Shown here: one piece after another, positions 1 to 64,000 of the stretch
How the letters are laid out: each line of letters opens with the position of its first letter
How positions within the stretch are numbered: the first letter of the stretch is position 1
DNA from: Paecilomyces variotii
Taxonomy: Eukaryota
Length of the DNA: 64,000 nt
Direction: 5' to 3' (one strand)
NCBI GenBank assembly: GCA_004022145.1
Contig: RCNU01000006.1
Notes under the pieces: generated by a model
Seen by the model: the letters and a program-made list of their open reading frames with translations, nothing else
Told to the model about the DNA's origin: nothing
Database searches by the model: none
Made by a program: the position numbers and the translations under genes

Positions 1-511
1 TGATGACGATGATGATGAAGAGGAGGAGGAGGAGAATGAAGAAGAAGATGACGATTTTGATAACCAGCCGGATCTGGATGATGATATTCCCGCGGCAGAA
101 GACGAGGGGGGTTCGCTTATGGTCCGCGATTTGGACGATGATATTCCTGAGGCGGAAGAAGGTAGTGAACAGGGAGAAGAATGGCAGCATACCGACACGG
201 AAGCTGAAGACGACGACGACGATGATGATGATGAGCACGATCCCTTCTCTGAACAACTTTTCAGGACCAGTACTTCCAGCGGTCGAGGACTCCCGCCGCA
301 ACCGCCGCCTATTCGACGAGAGACTGAAGCTCAGCGACGCTTCTTGAACCGTTGGAGCGGTGGCGCAGACGCGTTTGACACGAGCGGAATGACGCTCGAA
401 GACGAGGAGGACCTCCGTGCTTCAATAGCCAGCCAGACCAGTCGACGGAATAGCGCCTACAGAAGACGATTCACGAGACAAAGGGGAGGTCCAAGGGATA
501 GTCTTGAGTAA
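1..511 (+). CDS. 3' part of an acidic protein, probably anaphase-promoting complex subunit Apc15/Mnd2-like (truncated by window start)
   Basis: D/E-rich ORF with repeated 'DLDDDIP' motifs and 'EWQHTDTE', as recalled for Eurotiales Apc15p-domain proteins; TAA at 509-511. Confidence 0.6.
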   Translation, partial: DDDDDEEEEEENEEEDDDFDNQPDLDDDIPAAEDEGGSLMVRDLDDDIPEAEEGSEQGEEWQHTDTEAEDDDDDDDDEHDPFSEQLFRTSTSSGRGLPPQPPPIRRETEAQRRFLNRWSGGADAFDTSGMTLEDEEDLRASIASQTSRRNSAYRRRFTRQRGGPRDSLE

Positions 512-1095
512 GTGAAGTCTGGAGATCTGGGGTTCAAAACTTGATCGACGTCGACGATACATTTGGCTACGAGTCCCCATGTGATTATTTGTTTCGGGCC
601 TTATTATTGTATATATCTATGGTTTACCTATGAGAAGCGTGCATGTTAGGAGTTAGGTCGGATACGGAAAGGGAACAAACGGTGGGGGTGGAGTTGAATA
701 TGTATATAATACAGTTTACGGACTTGCTGGAATGAATTTCACGCGGATAATCGCTCAATTGAATTAGAAAGGAATCAAAAGTACGTTCTTAAAGACGAGT
801 TCGAGCTATAGAGAAGACAATTTGTGGATATCAACTCAGCAGCAGAGCAGCTCACAAATTTAGCATGGATTGTATTATATATAAACTACATGTATTAATA
901 TGTGTTTCAGGATAGTTAAAAAGCCATATCGATAACATCACTCCATGCCCCAAGCACCTGGAACGCCATATCATGCAAACATGGTGCTAGTCGCATCAAA
1001 TTCCATATGAAGAAAGAAAGAAAGACAAGCAATACAGTCGATATCGTTGGAAGATATGGTTTTGGAGAGAACAGAATCCGGAGATAACATGCCGC

Positions 1096-1964
1096 TCAGG
1101 ACAACCAGACGTAGGCGAAGAGGAGGAAAACGGCAAAGAAGAAAAGCAGCCAGACGCGCCAGCCGACGCCTGTCCGTTCTGCCATGCGCAACATTCGGTT
1201 CATTGTGCCGCGGAGTTTGACTCGTGTGTTATCGAAGGATTCGTTCATCTATGGATATTGGATGATGTTTTAGCCGGGGGGGTATTATTCATGGAGAGAG
1301 CAGTGCAGGCGTCACGTACCTTGTCCGCTAGAGCGGAACTTGTCCGGATTTCATCGCCGATGGCAACGGTGATCTATACAGAAGTGTTAGATATCAGCCT
1401 GTGGCTGAGAATGGAATAATCGCGTGTACGTACATCCTTAAGCATCTTGACCTTTGCGCTAATACCCTCGATCTCAGATTCGTTTTGCGATTCAAGCGAC
1501 GATAGAACAGCGTCTGAATATTGTCCTCTGTATGAACTAGTTAGCATGGAGATATACCCTTCCCTGTTCAGCTGCAGAATCGCCTTCCACGTACTTCGAA
1601 TTCGGCGTCGCAGCCCTATATCCACCACCGCCTAAGCCTGATTGCGCTCCGCCGGCCGTGTAGCCATCGCTGACCGAACCGGAGTAACCACCATATCCAC
1701 CCGGACGGGGCGACCGACTCGCAGGCCGAGAGGCGCCATTATATGCATCGAAGAGCGAAGAAGATGCTCTGGGGTCGCGCTGATGGAGGTTGGAGTGGGG
1801 GAATCTATTGATCGAAATATGAGCATGTTTTTCTCTTTTGCGGAAGAAACGAAACGAGTTGTCGCGAGACTATTTGCGGTTGATACAGCGTTGCGCGGTA
1901 AAGCAAGATGCGGAGAAAGAGCTCTTGAAGAAGAAGAGGAAAGAAAGCCATACCGTGAAGCCAT
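1096..1964 (-). CDS. BET1: ER-Golgi Qc-SNARE Bet1 (multi-exon)
   Basis: Spliced reading MASR|FPHSNLHQRD...YRAATPNSK|GQYSDAVLSSLESQNESEIEGISAKVKMLKD...MNESFDNTRVKLRGTMNRMLRMAERTGVGWRVWLLFFFAVFLLFAYVWLS*; SNARE helix plus C-terminal transmembrane segment. Confidence 0.9.
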
Positions 1965-2387
1965 GATGTACGCGTTTGCGTTTGCGTAGAGGGAATGATT
2001 TATTTACGAACTGGGAGTAATTCGTAAATTGTTTTGAAGAAGATAAATAAGTAGATACAGACTGACCAGCTCGCCGCACGATCATGAAAGTCGCATCTTC
2101 CTTTCTCGGAGGATATTCTCTGGGACGTTGTTGAGTATGGAAAGGATACTGATCTTGCGGCGCGTGTCACATCCAAGGACAAAATGGCCGGAAGAAAAGA
2201 GATTCTGGACTGAATGTAGATAGATAAACAGGGGAAGAGAGAGGACAACTCTCCTGCTTTTCGCCTTGGACGATCATCCGCTGGCGGCGTCACTCTTGCG
2301 GACGCTGATTCGGTCCAGTTGCTATCCTGGTCTGTGTGCACAACCGGAGTATTTATTGCCTTTGCGAATCAGGAGATGACTTTATGG

Positions 2388-3214
2388 TTATCTCAGCAAG
2401 CTCAGACCCTCTAGCGAGGTGCCCCCCCTGCGGGTGGGCTTTTTGCTGTAACAGCCTGTATTAGCGCATATATTAAAGAACTAGGCCAATAAGATCAGGT
2501 AAACTAGACCCACTAACTCCTGAACCAATAGTAGATCTTATAGCAAAAAACCTCGTAGAGGGTCTGAGAACAATTGGTCGCAATTTATAAGGGATAATTG
2601 ACTAACCTTATATAAATCAATTATCAATCTTCAACGCGATACTTTGCATCTTAAACCACATCTATTTGGGTTAAAAATAGGCTTAAATAATAGGTCTTTA
2701 TATCCTCTTTCTCTAACATTTTATAAAAGGACTAATATATTATAGATATGTTATAGAATAGCAGTTTAAAATCTCTGATTTCTGCTATATTGGCTTATTT
2801 TGCTGCCTCTACTCTACCATACTGGCTTATTTCGCTACCCCTACCTATTACTTCTGGTGAGCTTTCGCAAAATCTAACCTAGTTATTTCAACGCGATAAT
2901 TCGATATTAAAAAATTATCTTAACATCTTAATATATATATGAATTAATAGAGAAATAGTATATAGATCTATAACATTTGACTTTAATAAAATTAATTAAT
3001 ATTTGGTGGAGTTATTCATTGTTAAAGTCGGATGATACCCTTAAAAAAGGGCTAATCTGGTGAGCTTTACTAACAAATTGCGACCATTTGTTCTCAGACG
3101 CTCGCCAAAGAATTTTCTGAGCACTACTCTATTAGGTTTAGCGCACTTATATTCTATTCTATTGGCTCAGTAAATTACACTAGTCTTGGCGAGCGTCTGA
3201 GCTTGCTGAGATAA
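2388..3214. mobile_element. Non-autonomous TIR DNA transposon (MITE-like; hAT or Mutator class), AT-rich, probably RIP-mutated
   Basis: Perfect 20-bp TIR TTATCTCAGCAAGCTCAGAC (2388-2407) / GTCTGAGCTTGCTGAGATAA (3195-3214); flanking direct repeat CTTTATGG at 2380-2387 and 3215-3222 (can also be read as 10-bp ACTTTATGGT); no ORF; TpA-rich core. Confidence 0.88.
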
Positions 3215-3820
3215 CTTTATGGTAATAGTCGCAGTTCAGTATGATCTCTGTGAATGATAAAGGTGGGTTTTCCGAAGGCTGGCAGTTCCTTTTATTACAG
3301 CGTCAGTTGGGAAATGCTTCCAGATGCTAAAGGCCTGTAATTTATTAGCTCTGATCTTCGTGAACACAACATATCCAATCTGATTAAACGAGACAGTACG
3401 GAGAAAAGGCCCAGGGAAACCGACTTCGATGATAACTAATCGGCCCTTTTGTCAGGACCGCGTAGAGATTTGGGGAAAGCAAGTAATGCAGAATTCGCTG
3501 AGGACTGCATCTTTCTCTTGGTTTGTGGCTCATCTTACACGCGGCTACATCTGGGACATCCATAGACTTGATAACGCGAACCTCGCATCTCTGGATTTGC
3601 AGATTCTGTGAATGAGTATGTTCCACATATCAAATGCTACTGGATGCTGGAGTCATATACTGGGAGGGGAGTCCGATTTATATTGCAGGAAACTTGAAAA
3701 CGAAAACAGCGTTTGTAGAATGCAGCCGTGATCTAATGTACATACATAACAGCCCCGCGGACCGAAGGGGGAAGGTATCCGTCTAATGAAACAATGATCC
3801 ATAAAGCCATCTCATCCAAA

Positions 3821-4495
3821 TTATGGTGCAGCTCCAGCTCCAGCCTGCGCCTTTGACCGTGCCTCTTCCGCCGCCTTCATCTCTCTCTCCAAAGCAGCAA
3901 AGTCTCCCTGGAAGGCATTCTTGACCGGCTCCGTCCTCATTTCCCACACGTCCTCACTGCTTGGCCCAGTCTTGTATTTGATGGCCTTCTTCTTGTTGTG
4001 CTCCCGAATCATCCTTCTCCTCGATTCATCGGGTAAAGAGCGCGCCTTCATGCAGAGCCAGAAATTGTTCCAGTGCTCACTGCATGACCGCATCTCACCG
4101 TATCTGTACACGCTGACGAATTGACCACCGAACGACTGGCAGAAAAACGCATAATCGAAGGCTGACCGGCAGTCCATCTCGTCCGGATATAGGGATTCGG
4201 GAGCGATTGACGAACGAGGCTCACTGGAAGGTTGGATGCCGGCTTCTGTGGATTGGACATGCGATGTAGGTTCGGAACGAGCTGGCTGAGAGGTTTGCGA
4301 ACCATCTGCACTTTCAAGGCCGGCCAGCAGCCGTTGAAATTCCGCTTGAACCTGCTCATCAGGGCTCATCTGCTTCGCTGTAGCGGAGATTGTCTCTTGC
4401 GGTTTGGAGGCATCGCGCGACGATGAGGTCGGAAGTGTAGATTTCGCGGATGTCTGATTTTCATCCTTGGAGGAGGAACTCCACCACCAGCCCAT
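3821..4495 (-). CDS. EMI1: Early meiotic induction protein 1-like (Emi1/DUF3128, twin Cx9C)
   Basis: MGWWWSSS start; 'MDCRSAFDYAFFCQSFGGQFVSVYRYGEMRSCSEHWNNFWLCM' and 'GPSSEDVWE' motifs. Confidence 0.8.
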   Translation of the reverse strand: MGWWWSSSSKDENQTSAKSTLPTSSSRDASKPQETISATAKQMSPDEQVQAEFQRLLAGLESADGSQTSQPARSEPTSHVQSTEAGIQPSSEPRSSIAPESLYPDEMDCRSAFDYAFFCQSFGGQFVSVYRYGEMRSCSEHWNNFWLCMKARSLPDESRRRMIREHNKKKAIKYKTGPSSEDVWEMRTEPVKNAFQGDFAALEREMKAAEEARSKAQAGAGAAP

Positions 4496-4803
4496 TTTTG
4501 CGAAATGGTGCACCTGAAGAGTGCTGGATTCAGAAGTTGACGGCGTGATGGACTTCAGCGACTGTAGAAACGTCGGAGGTGTAAATTTAAACAAGACAAA
4601 CTGTGACCGTACAGATGGCTCTTTGTCATGTTTAAAATCGGTAAATATGCGTCACAATGGGTATTGTATGGTAATCGCTTCGGGCTACTCCAACTTGCCC
4701 ATAAACTTTATCCCACAGACTCCGCCGACGTCATCTGATGCTTGAGCAATAACAAGTGCGCGCTGCCCTTCAGCGTTGTCAACCATGTTCGTTCAGTAAA
4801 GGC

Positions 4804-7452
4804 ATGATGGCATCCACGCTGCTATGGGCTGCGCGGGGGGTTCATCGAGTTCCTGTGCACCAAAGGGTGCCATGTATATCTCAGACACTGAGCTGTCGCG
4901 CGAGATTTGCTCAGCTCCGCCCCGCAACAGCAAGATATGCGTCTTCAGGGGCCCCTCGGTCAATTGAAGCAGGACACATTAAGCTGGAGCCGAATGAAGG
5001 CCTTCTGTTCATTAACAGTATGTATTACGCAACAATCGCAGCTATTGATTAAGTTCCTGGTCTAATCTTCATCTCTGCAGATGTATTCCCACCGAAGCTG
5101 CAATGGCTGCTACGCGTGCCAGTTATTGGAGAGGCTTCTCGATACGAGGAGGTGATGAAGCGTGTGGATAAGCCACACCTCGCAGCTTCTGAGATATTGA
5201 GAATCGTCCGGCGAGCTTTACCGAAAGAGCCCCAAATTGAAGTTACAGGGATCATCCCTCGATTTTCTGAGGGAGGTGTATTCGTCAAGTATGCCCGAAC
5301 GGCTGGTCTCGACGATGTCCAGATTGAGAACGCCGTGAATGAGCATCTCGCCCAGAATCCGATAAAGCCTTGGTTTAACCCGTTCCAAACAGTCGAAGCA
5401 GCTCGTGTCCTGGGAAAGCCTTGGATAGAAGACCTGTTCCGCTTTCCGAGCCCGAGGATAAAAGTTGAATTCCTTCCACCTCAACCGGGGGATTCACCAG
5501 CCGAACTGACGCAGGAAGACCTGTATTCGGTGTTCCGGAGATACGGAAAGCTGGTCGACATCGCCCCCGGTTCAGGCACTCCAAAAAATGCGTTTGTCGA
5601 ATTCTCTAGACGCAGGCACGCTATACTAGCGAGGAATTGTGCACACGGCCTTGTCGTCACAGAAAGCCAGGGCGGTGGGAAGGCAGGCACGCTTCTGAGA
5701 ATCACATACGAACGGAAGATCAAGTTCTCATACATCAAGGACTGGATTCTCAGTCATCCTAGGATCGTCATTCCGGCCATTGCTGCGTTCGTTGCAACCA
5801 TGACCGTCATTATATTTGACCCGATACGGACATTTTTCATCAAATTGAAAGTGAAAGCGACGTCGGATGTGGAGCAAAACTCAGTATGGCGATGGGTCCG
5901 CAAACAGGTTAGCAGAGCCAACTTCATAGGCTTCGGCCGTAATAAGCGGGATCCAGACGTCCTGGAGGTACTATGGGACGATCGGAAAAATGATATTGCC
6001 CAGCTGCAATCCTGGCTGACAGAAAACACTGGGACATTCATTGTCATTCAGGGGCCGGCCGGGTCCGGGAAACGGGAACTCGTGTTGGACCAAGCACTCA
6101 AGGACGGGAGATATCGGGTTGTTATTGATTGCAAGCCAATCCAGGAGGCAAGAGGAGATGCTGCTACTATTGCGACAGCAGCTGCACAGGTCGGCTACCG
6201 TCCGATGTTTTCGTGGATGAATAGCTTCAGCAGCTTCATCGATCTCGCGGCGCAAGGTATGATCGGAACTAAGGCAGGGTTCTCAGAAACCCTGGATGCG
6301 CAGCTCAGCAAGATCTGGCAGAATACTGGCGTTGCTCTGAAACAGGTGACCCTTGAAAGCCGAAGGAAGGACGACAAAGACGCGCAGATGTCAGACGAAG
6401 AATATTTAGACGCCCATCCGGAGAAACGCCCGGTTGTTGTCATTGACAACTTCTTGCATAAGGCTGGAGATACCGATGTAGTCTATGACAAGATTTCTGA
6501 GTGGGCCGCAGCGCTGACGAGTGCGAACATTGCTCATGTCATATTCTTGACCAGTGACGTATCATACTCAAAGCCCCTCAACAAAGCATTGCCAAACCAG
6601 ATCTTCAGGACCATCTCCATGGGCGACTGTTCACTTGAAGTTGGAAAGAAGTTTGTCCTTGACTATTTGGGCCGTGAGGATGATAGTTGGAAAGATGGGG
6701 AATTGAACAAGAGGTTCCCCTTTGGAACAGAGGAGCTCGACCATTGTATTGAGACCCTGGGAGGTCGGCTTACAGATCTTGAGTTTCTGGCGCACCGCAT
6801 GAAGGCTGGAGAGAGCCCTCAACGTGAGTCAACTTGTCCTTGCTATGGTCGTAAATAGACTCAGCTAACGATCACAACAGACGCGGTAAACAGGATCATC
6901 GAACAATCCGCTTCTGAGATTCTCAAGATCTATATTCTGGATACCGATCCGTCCAAGCAACACTGGACGCGTGAGCAAGCATGGCATCTAATCAAGGCCC
7001 TAGCGAACTCCAAAAACGGCGTCATGTCGTACAACGACATCTTGCTCTCTGACTTGTTCAAAGACAACGGGGAGACAACGGTGGCAGCTCTTCATCAGGC
7101 CGAATTGCTTACTATAGTCTCTGAGAACGGCCGCCCTCAGGCGATCAAACCGGGAAAGCCAGTTTATCACGCAGCATTCAGAAGGCTCACAGAAGACAAG
7201 ACACTACGCAGTCGAATGGACCTCGCAACATTGGCTCAACTGATTAGCAATGAGAACAAGAGCGTTGCCAAATACGAAGACGAGCTGCAGCGACTCGCCA
7301 CTCTTCCCAAGCAGCCGAGCGCTCTGACTCCGAGGGTCCAATGGCTGCTCAATAAACTGTACAGTTCTCAAACGAAGGTAGAGAAGTTCGAGAAGGAAAG
7401 CGCATTCCTGAAAGCGATCCTCCAAAGCGACGGCCGCCCAGGTACTGCTTGA
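4804..7452 (+). CDS. YME2: Mitochondrial escape protein 2 (RRM + RNA12 domain); introns 5018-5080 and 6824-6880
   Basis: Presequence-like N-terminus, RRM, TM 'HPRIVIPAIAAF', P-loop-like 'QGPAGSGKREL', 'LGGRLTDLEFL'; canonical splice sites. Confidence 0.92.
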
Positions 7453-8015
7453 GCTTTTCTTTATCGATACATAGTTACCTCTTCTGTCTGGCGATTTAGT
7501 GTCCTAATGAAACACCTTGTGTATGTATGATTAGTTAAATATCCATTTTGAAATCAAATAAGTCAAACAATAGGCTAGTTGAGCAGTGAAAGAATGGTAT
7601 AGAAACCAGTCAAGATTCAGATGTCCTACAATCTACATTATTTTTAGATACCGCTCATTGGACGGTGACTACGATGACATAAGCCACGCTAGCCACTGAT
7701 CGCCAACTGGCGCGGTTTCAAGGCGATTATGTAAGGACCTAAATATGGAGAGATCTGGCTATGGCCATGGAAGCTCTAAAACATCACACGACAATTGCTG
7801 CGTCAGCTATAGGACAGGGAGTAGGGGCTTCGTCTTGTCTTTTTTTGTGTATAACTGTACTATACACCCTCTGCATATCTCAAGCTCTGCATACTCTTGT
7901 CTTTGCATAACCCCTGACTTGGCATCATCGGTTCTGCCGCCACTCTGTTGGCCTTTCTGAGAGCCACTTCTGGCCGATAGTCCCGATATCAGGGCATGCT
8001 CTGTTACGAGACAGC

Positions 8016-9816
8016 ATGAATGAGGAGGGTCTACCCCCCAAAGGCCCGCTTCAGGTGCCTAGGGATGCTGCGCCGCAACTAATGTGGCAGACTGTGGTGG
8101 CAGTACTTATCTTTTCCTGTCTAGCTACGAGACTCATCACTGGTTTTCAAAGTCATCCAAGAGCAGTGACGGATGAAGAGCCTCGGCCTGTTAGGAAGGC
8201 TCCTTATTGGATTCCATGGCTCGGGCATGGGGTGCCGTTTGCGCTGGGGCAGCAGAGCTTCATTGGAAGGGTCAAGTGCGTTTTCTATTATTAATATCAT
8301 GTTTTGGGTATAGATGAAAGCTGACAGATGTTGCAGAGATTGGATATGCGAGCCGGTGTTCAGTCTGCATCTTGCTGGAAAGACGCATAACATGATCATG
8401 GCCCCATCCATAGCCAAATCTGCCCTCGCTCATCGGGCGTTGTCCGCAGACTCGGTCTACGATCGTGTCATGCATAAAGTATTCGGTGACCCTGGGCCCA
8501 TCCGTAAAATGGATGCTCAGCAGACCAAAGCTTTCGATGAAGCTACCAGCCTGTTTATGAGGGAGCCTCATGTGACCGAGACAACTGCTACTATGGTCCG
8601 GCTTTTGGAAACTGAGATTCCAAATCTTGTGTCATTCTCTCACAGTATGGTCGACCAGTCAATCTGGGAGAGGGCGAGTCAGACAACTCTTCTCGAAGAC
8701 AGAGATAAGCCTACCTGTGAGGTGGACCTTTTCAAACTAGTCAGGCATTTCGTCGGATACATTACCAGCACTGTCTTCATGGGAAAAGCGTTCGTTGATT
8801 TTCATCCGGCTTTACTCGAAGATCTCTTCACCTTCGACAAGTACTTCAACTTGCTGCTCATCGGCATCCCACGCTTCGTTCCACTACCAGGTATATCTGC
8901 AGCGTACGCAGCCCGTCACCGCTTGCTTCGCATCATGACTGTCTTCCACGCCTCTTTCGCTTCGTTCGACGAAGGCCGGGATCCAGGATTCGATTTCCGC
9001 GACCTAGACGACGTCTCGGAACCGATGAAGGCGCGCATGCGCTGCTGGAGAAAAGCAGGCTTTGCCCCTGCCGCCAGCGCACCCGGAGACCTGATGATTT
9101 TCTGGGCCATGAACACCAACTCCCCCACCATCGTATTCTGGAACATCATGCACATCCTCGCAGACCCCGAACTCCTAGCAGCCATCAGACGCGAAATCGC
9201 ACCCTACGCCAAAGCCTACCGACCCGGCTTCGAAGACACAGGCCTCCCTTTCACCGAACCGCCTCGCCTTTCCCTCGACTTAAACGGCCTCGTCACCTCC
9301 TGCCCCCTCCTCAAAGCCACCTACTTCGAAACCCTCCGCATGGACACCGCCCCCTTTTCATACCGAGAAGCCAAAACAGGCCTCACCCTCACCGAATCCC
9401 CCGAAGACGCTACCACAGACGGCGTCCCCGAACCGCGCACCTACAGCTTCTACAAAGGCGACTACCTCGCCATCCCTCACGGCGCACAGGCGCGCGATCC
9501 GCGCTCTTTTCCCGAACCAGATAAATTCGACCCCTACCGATTCATCCGCACGGATGCCTCGACAGGGAAGAAAACAGCAGATCTAGACACGGGCCATCTA
9601 CGACCTTTTGGTGGTGGATCGACGATGTGTAAAGGACGCTTCTTTGCAGAGAGACAGGTCCTTGCGTTCGTGGCGAGTATTATCTCCATGTGGGATGTGG
9701 AATTGGTTGAGGGGAGAAGTTTCTGGGAGAATAATAATGTACAGCGACATCCGCATACTAGTGGAGCGTATGTGCCAAGGGGTGGTGTTAAGGCTAGGTT
9801 AAGACAGCGTGTTTAG
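8016..9816 (+). CDS. Cytochrome P450 (CYP7-like/group IV type); intron 8276-8336
   Basis: N-terminal TM, 'PYWIPWLGH', ExxR (ETLR), 'FDPYRF', heme motif 'PFGGGSTMCKGRFFA'. Confidence 0.9.
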
Positions 9817-10503
9817 ATATGCTGCATACGCATATGTATGTGCGTGTGTGTGTATTTTTGGTATACAGCTCGATTCAAAGTTCGCATGTTGTTATTATTA
9901 TTATTCTCTGAGCGGGCGTGTTTTGTATGGAACTTAGGCTATTTCTTCGATATTTCAAAATCTTAGAGAAGGGGTGGGATCCTCTGTTTTATTTGTTTTT
10001 TGATGTTTTTAGAGAAATATGAGATTTTTTGTAGTTATAGTTGAAAGGTATAATACGGGGGTGCTGAAGGTGGTGTCTTATTGATGGACATCACTTTATC
10101 CTAGGCTGTGAGCACGGGTAGTTCTGCGATATGAAGACACAGCAATAGAGATATACTGGTTCCATTTTAAACCTATAATGTAAAAAAGTACAGCTGTCTA
10201 TTCCGGGACTGCAACTGAACCGAGTATTCATCGCGGCTAGCATCCCCTACTAGAGAAAAATTCGAGGACAAAGCACTGCATGAGTGAAGACCAGGAAAAG
10301 CATTCAAGAACGTCGCATGTTCAAGAACCATAATCCTAATTCACGTAAACTTTATTTGGTATTTTGTTGAACTGATCTGCATTCCCTTTTTTCCTTTTTT
10401 TATTCCACGCGCCAGGTGTCGCTTTCGAGGGGGTCATGACAAAAAGAAGAGACATAAAAGTTGAGTTGACGAAATGAATAATGATGATGCTATCGCTGTG
10501 CAT

Positions 10504-11146
10504 CTAGTGTTCCATCTTGGAATCCTCGTCAGGAGCCTCGAAATCCTCATCGTCGTCGGAATCGTCCATCTCGTCATCACCAGCAGCCTTGGCCTTCTCA
10601 GCCGCTTCGGCGAAGTCGATGCGCTTGCCGCGAGTTCGTCGTCCGCCCTCGATGATGTTGTCAGTCGAGATGGGCTCGAGGTTGTCGCCTTCTTCTTCGT
10701 CTTCTGTGTAAGAAAATCGTCAGATTTTTTCTTGTTCCTTGCCTAATGAATGGCCCGGAGCTCTAATAGATGTGCCTATGGTCGCGTTCCTTGTGCAGGA
10801 ACAGCTCACTCATCGCGGGGTCCAAGCGTTCAATAGAAGTGAAGTCAATGCGTACCTTCAGGAGCCTAGGATGCGCACAAGTCCCATGTTAGTTACACTG
10901 AGCAACGGATCAAAACAAACAAGAGGAGGGCGCAAAGCGCAAATCATGCAACTGCGCACGCGACAGAATGAAGGGAAGGTTCTTCCATACCAGTTCCTCA
11001 GGACCACTTTCTTCCGAGCTCTCATCCTCGTCCATGCTCATTTCCTGAGCCGTAGGGTCCTGCTCGGTAGCCTTGCCCTTGCCCTTTTCGTACGCCGCGG
11101 CATCGGGGGCGTTGGCAGCGGGGTCAGTGAAGCTAGAGTCGCCCAT
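10504..11146 (-). CDS. CHZ1: Histone H2A.Z chaperone Chz1; includes a 10-nt micro-exon at 10856-10865
   Basis: 'EKGKGKA' N-terminal motif and CHZ motif 'DNLEPISTDNIIEGGRRTRGKRIDFA'; frame is restored by exon GCTCCTGAAG. Confidence 0.88.
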
Positions 11147-11882
11147 GGTGATTTATGAGGGTGATCGAGGTTGGTTTTCGAGATGGATGAGTGGGAGAGA
11201 TAGGAGGGTACGTGGAAGAGCGCGCGCGAGAAGAGGACGTAAACAAGGGCGAGATGGGTGTTTTATACGATGGAAGGACAAGCTGAGAGTTGTGGTGAAG
11301 ACTAAGAGTCGCAAGGGAGAGTCCAGATGGAGCGCGGAGACCGATGGCTTCGCGCCGGCTCGGCGGTCATTGGTCAGCTCCGCAGGGCGATCGCCGCGCT
11401 AGTGGCGCCCGCTCCCGTGACTTCGCGCTTGCCTGTTTGGGCGGTAAATAGTATTCGACAACTACAGGGCGATTTGACATGTTTATATCTGAAAAATTCT
11501 GATAAGCGGGATGATATTTTAATTGTTTCTCAAGTAATAAACACTCTTTCTTCGCATACTCAGAGAGTCGAATTCGGTGTTGAGCACCAAGTATTTGTAT
11601 GTACATCAGCTCATTGAAGGATCCGGTTGCGACCTAGTATTTAGAAATCGCATACAACCATTCCATAGGCACGACAACGATGGCAGCGATGCTCAGAATT
11701 TGTTGATAATTTGCTGAATTGGTGTTAGTAGTAAGCTATCCTAGAGACATTATATGAATGCTTGCCTGTTGGCTAATGCTAGGAAGTCATTCAATAAATG
11801 AATTAGAATTAACCCACAGTATCGAAGACGTACCACAAACTCAAATGTATTGAAAATAGATGATTCGGACCAGTAGACAATT

Positions 11883-13347
11883 CTACCATGTCAAAGTCAG
11901 CCAATACTTTTGCCAATTTGCCTCCGTATCAGCTTCGCGGAATTTTTCAATCCCACCCTCGACTCCAGTCTCGTTGACAGTCCAATCGCCGCATTTCACC
12001 CGGTCAGCCCAGTTAGTGAGGACCTTGTGCAGTTGAACCTGTCGTGACCCAAAAAAGCCATTATACCCAGATTGGTACAACTCAGAATTCACATCTAAAG
12101 GGCTCGGTTCGTCATCTATAGGCTCCATTCCCATAACTTCATTATCACTTAGCCGAGCCCAGCCATTGGCCCCGAACATGAATGGAAGCAAAAGTTGACA
12201 GCTATTCTCAAATGCCTGATTCATACGATGATCGCCAATTAGATATAGTCCTGTGGTGATAGGGACATCTGTATAGCCACCATATTTGAGCCAGTTATTT
12301 GGAATAGGGACAGTTTGGTTGGAAACTAGTTCTCCTTTGTCAGCTTGGAAAAGCAGCACCGGCATCTTTCGGCCGAAGGTATCCCTTTGGCCGTTTCGGT
12401 TGAAAGGCTGAGCAATGAATTCGTCCACGGTAGGTATCCTTATACCAGGGGCTATATATCGAAAGGAAAGCTCACGAGTCCATTTTGCGGACTCTTCGCA
12501 AAACTCTCTTGCAAAAGTGTTCTGTTGAATGCCAGCAATATCAAGAATAGCGGGGTCCGTCCAAGGAAGGGAAACCTTTTCATTTCCCCCTCCTTCTTCT
12601 GAGCCAGATCGCTTTAGCCAGCTTGATCTCTTAGCCTCGATCACATCCAAAAGATATTTCAAGGCCTCGACACTCTTTTGAATATCAAAAGTGGTATAAT
12701 CATTGAAAATCCATGGGCCAAAAGCGTCCGATCTGCTTTCTTTACTTTTCTTCCCATCTGGTGTGCAGGCCTCAATCTTCCCCTCCTTGATCATCTCAAG
12801 GTAGGCGCCGTATATTTCCTCCAGTGGTTTCCAGCCATATCCATTATCGCAGATTGGTATTACATCGTCAAACAACTCAACAAAAGCCGCTTTGCAAGTG
12901 TACTGATCGAACCTATAAGGTCATATTAGCAAAAGATAATAACAAGGAATCGGGATATCTATACAGCAAACCCATTTCATCTCCACAGTTAAACCCAGTC
13001 GCATGATGCAGATTGATAAAGCGATCTTTTCCTCTGTCCTCAAACCACGGATCGTCTAACAGATGTTCGCAAGTAGTCAGAGGTTGAAGAAAATAGAAGA
13101 ATGCTGGGGCGTTATCATGATAATATGCACGTTTAAGGAATTCGATCAAATCAGCATTTAAACGACTGGCAATTTGTTCGGATGGAGAAAATCGTTCCCA
13201 CCAGGTCTGTAGAGACCATGACTCAGTGTTTTTGTTAGTACTACTCCATGCTATTTGGAATATCCTGTTATGGAGATTCGCACAAGTCTCGTAATCAAGA
13301 CGTATTGGCTCGACCTTGGGATGTTGCCTTGCCGTGGGGCAAGTCAT
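11883..13347 (-). CDS. Uncharacterised fungal protein (~470 aa); intron 12913-12964
   Basis: Two long ORFs joined in frame by a 52-nt GT..CTAAT..TAG intron; motifs 'LDYETCANLHNRI' and 'VQLHKVLTNWADRV..GDW.V...GVEGGIEKFREAD'. Confidence 0.75.
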
Positions 13348-14804
13348 AGCGAGGATCCGGATAATAGTACCTGAGGGACGCTCGCTATTGTTCACAAAGC
13401 CATTTGGAATGAAGAGAATAAGCAACACGAATGTTCTGAATGCCTAAGCCCGGCAACCTAGAACTCAGCCACCGCATCAAAACGCGATCGCGCTTTTAAA
13501 ACCCCAGATATATACAAAATGTACGGTCCCTGCGCGCCCCCTGGTTTTTTCACCGAGGCCCGGCAGTTTTCTGCCGCGGGGAGTTGGGATCCACCACCCG
13601 ATATTACGATGAAGGACGATGGATTCGCACGCACTGCCATTCAGCTCGGAGCAAAATAAATGAATAAATGAATATGTTGATAATCGCCGAGCGCTAGCGA
13701 GGCGACAAAACAAAACTGAAATAACATTCAGAGGGATAGCCCCGAAAATACAGCCTCTAGAGCAATAACAACAGTGCGAATTATTTTGTTAGAATATACT
13801 GTACTTCTCGAGCTGAGATGGGAATGTGTTATGCGCTCTTTTCCTCGTGTCTGCCTGGCAGAATAGCAATTTCGATAATAACATTGCAGAGTGATACAAC
13901 TGGTTACTCTCCGTTATGCTTAGGTACGATAACGGGACTATGTCGGGACCATATAAGGCGTAAATACTTCAGGGAAAGTTAAATCAACAGGCTCACTTAA
14001 TCAATTCAAATTGACTATAAAAGAAATGAAAAAGAATCTGGACTGCTAGACAGCGTTATTCGGGGGTCGGCGTAGTGCGCATAGGCTTTTAGATTATACA
14101 GATTAGAAACAAGAGCTCAGATCAATTGACTACTTAACATATTCGAGTATTGGTAGATTCTTTTCGAACGAGATTGTTTTGCTGAGTTGCGAGTTGCTAG
14201 CAATGTGAAGTACTAATTCTAGAACCCAACAGTTGAACGCAAAGGCCAAGAACAGAACCACTTGAGTCGACCAAGGGTAAGCACGATTGAGGAACCATTC
14301 CAGTTGATGTGGGATCAAATGTCAAGTTGAGGAAACCTATCCGATGAAATTAGCAATGGGTTCCTCGGAGCCACCCAGCAGAGAAAGGCAAAAGACAAAG
14401 TAAAGTGGAAGAAGAATATTATTATCTGCTGCTTCGCTAGCGAGGAAGATCACTCTGATTTCCAGAATGTTCGAATAGCGTTGTCTGCATCAGGGCCTGC
14501 AGCCAAATGTAGGTAACTTCGTCGAGCAGGAGCTTCGTGATAGCTGCGTAAGCATATCCGATCCCAACGACGGTGAGCATGAAGGAAACAAGCAACAGTC
14601 GGATTCACTCTTTCTCTACAGTACAACCCAGCCATTGCGATGGGAGCAAATCCCAGATTGCATGAAGTCCCCAACGCAGCTGTCAATGTTACCAGGACAT
14701 GTTGATGCTCCAGGGGCCTAGACTTTTGACGCCTCCATAACCACTTCAAAGGCAGGTCGAGCTGAAGTCGCTATATTAGGCCAAAAAAATGGCAAAAGAA
14801 AAAA

Positions 14805-14923
14805 ACATACGACAGCAGGGATTCGCTGGTGGTCACCCACCCAACTACTAACCTGCCGGCGTGTGGCTTAAGTACGGCTGAGCGGACGGGAAGCCCTGTT
14901 TTCCACACCCTATGGTCGTATGT
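14805..14923 (-). rRNA. 5S rRNA (dispersed copy, 119 nt)
   Basis: Reverse complement ACATACGACCATAGGGTGTGGAAAACAGGGCTTCCCGTCCGCTCAGCCGTACTTAAG...TTAGTAGTTGGGTGGGTGACCACCAGCGAATCCCTGCTGTCGTATGT, followed by an oligo-T terminator; CATATA element near -29. Confidence 0.98.
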
Positions 14924-16229
14924 GCTCGATTAGAATGATCAAGAGGTATATGAATCTTGCATAAATGCATACCGAGTGTTTGCTAGTAGTAGTGTAACAC
15001 TGCCATATACCTTGCACCAATACGCAAGACGATTAGTGGAGACTTAATGGCGCTATATACCATAGGTCTACATATTCATCAGAAGCCAGATCAGGAACCG
15101 ATGTGAAGATTTGGTGGACCAAGTCGCGGGTGTCTGCCGACCTGTGCTTGAGCGGGCGCGGCAAGTTTCAGTACTGCTTTGTTTTCTGCGCAGAGTTCGA
15201 ATAATGGCAGTGGCCCAGGTCGGTAAATTTGTCTCGGGTGCTATTATCGACCGTAGATATGATCATGAGGGTTCCTCCTGTCGAAGCTCATGTATTTCTT
15301 TCTGATTGGTTGTTCCGCCCTAGGACGGTGAACAAAGCAAGATCAGGTACACTACCACGGAGTCCCCAGACTATTCTGGTTCGGATCCTAGGTCGTGGAC
15401 GCAGTGCTAGTGGGTTCATGATAATCCTGATGGGATGGACCCGTTAAGCATCCCTGCATGTTATCAAAGGTCCTGAAAGTGATCAACCACGAAGGGGGTG
15501 AGGCTGAAGGATTGCCCCATCGCATTCCTCAAGAAGCTTGCGGGGTTGCTATGAGGCTCTTTCATGGTTTTCCAGCCACATCCACGGATTGCTCAGATAT
15601 TCTTGAACGTCAAGCCAGCACAAAGAATGGAGTAGTCCAATGAGTAGGTAGCTATTTTCTATAGCAGCCATCATCTCCACCAGGACGTTCCTGGCCCACA
15701 ATGGAGAGAGCATCCACCATATCTCATGGTGATCATACGAGGAATCGAATCGATATGATATCTCGACGAGCCATGCTGGCAAGAAAGAAACCAGGAGAAA
15801 GAAGTCTGGTCAGCTGCACAGCACGTGATCCCACGGGAAGTGGCCCTAGGGGTGATGCGATTGGCCAGTGCAGACGGTTCCGTTTTGGGCGGCGGAGGGG
15901 CTCGTTCTTTGATGCGGAAATGATGGCGCGTCTTTCCGACAATAATAAAGAGTTTTCTGGATGATTATTATTATTATAATTTAGTATTACCAGATTAATA
16001 CCATATTCCGGAGGGCAGTACCAACAGTGGATATTCCATGAGCTGTCTCCATAACAACGATGGTAGTCAACAGTATTAGGTACTCTCCATGCTCCGCTGC
16101 CCCTAGATAATATTTCAATAAATACAACTGTAATAATAGTATCTAAAATAGATTATGGTACACATAAATTCTGTAATTAATTAATTATTATTGTTATTAT
16201 TATTAGCATCAGTTCAGTAAATACTGTCT

Positions 16230-16595
16230 GGAAGATTCCCCAGACCAAGTCATGATGAGCTCAGAGAACATCGACCCCTCCAGCGGGATTACGTCATGCG
16301 AGCACCCCGCCAGATCGCCGTGTCATCGATGCGATCTTCAATCTGCCATATTCATTCTAGAAGTCACTGGCGGTCTTCCTCTACCATATCTACCCAGTAA
16401 TTAATGGCCATTGCGGCCAGTGAAGGTGCCAGAACGCCTGGATGCTTCCTCAGCGGCACCGCTGGCACTTGCTAGCAGTTGCTGGGGCATCCCAGCCTTC
16501 GGTGGAGGGCTCGTGGCCCCCGTAGAATCGCATGGATTCCCATCGAAGCTCACCCGATGCTAGAAACTTCTGCCTCACCGCCCACCACTATATTA
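16230..16595 (+). promoter_or_regulatory. HSP70 promoter with heat-shock-element-like nGAAn pairs and a TATA-like box
   Basis: GGAAGATTCC 16230-16239, ATTCTAGAAG 16354-16363, AGAAACTTCT 16562-16571, TATATTA near 16589. Confidence 0.5.
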
Positions 16596-16804
16596 GTGAT
16601 TTCCTCGCACAACCGTAGCCTCAAGTTTCTTCCCTCAATCACATTCTCATCAAAAGACACTGAATCACGAATATCTCTGTCTTCTCTCTCCTGATAGACT
16701 CTTTTCTTTCCTAGGCTCGACCGTCCCTCGAGTCCTTAATATTGTACATTAGTCTTCCCTTTTCCACGAATTATTGACGAGTCTCTTACGAATCACCACA
16801 CACA

Positions 16805-18575
16805 ATGGCTCCCGCTGTTGGTATTGACTTGGGTACCACGTACTCCTGCGTGGGTGTCTACCGTGATGACCGTATCGAGATCATCGCCAACGACCAGGGT
16901 AACCGCACGACCCCATCGTTCGTGGCCTTCACCGACACCGAGCGTCTGATCGGTGATGCCGCTAAGAACCAGGTCGCCATGAACCCATCCAACACCGTCT
17001 TCGACGCCAAGCGTCTGATTGGACGTAAGTTCAGCGACCCTGAGGTCCAGGCCGATATGAAGCACTTCCCCTTCAAGGTCGTCGACAAGAACGGCAAGCC
17101 CGTCGTCGAGGTCGAGTTCAAGGGCGAGACCAAGCAGTTCACCCCCGAGGAGATCTCCTCCATGGTCCTGACCAAGATGCGTGAGACCGCTGAGTCTTAC
17201 CTCGGTGGTACCGTCAACAACGCTGTCGTCACCGTCCCTGCCTACTTCAACGACTCCCAGCGTCAGGCCACCAAGGACGCCGGTCTCATTGCCGGTCTGA
17301 ACGTCCTCCGTATCATCAACGAGCCCACGGCCGCCGCCATTGCCTACGGTCTCGACAAGAAGGCCGAGGGCGAGCGTAACGTCCTGATCTTCGACCTGGG
17401 TGGTGGTACTTTCGATGTTTCCCTCCTGACCATCGAGGAGGGTATCTTCGAGGTCAAGTCCACCGCTGGTGACACTCACCTGGGTGGTGAGGACTTCGAC
17501 AACCGTCTGGTTAACCACTTCGTTAACGAATTCAAACGCAAGTTCAAAAAAGTGAGTGCTTTCGCTGACTCTAATTTGCCATTGTGTTATACACTCCTGG
17601 CGCCCCCCTCCCCACCAACCCCCCAACCTCCATCTTGTTCCTGGTTTCTGTCTCTATCCCCAGGGATGGTTCGAGAGTGTACACCCTGATACTCTGTCTG
17701 ACCATTCCCAATGGGTATACATTGTGCCCAGGTACCACTGTCCTTTGCTATGTGACCTGGTTGCCTGGTTACATTTTGCTACTGTGGTATCGCTCTGCTG
17801 TCATTGTGCTATATTGTGGAAGCTGCTATACTACTACAGCTATAGCATTGCTAGTGTCTGGTTCCCTTCTAGCTCAAAAAGACAGCCAGCAGTGCAAGCT
17901 GCTTCAGTTCTAAGGTGCCTCCTTTCAGTGCATCTTTTGGGGCCTATGTATCGCCAGGACAGGTTGTATGGGCATAGCCACACTAGAAATAGTGTGACTT
18001 ATGGCCATCTTCGTCGGGCAACAATCTCTTGATGTGGATTTTTCTTCACTGTTTTCCCCCTTTTTTCAATCCGGTGCCCTCCCAATGATCACTTCTCCTT
18101 GCCCATCATGTCCCCTTAAACCCATATCACGTGATATCATTTCCATTTCCCTATCAACGTTCACACAGGAGCAAAAGTCACCTTAGGATCCTTAGGAGGA
18201 CTCTGCTATCATTGTTCAAACAATGGCAAAAGTCACCTTGGGATCTTTAGGGGGACTCCGCTATCATTGTTCACACAACGGCAAAAGTCACCTTAGGATT
18301 TGTAGGAGGACTCCGTGCTAACTTGAATAAACAGGACTTGACTACCAATGCTCGTGCGCTCCGTCGTCTGCGCACTGCTTGCGAGCGTGCCAAGCGTACC
18401 CTCTCTTCCTCTGCTCAGACCTCCATCGAGATCGACTCTCTCTATGAGGGTATTGACTTCTACACCTCCATCACCCGTGCCCGTTTCGAGGAGCTCTGCC
18501 AGGACCTCTTCCGCTCCACCATGGACCCCGTCGAGCGTGTCCTCCGTGACGCCAAGGTTGACAAGTCCTCCGTCC

Positions 18576-18627
<52 letters not shown>

Positions 18628-19501
18628 GGTCAGCGACTTCTTCAACAAGGAGCCCAACAAGTCCATCAACCCCGATGAGGCTGTCGCCTACGGTGCTGCC
18701 GTCCAGGCCGCCATCCTGTCTGGTGACACTTCCTCCAAGTCCACCAACGAGATCCTGCTGCTCGATGTCGCTCCTCTGTCCGTCGGTATCGAGACCGCTG
18801 GTGGTGTCATGACTCCTCTGATCAAGCGCAACACCACTATCCCCACCAAGAAGTCCGAGACCTTCTCCACCTACTCCGACAACCAGCCCGGTGTCCTGAT
18901 CCAGGTGTACGAGGGTGAGCGTGCTCGCACCAAGGACAACAACCTGCTCGGTAAGTTCGAGCTGACCGGCATTCCTCCGGCTCCTCGTGGTGTTCCTCAG
19001 ATTGAGGTTACCTTCGATGTCGACGCCAACGGTATCATGAACGTCTCTGCCGTCGAGAAGGGCACTGGTAAGAGCAACAAGATCACCATCACCAACGACA
19101 AGGGTCGTCTCTCCAAGGAGGACATTGAGCGCATGCTCGCCGAGGCTGAGAAGTACAAGGCTGAGGACGAGGCCGAGGCTGGCCGTATCCAGGCCAAGAA
19201 CGGTCTGGAGTCCTACGCCTACTCCCTCAAGAACACCCTCAACGAGGGTCAGCTCAACATCTCCGCCGGCGACAAGGAGAAGCTCCAGGCCGAGATTGAG
19301 AAGACCATCTCTTGGCTCGACAGCAACCAGACTGCCACCAAGGAGGAGTACGAGTCCACCCAGAAGGAGCTCGAGAGCGTTGCCAACCCCATCATCTCCG
19401 GTGCCTACGCTGGTGCTGCTGGTGGTGCTGCTCCTGGCGCCGCTGGTGCTTCTTCCACTAAGACTGCCGACGAGGTCGAGCAGCCTGAGGAGCTTGACTA
19501 A
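16805..19501 (+). CDS. hsp70: Cytosolic Hsp70 (Ssa-type); single intron 17552-18334
   Basis: '[11 protein letters not shown]', '[12 protein letters not shown]', '[13 protein letters not shown]'; exons join in frame [16 protein letters not shown]-terminus PEELD; strong high-expression codon bias. Confidence 0.99.
17566..18025 (+). ncRNA. Candidate structured cis-regulatory RNA inside the HSP70 intron
   Basis: Series of adjacent stem-loops with many G-U pairs, a GAAA-capped stem, and long-range helices (see findings). Confidence 0.55.
18151..18315 (+). repeat. Three tandem 55-bp repeats immediately upstream of the HSP70 intron branch point
   Basis: GCAAAAGTCACCTT recurs at 18171, 18226 and 18281 (period 55); units 18151-18205, 18206-18260, 18261-18315. 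Confidence 0.97.
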
Positions 19502-20342
19502 ACGGGTGCACGTGATGTTTCCGGAAACGGCTAGTTCTCGGATCTTCTTGATTCCCTCTTCTTAGTTCATTTTTCCTTTGTTTCGACATCTCGTTTGCTT
19601 GTTGGTCCTGGGTCGACAAGCGGATGCTGGCGCTAATGTCTTTTGCTTTTCTCATGATATGATGGCTTTGATTCCTTTTTAATTCCTGTTTTACGATTGC
19701 ATAGATTCATGTTTGCTTCGGGCATTTCATGATAGCAACACACTTAGGGAGGGAAAAGTTCCAGTGTGATCAATAAAGAAAGTTCATAATTATCTACTTC
19801 TTTTCTAACGAGGCCGTAGAACCGTAGGTAATTTTCCTAAGTATTGGTAACAAGAGTTGTCCTAATAGTAACTACCGCGTGATAGAGTAGACTAGGATTA
19901 TCAATCGATTCTCCAAGGAGTGCTTCACGTTACTAGCAACTCGCAACAGTTAGCAGTACTATGCCAGCCCCCGAACGTTGTTTCAGTTTATTTGCATGTG
20001 ACATCTTCTTTCTGCAGCCCTTTTCTTTCATTTTCATTGTATTTGTATCCCTTCCATTCGAAAACATGGAGTCTGTTGAGATTATCCATTATCTGAGAGG
20101 ATTTATGCATAAATCATCGCATAGGCGTATGTCGTATCATAACAGAAAAGTCCGCAGTTTATACATATGTTATTTGTATCGAACTTTATACGGAGTACTT
20201 ACAGTACAGTATGAGAAGGAAAGAATAAAAATTCCCAAAGAAATCTCCGCTCAATCAGAACTCCCTCCCTGACGAAATGTGAAAAAATGACCCTAAAAAG
20301 TTATACTTCCGTTGTATCCATGTCAATATCCACTTCGCGTAT

Positions 20343-20364
20343 TCTCTCTCTCTCTCTCTCTCTC
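20343..20364. repeat. (TC)n microsatellite in the NCE101 3' region
   Basis: About 11 TC units. Confidence 0.9.
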
Positions 20365-20376
20365 GTTTGAACCAAA

Positions 20377-20687
20377 TCAAAGATCCTTGAACTCTCCCCT
20401 CCACCACTTCCCGACTCGGCGCTGTCCGATGTCGAAGATGGTCTTGATTCCGATCTCTTTCGCGCGGTCCGGATGACGTTCTCGTTCTTCGCGCTGGATG
20501 CGGACAAAGGCGGCTGAGGCGCCGATTGCGAGGGCGAATATGGGGTCGCCGATTCTGATTTTAGGGGGGTTGATGTTAGCTAGAGATAAACTTGATGGGA
20601 GAGGACAGGAGAGGAGGGAAGGGTGTGGGGTGGGATGGAGGAGCGGTACTTGGAAAGAAGGTAAGGAGCGGACGCTGCGGCGGACAT
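20377..20687 (-). CDS. NCE101: Non-classical export protein 1-like small membrane protein; intron 20555-20649
   Basis: Spliced MSAAASAPYLLSK|IGDPIFALAIGASAAFVRIQREER...WWRGEFKDL*; 'YLxSKxxDPxFA' is the NCE101 signature. Confidence 0.8.
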
Positions 20688-21521
20688 GGTTGGTTTTGAT
20701 TCTATTTCTAGCTCTTTGGATTATTCGGTATAGGCTGTATCTCTCTCTTGCTGATAGTGGATAGATACGGTTCTCGTCGCGTAGATTGTTTTCGAGCTTG
20801 ACTTTCAAGAGATGGAATTGCGGGAGTTAACTGATGTCGGATGCGTCGTGCGTAACTCGTAAGTAATCGATAGATGCTCAAGATACTCGAAATATCAAGA
20901 AAGATGAAATTGGTTGATCTAGATCTCAAGATCGTAGTTCAATTGGTTGAAGCGTAAAAACAGTGCAGGATCAATCAATGATCCTTCGAGATAGCTACCG
21001 ATCTCGAGTAGTTAGTTACATGCGGAGGACCCGGCCGAGCCTTTGGCTTTCTGATTGGGCGGGCTTGTACCTGGCTTAGTCAGACGTTGGAGTCGATGCA
21101 TGAACGTAGTCTATTTAACTACCTACTGCAGCTCTATTAATGCTGTTGCATTCTATTTTGTTTTCTTGGTATTTTAGTCTGTTGGTAAGCTGCAAATTTA
21201 GAAGTGTAAGAAATATAGCCGTGTATGTTTTGTGTACTGCGAGAATAGCTCGTTATCAGAAGGACTCGTTAGAGGTACAAAGAACGCAGTAGCTTCAAAC
21301 ATCGATATCTACAACTGTAAGCTGAGAGAGGATCTCTTATAAGCTATTATGATATAGAATAATAAATAGCAATAAATATTCGCTGAGTAGCTTTTCGTCA
21401 TACAAATATCCGGCTATACTTACCTCCAGAAGGGGTATATCATCCGCTGTATATCCAAAACGCGTTACTAGACCCCTCTCAACCATTTAAGAAAAGCATC
21501 AAATAAAAAAAAGACGAATGC

Positions 21522-21778
21522 AAAAAAGCTCACACCCTCACCTCTCCTTTATATCAGAGAGCTGTGAGGGTGCTACGAAAAGCCCACCTTGCTTTTGGCG
21601 GGCAGGCTTTTTCAATCTCTAGGAACTGAGGAACATTTCTGACGGTCACTGGTGCCCAGAGCTACCTAGTTTTTTTGCTCTGACGCCCTCACGCCGACCC
21701 CGAGGTTCGAACAGGGAGCCTCCAGCTAGATGGAGCTGTGGGTGGTAATCCAGACCACTGCGCCATCTGGACTCCGCT
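21522..21778 (-). ncRNA. Unidentified RNA polymerase III-type transcript (tRNA-like promoter; ncRNA or SINE-like)
   Basis: TATATATT at 21804-21811; A box TGGCGCAGTGG 21755-21765; B box GTTCGAACC 21704-21712; downstream hairpins; T6 terminator 21522-21527; no tRNA cloverleaf. Confidence 0.6.
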
Positions 21779-22899
21779 GTTAAAGAGGGTTATGTTATCC
21801 TGGAATATATAGGGGGGTTTCTTTGTTTGGGTGGATGGCCTAAAGGGGAAGGCTATAGTCACGTGGAGGTAGGTGGATAGAGGGACTGTTGATACTTGGC
21901 TAAAGAGGTCTGTATTAGATATATTAGAATGGGAACTTAGTTTAGTGGCTAATGGCTATATTGTCTGGTTAGCTAGATAGATATTAGAATCGTATTTCAC
22001 ATTTATCTTTCCTACTAAGCTAGTAATTTGTATAGAGTAAGTTTACACAGTTAGTTATATCTCAACTATAAAGCGGTAGTTGTTGAAGTGTAATACATCA
22101 AAGTCGTCTAAAGAGCGTTTGTCCAATGCATTAGCCGAATTACTGATATAGCCAGCTATAAGGTTATACACACTACCATTAGGTCGTCTTGCCAAGTTAG
22201 AACTGTCATTTGGATTGCGAGTTAAGGGCGAAGACAGTTGCGCAGGCTTTCTATCCAAACGCCCTCAAGCTTTTTGCATGATACTTCAGTTCAGTTCTAT
22301 TACCTACATTTACATTAAATGTATAGATCAATAAATCTCTAGTACTTTTTATATAAGTTCTACTCTTATATTGTTATCAGAAAGCCTGCCGGCAAATAAA
22401 TCCTATTTTTAAAGATGCTATCGGTAGCTTTATCCCAGACACATTGAACCTCAATCTGCGTTCGTGGTACTGTGAGATAAACCCTGTTCCTTAAATGCTG
22501 GTGAAGGCTCGCCCTTTAAGCACAGACAAGTGGTCAGGAATAGTGATTATCTGACCGGATATACCACCGCTTGGATGCCCATATTCGAGCAGAATGTATA
22601 TATCTAGCTATTTCCACAACCCGACTCGATATACAATTCCAAAAACAAAAACGTACTCCCATCATCGGGGCAAGTTGCATGCCAAGGCAGAGACCATAGC
22701 TCAATCACGACACTTCGAAATGCACTATTCACCTCTCTGAACAACCCACGATGCACAGACATGGTAATAATTTGGTGCCCTCCAGTAGTAACTAGTTGGG
22801 CGCCAGCACCATCTTAATCAGCAGAGTAGTTGAGCTGACTTGCTCGAGCCACGTAGCTGGCTGACTCAATCAAGCATCTTCAGCATCCCCAGCAGCAGT

Positions 22900-23340
22900 T
22901 CCAGTATCATACTTTATACTTTGCGTATTTGCGGTCGACACAGCGAGATGCTTTGTGGTCCAAACAACTGATAAGCGACATGACTGGGAACAAGCCATGA
23001 TCCCTATGTCATCCCGAGTGTTGAGCGCTAACGGAGGTGCGTATTGAGAACGTCCCCGCTTTATCCATCTCCATTTTAACAATACTTCCTATCTGATTAG
23101 GAATAGATAAAGACAAAGTAATCCAGGACCTGCTGGGCAGACTAGTGGAGTCTAAAAAGGCGAAAGATGATTTATCGAGGAGACTAGATTTCTATCGAGG
23201 CAGTATTCACCAGAGTCATAGAGAGAGGGAGTTGAGTATGGGTCGTTGAAAAAGTGCCTCGGGTGTACTTAGTTTCACTAGCACCCGTATCGATCATGTT
23301 CGTGATCATGCAAAGATTTGGCACAAGGATGATTATTTCT
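22900..23340 (+). pseudogene. Possible decayed C2H2 zinc-finger gene fragments
   Basis: Broken frames give 'LCVFAVDTARCF...KRHDWEQAM' and 'KCLGCT*/FTSTRIDHVRDHAKIWH'; stops and frameshifts present. Confidence 0.2.
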
Positions 23341-24584
23341 CAAGAGGACTCAAGTCATTGGAAAAGTCAAAGGACAACTTTGCAGAAAGGAAACGTTATG
23401 AAAGGGAGGTCAGAAAACGCTTTGATTTAGAAAAAAGACAAACCGGTACCTGATCCGAAAGTCCTCTTCGACCTCGTGTGGCAGGAAGATCACTGTAAAC
23501 ACAGAAAGCGTCCGAGAGGTTATTATCGCCCCTGCTGTCTAACAAGTGTCTCTATGTTGATCGAGTTATAGGCATAGAGATGTCGTCTATTATCCTGATT
23601 AGAAACAGTGCAGAACGGCCTTACGAGATCACGACGGAGAAACATAATATAACCGCCTATTCATGCCCTAGGGCGCCCCAGGAATGCGAGTTTTGAGCGA
23701 AGTCAGATGTTAACGTGTTTTGACCTTGATCCCGCCTATAGTTACTCATCTCGCCTTATCAATCATTGCCTGATACTGCAGTGGCTCTACGACTTATTAT
23801 ATCTCAGCCTGCCCCATGAGCGGATAGAGAAACATGGCGAATCGGATCAGGAGAATATATCTACGCAGGCTACATCTATCCCGACGTCGGAGTATCGATA
23901 GATTGTCTCCTTCTATAGAGACGACGAAAAGAACGAGTCTCCTGAACTATCGGTCGTTGCAAATTGCGGGGCGCTTAAGTAGGTACTTATATACAAGCCT
24001 CAAGGATAAAGACTCGTTTGTGAGTGGTTACAGTACTGTAATAGCCGTACTACAGATTAGGGATAGATGGGTAGGTAGCTGACATTTCACCATACTGCTC
24101 GTGTAAATTCCTCTACCGCGGTACGTACACTTCGCATCTGTCCTGTCAGCGGCGGCAACCGAGCTTCTGTCTATCAGCTTCATGGAAGCTTTACGGAAGC
24201 CCGAGCTACTTGATATACCGAACCAAACTGGGGAGATTGGCTCCGACAGCGGACCTCGGGATAATTATCGTCACGTGGTCAATAACCGAGTATAGGTGGT
24301 TATAAGAGATCGGTCTTGGTGGTTGGTGAGGTCCTAAGTGGTCAAGGCCATCTTGTGCTACATGGAACAGATGAAAAGTGGAGTCATTGTGCTTTTATTT
24401 TTCATCCGCATAACATACTACATGACCGTGATTCAGGACAAAGGCAACAAAAAGGCTCTATACGACATACAAGAAGATGGAAATCCCATCGCTCCAAATG
24501 ACCCATAAATCAGTCGTCAGGAGGCGAGCAATATTAGTTCTAGAAAGCGTAGATTTTGGAAAGATTCCTTGTGTCTCTCCGAAC

Positions 24585-25874
24585 CTATACAACGTGGCCA
24601 AAGGCCGGGATCAGAGTCTGAGCCAGCCAGAAGCTGAACACCAGCTTAGGTCCAGTCATCAGCAGCTTGGGCGTCAGGCCCTTGAAGAAGCTGGTGAAGC
24701 CCTCGTTCTTGGCCATAGAGGCGACGATCCGGAAACCAGACTCGGGGTTCTCGAAGTTGCGGGTCTGGATACGGGTCTTGATGACATCGAGCGGCGCGGA
24801 GACGATAAGGGAGGCACTAGCACCAGCGATGGAGGCGACGAAGTTCTGCGTCCACGAGGCCGAGTTGTAGTCCTGGAGGCCGTAGATGTATTCCTTGGCA
24901 AAAGCGGAACCACCGAAAAGCTAGATAGTGTTAGACATTCTGACAAGAACTGGGATTCAAGATAGAGAAACATACAGCGAAAGATCCAGGCGCGTTACGG
25001 GCAGCAGTCCAGCCGGCACCACGGTACAGTCCCATACCCTCATCGGAAATGATCTTGAAGAGTCCACGGCCACGGAAAGCTTCGGGGTTTGTCTGTCTCT
25101 TGATCTTCAGGACATCCAGGGGAAGCAGGACGATCTCTCCGATACCGATCAAACTATCGCATGTCAGCAATTGGATCTTTCCTTGCATTGTAGACAACGA
25201 AATCTCACCTTCCAGCAGTAGCGTGCATGATAGCCTTGCCAGTTCCCTTTCCGAAGGCGTTATCGAAGTCGGAGCCGTGGTGCTTGGCCAGGTAGTCTCT
25301 GACGAAAGGCTGACCACCGTACTTGTAGATTCTTTGCAAAACCTAAGAGAAAATCGTCAGCACGGGAGTTGTGCTATAACAGGCATTGGCATGCCGCAGA
25401 AATCGCACGTACCTTGTAACCCGCAGCGTATCCGAGACCGGGGAAGAGAGAAGTGAACTTGCGGGCGATAGGCGCAGAGGCATAATCCCTGAAGACAACC
25501 TGGTTCAGGCCGCTGAGGGAGGTGATCTATAAGACGCAATCCATCAGTCTCGCGCCGCTTGGCATAGTACTCAAGATACTGGCGACATACCCTGCCCTGG
25601 TGGCTCATCAATCGCTTGGCGGTAGTATCGACCTTTGCGAATCGTCAGTACTTGATAAGGCGTCAACAGCGGTTATGATATGAGTCGTACAGGATGGAAG
25701 ACCAGCAGCTCTGCGATACCGGCGGAACCTGTTTATTGCCGTTAATATCATGTCTAGGTCACACCAAAACTATCCATCCCACGCACCGGAACCCAGCAAT
25801 CGAGCGGTTGCTGACTCTCTCTTGACATCCTTTGCGGCTGAGCCGGCACCGGCCTGGACAATAGCTGGCGACAT
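24585..25874 (-). CDS. GGC1: Mitochondrial GTP/GDP carrier (multi-exon)
   Basis: 'ESATARLLGSG', 'GIGEIVLLPLDVLKIKRQTNPEAFRGRG', 'LYRGAGWTAARNAPGSFA', 'KLLMTGPKLVFSFWLAQTLIP'. Confidence 0.95.
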
Positions 25875-27447
25875 CTTTTCGGCTGAACGATTGGACACGC
25901 GGAGATTTTATCAGACGACTGTGTCAAGGGAAAAGGAGAAAGAAGCACTCAACGAAGATAGATGCAATCGCTCGAACGAAACTCCGCAGCCGAAGAGAAG
26001 GAAAGGAAAGGAAAACGCAGGATCACCTCCGGTAGCCTCCAGAACGACTCGATCTTCGACCGGGGACTTTCCCAAATTTTTAAGGGCGGCCGGCGGCCAG
26101 ATGGCGCTAATCCCGAAATAGGATACCGTCGCCGACTCCAGGTCCCGGGGTGTATCGGTGCTTTTGCTGTTGACCGTTCTTTCAGGTGAAGAGTACTAGA
26201 TTAATAATGGTCACGGTCATAGTACAATGCCATTATTACCTCTTCTTCGCTACAGACAACGTTGGTTGTTGTCAAAATGGGACCTGACGGTGCCCCGAGA
26301 TCGGTCTGATGGTGAACCAGCCAAGCTTTGTATACCGACGCCAACATACGGAAGCGCGAAACTGATGAGAATAATTGTCTATGGGTTCGTTCCAGATACA
26401 AATCGATAGAAGCGGACGGGATATACAGACATTATCCCTGGAAACAAACATACTCTTGAGTGGCTTCGTTATTGAGACAACAAATCTCGGACTTGTCAGA
26501 TCGTGCTGACTGGCAGAGGTAACCTGCTATTCCGATACCAAATTCGAGCCTAACACATGATGCCCCTGAGAAACAGCGTACAGTGGCTCATTTGTATTGT
26601 TGATGTAGGACGCATAAATGGAAGCATGGCACATATCATATCTGGGCCGACCGGACGTGGTCATGTCAGAACTGGCAAAGTTACATGCGAGCCTGCAAAT
26701 AGGCCTGCAGACTTTACATTACGATCAGAAAATGGTCGTCAATAGCAAGAGGTCACCAGTCTGAGGCTGGTGTACCTCGCCGCTATCTTCCCAAACATCG
26801 GGGAGATCATTCACGTGTAGCTATCACTAGGCACCATGTCACGGGGAGTCGATCTTTGACGTATGCGGGGACATCATCACCCCAAGTCGTTTCATAGAGA
26901 GGGGTAAATCTAGAGGGTACGAAAAGGCGATGGCGTTATCGGCCAGCCCATAAACGTAGACAGATAGGATGGAAATAATACATTTCAACTACTATATCTT
27001 GCTCGGATAGCAAATCTGATCTGTAATGGGTCGGAGGCAGCTGGTTGAACGGAACACGTGGTCCATGTCGTTCTGCATTAGGCCTCTTTCTATCCTTGCC
27101 CGTCTCCTAGTCCCTACTTTGAGCACCCCAGGAAGAGTAGTGAAGAATGCCGCATTTCAAATCCAAAAACGCGGGAGCGAACGGAGCACACGTATATGAA
27201 CCGTGGGAAGGATATCCTCGATTGACGACCCTTAAAGAGCAAGACTGGCAAGTACGGACCACTGAAAGAAGATAGAAAACCCGATATAACGCCCGCACAC
27301 ATGATAGAAACCCACCACCATATCGAGCAGCCCTGTCATCTCATCTGGTGTCGATCTTGATGATGTCTATAGACCCCAAGGAACATCCAGCACATATGGT
27401 TGTCAAGTGTCCTTGGTCGGTTGGGGAGATCGACCGCTCACAAGTCA

Positions 27448-28078
<631 letters not shown>

Positions 28079-29030
28079 TCAAAATCGATGGTAAGTGATG
28101 GTTGGGAGTATGAGCAAGTAATAGGAGAGATGGGAGTGATGGCTGGAAGTAGGAGGTCAAGTAGTTGGAAGGCGACAGCCCCGCGCGTAATCCAGACGGT
28201 CTGCGCCCGTTCGGGTCGGCCAGGTCACGGGGGGATGGCTGGCTGCTCTGAGAAGGCGGTGAGGCCCCACACGTGACTCACTGCGCAGGCATCACCGGCA
28301 CTTGGTCCGAGTCAACTGGGCAGAGCGACGAGATGCGCTGGGGGAATGAGGGAATACGACTTCCAGATGGCCGGTAGATTATCCTGGACTGGCCTGAAAC
28401 CACCGCAGCAGAGGCATTGCTGGTTCATCTGCCACCTGCGCACCTCTGACTCTCATCCTACGTGGCTTATCTGCTTCCGTTATCACTGATCGGAGACTCC
28501 ACCGGTGACCTGTCCGTCATCTGTTCCTGCAGCATGCCGCCTAACGTTCTTGAACCAGCTGGAGTATGATCATACGGGATCGACTCTTCTGGCAGCTCTA
28601 CCTCACGAGAAAGCCTTGACTCATCCTCGAGTATTAAGTGATTCCATAGTTAACCGGTCATCGGGTCTCTTGTCCAGTGGAGCCTCATCGTCTTTCGATC
28701 TAGTATTGATCTTGATATGGAATGCAAACAGTGCAAACTAACTTCCCCAGACAAACACAGCAAACAGCAAATCGTCCTCCAGTTTATTATTCGGCTTCCA
28801 AGCGACTGGACTTCCGGGTGCCGTGACAGCCACGATTGCCGCAGATGGTCTGACATTTGATATCAGCCTCGAATATTCAATTTTCGGGCCGATTGTTTGA
28901 TTTATTCGAGTCCAGGATTGGTCTGGGCGCTTGTTATTTCCATTCTTACCTTCCTTTTGGAGATCTAATCCTGCCATAATTCGTTCTCGTGACCGAACAG
29001 CGCCAATAACACATCAGCTTACTTCCAACC

Positions 29031-30414
29031 ATGGCGGCTCCAGGACGAGGCGCGCCTTTGGCGAGGTCATTACTTCGACGGCCTTTTAAAAGGAGCCAAT
29101 GCCCATCTCGCTTTTCCCAGAGACAGACCCTCAGATATTCTACAGAACAGAAGTCTCGCGAGTCGGTGCAGTTCACCGTCTGGCGACCGTACCTTCGACT
29201 TGCTATTGGCGTGCCATTCGTCGGTGCTCTAATATATTCCATAGTATGACCAATGCTTTACCGGGTTACAAAATAGTCTTGTTAATCCTTTGTCTATCCA
29301 GATGACTGGCGAAGTGACAGAGCTCGACTCCCCGTCCATAGTCGAGCTGGACGAAGCCTTGAAAAACCAATCGACCATCAATGAGTCCTCTCCAATGCGC
29401 CTCCGCATGGAGAAATTGATCAAAGAGCACCAGAAGAAGATCACAGAGGAATTGAGTCGCATAGATGGGAAGGAGTTCAAAACAGACACTTGGACACGTC
29501 CTAACGGCGGTGGTGGTATCTCCTGTGTGCTCCAGGACGGCAATGTCTTTGAGAAGGCCGGCGTCAATGTCTCTGTCGTTTATGGAGAGTTGCCTCGGGC
29601 TGCCATTGAGAAGATGCGCGCGGACCACAAGTCATTCGTTGCCGCTGATGTGGACTCTTTAACGTTTTTCGCTGCAGGGTTGTCTTTGGTCCTACACCCC
29701 CACAACCCTATGGCACCTACAGTCCACCTGAACTACCGATATTTCGAAACCTCAGATCCCAAAGATCCCCTTCACGGAGACAAGAATTGGTGGTTTGGTG
29801 GCGGTACAGATCTGACGCCATCTTACCTCTTCCCGGAAGACTGCGAACACTTCCACAAGACCATCAAGGATACCTGCGACAAACACGACCTGACCTACTA
29901 CCCGAAGTTCAAGGAATGGTGTGACAAGTACTTTTACCTACCTCACCGCGGCGAAGCCCGCGGTATCGGCGGTATCTTCTTTGACGACCTCGATGCCGCG
30001 TTCCTTCAAAGCTCATCTTCATCTTCCCAAAACCCACAAGAAACTCTCTTCTCTTTCGTCACTGATGCTCTGGCCTCTTTCCTCCCTTCATATGTTCCCA
30101 TCCTCGAGCGACGCAAGGACATGCCATTCACTCCTGCCCAAAAGGAATGGCAGCAGTTGCGCCGCGGTCGCTACGTCGAATTCAATCTCGTCTATGACCG
30201 AGGCACAAGTTTCGGTCTGCGCACACCCAACGCCCGTGTGGAGAGCATTCTGATGAGTCTGCCCCGAACGGCTAGCTGGGTGTACATGGACCCGATCTCG
30301 GGAACCTTCACGGACGACAAAGTCGACGGCACAGAAGAGCAGGCTGAGACGGAAGACAAGCAGAGAGAAAAGGAAATCATGGACGTTCTGAAGAACCCAA
30401 GACAGTGGGCTTGA
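29031..30414 (+). CDS. HEM13: Coproporphyrinogen III oxidase (aerobic); one intron near 29244-29301
   Basis: 'FEKAGVNVSVV', 'HPHNPMAPTVHLNYRYF', 'WWFGGGTDLTP', 'RRGRYVEFNLVYDRGTSFGL'. Confidence 0.97.
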
Positions 30415-31118
30415 ATGGAAATCATGTGTATGACAACGCATTATGTAAATTAAAGTTTTCGCTCTCCTGTATGTATGTATGTGTTACTAGTTATATATTA
30501 AAATGAAAAGACCACGAACCGGATAGATCCGGAATAGACGGTCATCGATATCACTCGAATCGCAGTCAATATTTTCCTTCATGATGTAGAATTGAAGCTT
30601 GCTTCCCTTTTCCTTTCTCTTTTTCTTGCCTTCCTTGAAAATTTGTACTAGTTAGTCCTTTTGATTATTAACAATTCTTCTTTTCCCGTCGAAAAGACAA
30701 TCTGGACCTGAAATATTGACAGATAATGACAGGAACCCCCCCTCCCCACCTAAGAAGTTGGTTGATCAATATAAGAGAGAAAACCTGATCAAGCGGTATG
30801 TGCATATATACATGCTGTAAACAATTTCTCCCACCAACAGCTGTATTTCTTTCTAGAAGCACTATGAAAATCTTATAAAGGGGGAATAAAGAACGAGAGA
30901 ACTCCTCCCTGTCCTTCGAATAGAAAGAAAAGAAAAGGTACAGGTAGTTGTGGTATCTGTGCGATAAGGAAACCAAAAGGGGAGTCGTCAATAGGGGGAC
31001 AGGACATGGATGCCAGACCTTTCAATGGCTCAAATTTGATAGAACATACGGACATGCTGTATGTTGAAAGAATACATAACGAATCGATCTGTGTCGATGC
31101 GTGCTTTATCATTCATAT

Positions 31119-33774
31119 TTACCTGCCAGCAACCATGCTTCTTTGTTTCGATAGCCAACCTCTCGACGCATCGGCACCAGCGCCAGCGCGGGTAGAGGCA
31201 GGGTGGCGGTATCGGGAAACGGTGACATTGCTGTTCTGGAGACGGCCTTGGAGATCGAACCAGGCAGATGATATGAGGGCGATCTCTCGTGATTGCTGAT
31301 CGATTACCTTTTGTAGCTCGGCCTGTAGAAGCTTGGTTAGGACTCTGAGGAAAGGATTCCAGATGGCGATAGTGCGGATATTGAGTTAACTCACCTCTCG
31401 CTCACTTAGTATATAGTCGATGTTGGTTTCTTCATGACTCTTGATCCGCTCCCGGAGGGAGTTGATAAGCTCGTTCAGGTGATCAAGGTGCTGATTAGAT
31501 ATTTGCGTTAGCTCAATGTTCCCGCAGATTGCAGAGACTTTAAGAGTATACGGAGTGATAGGAACACTCTTCTACGGTAGAACATATCCGAGGGAGTCTC
31601 CAAAACAGGGAAGCGTTCTTTTTTACTGACCTCTGCACCGTTCACCAGCCTGTCCACAGCCTTCTTCGTCACCTTAGAGAACTGCTCGAGTAGCTCATTA
31701 TCAGACTTCTCGGATTGTTCAGGATTTTCCGCACGAGCAGCAAACCGAGCGAGCAGAGCCTGCATCTCATTGATGAGATCCTGGTCTTCTGCACGGATTT
31801 CAGCCCGCTTCTGATCAAAGGCAGAGCGTAGCTCGTCCCGCTCAGTACAGACTTCTCTAGTGAGTGTCTGGCTAGCGTCCACCTCTGCCTCAAGGTGGTG
31901 GACCTTGTGCGTGAGCGCATCCCACTCAGCTCGGACCTTGGATACCTCCGCCGAATTTGCCTCCTTGACCCCGTTAAGCATGTCAAGCTTTTCCTTGTTG
32001 ACAAGACCAAGTTCATTCTTCGCGTCCTGAAGCAGGCGCTTGTTTGTTTCTAGCTCGTCTTCTAGATCTGCAAGTTTCTGTCGAACCTCTGCGTATTGGT
32101 CGTACAGTTTCCAGTACTCGGCGTTTTGAGTGGACTTGGCTTGCGCGAGCTGCGCTGTCAAGACCAGGTTTTCGGAGTAGGCCTCCAGATGTGAACCGAT
32201 CTTGGAGGGATCGCTGGGAAGCGCAATTTCTGTTTGTTCGCCAGCTTGGTCCTCGCCTACGCCTACCACCGTCGGCGAGTCGGTGGTCTTCAATCTGTCG
32301 ATCTCTTTCTTCAGATCGTCATTTTCCGCTTTCCTGGACCACATAGTTAGCACTGACAGGAAGAGATAAGACGGGTTACGAACAGTTGTGCCTCCTTGAC
32401 TCCAATATCCTCGAAATCCTTTTGCAGCGTACCCTGCAATTTCGGAGTACTACTGCCTGGGGTAAGTGATGGGCTACCGGGCGAGCCTTCAAGTTCCCGA
32501 ATGCGTTCCCTCAGCTCACTGATCACGGCTTCATCTCTTTCACGTTGCTCCTCGGCAGTCTGGAGGCGTTCCGTAAGCGCATGGTTATTGAATTCGAGCT
32601 GCTTCTTCAAGTTCTGGATTTCATGACGATCCTGCTCTATCCGCGGCAGAACTCGCCTATATTCTTCAAGCTCGACATCACGCTCTGAAGACCATTTCTG
32701 GTTGGAATCCGCATCCTTCAGTTGCTGCTGCAGGTCCTTAACCTGGTTCTTGAGGACTTGGTTCTCCTTTTCGAAGTCCTGACTTGCCTGCAGTTTCTGA
32801 CGGTACTTTTCAGCTGCATTGGCTTTACGTGCAAGCTGATCTCTCTCGGTCTTCAATTCATCGTAATCATCTTGCAGTGTCTGGTACCGCTGATTCTTGA
32901 CTCTTAAGGACTCCAGGTTCATCCGCAAGCTGTCAATCTCATCTTGAGCTGCAGCTATCTTCGCCTCCTGGGTTGCGATGAGATCCTCCTGCTGACGACT
33001 CTTCGTCTCCAGAGCCTTTGCATTGAATCCCATTTCTCCCTTCCCCGATTTCAGAGTTACCAGTCGGTCCTCGGTGGAGGCCAAGCGGTTCTGTAACGTA
33101 TCATTATTCTCCTGCAAGCGTGCCAGACGGTTGTGTAGATCCTCCAACGCCTTCTCCATTTCCTTCTTCTCGCTTGTCAATCGATCATTTTCCGCCAGAA
33201 CCTTGCCGACGCGTTCCTCAAATTGTAGCTCGGGGTCAACGGAAAGAGCAGGTTTGGAATCATCCTTAGGTTCATCATTATGGTCAATGTCATCGGGATT
33301 GCCATTCTGCGCCTCCTGTATAATATCCTTCAAGCCTTCTTGCGTCGAGGTACTCAGCGCTTGCAGCGTTGTCACGTAAGTCTCGGCGTTCGGGGAGCTG
33401 ATAGCGGCGATCAACAGCAGTTTCATAAGCTTATTCATCTCCTTAATAGAGTTGTGTTCTGCGATCATTTTCAGGTCCGGCGAGGCATCCAGCCCCGAGG
33501 GCAATTCATCGTCATTCTGGCTGCGGATATAGCTGATCACCAACTTGTGGATATGCTTCAGGTTCTGCCATTTAGGCACCCAGTGGTCGGATTGGTTGCG
33601 CTCTGGTAACTCGTCGAGAAAATACTGATGATCGATATCCTGTAAGATTTCCCATAGTATAGTCCCATCAGTTAGCTCGTCAATCGCCCGGATTGTCTTG
33701 CCCAGCGAGAAGCTATTGATCCACTCGAGCAACACCTTGGACACGGTGTGCTCGGCAGCCGTGGCAGGCACCAT
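31119..33774 (-). CDS. hookA: Hook-family dynein/early-endosome adaptor (multi-exon)
   Basis: N-terminal Hook domain 'LLEWINSF...DELTDGTILWEILQDID', long coiled coil, C-terminal 'RGWLSKQR'. Confidence 0.88.
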
Positions 33775-34385
33775 TTTGGACAAGTGCTCCTTGGTAATTT
33801 GGAATGGTCTATGGGGTTACTTGGTCCAGCAGAAATAAATTCTGCATGCTGACAAGGTAACAGCAGGTGGTGGATGGCTTCCAGGGGGGTTATTATTGTA
33901 TGCACTGGTCCGTCGCGAGTTTCCGCGTCGAGACTCGAGAGTCCGCGGGTCCACACTAGGGGCATTCGACGCCGCCAAAGATTGGACCCAACTGGAACTG
34001 AAACACAGTACCCTATCCTTGCTATATCTACGAAATTAAAAATAGAGTAATGATTAGAGGACTCTAATCAATCTCATACAGTTTCTTAAGATGCATCCAT
34101 CATTGGTTACTGAATTCTTGTGCTGAATGTTACTCCATTACCCCTAACGAATAATAATAGTACATAGATAGTCGAGGCACCCAGGCACCGTCCCGACACC
34201 CGAGGATCCCTCGACTTGAGTCGAGCAGAGTTCTGAAATCCAAGGGAATGCAGCACCCGTTACCCATTGTAAAAAAGAAATATAATGATATCCTAACGCC
34301 ATGTTCATTCATCGCATCATAAAACGAACGGAATGCATAACTCAAATTTCCAGTTGCCGCTGTGTTCGCAGGGACTGTTGCCTAT

Positions 34386-34853
34386 TCAAGCCTCATCAAT
34401 CGAGACGACCTGGTCTTCCTCGATCGAGGGGCTATATACAGAGGAAAAAGTCGAGAGGTTTTCAATGGCACTGGCAGAAGCCTTCGCGGCGAATCCTCTA
34501 TGGGATTGCGTTAGTTATATGATAGAGGTTGGAGTGGATGAAGGAACATACTTGATCAGTTCTGCAGAGCACAATGATTAGTACAACGGCCTTAGATAAT
34601 TGCTTAGATTATAGGCAACTTACGATATTCATGAGTGATCAGACCTCCCTGAGTTGTTACTCGTGGTTAGCATTGTATACCGACACACACAGCAGTGGCT
34701 TCAGCTTACAGCTTCTGTAATAGCATTCTTCGCCGTTGTCAAAACCGAATCTGGCGTATCCTTGGGATATGTGACGATGAAGGATTTCTGAGGGCTGACG
34801 GCCTGGGCAAGAGGCAGAAGGCCAAGGACGAGACTGTAGAGAAACAGCTTCAT
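34386..34853 (-). CDS. Small secreted peptidase inhibitor I9 (subtilisin propeptide-like) protein; 4 exons including a 10-nt micro-exon 34552-34561; absent from the ORF track
   Basis: Spliced MKLFLYSLVLGLLPLAQAVSPQKSFIVTYPKDTP...ITEA|GGLITHEYQ|LIK|GFAAKAS...SIEEDQVVSIDEA*. Confidence 0.85.
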
Positions 34854-35788
34854 GGTGTCACAGCGGATCAGTGATTCTTAGATGAATTTTCAAGTAAATG
34901 ACAACAAGCACAAAGTCACAACAATCCTGCTCGTCAATAAACCAAGTCACAACACATTCGAGACTTCTTTAGATCGATGGATTGATGTGATGGAACATGA
35001 TCTGGTTATCGCCTGCCATGAGACTCCCGACTTCGTCATCCACCGATGCTGACTCATCAACCGCCTCTTCAGTTCTCCGATCACCTCTCGTCTCTTGACC
35101 TTGCAACTGGCTAGTCAACTTCATTCATCGAACAAAGCACCCTTTTCCATTCTCCCCTATTCATTTTATGGAGTATATTCTCTAGCGCCTGTTCAGCAGT
35201 TTGTTTCAGTTCTCCTCTTTCTGCTTCTTTCTGACTGCGCCTGCCGTTGAGCCATTCCATCGCAAAAACTCACCCTTCCTGCTTCCTCACCGGCCTCATC
35301 GACAACTTTCTTCCTCTCAGTATTTCCTTTTCTGCTACCTGTTTTCTGCGGTAAAGGTAGAAGCCAGGATATTTACAGGTGTGGGTATAATTTTTTGAGG
35401 GTGGCCGCAGGCTTTCACTGGTCGTGGGCGTTCGCATGGACCTGTTGTTGTCTCAGTCACGAACATAGCTAGCAAGCATTCTACAAATTTCTTTCCAAAA
35501 ATTCTGCTCTTCCAGGAGATTCCTTTGGGGGGAAACAAGCAAAGAAAAAAAAGGCCATCATCTGGCAAGGAGGAAAAAAGAAGGCAAAAAAATCAAGACA
35601 GAAAAGACAAACGGGCACCAGAGAGACAAAAGCAGTGCGCACAAAAGAAAGCATTGATCTTCAATCAGGAAGCAGATATTGTCATATTGTGTATTCGGGT
35701 GTTATCCACTACGGACCACTCTGAACCCCCCTTGTGCAGAACTCATCTTCCCACAGCCATCCACCTTTCGTATACTTGATTGCCCGCC

Positions 35789-38117
35789 ATGTCTTCCGGA
35801 CTCGCTTCTGACGAAGTGGCCGAGGATTACAAGAACTCCCTTGAGGACCTGACTACAAATGACAAGTTCCAAATCAGCAACCTTACTGTCATAGCCAAAG
35901 AGAATACGGAGCATGCAATGGCAATATCCCGGGTGCTGGAAAACCACATTCGAACTGTAGGTGCCTCACTTCTCCCCCGTTCCCCTATGCTTGTTTCTAT
36001 CTTCATACTTTGTCAGTTGTACTGTGTTGTCGTAGTTGGTCTTTGGAAGAACTGCTCTAATTGTCTGTAGACACCACCTTCTCAGAAGCTGCCTGCTCTG
36101 TACGTAGTCGATTCTGTCGTCAAGAATGTAGGAACGCCCTACACTCTCTTTCTTGGACGAAATATGTACCAGACGTTCATGAATGCGTACACCTTGGTCG
36201 ATTCTCAAACTCGCAAGAAGCTTGATGAGATGCTCAAGACATGGAAAGAACCAGTCCCCGGTTCCCTAGATACCAGGCCGGTCTTCCCTGTTGAAATAAC
36301 TCGCAGTATCGAGAACGCTCTGATCAAGGCCAGGACAGCAGCACTTCAGCAGCAGCAGGCTAGAGGCCAACATGAGTTGCTGGGCCGCGGCCGTGGTGTT
36401 ACGACACCCCCAAACTGGACACATTCTCCTACTCCGCCTCTAGCTTCCTCGCGATATCCGTCTTCGTCGGGTCAGAACTTGGGTCCCCAATATGGGACAA
36501 ATGGACATGGCCATCAACCAGCAGTAAGTGAACATCTGATCCTTGTCAACTTCCATGTTACGTCTCGAAGTAGGAAGATTCAGCAATATGGATGCTCACC
36601 GGATGTAGCGGTACAATTCGCCAACGCCTCAGCCTAGTCAGGTGGTCGACCTTGGTGCCTTGAATAGTGATATAGATGCATTAATATCGACCGCTCGGTC
36701 CGATTTTGCCAATAATCCGCTAGATCCTTCTGTCCAGCAACGTCTCAAGGCTCTCCTCGATCTTCAAGGCATTTTGCAACGGCAGGAACTGCCTCAGGAA
36801 CAGCTCAGACTCGTCCGAGACCAGGTCTCTAGACTTGCACCTCCCAAGCCAGCAGCACCCCCAGCGCCTCCGGTGCCCCCAGTATCATCAGTACCGCAGA
36901 CACTTCCAATCTTCCCTTCGGCTCCGGCGCAATCTCTTGCATCGCAGCTACAACAACCAAACTTGCAGCAACTGCTTAACCCTGGAACGTTGGCCGAACT
37001 GATCAAAGCTACGACAAATAAACAGCAGCCCACACCTCCCCCTCAGGCACCCAATCCATATCCACAAGTTCCTGCGGTCGGCACTCCACAACCCCCTGCA
37101 GCTTCAACTGCAGCGTCCGAGAACCCGTTGATTGCCTCCCTGAGGGCGCGCGGTCTCCTACCACCTCTCCCCTCTGCCACTGCAACGCCACCAATACCGC
37201 CAGTTTTCCCCAACCTACCACTTATCGTCCCGGGTCAAGTCCGTTATACGCCTCCAGTTTCCACACCCCAGATTCCTGCCGCATCTGAGATGACCATCAG
37301 TGTGCAAATGAGCACAGCCTCCATCAAAATGTGAGTATAAATTCTGGAATTCGTGGTGACTACCGCTAAGATACATAAACAGACCCCGTCCCACTCTGGT
37401 AGCAACACTCTATGAAGCGAGATCCAATCGCTGCGGAACTTGTGGGCGTCGTTTCTTCGCTAATGAAGAAGGGAAAGAGAAAAAGGCTCGACATCTGGAT
37501 TGGCATTTTAGAACCAATCAGAGAATGGCAGATGCAGCGAAGCGCGGCCAGAACCGCAGCTGGTACGTGGACGAACGTGTAAGTATCTCCCTCTCCAGAC
37601 ATGTCAAGTGCACTTGTTGATAAATGATGCAGGATTGGATAAAATCGCGAGAATTCGAGGACGAGATCGGAGCTGCAGATGGCGGATCTGCTGGTAGTAA
37701 TACGGCAGGACCAGATGCTGCTGCGGCGCAGAAAGGCCCGAAGAAGCAATGGATCCATGCACCTAACGATGCGGTCTTACGAAATACGCCGTGTCCCATA
37801 TGCCAGGAGAAATTCGAATCTACGTGGTCGGAGGAAGTACAGGACTGGATCTGGCAGGATGCCATCAAGGTCGGCAGCCGCGTGTACCATGCAAGCTGCT
37901 ATAGTGAGGTTACCAAGGACGGCGCCGCCCCAGGACGGGGAGGCACACCTTCAGTGCGAACGGGTACCCCAGACTCTGTGCTGGGTAAGCGAAAAGCAGA
38001 GGTATGTGAAGAGCGTATTTGGACTTAATTATCAAGGAGATACACATTACTAATATCTTCCAGGATAATGATCCAGCTGAGCATAACGTCCGGATCAAGA
38101 CAGAACCTGTGTCATGA
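35789..38117 (+). CDS. PCF11: mRNA cleavage/polyadenylation factor Pcf11 (CID + zinc fingers; multi-exon)
   Basis: 'DYKNSLEDLTTNDKFQISNLTVIAKEN', 'KLPALYVVDSVVKNVG', 'RHLDWHF', 'CPICQEKF...VYHASCY'. Confidence 0.95.
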
Positions 38118-38882
38118 CCATACGTCTACTAATCTCTTATTCACATAAATTTCTGTTCGGCAACTGTATTCCGAACCCCAGTATTCATATCTGATTTTGT
38201 GCACCTCTTTGTTAGCAGGAGGACTGGCCCCTCTTGACAGGCATATGTTCATCTTCTCCGCATATATGGCTGGTTTTGGCGTCCGGTTTCTTCATAAGCA
38301 GTTGATTATCTGTTATGGCCATAGTCCTCTTTAACTCCGCAACAAATAGTCAAGAGGTGGTTGGTGTCTTTCATGGATGTCACATATTCAATACCAAACT
38401 GAGCAGGTAAGCTCGGATTCAAATACAAGAATCAAATGCCGTACTACCATTCTCTCGGGCAGAATTTAGCCTATTTTCCGAACCACATTTTGCTTGTGTA
38501 CTCTATGGCGACCAAAATGTCGGCAACTGTAACTAGAGAGAGCACTGCTACGGAGATAAAGCCTCAAGATCATTCCCCGCTCTAGAGTGGGCCGCCATTT
38601 CCCCTCACCCTCATTTTTATTAATACAAGTTGCGATAGAAAGCCACGTACGAAAGATCCCACTGCTTTCCAAGAGGACCTTCAGAAAAGCGGGCATTTAC
38701 CTGGAGCCACAGCTGTACAGTACTAACTCTTGTTGATATACATTCTTTTCACCTGTTATAACCTCATTTAACTCCCCTCCCCTCCCCACTGAGCCTGGGC
38801 CAAGAATTGCATACAGCTGTATCATTCCTATCTGCCGAATACCTCCCCTTTCTCGAAGATCTGTTTCTCGTAATTAATAACA

Positions 38883-40385
38883 ATGGCTCCGTACAATGCG
38901 CGCTGGGGTATTATGGGTATGTTTGAGAAACCACATCGATGAATTGACACCGCTGTAGCATTTTCCGAGCATTGATCTACGTCCCATTCTATATCTATGT
39001 GATACACAAGACCAGCGATGCTAACAGGAATAACTCCACTACAGCTACCGGCTGGATCGCCGAAGGTGCGTCTTAATCTTCTTCAGAAACAAACCAGCGC
39101 GAAACAGTTCTGTCCATCCATCTTGCTAACAAGACTCCACGAATCCAGTCTTCACCAAAGACCTTCTAATCGACTCTTCTCTCCGCGACGCCTCTGATAT
39201 CAAACACACCGTAACAGCCGTCGCGTCTTCATCTTCCAAATCCCGCGCCGAGAATTTCATTGCCGATCTCAACATCCCTTCCCCTGTCGCTGCATACGGC
39301 TCATACGAAGAGCTCGTCTCCGACCCCAATGTCGATATCGTCTATGTCGCCACGCCTCACTCGCACCATTTCCAAAATACCATGCTAGCCCTTAACGCCG
39401 GAAAGCACGTCCTATGCGAGAAGGCGTTCACGGTGAATGCGGCGCAGGCGAAGATCCTCGTCGAGACGGCGAAGCAAAAGGGACTGTTTTTGATGGAGGC
39501 TGTGTGGACGAGGTTCTTCCCGTTGAGTGTGCAGATTAGGGAGATTATCAAGAACGGGGGGGTCGGAGAGGTTTTGAGAGTCGTTGCGGATAATAGTTTC
39601 GGGGATGATGTTGAGAGTAAATGGGGGACGAAGCATCGGATGGTCAATATGGATTTGGCTGGTGGTGCGCTTTTGGATCGTAAGTTTGAATGACCACTCA
39701 CTCACTCACTCACTTTAATGGGTTCTTTCTATGGGGAGATGATATGCTTCTATCTACAGGCACGTTTCGCTAACTGCGTGATTTGAATCTGATAATAGTG
39801 GGAATATACTCCCTCACCTGGGTCTTTCAAACCCTATACCACACACTTCCACGCGAGCAGCGCAAACCACCCTCCAAAATCTCTGCGCACTTGACTCCCT
39901 ACCATCTCACCGGTGCCGATGAAGCGACTACCATCCTGCTCTCTTTCCCAACTACTACTCCCTCCAACAGCCCTACGCCAGGCCAATCCCAAGCCGTGGC
40001 CATGACGCATCTCCGCATCGCCTCTGATCCAGATGAGAAGAACTCCGCACGTCCTGCGATCCGAATCCAGGGCACGAAGGGAGAGATTCAAGTCGACGGA
40101 CCAGCTTTCCGTCCTCAGCGATATAGGGTTATTTCCAAGAAGCCCGAGAACGGTGAAGCTCCGCCGGTGAAGGAGGTCGAGTGTCCCTTTCCTGGAAATG
40201 GAAAGGGGATGTATTGGGAAGCAGACGAGGTGGCTCGGTGCGTGAGGGATAAGAAGTTGGAGAGCGAGGGTATGCCGTGGGAGGAGAGTATTGCTATTAT
40301 GGAGGTTATGGATGAGGTTCGTAAGCAGGGTGGAATGACTTATCCGGAGAAGATCGAGTCGACGGTCTATCCTACGCCGCTGTAG
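38883..40385 (+). CDS. Gfo/Idh/MocA oxidoreductase (dimeric dihydrodiol dehydrogenase / NADP-dependent D-xylose dehydrogenase family; multi-exon)
   Basis: 'RWGIM|ATGWIA', 'VYVATPHSHH', 'GKHVLCEKAFT', 'FLMEAVWTRFFP', 'AGGALLD'. Confidence 0.9.
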
Positions 40386-41149
40386 AGTGGGGTTGTGTTT
40401 ACGATTTTTTTTTTTTTTTTTCGTGGTCGGTTTTGAGACTATGGTAGTTACTACTGACTTGTAAATGAAATGACGATGTTGATAGAAAATGGGATATAAC
40501 CAAGTATTAAATTATGGGGGTTTTATGCGAGAATAAAGTTGATCATCTGATAGGGATGCCGATAGTGAGAACCAAGTACGGGTGAAAGATAGCATCTTCA
40601 TAGATCAATGTAGGAAATTCCGTTTATGAAGGCACTATGAGCTGATATCTTAATAACTAGTTAACTAGCAGATCTATAATAGACCATACTGCCCTTCAGG
40701 CGACTTGAAGAAGCTGATCCCAAGGTATCGACGTGCTGAGGACCTCGGATCCCGGGATCTAACAACACATGGTGTAGAGCTCTCGATATCCTACAACACG
40801 GATTTCTACGTCTTTCTACGTCACTCATGGGTTAAATAACACTGGAACTAATTCTTGAAGTAGATCTCATTCTGAGATGACTGTTGACATCCGATTGAAT
40901 GCGACAAAGTACATACTATACAGGAGCACCCGTGACCTGGTCCTCGCAACGGTCTATGTACGAGTACGGCTCACCTTACGACCTGCAAGGGACGAGGACT
41001 GGCAAACAGGACTTTTCCGCATGACACAATCGTGAACTCATTTAGGCCAAAATCTCCAGGCCGCCCCGACGGAGAAAGGAGATAAGGGCTGTCTCTCATC
41101 CCGACGCAAAGTCCCGATTTACGGGGCAGAAACCAAGGCAAAAGGTCGT

Positions 41150-42175
<1,026 letters not shown>

Positions 42176-44028
42176 TTCGAACTATGAGAGAAAAAAAGCC
42201 AGAGGACCTGACCAAGGTCGTGCTGCACTCCAGAAGCAAGGAAGGATTGGAGGGGAGAGGCGTGGGAGTTCGAAAGGTTGGAGCAGTTGGGGAAGGGAGG
42301 ATTTTGCCAGGTTGGAGAAAGCGAGCAGAATCCGGGCGGAGAGAGAACGGGCTGGAGCTCCCGCGTGTCCGAGGCGCTTTCGCTCTGGGGAGACACCGCA
42401 GACCCGCCGCTGGTCCGACACTCGGCCTTGCTGCTTCTGGTCGGCGGAGAGGAGATTGTACTACTATACTATACTATTATTGCAGTAGTAGTTAGTTGGT
42501 TCTTGTCCTTGTTTGTATATTAGTTATTGTATCTATCTTATGACGAAGGGCTTGTGTGGCATACCCGAGGATCATCTCTTGAACAAGTGAGTGTGCCCTG
42601 CTTTCTCACAGCTCCCGTTTCCGGTTGATGCTCCATCAACACCGTCACCACGTTAATTATCCAACGTCAAGTCAGTTAGTTAATAATAATAATCAATTAC
42701 ATATCGTCCCAGACGGCCATCCATTAGCTTCCAGACTATCTCCGATACGCTGATAGTATTTCCTATACTGGCCTTCTAACCAGGAACGATGCCCCTGTCG
42801 AACTCCGCAGGGCCAGCTAGCGTGCGAAGTATCTATCAGCCTTTCCACGCAGTCGGTTCGGTTGGGTGGCCATAGCTCCACCACCAAGAACCGCTTCATC
42901 CTGCCGTGACCAGCCGATTCAGTTGTCTAGGGCGTCGTATAAGAATATGCACATAGGGAGATGGAGGACATGAGGTTGTGGTTTTGGATAATCTGGGGTA
43001 ATCCATGCCTCATGTGTTCTTGGTTACGTGGTAGCAGCTTTTGCATCTTTTCTCGTGCCATTTCGGTTCTTAGTTCAGATATATAGAGAACATAATGAAA
43101 ATACCAAAGACTGCACCCCTCTTTCATGTATCGTCACCGGCACTCCCAACACTTTTCATCTACAGAGCGCGATACCTATATCCCATATCTTATCGTCTAT
43201 TCCCAGGAAAACTCAACAGAGTATCCGGAAAGTAGAGGACAGAAGGTAGTCGGCTCATTCAAAACAGTCCCTTTGCAGCGCAGCTATATCTCTTATAGAC
43301 TTCCTCAAGGCTCGACCGCAGCAAAGAAGCTTTAGCCTGAAATTACTGTGGACCCGAAAATATGTCGGTACTGATCAGCTCAGCATATAAATACTATACT
43401 TAAGTTCATGGTATAACTAGGATATCCGGGGATACCCGGTATGAGACATTGCGGAGAGCACGTTCAGGGCGCCTGGGGTAGACCAGAGCCTAGGGAGTGG
43501 CTATTCGACGCAAAGACCAAGACAAGAAAGGGATAAAGACACACACGAAATCATGAGAGAAGTATGCCTTCTTGTTCTTTCTTTCTTTCCCCCGTAGCCG
43601 CTTGTGCCTTGGGAAGTACTCAATCAGCCTTTGCTCATGGTTCGACAAGAAACCAACCTGACATCTGCACGTACTAGAAAAATAGAATTGAATGCACTGT
43701 AATACACCAGCCTCGATTGACATCAAGATGAGCTGATAAGCTAAGAGTATATTTAACTATTGAAGTTGTTGGTTGATTCTTGTGCTGTGCTCTATAACAT
43801 CACGTGACCCAGCTCGTCGTGGCTGGAGAGTGGCTTATCTAACCAGGCAGTGAGATCAACGCGGCAAGCAACCTGGAGAGCTCCAGCACGGCGACCTGAG
43901 CTTGCCATCATCATCCCAACGCCAAACGCTGCTCTCGACTTTCGCTCCGCACTTCGCACACCGTATACCCTTTACTGTCTCTCTTTCCCTCTCCTTCCCC
44001 CTCTGCACATCAGCCTGCGTCTTCCGCC

Positions 44029-45248
44029 ATGCCTGCCACGACGGCGGAGACTCTCTCCCTCGTGACACGCACCGTCTCCGTTGCTCCCCTTGTCCTGCTC
44101 TCTGTTGCAGACCACTACGGACGATCTGCCAAAGGCACGCGGAAGCGTGTGGTTGGTGTGCTTCTCGGTCAGAACGATGGCAGGAATGTTCGAGTATCAA
44201 ACAGTTTCGCAGGTAGCTTTATCCCCGCCCGCCTGCGCACCGACGGTCGCTGACTTCCTGGCGCTTAGTTCCCTTCGAGGAAGATGAGAAGGACCCCTCC
44301 GTGTGGTTCCTGGACCACAACTTTGTCGAATCCATGAACGACATGTTCAAGAAGATCAATGCTCGTGAAAAGTTGGTAGGATGGTATCATTCCGGACCTA
44401 AGCTACGGGCCTCCGACCTCGAGATCAACGAGCTATTCAAGCGCTATACTCCCAACCCGTTGCTCGTTATCATTGATGTACAACCGAAGGAAGTCGGTGT
44501 CCCGACGGATGCGTACTTTGCTGTCGATGAGATTAAGGATGTAGGTGATCTGTTGCCGCATGACCAGCCATCATGCAGCACCCAGGACGGACTGGGGTGC
44601 GAATATCGACAACGGTGCTAATATATTACGAAACAGGACGGTACTACCACTTCGAAAACATTTGTACATACGCCCTCGATCATCGAAGCAGAGGAGGCGG
44701 AGGAGATTGGTGTCGAGCACCTACTCCGAGACATCAGAGACGTTGCAGTGGGAACGCTGTCGACACGGATAACTTCCCAGTTGCAGTCATTGCAGGGTCT
44801 ACACCTGCGACTGCGCGATATCGGCCAGTACCTTCAGAAGGTCCTGGACCATGAACTACCTGTCAACCATGCAATCCTTGGAAACCTGCAGGATGTTTTC
44901 AACCTGCTACCGAACCTGTCGACACCCGCCGCTACACCAAAAATCAACGGCACGGAACAGCTATCTGCGGCAACGGAAAACAACGAGCTGGCTCGTGCGA
45001 TGAGTACCAAGACAAATGACCAGCTCATGGCTATCTACCTGAGTAGTTTGATCCGCGCCATCACTGCGTTCCACGACTTGATAGAGAACAAGATCCAGAA
45101 CCGACAACAGCAGGAGGAGAATGACTCCAAGAAGGAACAGGAGAATAACGCGAAGAACGAGAAGGAAGCCAAGAAGGCTGGTGGGACGGCCAACGGTGAC
45201 CAGAAGGAAGACCAGGATGGTAACAAAGAGAAGAGCAAGAAGGGTTAA
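44029..45248 (+). CDS. RPN8: 26S proteasome lid subunit Rpn8 (two introns)
   Basis: '[13 protein letters not shown]', 'RVVGVLLG', '[10 protein letters not shown]', '[17 protein letters not shown]'. Confidence 0.98.
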
Positions 45249-45895
45249 AGAGACCCGGTATGCTACTTGGGTGGTATGGAGAATATCGATTGGATTGCAT
45301 AAAAAGCGTCTGGAGCAAGCTAGTGTATGCCTGAAACGTATAATACGATTGACCCGAGAATAAGGTCAGCCCCTTTTCCACTGGCTATGACGATCGAGAT
45401 TTGCGGTTTTCTGTATTTGATACAGCAAGACCATAGATATCATGACATTAGGAACCACCGCGAGGTGCATTTCGTTACCTCCTAAGTGAGATGAACACGA
45501 GGCCGTGATAAATGTTTACTACCGCCCCATATCATGATCCTCTCCATCCTGAGCTGAATTCTGAGAGATCGATCCTATCTGAAAAGATATCACCCGAGGT
45601 TATTGACCTGCGAGCTATTCAGACGCGGCGCAGTAACACTTATCTCTCGGATGTATGTAAGCTTTCCTGTGAAGCCTTCCAAGGCTTCATATGTAGGCGC
45701 AAATGTTGTCTTCGAACGATATATGCACTTCGTAGTCGCGTTGCGTTGACATGTCCCTTAGAAGACACAATATTCTCTCAATAGAAGACCACAACCCTCC
45801 CCAGATCATATATGTACCAACGCGACGGGAGCTGTCTTTGACGATAAATTCGAGACCATTAATGTGCTCTGCAATGCCCCGGACGAATCCGTTTC

Positions 45896-46759
45896 TCATC
45901 CACCCCAGCCTGCAGCCCAACCAGCCATCTCGGTTTGGCTCACATCGATTCTCTCCTGCAACCCATTTCCAAAGAGCCCCGCACACCTCGTCGCCAGAAT
46001 GCAAGCAAGTAGATGCTTACACATAGGAGGTGCCGAGTTCCCCCACATCGTTCGCGTCAATGTTCCTCCCAACCAGTGATCCCCATGGTAGTCATTCATT
46101 TCCTCATCTTCGTCCTCACGAACACCAACATCTTCCTCTACTGCGTTTCCCAAATTCCTGAACGCACTCAGCACAAAACCAGGACAAGTACAGTTCCAAG
46201 CTCGTAGACGAACTTCGTAGTACTTCTCTGGAACTCTCCGCGATGACTGCGACGTTGTAGATGAAGTGGAAAGGACGAGAAACATCTCATCTCTCACTGA
46301 AGTCTGCTGTTCAGGTAGTGAATCGACTTCTTCTTCTTCTTCTTGAGAATCTGGAATCTCTTCCCTGTCATCACCCGATCCTGACGTATTCGTATATTCT
46401 GCTGCATTTACATTTCCATCTTCGGTCTGCTTGCTACTAACAAACCGCCTCACGAGCTTTCGATCCAAGATATCCAGAGCGAGAAGCAACTCGTTCGGAA
46501 ACAGACAGTGGAGCGTCAACATGAGCGATTTCACTTTCGATAATTGAGAGCCTTGTAGAGAATGAAATGGATTTTGATTTTGAATATCGCCTTGTTGAGT
46601 ACTCATACTTTGAGAAGGCCATGCAGTAGTAGTAGTAGTAGGTGGTCCGGTAGTGTTGTTGTTCTGCGGTTCGATTGTAGATAGCTCTGCTATGAGCCGT
46701 TCGATGATTTGTGATATCGATGGGATATCGTCAGACTGCGATCGAGTGGGTGGTTCCAT
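45896..46759 (-). CDS. SWIM zinc-finger protein (Sws1/ZSWIM7-like)
   Basis: 'LHCLFPNELLLALDILDR', SWIM motif 'AWNCTCPGF...MCKHLLAC'. Confidence 0.8.
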   Translation of the reverse strand: MEPPTRSQSDDIPSISQIIERLIAELSTIEPQNNNTTGPPTTTTTAWPSQSMSTQQGDIQNQNPFHSLQGSQLSKVKSLMLTLHCLFPNELLLALDILDRKLVRRFVSSKQTEDGNVNAAEYTNTSGSGDDREEIPDSQEEEEEVDSLPEQQTSVRDEMFLVLSTSSTTSQSSRRVPEKYYEVRLRAWNCTCPGFVLSAFRNLGNAVEEDVGVREDEDEEMNDYHGDHWLGGTLTRTMWGNSAPPMCKHLLACILATRCAGLFGNGLQERIDVSQTEMAGWAAGWGG

Positions 46760-48264
46760 TTTGAAAACTGGAGTTTCACCGGGAATTATGCATGAAGATG
46801 TAGCACTCGTATGCCATGTAGAGGACAGGACACTGGATGTGTGCGGGTTACAATCATCGCAGTTTAATAATTTGGGCGTTCCCTTCCCTCCTCACAGCAT
46901 TCCTTTCAGATCTTGCATAGAGCTTCCAAGTGAACATATTCGTTAGAAAAATGCATGATCAAAAAGGAATATACAAGTGCCTCAGAAAATCAACGTCTGT
47001 ATAGCATGTATAGCATTGTACATATGCACCAGTTTCTGGCGTCCAAGCACTTCAGCCCCTCCCTCACCAGAGGAGAGTTGGTCAATCAATCAACTAACTA
47101 GAGACACATAAGTTCTATGTCTCTCCAGTTGAGCATAACGGGTTATCGTGCCTAAGCGCAGAATTTGTCGTCTCTTGCGTCGCTTTTGGGAGGTCGGGAG
47201 GTCAATCGGAGACTGTGTGTAAGTAAGTATTTTGCCCCACATACTTAATGTACTCTCCCCGATAGGTCGCTGTTTATGTACTGTATGGGCATATCACGAC
47301 GTTGATTCTTCGCGTTATTACGTAGATTCGTTAAGGAGGAGAGTTGGAAATCATTTTACCTGGGTTTAGCTGAGGGGAAATTATTTTCATTCTATCTTTT
47401 GAGGGTGGTCGTGATGGGAAGAAGTTCAGATGATATGCGGATTTTTAGACTACAACGCTGCGCGCGAGTTTATCCTTCATGATAATAAAAATATGGTCAT
47501 TGAATTTCTGCTGGCTTTCCAGAATGACATTTTTGGTTTTTATGATTGTAATGATTGAGGTGATACAATATCTGCGTAATTGGTCCACTAGAGACATTAA
47601 TTCGACTATCTTGTCTCACTGTCTAGCGTTACTGCTTACCTGGATGAAATAACTTGACAAGCAGATAATGGCGGTTGCTAGGTAGATTATAGGGATACAT
47701 AGCGATTCTAAGATTAGGATGCTGCTAGGAGCTGAACAAGTCTGTGATCTACGGCTTCCTCTATTCTGCCACTTATACTACAATCTCAAAAAGCATTCCT
47801 CCTTTCTTAATCTGCACTGTTGTGTCACTTTCAGTATAAAATCTATGTACATACCTTTCCTGCTTGATCGCAAAAGCGTCAAGCGTCCCTGAAAACTTGA
47901 TACTTCTGAATTATTACCGATAGACACTGGCTTTTCTCCATAAATATGCTCGATACTCTTTATTCTCATACTCCAGGAACCCCAGGAGACAAAAACAGAT
48001 ACCGATATCGACTGCCTTCGTTCCCAAATCAGCAGATGAATCAATCATCACAGAGAAGAAGAAAAAAAAGCTCTAGGGTTTTCTAATATTATTCTTTCCA
48101 CCTGAATTACTTGCATAGAGCTTAGGTAGACTGTCATATCTCTCTAAAGCATCATAATAATCCTCCCTGGCCACTATTTCCATCGTATCCAATTCCTAAA
48201 TCTCGCACCAGCTACGGAAGTAAGCTGCTTAAAGACTTACCACGAAGAGATCACAACAAGTCAC

Positions 48265-48328
48265 AGACTAGAGAAGCCATAGACTAGAGAAGCCATAGAC
48301 TAGAGAAGCCATAGACTAGAGAAGCCAT
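48265..48328. repeat. Minisatellite: 4 perfect copies of AGACTAGAGAAGCCAT (16 bp)
   Basis: Units start at 48265, 48281, 48297 and 48313. Confidence 0.98.
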
Positions 48329-51300
48329 ACGCCCCTTACCCATCTCTCTGATTGCCATACACTCTACCCCCTAATCATCACCAAGGACTAATATAACTCG
48401 CACTCGAGACATCGTTGACCTCGAGCACACTTGCTCACTCCTACTTCCTGCTGCTGCTTTTGCTGCTGCCTTGACAGCTACCCGTCCCTGACATCCTAGC
48501 CACTACCCACTTACTACCCGATTATGACTCACGGGAAAGTTCCGTCGGACTAGACTCTCGGATCGTATACGGATAGTATAGTAATAATATACCGTTTACT
48601 TATCGTATCTCGCAGTCTGGAGGTCAATACAAAAGGCGTGTTCATTACCTACTACGATCTTATGCTGATAATATATCTGAATATCATGGCCAGTGTAGAG
48701 ATGCATCAATAATTCAGCATATAACTGCTAACTAGTCAACTATCTGGACTGACAGATGATTCAGCATGAGTAGTTACTCTTTTAATTTAGTGATTAATCA
48801 AATAACCCTGAAGTTTTGATTTCCCTTCACGCAATTTCAAGTTTCAGGGTCCCTTCCCGTGCGACTTAACTTTCCCTTTACCATACTTACCGCCGATACG
48901 AGCCATCTTTTGTGACATGTAGATTGAACAAGGATGGACCTGGAATGCAGAACATACCGGCGCGAGCAGTAGCTAATTAGTCTTAACTACGACTTTACTA
49001 GGAGAGATTCTAGAAAAAACGAAAAGCTCACCGCAAAGGTGCCGTGCTAGTCTGCTCTGGCGGCGACATGAGTCTATGCGGAGATTTTTTCGACGGCAAA
49101 TTAATGAAGCTTCATTTCGCCATCCTATGAAACAGCTATATTCTATCGGTAAGATTGACCACCCCGGAAATTTAGTCCAGGGAGAGTCTAAGGTATGTAT
49201 GACCTTTTTTTTGCCATTATTTTACCTACTTTTATTCTACACTAGAGGAAGGGCCAAGGCGAGACCCTGGAACGGGACGTTTCAGGATCCACGATGTTTG
49301 TTTTAGGGTCCGACTGTGGAACAGGTTGCCATCCTTCATATCCAGGAGCCACACCTTCTCCCCTCACGAGAGCGGGAGCAGAGCAAATCAGAGCTTCATC
49401 CGGGCCAGCCAGAGAGCCCGAGCGCAGATTGTGTGGTTTCTTGACGGTGGCTGCCACCATCCTTGTCGGGAAGGCGATGTGTTACGCCTCCAGCCTATCT
49501 ATCATCATCATCGTCGTCGAGATGTCTTGGGGAAGTGACTTGCCAACGCCGGATGACTTATCGCAAGCAGGTCAATGTCGAAAAGGGCATCCGCCGATGG
49601 ATCATATTGACATCAATGCGTCGCAAGCCGTATATCTAGGCTGGTGCCTTCCCGGAGATATATACCCTACTGTTTAGTTTACGTCGCCAAGCTGAGAGAT
49701 ATGAAATCTGATGATCAATACTCCTGCAGTCCAGATAAGAGACCGCCATCCGGAGGGCATTGGCTATGGAGAGGAAGAAATGAAGAGCTCGACGATACTC
49801 GTCACAGACCACGTTGGCAGGTCGATTTCCCAAAGCATTGGCTAGGTGTGTGCCTGCATGATGATCAGGCCATGCTGAGACTCCAGACCATTGAGAATGG
49901 CCTAAGATGCATTTCACTGGTTCAGTCCGGGTACGGAGCGAGGCTGCTGATCAGAGTCTGAAACAACAGAAACTGCATGTTTACCTCATCCTGTGTCGCC
50001 CGAAACGGCACAAGGCTGCTTCATTCTTCTGCCGTGGCACCATTCCAAGGACACTTTCGACACGGCCGCGTAAAGACCTGTCCATTACTCCAATCAATCG
50101 TGGAGGATATCCTACATGTCTCCAGCTCCAAGTCGACTCCCCGCAACATTGTAGGGTGAACGATGGCGAGTACAATGCCGAAGTATCTCACTGAGCTGTC
50201 ATCGCATGTTGTTCTGGTTGGCATGGATCACACCAAGTAGTAGCGCTTAGAAGAGCAAAGACAACAGTCCCAAGCTTACTCGGGAGTTGCCGCATGCCAT
50301 CCGGACGCCGTTGGACAAGCCTATAGCCCTCAGCACGGAGACAGCGCAGAATACTTGCATACCCGCGGACAACAGCAGGCAACGTCCCCAAGCACTGCTC
50401 CCCCTCCCCCTCCTGCGAGTGCTAGATGTAGAGACCCAGCTTATTTCTTCTTAGACAACCAGGGACACCGCGGTGCCACACTGCTTCCGCGAAGTTTCGA
50501 CTTCATATAAAGTAGATATGATGAGAGCTTACCACTTGGACGGACGATCGCGTCGATCAATCATTCATTGTAGACTTAAGAACTTCTTCCAATCATCTTT
50601 TCCATCAGCTTCCTCTACAAAGATCTTGAAATAAATAAATAAATAAAACACAAAATCGGAGAACTGGACTGGCCGTCGCGTCTACCATATGTCGCGTTGC
50701 GTAGATCCCGTGACTTTCCTTTTGTAGATGTACTTACTGTACGTATCGGCAGCAACAACATCAAGTACCGTAACTAGTCTGATCGACTTTTCGACGGCGA
50801 AGCTCCCTGGACGAACGAACCGGCCAGACTGCTGTCGCCTCTTGCTTGCCGGAAAGACGCACGACAGAACTAACTCAACTCATGGGCAGTGGGTGATTCC
50901 GTGAACAATCTGCTCTCGCTCCCCGGCTGCTGTGATAGGATAGAGACAGCTGCCCACCGCTTGTCCAGAGCTCCGTGTGGTTCTGTGCGTTATGCTTCAT
51001 TTCCTTTAGCTTCGAGCCATCGGCAGTCGAGGGTTCTGGCGGTGACCTCACCGCCTTGCCGCACCACGACGACCGTTTCTCCTTTCACTTCAAGACGTTC
51101 CCACTACTTCAGACCTCTGCAGCTGGACCCCGAGTCACCACCGCCCAATGATACTGGCATACATCACTGCATACAAGCAGGAAGAGATCCGTGGATGCCC
51201 TAACGATTACTGCGTTGAAAAAGGAATGAAAAAGAAAGGACGACGAGATGACTCGACAGCGGCAAATGCTGGAAATGCTGGCCCGGCCAAATAATAATGT

Positions 51301-53469
51301 TGACCTTGCGCTGCACGGTGTGGGAAGAATAATATTAAATCATCTGCCAGTCGCCTCCCGTTCCTAGACCCAGCGAGCAGGAAAATGTCCGATGGCTGGG
51401 CTGAATAGCGAGCGGACTGGTTCGAGGCGCGAAATGACAGCGGGCTAGCGGGACCATCTAGCGACAGATCATGGTTCTTCTTCACGTCTGACTTCCGAGA
51501 GTAGCGCTGCAGTCCCCACCGGTTAGCTCTCGACAGCGCTTTTCACCCTTGGACGTTCGTGACGGTTGCTCTCGTCTGAACCGTGTCTCCCGGTATCTCC
51601 ACCCGGGGCGGATTTGGTTCCCAACGTCTCGACGTCAAAAAACCCACCGGCTCACATTGTCCCCTTGCGCTGACGGCGAACCGTCAAGCGACGCCAGCCA
51701 GGCCAAGCCACCACGAGCTCCACCAGAAATCCTAGCTAATCTTGTCCTGAACGGCCTTCCCTGTCAAACTGCGCTGCACTAAGCGGAGAAGAGTCGTTGG
51801 AGAGTCAGGAATTGTTCCGAGCAGAACATCAAAAGTAAGTAGCGTTGTGCCCGTCGTTTTTTGCAGGAAGGATAAGCATTATTGGGGTGGTGTTGGGAAC
51901 AGTCCTTCGTTTCTCGAATTCTTGCTAGCCGATCTCCCAAAGTGGCGCTTGTCAGAAGAGAGGTATGCGCATGGGGACACCAGAGATGATCCATGCTCAC
52001 ACAGACCGCTGCTGGACCGCCTTATGGAGAGAGGCCGTACCTGTCCAGAACTCGGTAGAGTACATAATACGTGGGATCCAAACGGTATAATAAAAAAAGT
52101 CGAAGGCAAAACGAAGAGCATGTAAACGCATCCACGGTGACAGGTCACTAATTTCCGAGACGCCCAAGGCTCGTAAACCACAACAAACGAGCGAGAAGTT
52201 ATCCGAGCACCACGGTTTCAAGTCCAGAGATCAGTGGGCATGGGTCGCTCCTGACCCATGTTTCGAGATCGCAATCTGGCCAGCGGGAAGCCTGGGAACT
52301 AGTATCACAGCCACCGCACAACCATCATATTACTATTACTTACGGTGACAGGACGAACCTGACCAAGTATCAATAAGCGAACACGTTAACTACGACGACC
52401 ATGCGCACGCAACTCAATCGGCTCCAGAACGCCGCTGAGGTCAATTTTCCGACGCGCAGCAAGTGGGCAAAACGCCAGAAGCACGTCGGGCCAACTGTCG
52501 TTCCCGCTGGTCTGGCCCTGGAGGTGGAATCACTCTGAAGATTGGGCCTTGGATGTTCGTTCGTTCGGTCTGTCATGCGGGGAGTGCGCAAAAGAGAACA
52601 GGATTGAAGCGGCAGGGTCGCTTTACGCGGTAGCAAGGTCGAAATGTACCCAATGGCGTGTATATCGCCAGTGCCATCGAGCGAGTTTGCCTCGCGCAAC
52701 AATAAGAGAAAGCTGCGATGCGATGCGATGCGAGATGCCAGACACCGGTTGCTGGACGAGCCTCTTTTTCTCTGGATGACAGCACATCGTCCACGCACGA
52801 CATGTCGAAGATCGGACTCGACTCCCCGGGCTAATCCGCGGAACGAGAGGACTGGTGTGGCTTTTCTCAAATTAGAACGACGGTTAAGTTAATCCACACT
52901 GAGAGCGGCGAAAGATGAGCGCCTCATTGCCAAACGGTCGCGTGGAGCCCTGCAAGATTCTAATATGGCCTCCGAACCTAAAGCCTTCTCCCGCCTTGCC
53001 GTGCGGACGGTGCCAATTTCAACAGAATCCGGACCTGAGACGAACGCATGACCCCAGATCCTAGCGGCTCCTGTCGATTTGATGCCTATCCTGATTGCCG
53101 TTGAACCGTCCCAACCTGGACCTTCTGGATCGCTTCCAAAATATGATCCAGCGAACCGTGTTGTCGAAAACACGGGAAAGGCTTTTTCGTTTCCCCCGAA
53201 AAAAGCCAGAATGGCCCAGAACGGTGATTCAACGGCGGATGGTGGTTCCTGGATTTCTGTTGTAGCCATGATGATCCCTCTTCTGTTTCGTATGCTGGAG
53301 CTTTACCACGGCCGGGCTAGACTTTCGAACTTGCGAGATGTAATTACTGCGGGCAAACAATTCTGGGATCCATTCCGCTGCTCTGGCCCTAGACCCGTCG
53401 TAGCTCTGTTTTTTGCACTCTGTGCGACTCTTATACCACTTCGCACCGGTGGGTTGGCGCCGTTTCTTG

Positions 53470-53497
53470 CCCCCCCCCCCCCCCCCCCCCCCCCCCC
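53470..53497. repeat. Poly-C28 tract
   Basis: Uninterrupted run of 28 C upstream of the Myb gene. Confidence 0.95.
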
Positions 53498-54307
53498 GTT
53501 GAAGCCGTGCCCCTGGACCAGAGAAGCCGGTGATGCAATAAGACCAGAACAGCTTCTGCCGTTAGAGATATCCTAGACGCCCAACGGTGGCACGCCCACC
53601 ATTGGTCCTGCCGTGGGCGTACCGTATCCCCGTTTCGAACGAGCTGGGCCAACCGAGTTCGCCAGGACAACTTGGATGACTGCCTCACCCGGACTGGGTT
53701 TGACCGCTTCACCCTTCGTGTATATCTTAGTTAAGGGTGGGTATCATTTTAATCCCCTCCTCCGCCTCTTGCCCACCAGGACTGGTTGGGCTGAGCCGAG
53801 TGAAACTCAAAAACCCTTGACGTTTCCCCATATTATCTTATTTTAGGCCTCTCCATTTGGATCACCGGCTTTTTCTACCGTTGTCTTTCTGCTCTCTCAT
53901 TCATTCATCGTTGGGAGATCTAATCATTATAATTCTCCTGCTGCAAGATTTCCCCAAGTCAAATCTTCCATTTCTCCGATCTGTCTTCTTCTAATACCTC
54001 AGCCACACCCTACGATACCTTTGACCAGGCACGTGTTGGACCTTGTCGACTATCTGGTGTAATTGATCCCAGCCAAATCCTGGTCGACCATCCTCCTGTT
54101 TGATGCGCCCCGATTGCGGCCCTGTCGTTTCAGCATCCAGCGTTTCACACAGCTCAAGTTGCCTGTAGCTGAAGAGCTGTATATCTCTAACAAAGCTTTC
54201 CTCTTAAAAACCTAGAGGACCATCCGCTGCAAGCCCTGCGTGTCTGGGTTCACGCGGTCCAGTCTTTGCGAAGACAAGCGAAGAAGAGTTCCGTCCAAGA
54301 CGCGCAT

Positions 54308-55289
54308 ATGATCGTGGTACAAAACCCAGTCTCTATCCCGTCCGCCAAAGTGGATATCTCACTGCTGCTGAAGCCGCAAGATGAGGAAGGCCCGGCGGCG
54401 CCGAGAGCTTCGGCGACATCGTCCAGGACGATCTTAACACCGGTGGCGCCATCAGCAGCTGTTGCGACAGGAACAAGCACCGCTTCCACATTTGCGACTT
54501 CAGCACGTCCTGCCAGTGCCGGTGTTCCTTCGTCGGTGCCAGCAAAGCGCCTTCAGTCTGCGCACCCTGCGGAATCACCTGCGAAAAAGCAGTCGAAGTG
54601 GTCTCCTGAAGAAGATGCCTTGATCATTGAGCTGCGCGGTAGCGGAATGAAATGGGAGGATATCAGCAAGAGATTGCCCGGTCGAAGCGCGATCAGTTGT
54701 CGCCTCCATTACCAGAACTATCTTGAGCGCCGGAGCGAGTGGGACGAGGACAGGAAGAACAAGCTAGCCAGGCTATACGAAAGGTAAGCCTTTGGAAAGG
54801 AGCCACGACGCTGGATATTGAGCTGCGACTTTCTTTAAAGTGAACGGATGCCAAAGACTGAATATTGACTGACTCGGTTACATGGACAGGTTCAAAGCGG
54901 AGATGTGGGCCAAAGTCGCTGAAGAAATGGCCATTCCATGGAGAGCGGCAGAAGCAATGCACTGGCAGTTAGGGGAACAAGAAATGGCTCGCAGAGCCGG
55001 TGTTGTACCGTTTTCGCTATCCAATACTTCCATTGATCCTCCGACCACGAAACATCGCCGGGGCAATACCGTCATGCCGCGACTGAGGAGTGGATCTGCA
55101 CCACGACCACCTCCTCCCCAGCTCCCTTCGGTTGAAGAGCTCACGGCTGGCGTCCCAGCATATGCACCGCTTCCACTACCTCCGAGAAACCCTTACCAAA
55201 TCCGAGGATCGCCTCCAGAATTTCGCACCAGCCTTTATGGCCCTCAAGTGGGAGGTGGCTCAGGACCTCCGCCCCGTACGCATCCATAA
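54308..55289 (+). CDS. Myb-like DNA-binding transcription factor; intron 54784-54889
   Basis: 'KWSPEEDALIIELRGSGMKWEDISKRLPGRSAISCRLHY' plus a second degenerate repeat 'WDEDRKNKLARLYER|FKAEMWAKVAEEM'. Confidence 0.9.
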
Positions 55290-55561
55290 GAAACGACGTG
55301 AATGCCTGATGTCTCTTTTGCGTTGATTTTGAATTGCATAGCGCGGTGGGAGGTAGACAGTCATCTTCTGGACAGACGTGTTTGCAGTTCCCATTTTGCT
55401 TTTTTTTTTGTGGATATTTTATTATGTTTAGATTCCCCCACATTTCACTCACGACGGATGGCCTTTTTTCTTTCATCTTCATTCCTGTCATGTTGGATCC
55501 AGGAAAGGTTTGCTTTCGAGATTGAGTCTTGAAGCAATGACCGAGCTCCGTGATTTCTTTT

Positions 55562-56588
55562 TCATGTCTCTGGGGATCGCGTTGCGATCGCCCACCAATT
55601 GTCTTTATCATACCCCGAGTCCAGGACTTTGCCTCCTGCACTGCATATATCACGCTCCAACTCTCCTGATTCATACAGGTGGTAATATCGATGAAATACC
55701 TTTTGTTCGTTGTTTGAACCAGATTCAGTCGGTTTTTGCTTTAGAACCCAAGGTACCATGATATCCTGCTGGTCACCTTTGTCCCAGCCTCTACGGCTTT
55801 CCTTTTGCTCCAGAGCCCACACGTAGACCAAGGCCGTGCCGCCTCTGCTGTTGTTAGTGGTCGGTTTCAGAGTCTGTAATATCTCAGCTATTGCGCGAAC
55901 TCTTCTCTCTGGCGTTGATAGATGATGAATCACGGCAATTGATATGGCAAAATCGAAGCGAGAATACGGATGCGGTAGATCCAGGATATCAGCCAAAATA
56001 GTCGAGTGTGGCTGGTGTTTTATGGCAATACGTGCCAGAGCCTCAGACCTGCCTTACAATTAACACGGGCCCTTCGTAATGTAATATTACAAAGGATCGA
56101 CATTTTATAGACAGGGGACATAATCGAATTGCTTAAAAAAAGAAAACATGAAGACGTAAAAAATATAAAACAAATAAGAAAAAAAAATACCGCAGATATT
56201 CCCAACTTACCTATCTGACGCTACAATGAATACGTCAGGATTGACGGTTAGGTACTTGCCATTACCGCACCCGATGTCAAGCCCAATAGAGCCAGGAGTT
56301 TGTTCCTTCAAAAACCGCTCCACTACAGGCCATGGCTGCAGGAATTAAGATACAAGTCAGTAAATGGTGTTTCGAAGCAAATCCAATAATGTAACAATTT
56401 ATAATCACAAAATCACGCAAATAGGAAAGTGTAGGCTAGGTAAAAAAAAAATTAGGTCTTACCTTGTACCGCGTAGCGGAGAAATGCTGTGCGATCTGTT
56501 GGTACACCTGATGCACATGTTCCTCCTCGTATGCTTCGCTATTTTCGTGCGGCTTGGTGCTCGAGTTCGAAACCTCGGATGATGCCAT
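55562..56588 (-). CDS. TRM9: tRNA wobble-uridine (mcm5U) methyltransferase Trm9 (two introns)
   Basis: 'HVHQVYQQIAQHFSATRYK|PWP', 'GLDIGCGNGKY', 'FDFAISIAVIHHL', 'VYVWALEQ', 'RYYHLY', 'DKDNWW'. Confidence 0.95.
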
Positions 56589-57588
56589 GTTTGTAGTGTC
56601 ACAGATTTACTGGGAAGTGTGGTGAGTTTCAATCAATGGGTAGATAGATACATCGAGATCCCAGTAAATTATGCCTGCTGGCCGTCGTGGACATTAAGAG
56701 GGACTGATCGATCTGAGATCAATTAAAGTTTCGTAGCGGCACGGGACCCTTGCTTGTCACGTGGTACGGTGATGTGGGAAAGTAACGGCGTCGATAACAT
56801 GTTGGATTATGGATGTTTCTTTAGCATGGAATTTCTCTGGGGAGTTGTTTTGTTGGAATATGAGCATATTATTTATTATATGAGACTTTTAGTTCATATT
56901 GTTCCTTCTAGAAAATCCGCCAAATCCTGCTTGTATTCGATAACTACCGTCACTACTTAGACGGCACAACTCTCAGATATTAGAGGGTCCTAAACTGGAT
57001 AAGACAATTACACGGACTCAAAGGCCCTCCATTGTTACTTCATACTCGGGTATTATTTAGCTTTACAAGGGTTTCGATCGAAGCAGAGCTCAAATAAGCT
57101 AAAGTGACTGTATCGTGTAACCAGATGGCAGTATAGTACTGATGACTAATCAATGGCATTGTGTGCGGCACAGAAAACCAAGGAATTGTCTGCAAAGTGT
57201 TGTACTTAATAATAATGTACTAGAGTAAGTAAAGTTTAGATTTCGGGTGCCGTCGCTGGAGACATCAAGTTATTCTTCTATTCAGGGGCCATACAGCAGG
57301 ACTCACTGCAGCAAAGAATATCCAGCCAGTTCTGTGCAAATTCCGGGTACTTGGTAAGTGGTTTAAACGGCTAATCTTTCTTCTCCCTGTTCTGGTGCGC
57401 TGGCAGTTGGCTAGTTGCCCTCTTTCCTGAACAGGACAGCTAACGTGACTATCGATAACCCCCTTTTCCCGTCTTGTTTCCTCTTTCGGTATTCTTTTAT
57501 ACCACTCTGTGGCATTTTGTCCTCTTTGATTAGGCCTTTATGAGGACTGCTCTAATAATTTATAAAAGGATAATACTGGCTGCCCAAG

Positions 57589-58978
57589 ATGTCTTTCCAA
57601 CCAACTCCAATAGATGTCCCCGTCATTATCTCCGTGCCTGGCTCGGGGCCAACCGCGGACAGTACTCCAACTCTTGGAGCTGAACGGCGCATTACTCCCT
57701 CATGGACTGTCCTCCAGCTGAAAGGCAAACTGGAGACCATGACTGGTATACCGCCTAGCTGCCAAAGACTCAAGCTCAAGGCTCCAGGAAGGCAAGACCA
57801 GTGGCTCGAGGGTGATGAGCAGGTCCTTGAAATCTATGGACTATCAAAAGGATGCGAGATCGAGGTAGGTGTCTAAATTCTGTCTTTGACTTGTTCTCCG
57901 ATTTGTCAATGAGGTCCAGATTCGGGACATTGCTCTTCGGGCTTCTTCATTGGTGTTCTCTTGTACCATTTGTATGTACTATCGAACTTGGTAGATTCCA
58001 GATATGCTCCTATGCGAGGTATTCTGGAATCTACTGATATGCGATTAGTACCCGATTTCTGCATATAGAATCATGAATTATGTCTTGACTTGTTTCTGCT
58101 TTTCTCATCCTTTCAAATGACATTCCGACACCAGAAAACGCAAACTGTTACCCCCCTTCCCCCGAAATGGCGATGCTATATTCCTACTCCACTGCATTTC
58201 CTACAATATCTCACCTTTCACCATGGGATCTAGAATTCCACCAGCCATAATATACTGACCATAACCTTAACAGGTCCACGACACCCGACCTCCAGCCGCA
58301 AGACCCAATTTCACCGACCTCTCCTCAGTACAGAAATATGAACTCCCCACCTCTACTTACGAGTCCCTGCCCAATTCTGTCCTGGCATGGAAGAAATCCC
58401 AGAAGCTGGGCCGTTTTGACCCCAAAGCACGATCACCTGAGGAGTTGATGCGTGAACAGGCGCAAAAGGACGTCGAGGAAGTTAAGAAGAGGGGTAAGTG
58501 GTTCTTTCTGTTTCTTTCTTTCTTTCTTTCTTTCTCTTTTCGTGTATATGGATTCCAAACTTACTGTCCTTTTTCTCCGTTCTCCTGTTCCATATGCTAA
58601 ATACCGGTATTATGTGTAGGCATCACAGTCGACGCTCGTGCGATCATTCTTCCATCTTCGCCTCCACACATCCGTCGTGGAACTATCCGTTTCGTCGGTC
58701 CTGTGCCTACGATTCCATTCGCTGGTATTAAACCGAACCCCGCAAGCGAGGATGATGAATCAGACGCTGGCGTATCATCGTCGGAGCAGCAGCCTCTCTG
58801 GGTTGGGATTGAGCTTGATGAACCATTGGGTAAGAATGATGGTAGCGTAGGTGGACAGCGTTACTTTAACTGTCCTGCGAAAACTGGTGTGTTTGTGAAG
58901 CCGGATAAGGTGGAGGTGGGTGACTTCCCGCCTTTGGGACTGGATGATGACCTGGATGAAGATATGGAGGAGATTTGA
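57589..58978 (+). CDS. alp11: Tubulin-folding cofactor B (Alp11/Alf1; UBL + CAP-Gly); introns 57865-58273 and about 58494-58619
   Basis: '[25 protein letters not shown]', '[16 protein letters not shown]', CAP-Gly '[17 protein letters not shown]...GVFVKP'. Confidence 0.93.
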
Positions 58979-59306
58979 TGGTTTAGCCTTGCAGAAGATA
59001 TGCTAGGTATCTTGATTCTATAGTGATAGAAGGATATATGCGTGGCTTTGCCAGTGAGGATGTCTACGAGGAATCAAAGTCAAAATGGTTTAGAAACTTC
59101 CAGTCTTGAATATTATAGATAGGTCCAAATATGATTGGTATCACGCAGTGACTCCTAAGCCCCCGAATCCCCTCGACTCTGAAAAGGATATAGACTCGCA
59201 CCCGCCACAAAAGAGACCCCAACCAACATGGTGAAGGTTAAATATTTACAGGCACATAAAATTATAACGTGAAAAGTACCAAATCAAATCGTTACCAATG
59301 CGCTGT

Positions 59307-61539
59307 CTACTTAGCACCAGCTTTCTGTTTTCCTCTGGGCCGGCCTTTTGTGCTATTTGTAGCACGGCCTGTGCTTGCTTCTGCTGTAGATTCCTCCTCC
59401 GTGGCAGGCTTTGAACTTTCTGCGGCGGCAGCAGCGGCTTCTCCTTCAGTAGGGATGCATCCTTGCGTGAAAAAGAGCCGAGCATCTTTCTCGTACGCAT
59501 TCGCGAAGCTATAGTAATTTCCTATGGAGAAGATATGTCAGTATTTCTTGTTCTACGTCTGTATTATTCCCATAGAATGGTTGAATTACCTCTTGGAACT
59601 TGGAAAACGCATCCTTTCCCAGCGCTGAACTGAACGCCAGAAATGTCGACTTGTACTCTGCCATGGCAAACATAGAATACCATATGCATTCTCTTCGAGT
59701 TCTTCGGTTTTTTGACACCACCAGGCGGCAATTCAACAATACCAGAGCCCAAGAATGGAGAGCTGAGCAACTTGGCGAAGCGGAACGTCGAGTCTTTCAC
59801 TTCACGCGTCTCTATCCCTGCAGGGCCATATGCTATATCTGTGTTATTAAAGTTAGTATATCTGCGGCATGGACAGCTAGAAAATTTCACTACATACCAA
59901 GCACGTCATCATCTTCCGTTGTAGTTTGAGTTTCTGGGTCCCATTTCCTAACATATCCATGAAGGATACCTTCTTTCTCCCAAGGATCAGAGTTGTCCTG
60001 GGTCTCGTCTTCTGATTCGTCATCCGGATTCTTCTTAGACTTCGACTTTGATTTCTTAGAAGATTTTCGCTTTGAACCTGCCCTCTTTTCAGGCTCGACG
60101 TCTTCCGTCCGAATAATTTCCTTGATAGTAGTCAATGGGAACCGTTCGCCGACTTGCGCTTCTTCATCACCATAGACACATCTCTCATTGCGCCAATATG
60201 CCAGCGGCCGTACTGATACTCGTCCGGACCGAGTATGCGTGGCTACCTGGTCAGGATTTTCACGCTTTAATATATATAGGCTGCGACCTTTCAGAGGACC
60301 TGTACGGTTGGCATAGTTCTCAACGACCTTGTCCAGTTCTGCGTTCCCTGTAGCTTTCGGACCTTGGTTCTTTGGTCCTGTGGTCTTCGATTTCTTTGCC
60401 GGCCTTTGTTCAGTGGGCTCCTCCTCTTCATCGCGCTGGGTCTTTGACGGCCTTCCCGCCTGCTTGCGTTTAGATGTTCCATTAGCCTGAGTAGTATTCG
60501 CTTTTGACCCACGTTGCGATACTTGGTCCTTGGCGCTAGCTTTCCTTTGAACAGTGGATTCTTTACTGGCCTTTCTCGGCTCCGGTACTGGTGATTCCGC
60601 TTCTGAAATATCTTCATTCTGCTCGACATCGGATGGCACACCCTCTTGGAGGTTTTCTTCGGCGCCCAGCGGCTCGTCATTTTCGTCGCCGCCGGAACTG
60701 TTGATGATGTCTTGGACTTCTGACATATCTCCCAGATTCTCGTCGCCGCTGAGTAGACCGTTTCCATCTCCATCAGAGAAGTCTGCAGTGGTGTCATGGT
60801 CAAAAGCAATCTCCTTTCCCTTGCCCTTTCCGTTCACTCCATTAACGCGCGATGCGGGCGCTGCATTCGGCCGTCGTTGGCTGAGAGGTGATCTAATGTG
60901 TCTTCCAGCCTCGGAAGTCCTGTTGTTTAGCTGACGACCGGTAGATGGGCTAGAAGATGGTTGGTCGCTGCGCGGAATCGGCGACGAACGCAATGCAGGA
61001 GTCCGCCGTGGAGAGCCCGTCAGGCCTGTCTTCATAGGCGATCGAGCAACGGGGGGAGGGAAATAAGAATTGCGTCCACTTGCACCGGCAAGGAAATCAC
61101 CCGGGCCAGGAGCACTACCTGTGTAATGTATTAGCTATCAATGCGTAAAAAAAAATTCGAGCTCTGACCATCTAGGGAGTATTAGGGGAACAACAACGGT
61201 GTTTTGACGACTTACCATCGTCGATGGACATACCATCTGAATTGCTATCTGATTCATTATCATGCGCGAAACCATTCAATCCCGTAGGCGACTTCTCCGG
61301 CGACGAGAACATGCCGTCGATCTCTTCCATTCCATGTTCATCTCGCTTTCCTTCCTTCAGAGTAATCCCGGTCCGTCTGTGATTATTCGCCGTCTGATTA
61401 GCTTCCCATTCTAGTTTTCGCGACCTTGTCCATCTCAATCTATCCCTTATAGCGAAAATAGAAAAGATACTCACCTTCCTGCCTTCCCCACATTGGAATA
61501 GTCATAGTCGCGAGCTCTTACAGGTGCTCGGGGAGCCAT
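59307..61539 (-). CDS. MIF2: Inner kinetochore protein CENP-C/Mif2/Cnp3 (multi-exon)
   Basis: Mif2_N 'GRRTGITLKEGKRDEHGMEEIDGMFSSP', CENP-C motif 'TRSGRVSVRPLAYWRNER', C-terminal cupin 'FQVPRGN', AT-hook-like GRPRGK. Confidence 0.92.
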
Positions 61540-61559
61540 AGTTGCGGAGGGTCCGCAGT

Positions 61560-61800
61560 GGCCGGTCTGGCGCGGAAAAGACAGCGATCAAGACCAGTCG
61601 ATTTCAGCTCCAAACGAAGAGCGCTTTTGCGAACGTCCAGTCTCTCAGAACAACGCGCCTTCGCGATAGATCGTAGGGGCAGTTCGTCGCGGATATGGTG
61701 GAGGGGAAGTTCAACCAGAGCAATGAGCATCTCTCCAGTCTCGCCAACACGCGCCGCACGCGCTAGACTCAAACAGGGCCGACGCGTCTCTTCCACCGCC
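61560..61800. promoter_or_regulatory. Bidirectional MIF2/RNH201 promoter with MCB-like elements
   Basis: ACGCGT at 61782-61787 plus several CGCG cores (about 61571, 61654, 61663, 61750, 61759) between two head-to-head cell-cycle genes. Confidence 0.55.
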
Positions 61801-61922
61801 CGGCATGAGAGATCGAGACTTGCAGTTTGCAGCAATCATTCAGGTCGCAATTCTTGATTTGGAGTCTCATAGGATATTATCGCATTTGACAGATAGGAAA
61901 AAGAAAACGAAAAAGAAAAAAA

Positions 61923-62981
61923 ATGAATGATCCCATACAGGAACCTGTCGATCTTGCCCAAGAGACACCCCCGACCGACGTCTTCAGACCTCCCTCGATC
62001 GACCGAAGCCGACTGCTCTCCGGCGAGTCATATGCAAACTATACAGAATGTCCTCCGGCGATTATCCTAGATTCCGCAGTACCGGGCTCAGCGGAGACGT
62101 CCGAACCTACTCCATGCGTTCTGGGTGTTGATGAGGCAGGCCGAGGACCTGTCCTTGGACCCATGGTCTACAGCGCCTTCTATCTTCCCCGCGACCTTCA
62201 TCACTCGCTGCTAGCCAAAGACCACGCTTTCAACGACAGTAAAGTCCTCACACCAGGCGTCAGATCGAACCTAATGCGCCTTCTATGTACACCCGGACAC
62301 CCGCTTTTCCAGTCCTGCGGCTGGGCTGTTAAGGTGCTATCCGCACAGGACATCTCTTCAGGCATGATGCGGCCTGGCGCTGGAGTATATAATCTCAACG
62401 CACAAGCAATGGACGCCACGATTGAGATTATCCGTGGAATTGTGGAGGAACGCAAAGTTGATGTCAAAGAAGTATACATCGACACAATCGGAAATCCAGC
62501 GACTTATCAGGCGAAACTGGAGCGGATTTTCCCGACACTCAAGATCACTGTTGCCAAGAAGGCTGATTCACTATACCCTTGTGTCAGTGCTGCGAGTGTG
62601 GTTGCGAAGGTGACAAGAGATGCTGCGTTGGATTTATGCTATGAAGAGTTGATGGACCTCCGACGGAACGCAGGAGGTGATGCGGACGCACTAGAAACTG
62701 CCGCTGAAAGCTGGGGTAGCGGATACCCGTCAGATTCGAAATGTGTTAACTGGCTGAAAAGAGATATGGATCCTATTTTTGGCTGGGGCACTGAGTGTCG
62801 CTTCAGCTGGGGAACGGTAAAGGACTTGCTTGAGGTAAAAGGACCGACTAGAGTTGACTGGCCCGTCGATGAAGCAGAGGCGCAAATCAGCGAATACTTT
62901 CTCAACTCTTCATCTGGACAGAAGGGAAAGGCGGACGAGCTCTCGAGTTGGTATGGGCAAAAGGCGGGAATGATATTTTGA
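61923..62981 (+). CDS. RNH201: Ribonuclease H2 catalytic subunit A
   Basis: 'LGVDEAGRGPVLGPMVY', 'DSKVL', 'YIDTIG', 'KADSLYPCVSAASVVAKV', 'GSGYPSD'. Confidence 0.97.
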   Translation: MNDPIQEPVDLAQETPPTDVFRPPSIDRSRLLSGESYANYTECPPAIILDSAVPGSAETSEPTPCVLGVDEAGRGPVLGPMVYSAFYLPRDLHHSLLAKDHAFNDSKVLTPGVRSNLMRLLCTPGHPLFQSCGWAVKVLSAQDISSGMMRPGAGVYNLNAQAMDATIEIIRGIVEERKVDVKEVYIDTIGNPATYQAKLERIFPTLKITVAKKADSLYPCVSAASVVAKVTRDAALDLCYEELMDLRRNAGGDADALETAAESWGSGYPSDSKCVNWLKRDMDPIFGWGTECRFSWGTVKDLLEVKGPTRVDWPVDEAEAQISEYFLNSSSGQKGKADELSSWYGQKAGMIF

Positions 62982-63236
62982 ATAGTATGATTTAACTACG
63001 GTGTTGTATACGGGCTTGTACGATAGGAATAATGATACCCATGGCCAAAATGGAAGACATCGTCGATTATCATGACATATATGTGATATTCAATTATCCG
63101 TATTAATCTCATCGGGTATCGCCACTGAACTCCCTTAGTATACACGCCGTGTGCCTGACATGGTTTCCTGAAGACAAAGGAATGGAGAAGATACCCTGTC
63201 GAATGTGCTGAAAAGAAGGAGAACAAAACCAATCTG

Positions 63237-64000
63237 CTACAAGGTTGCAGTCGAAAAATAGTAATTATCCCAGAGATACTGGTAGTCTTCGAGGATGCCG
63301 CCAACGAGGTCTAGCAAGGGCACACCCTTCGTCTTTTCGGTCACATTTTTCAGTGACGGCCTGATCGATGTTAGTTCAAATCCAAGTCATTCAGGGGAAT
63401 ACAAGTTCACATACTTCGTGAAGGACTCGTAGAAAGCACCTCTCATCATCCACCAACCCATAGCCCAGCCTCTCTTCTTGAGTTCCTCTCGTTCCAATCC
63501 CGTTAATCCCCGCAGACCCCCGGCGATGCGTTCCCGGAAATCCTTCTTCGCAAGCTGCCGACATCCATATTCCATACCGAATCCAATTAGCCAAGGTCTC
63601 CAGCTACGCTTGTCCTGGCCCCATTTGCGAAGTGCCAGGGCGTAAACGACAGGCCTAAGGATGTACAGGACCTCGGCCAATTGACCCTGGCCGTTGACGC
63701 GGTGCAAGAGAGATTTAGCTGGCTTAACGTCGTCTGCCGTAAGAACCTTGGAAATGAGGAAATTCGACACGTCATTCACATCTGGTAGACTAGGAAGTGA
63801 CAAACGCGTCCGGGGCATCGTCCAACTCAAATCAGATGATCCTGCACTGGCTGGTGATTGCACATCATTGTACTCGTTATCCTCCCGTTCTTCGTTAGCG
63901 GTCATGAGGTCTAGCTCACGTTCCGGTAACGGAGGGCTAACTAGGGGTCTCGAGTTGGTCAATCGAAGCAAGAACAGGCGACATATTGCTTTGATTGTTT
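63237..64000 (-). CDS. PEX16: Peroxin Pex16, 3' part (runs off the window)
   Basis: 'WTMPRTRLSLPSLP', 'AEVLYILRPVVYAL', 'SWRPWLIG', 'WMMRGAFYE', last exon 'ILEDYQYLWDNYYFSTATL*'. Confidence 0.9.

Follow-up and report, generated by a model that had tools for sequence, protein, structure and literature searches.

The window analysed here is a 64,000-nt stretch of a Paecilomyces variotii contig (RCNU01000006.1), in which a cytosolic Hsp70 gene is split into two exons by an intron roughly tenfold longer than normal. Proteins identical to the gene product carry names that likewise point to P. variotii. The elements of the gene are located as follows.

16805-17551, + strand: Hsp70 exon 1, 249 aa, ending in NEFKRKFKK and equal to the N-terminal part of the public protein P0004
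17552-18334, + strand: spliceosomal intron, 783 nt, phase 0, at the junction KFKK/DLTT
17552-17557, + strand: 5' splice site, GTGAGT
18318-18322, + strand: branch-point motif, CTAAC
18332-18334, + strand: 3' splice site, CAG
18335-19501, + strand: Hsp70 exon 2, 388 aa plus stop codon (18335-19498 without the stop), matching P0004

Donor, branch motif and acceptor are those of the U2-type GT-AG class, and removal of the intron restores the reading frame at the junction. The spliced product equals P0004, a protein of 637 aa that is present on 12 contigs, and two related mRNA-like contigs (L001 and L002) run colinear across KFKK/DLTT. The intron is thus of the ordinary U2 type, in a Eurotiales cytosolic Hsp70 gene, and the length of 783 nt (17552-18334) that a sequence-only reading of the window had given it is borne out by the three splicing motifs and by the identity of the spliced product with P0004. 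It is exactly here that public annotations of the gene diverge, predicting proteins of 614, 623, 627, 637, 647 and 648 aa; the 637-aa model is the one that fits the sequence. The sense strand of the intron is poor in A (0.20), which is why two reading frames of 158 and 112 codons remain open within it; a coding role for these frames was rejected, with 0 Pfam families found at E ≤ 1.

Within the intron and its predicted fold, the following elements can be distinguished.

17566-17602, + strand: 5' arm of a predicted closing (zipper) stem, with 25 predicted pairs to 18259-18290
17603-17662, + strand: C-rich, pyrimidine-rich tract, most of which the predicted fold leaves unpaired
17663-17709, + strand: hairpin S1, 16 bp including 3 G-U, -19.5 kcal/mol
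17712-17730, + strand: hairpin S2, 8 bp including 2 G-U, -8.2 kcal/mol
17731-17791, + strand: hairpin S3, 61 nt, bulged, 22 bp including 2 G-U, -21.8 kcal/mol
17807-17996, + strand: stems S4-S8, present, in surrounding windows at shuffle level
18040-18130, + strand: second pyrimidine-rich tract, folding z about 0
18151-18315, + strand: tandem repeat of 3 x 55 nt, copies 82-84% identical to the first
18259-18290, + strand: 3' arm of the predicted closing stem, within repeat copy 3

The sequence-only reading had described a dense array of eight stems, with imperfections that were mostly G-U. All eight fold where they had been placed, giving 103 pairs (88 Watson-Crick and 15 G-U), and the region that contains them, 17587-18025, folds markedly better on the + strand (MFE -146.9, z -4.02, a stability equalled by 0 of 100 shuffles) than on the - strand (z -1.35, 8 of 100 shuffles). 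This sense-strand excess, to which G-U pairs contribute in part, supports this part of the earlier interpretation. Compared with shuffles, 17587-18025 shows no enrichment of exact inverted words of 6 to 8 nt (z 0.1 to 0.7) or of exact direct words, so the folding is not explained by recent DNA-level palindromes. The whole intron folds at -232.8 kcal/mol, with a z of -3.33 in one run (0 of 100 shuffles) and -2.43 in a second (1 of 20).

The density of the fold stood up over the region as a whole and less well locally. Among 150-nt windows on the + strand, only 17652-17801 (z -3.2) and 17702-17851 (z -2.3) exceed background, which limits the local excess to 17652-17851 and its three hairpins, while the windows across 17752-18001, containing 5 of the 8 stems, range from z -0.9 to +0.5. 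The best single element is S3, whose energy was equalled by 0 of 300 shuffles and whose outer helix has a pair probability of 0.99 in the context of the whole intron; in the same context the probability for S1 is 0.78 at 37 °C. The fold stands out less strongly against a background grid of fixed 439-nt windows (73 positions on 2 strands, 146 values, mean z 0.09, sd 1.24), in which the window lying over the domain, starting at 17561 on the + strand, ranks third of 146 (z -2.95), behind two non-coding windows starting at 9659 on the + strand (z -3.93) and 13171 on the - strand (z -3.45). Excess structure is restricted to about 200 nt plus the outer closing stem.

The closing stem comprises 25 pairs, each predicted at a probability of 0.66-1.0 by the partition function of the whole intron, and extrudes about 690 nt as a loop. 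Its 5' arm begins 14 nt into the intron and its 3' arm stops 28 nt before the branch motif, leaving 14 + 44 = 58 nt of sequence outside the stem; the donor and branch-point linkers with all 25 pairs amount to 8 + 27 = 35 nt, and opening of the outer 5-bp helix would bring this to about 49 nt. A segment complementary to 17566-17585 is present in every copy of the 55-nt repeat. The inverted repeat TGACT[4 nt]TTTGCCATTGT scores 12, a value attained by 1 of 2,000 shuffles in a test made post hoc, after the repeat had been noticed, and the 25 long-range pairs between the intron ends compare with a shuffle mean of 6.8, 6 of 100 shuffles reaching 25. The predicted probability of the stem is 0.92 at 37 °C and 0.78 at 62 °C, staying at least 0.78 over 25-62 °C; an RNA thermometer acting as a splicing switch was rejected, since the thermodynamic model predicts no melting in this range. 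The closing stem is the strongest feature of the intron, and neither it nor the tandem repeat had figured in the sequence-only reading.

Other measures count against a compacting role for the structure. The graph distance between donor and branch point in the MFE structure is 17 steps, with 51 of 100 shuffles as short or shorter, and was discarded as a test of compaction because it does not discriminate. RNAduplex, applied to the 5' end and the repeat region, returned z -2.5 (8 of 500 shuffles equal), a result dominated by the C-rich tract, and the 5' segment reaches -37.0 kcal/mol with other stretches of the intron against -37.9 with the repeat region. The MFE structure leaves donor and branch motif partly paired, with unpaired probabilities of 0.22 and 0.50 at 37 °C, and no excess structure (z +0.7) was found in the intron of L017, one of the two longer homologous introns considered below.

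Some of these results are what would be seen if the structure had no function, the extra ~700 nt being neutral clutter derived from local duplications or an insertion and tolerated by a highly expressed gene, with the hairpins and the inverted repeat as by-products. The two more stable non-coding windows of the grid and the position of five of the eight stems in chance-level windows agree with such an origin, as do the tandem repeat, taken as a recent duplication, and the finding that random sequences of equal length also join their ends. Against it stand the lack of enrichment of exact inverted and direct words, the better folding of the sense strand (a strand difference in z of at least 2.6 occurs at 4 of 73 grid positions) and the rarity of the terminal inverted repeat among shuffles. 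On balance, an intron structure without any function appears possible but unlikely.

Introns at or near this site were found in homologous Hsp70 genes from metagenomes, with lengths of 50-61 nt at six loci and 177-178 nt at two. The site is identical in L010 (58 nt), L018 (54 nt) and L022 (58 nt), and lies a few codons away in L008 (50 nt), L019 (54 nt) and L025 (61 nt). The folded domain is missing from all eight introns, which share no sequence similarity with it; the genes concerned are EEVD-tailed and distinct from the EELD-tailed Eurotiales orthologues. EELD-type genes account for 0 of the 160 loci fetched. The scan of metagenome contigs gave 80 loci, all of them EEVD-type Hsp70 and so homologues rather than Eurotiales orthologues, and the comparison of exon 2 with genome contigs gave 80 loci consisting of bacterial DnaK or short eukaryote-like contaminants (best 82%, a partial match). 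The 178-nt intron of L024 consists of a short intron together with a single strong hairpin (z -3.9 on one strand and -4.35 on the other), and was counted as a parallel case.

Length, stable structure, near-terminal inverted repeats and the lack of target duplications are shared with introner-like elements and with the symmetrical (stw)introns of Hypoxylaceae (PMC3609843, PMC8469720). The intron might be, or contain, a mobile or formerly mobile element, whether an introner-like element, a symmetrical proliferating intron or a MITE/foldback inserted when the ancestral intron measured about 58 nt, which is also the amount of sequence outside the inverted repeat. Those elements, however, are described as multi-copy and at newly gained sites (PMC3609843, PMC8469720), whereas here neither the remaining 63 kb of the window nor the 160 loci yielded a second copy, and the site is an old, shared one. 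The same phase-0 position after KK occurs in L010, L018 and L022, which excludes a recently gained intron position; as the site is common to other fungal Hsp70 genes, the intron is not a new gain. An insertion of a MITE or DNA transposon was likewise not borne out: a 16-nt inverted repeat with a bulge of 4 nt is present, but inspection found no target-site duplication beside 17566 and 18290. The intron also lacks coding capacity (0 Pfam families), and a mobile origin is considered very unlikely.

Searches for known RNAs gave no candidate within the intron. Rfam at E ≤ 10 over 16000-20000 yielded two weak hits, which lie beyond the 3' end of the gene. A scan for box C/D motifs gave 0 candidates on the + strand, and none of the 6 on the - strand had a terminal stem longer than 1 bp. 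The absence of a known RNA signature, already remarked upon from the letters of the sequence, was thereby confirmed for Rfam families and for + strand C/D candidates. Neither box C/D nor H/ACA snoRNAs are supported by Rfam and the C/D scan (H/ACA being judged through Rfam and by eye only), nor are group I or group II introns, riboswitches and other Rfam families, for which a match at E ≤ 10 was lacking. In the whole window, the sole Rfam match at gathering thresholds is a 5S rRNA at 14804-14923. Similarity to the intron was sought in the rest of the window and in the 160 loci and none was found, the best hits being exact matches of 14 nt at E ≥ 0.15. The U14 snoRNA is hosted in vertebrate hsc70 introns; it resembles the present domain as a structured RNA in an intron of an Hsp70-family gene, whereas C/D, H/ACA and Rfam matches are lacking here.

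These searches bear on the central proposal of the sequence-only reading, an undescribed cis-regulatory RNA or intron-hosted ncRNA. The folded domain would then be a functional RNA, either regulating the splicing of Hsp70, for example through intron retention upon heat, or released as a stable intron-derived ncRNA. Sense-strand-specific folding with G-U pairs is consistent with this, and related fungi provide some precedent: unspliced hsp70 transcripts accumulate transiently at a temperature shift in Paracoccidioides (PMC3237447), and Hsp70-family genes show intron retention in Trichophyton rubrum (PMC6830096). Both cases resemble the present one as intron-containing Hsp70 genes of Eurotiomycetes in which splicing may vary with stress, but the available text of these reports involves no structured intron domain, unlike the one predicted here (PMC3237447, PMC6830096). 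The proposal is further weakened by the lack of an Rfam match, of a C/D candidate or other snoRNA signature and of similarity in the window and 160 loci, by the domain's absence from all eight homologous introns at or near the site, and by a closing stem that shows no thermometer-like melting in the model. Moreover, neither hsp70 nor heat shock appears in the main text of two fungal screens for conserved structures (PMC8216456, PMC2467506), and long, hairpin-packed fungal introns with closing stems have already been described (PMC2467506, PMC12350175). The evidence does not support a discrete regulatory RNA or ncRNA, and we regard a functional RNA in this domain as quite improbable.

Variation among public gene models bears on both of these alternatives. 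The extra peptide of P0005, from a conspecific strain, matches 17552-17563 followed by 18056-18073 and then GT, and a match of this type in any frame was obtained in 28 of 1,000 shuffles. This hints that 17564-18055 (492 nt, in frame, with TTTC at both break points), and with it the whole folded domain, may be missing in the P0005 strain, an argument based on a predicted protein from one gene model. Such an absence would explain P0005 and favour a structure without function, a point countered by its derivation from a predicted protein; it would also argue against a functional RNA. Both P0005 and P0006 require Ala (GCN), not Val, directly after KK, which would imply a GT-to-GC variant of the donor, and hence a weaker one, in some strains. 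Weaker donors of the GC kind are often tied to regulated splicing, and the putative variant counts in favour of a functional RNA.

The reading that we favour, with a probability of roughly 0.5, is that of a long intron specific to this lineage and compacted by its structure, like those known from yeast and Aspergillus. In Aspergillus, intron lengths peak near 65 nt and predicted structure increases with length; introns with a mean of 183 nt are characterised by a bulged hairpin of about 60 nt, which is proposed to shorten the effective length (PMC2467506). Hairpin S3, at 61 nt and 22 bp in an unusually long intron, is of this type, and the setting is comparable, with the same fungal order, an intron far above the ~65-nt norm and the same proposed role (PMC2467506). 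The Aspergillus motif, in contrast, was derived from conserved alignments of six genomes (PMC2467506), whereas the present case involves 783 nt, several hairpins and one sequence.

In yeast, zipper stems between donor and branch point are reported to be widespread, supported by DMS data and poorly conserved between species, and are defined by a stem of at least 6 bp with linkers of 42-85 nt in total and a stability above that of sequence controls (PMC12350175). The 25 predicted pairs exceed the minimum stem length, the 35-nt linkers fall just below the range given there, which counts against the reading, and the shuffle and duplex comparisons above point both ways on stability. As in Saccharomyces cerevisiae, for instance in RPS17B, a stem between the donor side and the branch side loops out most of a long intron, and its sequence is lineage-specific (PMC12350175). 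The present stem differs from those of S. cerevisiae in its 25 bp and ~690 nt looped out, in being known from prediction alone, and in a 3' arm that lies in a tandem repeat offering three alternative partners (PMC12350175). No report of RNA structure in an Hsp70 intron of Paecilomyces or another member of the Eurotiales was found in a literature search.

According to this reading of a compacted intron, the Hsp70 intron would have expanded to 783 nt in this lineage, probably by local duplication or insertion, and the 3 x 55-nt tandem repeat was counted as support for growth by local duplication. The folding of the whole intron, the local excess on the sense strand and the introns of 50-61 nt in homologous genes also speak for this reading. 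The intron RNA would then collapse as 17566-17602 pairs with repeat copy 3 (18259-18290) in an interrupted 25-bp stem, closing off a domain of ~690 nt in which three hairpins (17663-17791) are solid and several others at chance level. Once formed, the stem would place donor and branch point about 35 nt apart, and the 58 nt outside it would correspond to a fungal intron of normal size; that the stem forms in vivo and aids splicing is suggested by the model rather than by observation. Most likely, the role of the structure would be a passive one, allowing a splicing machinery adapted to introns of ~60 nt to recognise one that is tenfold oversized, and a separately encoded RNA, a ligand switch or a temperature switch is unlikely. 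If correct, this would be a clear natural case of an end-to-end stem holding together a very long intron in a fungus other than budding yeast. The host is a heat-resistant mould involved in food spoilage and fermentation, and the gene ranks among its most highly expressed stress genes.

A more speculative alternative, to which we give only a slim chance, is that the hairpin domain and its three-copy partner repeat form a lineage-specific regulator of Hsp70 output in this heat-resistant mould, tuned by natural variation. The level of splicing would depend on which of the three repeat copies serves as partner, or on competition from helices covering the donor or branch point, and the pre-mRNA would be divided between spliced, retained or stable intron RNA. 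The tuning elements would be the GT/GC donor variant and the gain or lack of the 492-nt domain, as suggested by gene models. Should strains indeed differ by the donor variant and a 492-nt indel, they would offer a natural experiment on intron structure, splicing and heat.

Upstream of the gene, dimers of the form TTCnnGAA or GAAnnTTC, which we take to be the heat-shock element consensus, occur at three positions (span 16231-16575).

16231, + strand: heat-shock-element-like dimer
16355, + strand: heat-shock-element-like dimer
16563, + strand: heat-shock-element-like dimer

These three in the 804 nt upstream of the ATG compare with the 0.67 that the density over the whole window (53 in 64 kb) would predict. 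Metatranscriptome contigs from six runs in two studies contain 83-92% of the intron's sampled words. Both the putative promoter elements and the abundance of intron words in RNA contigs are consistent with a functional RNA, and the intron words were counted in favour of the compacted intron as well. As to their source, the intron-bearing RNA contigs may represent pre-mRNA, transcripts that retain the intron, the excised intron or carried-over DNA.

The cytosolic Hsp70 gene lies on the + strand of the window, and the intron length and coordinates proposed in the sequence-only reading proved correct:

16805-17551, + strand: exon 1, 249 aa, ending NEFKRKFKK
17552-18334, + strand: Hsp70 intron, 783 nt, beginning GTGAGT, with CTAAC at 18318 and ending CAG
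18335-19498, + strand: exon 2, followed by the stop codon

The spliced product is 100% identical to the public protein P0004 (637 aa), found on 12 contigs; P0004 and the other public proteins with an identical tail are named Paecilomyces variotii. The tail (19460-19498) ends in PEELD and lacks GGMP repeats. Since the Thermoascus and Aspergillus fumigatus counterparts share it, and all readable tails of metagenome homologues are GPTVEEVD, EELD is, judging by sequence, a mark of a Eurotiales group rather than a peculiarity of this gene. Three heat-shock-element-like dimers occur in the 804 nt upstream of the gene (0.67 expected). The start codon is preceded, at about 1.9 kb, by a solitary 5S rRNA gene (14804-14923, - strand; 85.5 bits, E 8e-17), the sole match in the whole window at Rfam gathering thresholds.

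All eight stems described earlier in the intron (S1-S8) are present as given, with 103 pairs, 15 of them G-U. On the + strand, the region containing them (17587-18025, 439 nt) has a folding energy of -146.9 kcal/mol (z -4.02; 0/100 dinucleotide shuffles as good); the - strand has a z of -1.35 (8/100). Because these boundaries had been picked by eye, two control scans were run. Among 150-nt windows of this region, only 17652-17801 (z -3.2) and 17702-17851 (z -2.3) stood out on the + strand; those across 17752-18001, where five of the eight stems lie, gave z from -0.9 to +0.5. Elsewhere, the tandem-repeat region (z -3.5 and -3.1) and the final 150 nt of exon 1 (17402-17551; z -3.4 and -3.2) folded well on both strands. 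The exon 1 result fits the hairpin enrichment just inside exon ends described for Aspergillus (PMC2467506). In a regular grid of 439-nt windows, with 73 positions on each strand (146 values; z mean 0.09, sd 1.24), the window covering the region reached z -2.95 and ranked third of 146, behind non-coding 9659-10097 (+ strand, z -3.93) and 13171-13609 (- strand, z -3.45), with 20 shuffles each; the strands differed by at least 2.6 in z at 4 of the 73 positions. The segment 9659-10097 (+ strand) is G+T-rich, with a (TG)n run and ATT repeats. Exact inverted words were not enriched in 17587-18025, so the excess folding comes from imperfect, G-U-bearing helices and not from DNA palindromes. By these model energies, the folding signal is real but modest, borne mainly by hairpins S1-S3 (17663-17791). 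The proposed "densely folded domain" thus stands as to its stems and sense-strand z, and falls short in that five stems lie in chance-level windows and the region ranks only third on the grid.

The 3' part of the intron carries a feature absent from the sequence-only reading, three tandem copies of a 55-nt unit (18151-18315). By eye, the start of each unit (GCTATCATTGTTCA.ACAA.GG) is similar to the true intron 3' end (GCTAACTTGAATAAACAGG), within 18206-18334; the duplicated unit may thus have included the branch and acceptor region, the upstream copies now being without CTAAC and AG. The whole intron folds at -232.8 kcal/mol (z -3.33, 0/100 shuffles; z -2.43, 1/20, in a separate run), with a predicted closing stem between 17566-17602 and 18259-18290 in repeat copy 3 (25 pairs, probability 0.66-1.0 each). 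Its core is the inverted repeat TGACT[4 nt]TTTGCCATTGT, perfect against repeat copy 2 and equalled by 1/2000 shuffles. The stem begins 14 nt into the intron and stops 28 nt before the branch motif, leaving 58 nt in total outside; shuffles average 6.8 terminal pairs against its 25, and 6/100 reach that number. Some results speak against leaning heavily on the stem: the donor-to-branch graph distance was not below that of shuffles (51/100 as short), the duplex energy of the 5' segment against the repeats reached only z -2.5, with other intron stretches binding that segment nearly as well, and the stem was tested only after it had been noticed. That these folds are structure without function is a somewhat unlikely account of the intron.

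A metagenome scan with exon 2 as query gave 80 loci, for which intron positions were determined by local tblastn. In eight of them an intron lay at the site or no more than a few codons away:

Same phase-0 site: L010, 58 nt; L018, 54 nt; L022, 58 nt
Nearby: L008, 50 nt; L019, 54 nt; L025, 61 nt; L017, 177 nt; L024, 178 nt

The remaining 72 were colinear across the site, many being ~2-kb contigs resembling transcripts. No sequence like the Hsp70 intron was found in the fetched loci or the rest of the window, where the top matches were 14-nt exact, and a scan of prokaryote genome contigs returned no useful homologue. The L024 intron (3822-3999), two bases off the site, consists of a short intron plus a near-perfect hairpin of ~100 nt; being strong on both strands (z -3.9 and -4.35), this is a DNA-level palindrome. 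The L017 intron is without excess structure (z +0.7). Every readable tail among the fetched loci was EEVD (0/160 of EELD type), so they are homologues of other lineages or paralogues, and bear on the age of the site, not on conservation in close relatives. At the sequence level, they show an old intron site whose usual content is a ~55-nt intron.

The reading favoured here, with a probability of about one half, is that this old, normally ~55-nt intron was expanded in this lineage, growth having occurred through local duplication and/or insertion, and that its RNA would be kept compact by the closing stem and a few hairpins, as in long yeast and Aspergillus introns. Aspergillus intron lengths peak near 65 nt and predicted structure rises in longer introns, a bulged hairpin of ~60 nt being typical of introns averaging 183 nt, with a shorter effective intron as proposed role (PMC2467506); in long yeast introns, donor-to-branch-point zipper stems are widespread, DMS-supported and poorly conserved across species (PMC12350175). 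Our analysis would make this intron a further example of already described structured long fungal introns. Introner-like elements and symmetrical (stw)introns likewise have long, stable folds and terminal inverted repeats, but are described in those reports as multi-copy and at new positions (PMC3609843, PMC8469720), and a mobile-element origin is improbable. As statements on origin, the no-function and mobile-element readings overlap with the compacted-intron account.

The intron is represented in metatranscriptome assemblies: in six runs, belonging to two studies, the contigs contain 83-92% of its sampled 31-mers, and the share is 24-28% in another two studies, so intron-containing RNA, or DNA carry-over, is frequent enough to assemble. 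Were the intron retained, the exon 1 frame would extend 46 codons into it, to a stop at 17687-17689. Stop-free frames of 158 codons (17556-18032, + strand) and 112 codons, without Pfam match, are explained by the low A content of the sense strand (A 0.20). Unspliced hsp70 mRNA builds up on temperature shift in Paracoccidioides (PMC3237447), and intron retention affects the Hsp70 family in Trichophyton rubrum (PMC6830096); these reports indicate that Hsp70 intron splicing in this fungal class can vary with stress.

Public proteins with the identical tail come in six lengths (614, 623, 627, 637, 647 and 648 aa), differing only at the intron junction.

Public protein models at the intron junction
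637 aa (P0004): splice model of this analysis
623 and 627 aa: in-frame GT sites within exon 1 used
614 aa (P0008): junction DTHLG/DLTT, 23 more exon 1 residues missing
648 aa (P0006, 3 contigs): would fit exactly with GC for GT at the usual donor, the next GT (17556) as donor and the AG at 18304-18305 as acceptor; 4 + 29 nt = 11 codons
647 aa (P0005, 1 contig): extra ASAFPPLFNL, corresponding to 17552-17563 joined in frame to 18056-18073 (PPFFNP in the window), then GT

Two models have Ala for Val right after KK, suggesting from the proteins that some strains have a donor changed from GT to GC. The P0005 extra peptide bears the same change, and an any-frame match of such kind arose in 28/1000 shuffles; its simplest reading from sequence is a strain without 17564-18055 (492 nt, TTTC at both break points), a segment that takes in the entire folded domain along with the closing stem's 5' arm. 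Were this borne out, the folded domain would be dispensable within the species.

This possible loss in a conspecific strain counts against the undescribed cis-regulatory RNA or intron-hosted ncRNA initially proposed, which found no positive support. The remark that no known RNA family signature is present was borne out, as Rfam gave no match inside the intron at E<=10 and a C/D motif scan of it was negative; a survey of RNA structures conserved among fungi (PMC8216456) lists no Hsp70 element in its main text. Nor is there conservation among the comparable EEVD-type loci, and in the thermodynamic model the predicted closing stem holds from 25 to 62 C, leaving a dedicated regulatory RNA or ncRNA improbable. 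By-products of the comparison are a correct gene model where public annotations conflict and two testable strain polymorphisms.

What the first reader, a model, noticed from the sequence alone, without database searches (positions are those of the whole stretch)
17552..18320. Long-range pairing joins the HSP70 5' splice-site region to the branch-point-proximal repeats: possible splicing thermoswitch
Seen in sequence: TTTGCCATTGT (17575-17585) is the perfect 11-nt complement of ACAATGGCAAA in repeat 2 (18220-18230) and pairs with one mismatch to ACACAACGGCAAA in repeat 3 (18273-18285). Adjacent TGACT (17566-17570) pairs with AGTCA (18231-18235 or 18286-18290). The donor's GAGT (17554-17557) can pair with the ACTC that follows each repeat hairpin; in repeat 3 that ACTC lies just before the GCTAAC branch point. 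AGTC can instead pair locally with GACT within the repeat, so two exclusive folds exist. Inference: the fold either juxtaposes or occludes the donor and branch point, and melting could couple HSP70 splicing to temperature or stress. The retained intron has an in-frame TGA at 17687-17689.
Basis: partly seen in the sequence, partly recalled or inferred. Interest (0 to 1): 0.75.

Follow-up and report, generated by a model that had tools for sequence, protein, structure and literature searches.

The report
Zipper stem in fungal HSP70 intron
The single, unusually long intron of a mould's main HSP70 chaperone gene is predicted to pair end to end, which would shrink it to the size of an ordinary fungal intron; this is a known way of helping splicing, and the models give no sign of a temperature switch.

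Summary
The complementarity is real and at the stated coordinates, and modestly above chance: 3 of 143 shuffles and 3 of 99 genomic tiles gave such a stem. The 783-nt intron (17552-18334) splits the cytosolic HSP70 of a Eurotiales-like mould, at a site where 8 of 13 orthologous loci have 53-62 nt.

In folding models the 5' site pairs with repeat 3 (P 0.81-1.0), not repeat 2. This meets the yeast zipper-stem criteria and leaves about 58-72 nt outside the stem. The stem does not melt from 25 to 48 C. The donor:ACTC clamp is minor (P 0.01-0.31), and donor accessibility hardly changes. Five long orthologous introns, none close, share no sequence and have no zipper.

The intron's inner domain folds far better on the sense strand (z -4.4 against -1.3), which hints at RNA-level selection. 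No read data or close orthologue was available, so function is inferred.

Verdict: probably a constitutive zipper stem in a repeat-expanded intron; the thermoswitch is not supported. The scan has already noted repeat-swollen, self-pairing HSP70 introns in another fungal genome.

The parts
16805..17551 (+). HSP70 exon 1 (249 codons, ends ...FKRKFKK)
   Evidence: PF00012 positions 1-242
17552..18334 (+). 783-nt phase-0 GT-AG intron at a position conserved in fungal cytosolic HSP70
   Evidence: KK|DL junction in homologues
17552..17557 (+). 5' splice site GTGAGT, predicted mostly in a weak local hairpin (about -5 kcal/mol) at all temperatures
17566..17587 (+). Site A, 5' strand of the zipper (TGACT plus TTTGCCATTGTGT)
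   Evidence: helices 17567-70:18286-89 P 0.64; 17575-80:18280-85 and 17582-87:18273-78 P 0.94
17634..17963 (+). Inner folded domain, much more stable on the sense strand
   Evidence: sense z -4.39 (0 of 60 shuffles), antisense z -1.31; best of 60 background tiles -2.93
17663..17791 (+). Three-hairpin module; the third hairpin has a large internal loop with UUUGCU on both sides
   Evidence: 17655-17800: sense z -3.19, antisense -1.11
17687..17689 (+). In-frame TGA if the intron is retained (294-aa product)
17774..17786 (+). Site B, second complement of the repeat core (12 of 13 to repeat 1); predicted to fold locally instead
   Evidence: at most 1% paired to repeat 1, forcing costs 3.9 kcal/mol
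18151..18203 (+). Repeat 1 (period 55)
18206..18258 (+). Repeat 2; its core folds locally (CATTGT:ACAATG); transient partner of site A
18261..18313 (+). Repeat 3; 18273-18290 is the 3' strand of the zipper
18316..18322 (+). Branch point TGCTAAC (predicted branch A 18321)
   Evidence: sequence; same motif in short orthologous introns
18332..18334 (+). 3' splice site CAG
18335..19501 (+). HSP70 exon 2 (388 codons plus stop, ends ...PEELD)

Best explanation
A constitutive zipper stem in a lineage-specifically expanded intron. Shown: the intron sits at an old position where most relatives have 53-62 nt; here it is 783 nt, with a single-copy inner region and three 55-nt tandem repeats. Predicted: during transcription site A first pairs with repeat 2, is released when repeat 2 folds on itself, then pairs with repeat 3. 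The roughly 700-nt interior is looped out as folded domains, leaving about 58-72 nt of intron, close to the ancestral size. The stem also keeps repeat 3 from pairing with the bases before the 3' AG. Inferred: this helps the spliceosome bridge donor and branch point in a highly expressed gene, so the fold is kept by selection, or only fold-back expansions were tolerated. It is not a thermometer. Any heat-induced retention would come from general splicing inhibition and give a stop at 17687.
For: Meets the zipper criteria of PMC12350175. Rare in two null sets, 3 of 143 and 3 of 99. Robust to flanks and temperature, P 0.81-1.0. The intron's MFE is lower than in all 143 shuffles of its 5' part. 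Two strong anti-core sites occur together in 1 of 20741 shuffles (threshold chosen after seeing the data). TTTGCYAYTGTG occurs 15 times in 30.1 Mb, twice in this intron. Sites A and B match the core inverted (scores 25-26) better than they match the repeat's own arm directly (10-17), so they are not simply extra copies of a half-palindrome. The inner domain folds on the sense strand only. With A forced unpaired, the AG-proximal region is less accessible, 0.62 to 0.35 and 0.67 to 0.40 with exon flanks.
Against: All structure is predicted: no probing, reads or covariation. The null rate of 1-3% is modest for a feature picked from a genome scan. No zipper in 5 of 5 long orthologous introns, which presumably splice without one. 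The predicted donor-to-branch path is short with or without A (median 14-21 against 21), so that measure gives no support. TGCTAAC is used by short orthologues without a zipper, so there is no weak branch point to rescue. The repeats fold as well on the antisense strand (z -3.69 against -2.78). In yeast some zipper stems lower splicing (RPL28).
Confidence: 0.5

Rival explanations
1. Neutral by-product: the intron grew by tandem and inverted duplication of a half-palindromic unit, so many pairings are possible and none matters.
For: This intron is swollen by unrelated repeats in other lineages (L012/L018, L020/L021; P0097 has a 57-aa repetitive insert). The unit is half-palindromic. 17787-17822 is a direct copy of the unit's arm and site B aligns over 35 nt with inverted repeat 1. 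The repeats fold on both strands. CpG is strongly depleted, o/e 0.30 against minima of 0.57 in 237 and 0.62 in 89 tiles. Earlier scan notes read another HSP70 intron this way.
Against: No significant large inverted or direct duplication inside the intron (51-178 of 300 shuffles score as high). The sense-only stability of 17634-17963 is not expected from decaying DNA palindromes. No copies elsewhere in the genome. CpA is not depleted, unlike the CpA-type RIP reported for Paecilomyces variotii.
Confidence: 0.27
2. Regulated switch: the zipper competes with other folds (donor:ACTC clamp, site B:repeat 1, repeat 3 paired to the AG region), and heat, or a protein such as Hsp70 itself binding the inner domain, shifts the balance; retention then meets the stop at 17687.
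For: Alternative folds lie 3-4 kcal/mol above the main one. The clamp weakens with heat in short-flank models. Precedents: RPL7B zipper against a protein-bound alternative; temperature-dependent splicing structures in yeast and tomato; transient unspliced hsp70 in Paracoccidioides at 36 C. Three UUUGC motifs face three GCAAA repeats and could form pseudoknots that the folding program cannot model.
Against: No melting or population shift from 25 to 48 C; donor accessibility is flat. No conservation in the orthologues seen. hsp70 intron retention under heat and cadmium in Blastocladiella was read as general splicing inhibition. No call shows Hsp70 binding this RNA.
Confidence: 0.15
3. The intron hosts a separate non-coding RNA (17634-17963 or 17663-17791) and the end-to-end pairing is incidental.
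For: Sense-specific, well-defined hairpins, one with a large internal loop like an H/ACA pocket.
Against: No Rfam match in the intron at E up to 10 or at gathering score in the window and five long orthologues. No tRNA. By eye, no ANANNA hinge, correctly placed ACA tail or C/D box pair (box definitions recalled). No similarity to the other long orthologous introns (6-99 of 100 shuffles score as high).
Confidence: 0.08

Closest known systems
Zipper stems of long Saccharomyces cerevisiae introns (RPS17B, RPL7A, RPL28; PMC12350175, passages read)
   Same: A stem joins a strand just after the donor to one just before the branch point. Size, confidence and spacing meet the paper's definition. Zipper sequences are poorly conserved between species there too.
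   Different: Here the host is an HSP70 gene of a filamentous ascomycete, the 3' strand is part of a 55-nt tandem repeat, and the stem is predicted only, not probed.
RPL7B intron 1 autoregulatory switch (10.1101/2025.03.14.643126, parts 1-3 of 4 read)
   Same: Zipper enhancer, UGCUAAC branch point, structured domain inside the intron, mutually exclusive folds.
   Different: There the alternative fold is conserved in 36 species, binds the protein, and UGCUAAC is weak for yeast. Here no conservation or ligand is shown, alternatives are minor, and short orthologues use the same branch point.
Temperature-sensitive pre-mRNA structures (yeast aminopeptidase 3' splice site, Meyer 2011; tomato HsfA2 intron 2, Broft 2022; seen only as cited in PMC9450479)
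   Same: Structure near splice signals of a gene expressed under heat.
   Different: The predicted helix here is too stable to shift from 25 to 48 C.
Stress-induced hsp70 intron retention in fungi (Blastocladiella PMC2773782; Paracoccidioides, da Silva 1999 as cited in PMC3237447; Trichophyton Hsp70-family genes PMC6830096)
   Same: Intron-containing fungal Hsp70-family genes whose retained intron gives an unproductive message.
   Different: No RNA structure was implicated in the passages read; retention was not measured here.
Fungal introner-like elements and symmetrical stwintrons with terminal inverted repeats (PMC8469720, passages)
   Same: Intron ends that are complementary.
   Different: Those are multi-copy, at new positions, with 45-55 nt inverted ends. 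This one is single-copy, at an old position, with about 17 bp of pairing.

Membership tests
Zipper stem (PMC12350175) | At least 6 bp with at most 5 bulged nt | tested here: met
   12 bp with one A-C mismatch
Zipper stem (PMC12350175) | Starts 10 nt or more from the donor, ends 20 nt or more from the branch point, linker 42-85 nt | tested here: met
   23 + 35 = 58 nt
Zipper stem (PMC12350175) | Helix confidence of 70% or more from DMS-guided folding | tested here: inconclusive
   0.94 from unguided pair probabilities; no probing data
Zipper stem as splicing enhancer (RPS17B type) | Disruption lowers and compensation restores splicing | not testable with these tools
   needs a minigene
Splicing RNA thermometer | Fold population shifts across growth and heat-shock temperatures and changes splice-site access | tested here: not met
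   A:repeat 3 0.98-0.91 and clamp cost constant from 25 to 48 C; donor accessibility changes by 0.02-0.06. Model only.
Splicing RNA thermometer | Temperature-dependent splicing that depends on the structure | not tested
   No read data obtained
RPL7B-type autoregulatory switch | Conserved alternative structure exclusive with the zipper | tested here: inconclusive
   Alternatives exist at +3 to +4 kcal/mol; no conservation in distant orthologues; no close orthologue
RPL7B-type autoregulatory switch | Gene product binds the intron | not testable with these tools
   needs crosslinking
Intron-hosted snoRNA or other Rfam RNA | Rfam match or canonical boxes | tested here: not met
   boxes checked by eye
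Introner-like element or MITE | Multiple copies in the genome | tested here: not met
   only self-hits; core pattern 30 matches against 30 in the control. The tool warns that no match does not prove rarity.
Stwintron or recursive intron | Internal consensus donor, branch point and acceptor set | tested here: inconclusive
   One CAG|GTACCA at 17729-37 after CTGAC; weak donor, buried in stems; no reads

The most novel reading that the evidence does not exclude
The intron is a structural feedback switch on HSP70. A sense-strand folded domain, whose three UUUGC motifs can dock on the three GCAAA repeats, toggles a zipper that licenses splicing, under control of free Hsp70 or a heat-released factor rather than of melting. 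The repeated, independent swelling of this one intron by fold-back repeats in several fungal lineages would then be convergent building of such switches.
Probability: 0.1. Interest if true: 0.72.

Novelty: new member of a known kind. Interest (0 to 1): 0.3.

Why it matters
If the best reading holds, it extends zipper stems from budding-yeast introns to a filamentous-fungal chaperone gene. It also gives a clean test of whether short-intron fungi tolerate intron growth only when the new DNA folds away. If the regulated reading held, it would give a cis mechanism for the known stress-dependent retention of fungal hsp70 introns and a splicing-level feedback on Hsp70. I found no description of a structure in a fungal HSP70 intron in the listings of seven searches; the library lacks most subscription journals, and no supplements were searched.

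Tried and rejected
Rfam and tRNA scans: nothing in the intron. Copies of the intron or repeat elsewhere in the genome: none. Idea that the 55-nt unit is a duplicated ancestral mini-intron (branch-point tail as a fourth copy): P 0.12-0.61, not supported. Nested second helix B:repeat 1: good on sequence (-20.4 kcal/mol duplex) but at most 1% in the ensemble. Shortest-path distance from donor to branch point: uninformative. Large internal duplications: not significant. Classical CpA-type RIP: not matched. Close orthologues: none found in genome contigs (the six hits were not examined further and all carry bacterial titles), viral contigs, read-through proteins or cluster members. In one search, 8 of 21 pattern hits were not HSP70 and were dropped; L017 was missed by the extraction script and its length (about 62 nt) comes from tblastn coordinates. 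L012/L018 branch points were mis-picked and redone. The translation printed is out of frame by one base and was not used. Public runs holding the locus were listed (20 of 21 rows, many from food-fermentation metatranscriptomes) but no reads were laid, so they count as no evidence. The sigma-70 scan is irrelevant to a fungus. GAANNTTC is not enriched in the window (18 against 23.5 expected).

Full report
Gene and intron. The region lies in a cytosolic HSP70 gene: exon 1 at 16805-17551, exon 2 at 18335-19501, 637 codons in all. PF00012 matches both exons on either side of model position 242. The last 139 residues are 82-84% identical to two Talaromyces proteins, the best identities among the 120 long proteins listed, so the host is a Eurotiales-like mould; an earlier scan note calls the genome Paecilomyces-like, which I did not test further. 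The intron is 17552-18334, GTGAGT to TGCTAAC (18316-22) to CAG. Retention gives TGA at 17687-89 after 294 codons. Splicing at these sites is inferred from the KK|DL junction of homologues, not from reads.

Observation. The 11-nt complement is unlikely when position is fixed (0.22% of 5000 shuffles) and common when it is not (18.6% of 1000); by energy alone 345 of 3236 local windows pair with repeat 3 as well. Keeping the repeats and replacing the 5' part, a zipper of 6 bp or more at confidence 0.7 or more formed in 3 of 143 shuffles and 3 of 99 genomic tiles. The feature is therefore above chance at the 1-3% level, which is modest for something picked from a scan. A second complement of the repeat core, site B (17774-86), strengthens the case: two such sites arose in 1 of 20741 shuffles (threshold set afterwards), and the shared 12-mer occurs 15 times in the genome, twice here.

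Which fold. With exon flanks, site A pairs with repeat 3 and repeat 2 folds on itself. Forcing the perfect A:repeat 2 helix costs 8.7-10.4 kcal/mol. Snapshots of the growing transcript show A on repeat 2 at 18240, released at 18260 and on repeat 3 from 18295. The A:repeat 3 helix is 12 bp at 0.94 with a 58-nt linker, inside the definition of a zipper stem in PMC12350175 (passages). It leaves 72 nt of intron outside the core helix and 58-60 nt with the TGACT:AGTCA extension. Site B prefers repeat 1 and A prefers repeats 2-3 in duplex energy, a nested pattern, but B is predicted to fold locally.

Temperature. A:repeat 3 is 0.98, 0.97 and 0.91 at 25, 37 and 48 C, and the donor:ACTC clamp costs 3.0-3.3 kcal/mol at each. 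Over three flank lengths the helix stays at 0.81-1.0; the clamp is 0.28-0.31 at 25 C and 0.06-0.12 at 48 C with short flanks, and 0.01 with 60-nt flanks; donor accessibility changes by 0.02-0.06. The donor sits mostly in a weak local hairpin at every temperature. Nearest-neighbour models of 800-nt RNA are rough and ignore pseudoknots and proteins, but they give no support for a thermoswitch.

Orthologues. A junction pattern found 21 metagenome stretches, 13 of them HSP70 with an intron at this site. Eight have 53-62 nt (two pairs are identical); five have 153, 266, 284, 328 and 545 nt, from three lineages. Four of the long ones carry short repeats unrelated to ours; those four fold at z -1.4 to -4.2 against 40 shuffles each. 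None of the five has a zipper or sequence similarity to this intron. In-frame inserts at this site in 16 mis-called proteins are 18-34 residues in 15 and 57 in one (biased to short introns). Read-through tails show no site A. None of these is a close relative, so covariation is untested. Two earlier scan notes describe a 491-nt repeat-swollen HSP70 intron in another genome and read it as a by-product; they are unchecked AI notes.

The interior. 17634-17963 folds at z -4.39 on the sense strand and -1.31 on the antisense, beyond all 60 background tiles; 17660-17795 gives -4.52 and -0.95, while the repeats fold on both strands (an independent run on 17655-17800 gave -3.19 and -1.11). Seven of 40 pairs in the five main helices of 17663-17791 are G-U (counted). 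This asymmetry is the best evidence that RNA structure, not DNA symmetry, has been kept. No Rfam family matches. CpG is depleted more than in any of 237 window tiles or 89 tiles from other loci (o/e 0.30); the background mixes coding and non-coding DNA. It is not the CpA pattern of RIP reported in P. variotii (passages of PMC6300479) and remains unexplained. The interior and repeats have no other copy in the genome.

Mechanism. Most likely (0.5) the stem is a constitutive zipper that loops out the expansion and restores short-intron geometry; the steps from fold to splicing benefit are inferred. A neutral repeat by-product is next (0.27), then a regulated switch (0.15, more likely protein-gated than melting) and a hosted RNA (0.08).

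Known systems. It works like yeast zipper stems and meets their geometric definition in silico; the probing and rescue criteria are untested. It resembles the RPL7B switch (parts 1-3 of 4 read) but lacks shown conservation or ligand, and TGCTAAC is used by short orthologues here. Stress-linked retention of fungal hsp70 introns is in print (passages of PMC2773782, PMC3237447 and PMC6830096; da Silva 1999 seen only as a citation), as are splicing thermosensors (citations in PMC9450479). Passages of a Histoplasma isoform preprint (10.64898/2026.08.26.747414) mention HSP70 only for its 3' trailer. Seven searches listed no paper on a structure in a fungal HSP70 intron; supplements were not searched.

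Verdict. Observation confirmed, interpretation partly supported: a new member of a known kind, interest 0.3. The bold reading, an Hsp70 feedback switch built repeatedly from fold-back repeats, has probability 0.1 and would deserve about 0.7.

Noticed in passing
window 17552-18334: CpG o/e 0.30 and TpG/CpA o/e 1.34, the most extreme of all tiles compared; L012 and L018 are also CpG-poor. Unexplained.
   Followed up: partly
window 17698-17737: CTGAC, then the first AG at 17730-31 directly followed by GTACCA: a weak look-alike of a recursive splice site, buried in stems. A second CAG|GT lies at 17960-64.
   Followed up: partly
window 17575, 17744, 17775: Three TTTGCY motifs face three GCAAA repeat cores; two line the internal loop of hairpin 17731-17791 and could form pseudoknots.
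   Followed up: partly
window 18287-18334: The last 48 nt read GT...TGCTAAC...AG after CAAAA, like a mini-intron, and the repeats carry CTATC where the branch point has CTAAC; similarity not significant.
   Followed up: yes
window 16231-16238, 16355-16362, 16563-16570: Heat-shock-element-like words (GAAnnTTC twice, TTCTAGAA once) upstream of the gene; motif recalled, not enriched in the window.
   Followed up: partly
window 14804-14923 (-): 5S rRNA gene, 85.5 bits.
   Followed up: no
window 48265-48329; 53470-53497: Perfect 16-nt tandem repeat, 4.1 copies; run of 28 C.
   Followed up: no
L012 and L018, HSP70 intron: Related introns of 153 and 266 nt that differ by copies of a roughly 15-nt half-palindromic unit and fold into long hairpins.
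   Followed up: partly
L020 and L021, HSP70 intron: Related U-rich introns of 284 and 328 nt with a variable-copy repeat; in the bare-intron MFE the donor pairs with the branch point.
   Followed up: partly
L066, L067: Small contigs inside two bacterial genome records encode intronless eukaryote-type cytosolic HSP70 ending EEVD; probably contamination.
   Followed up: no
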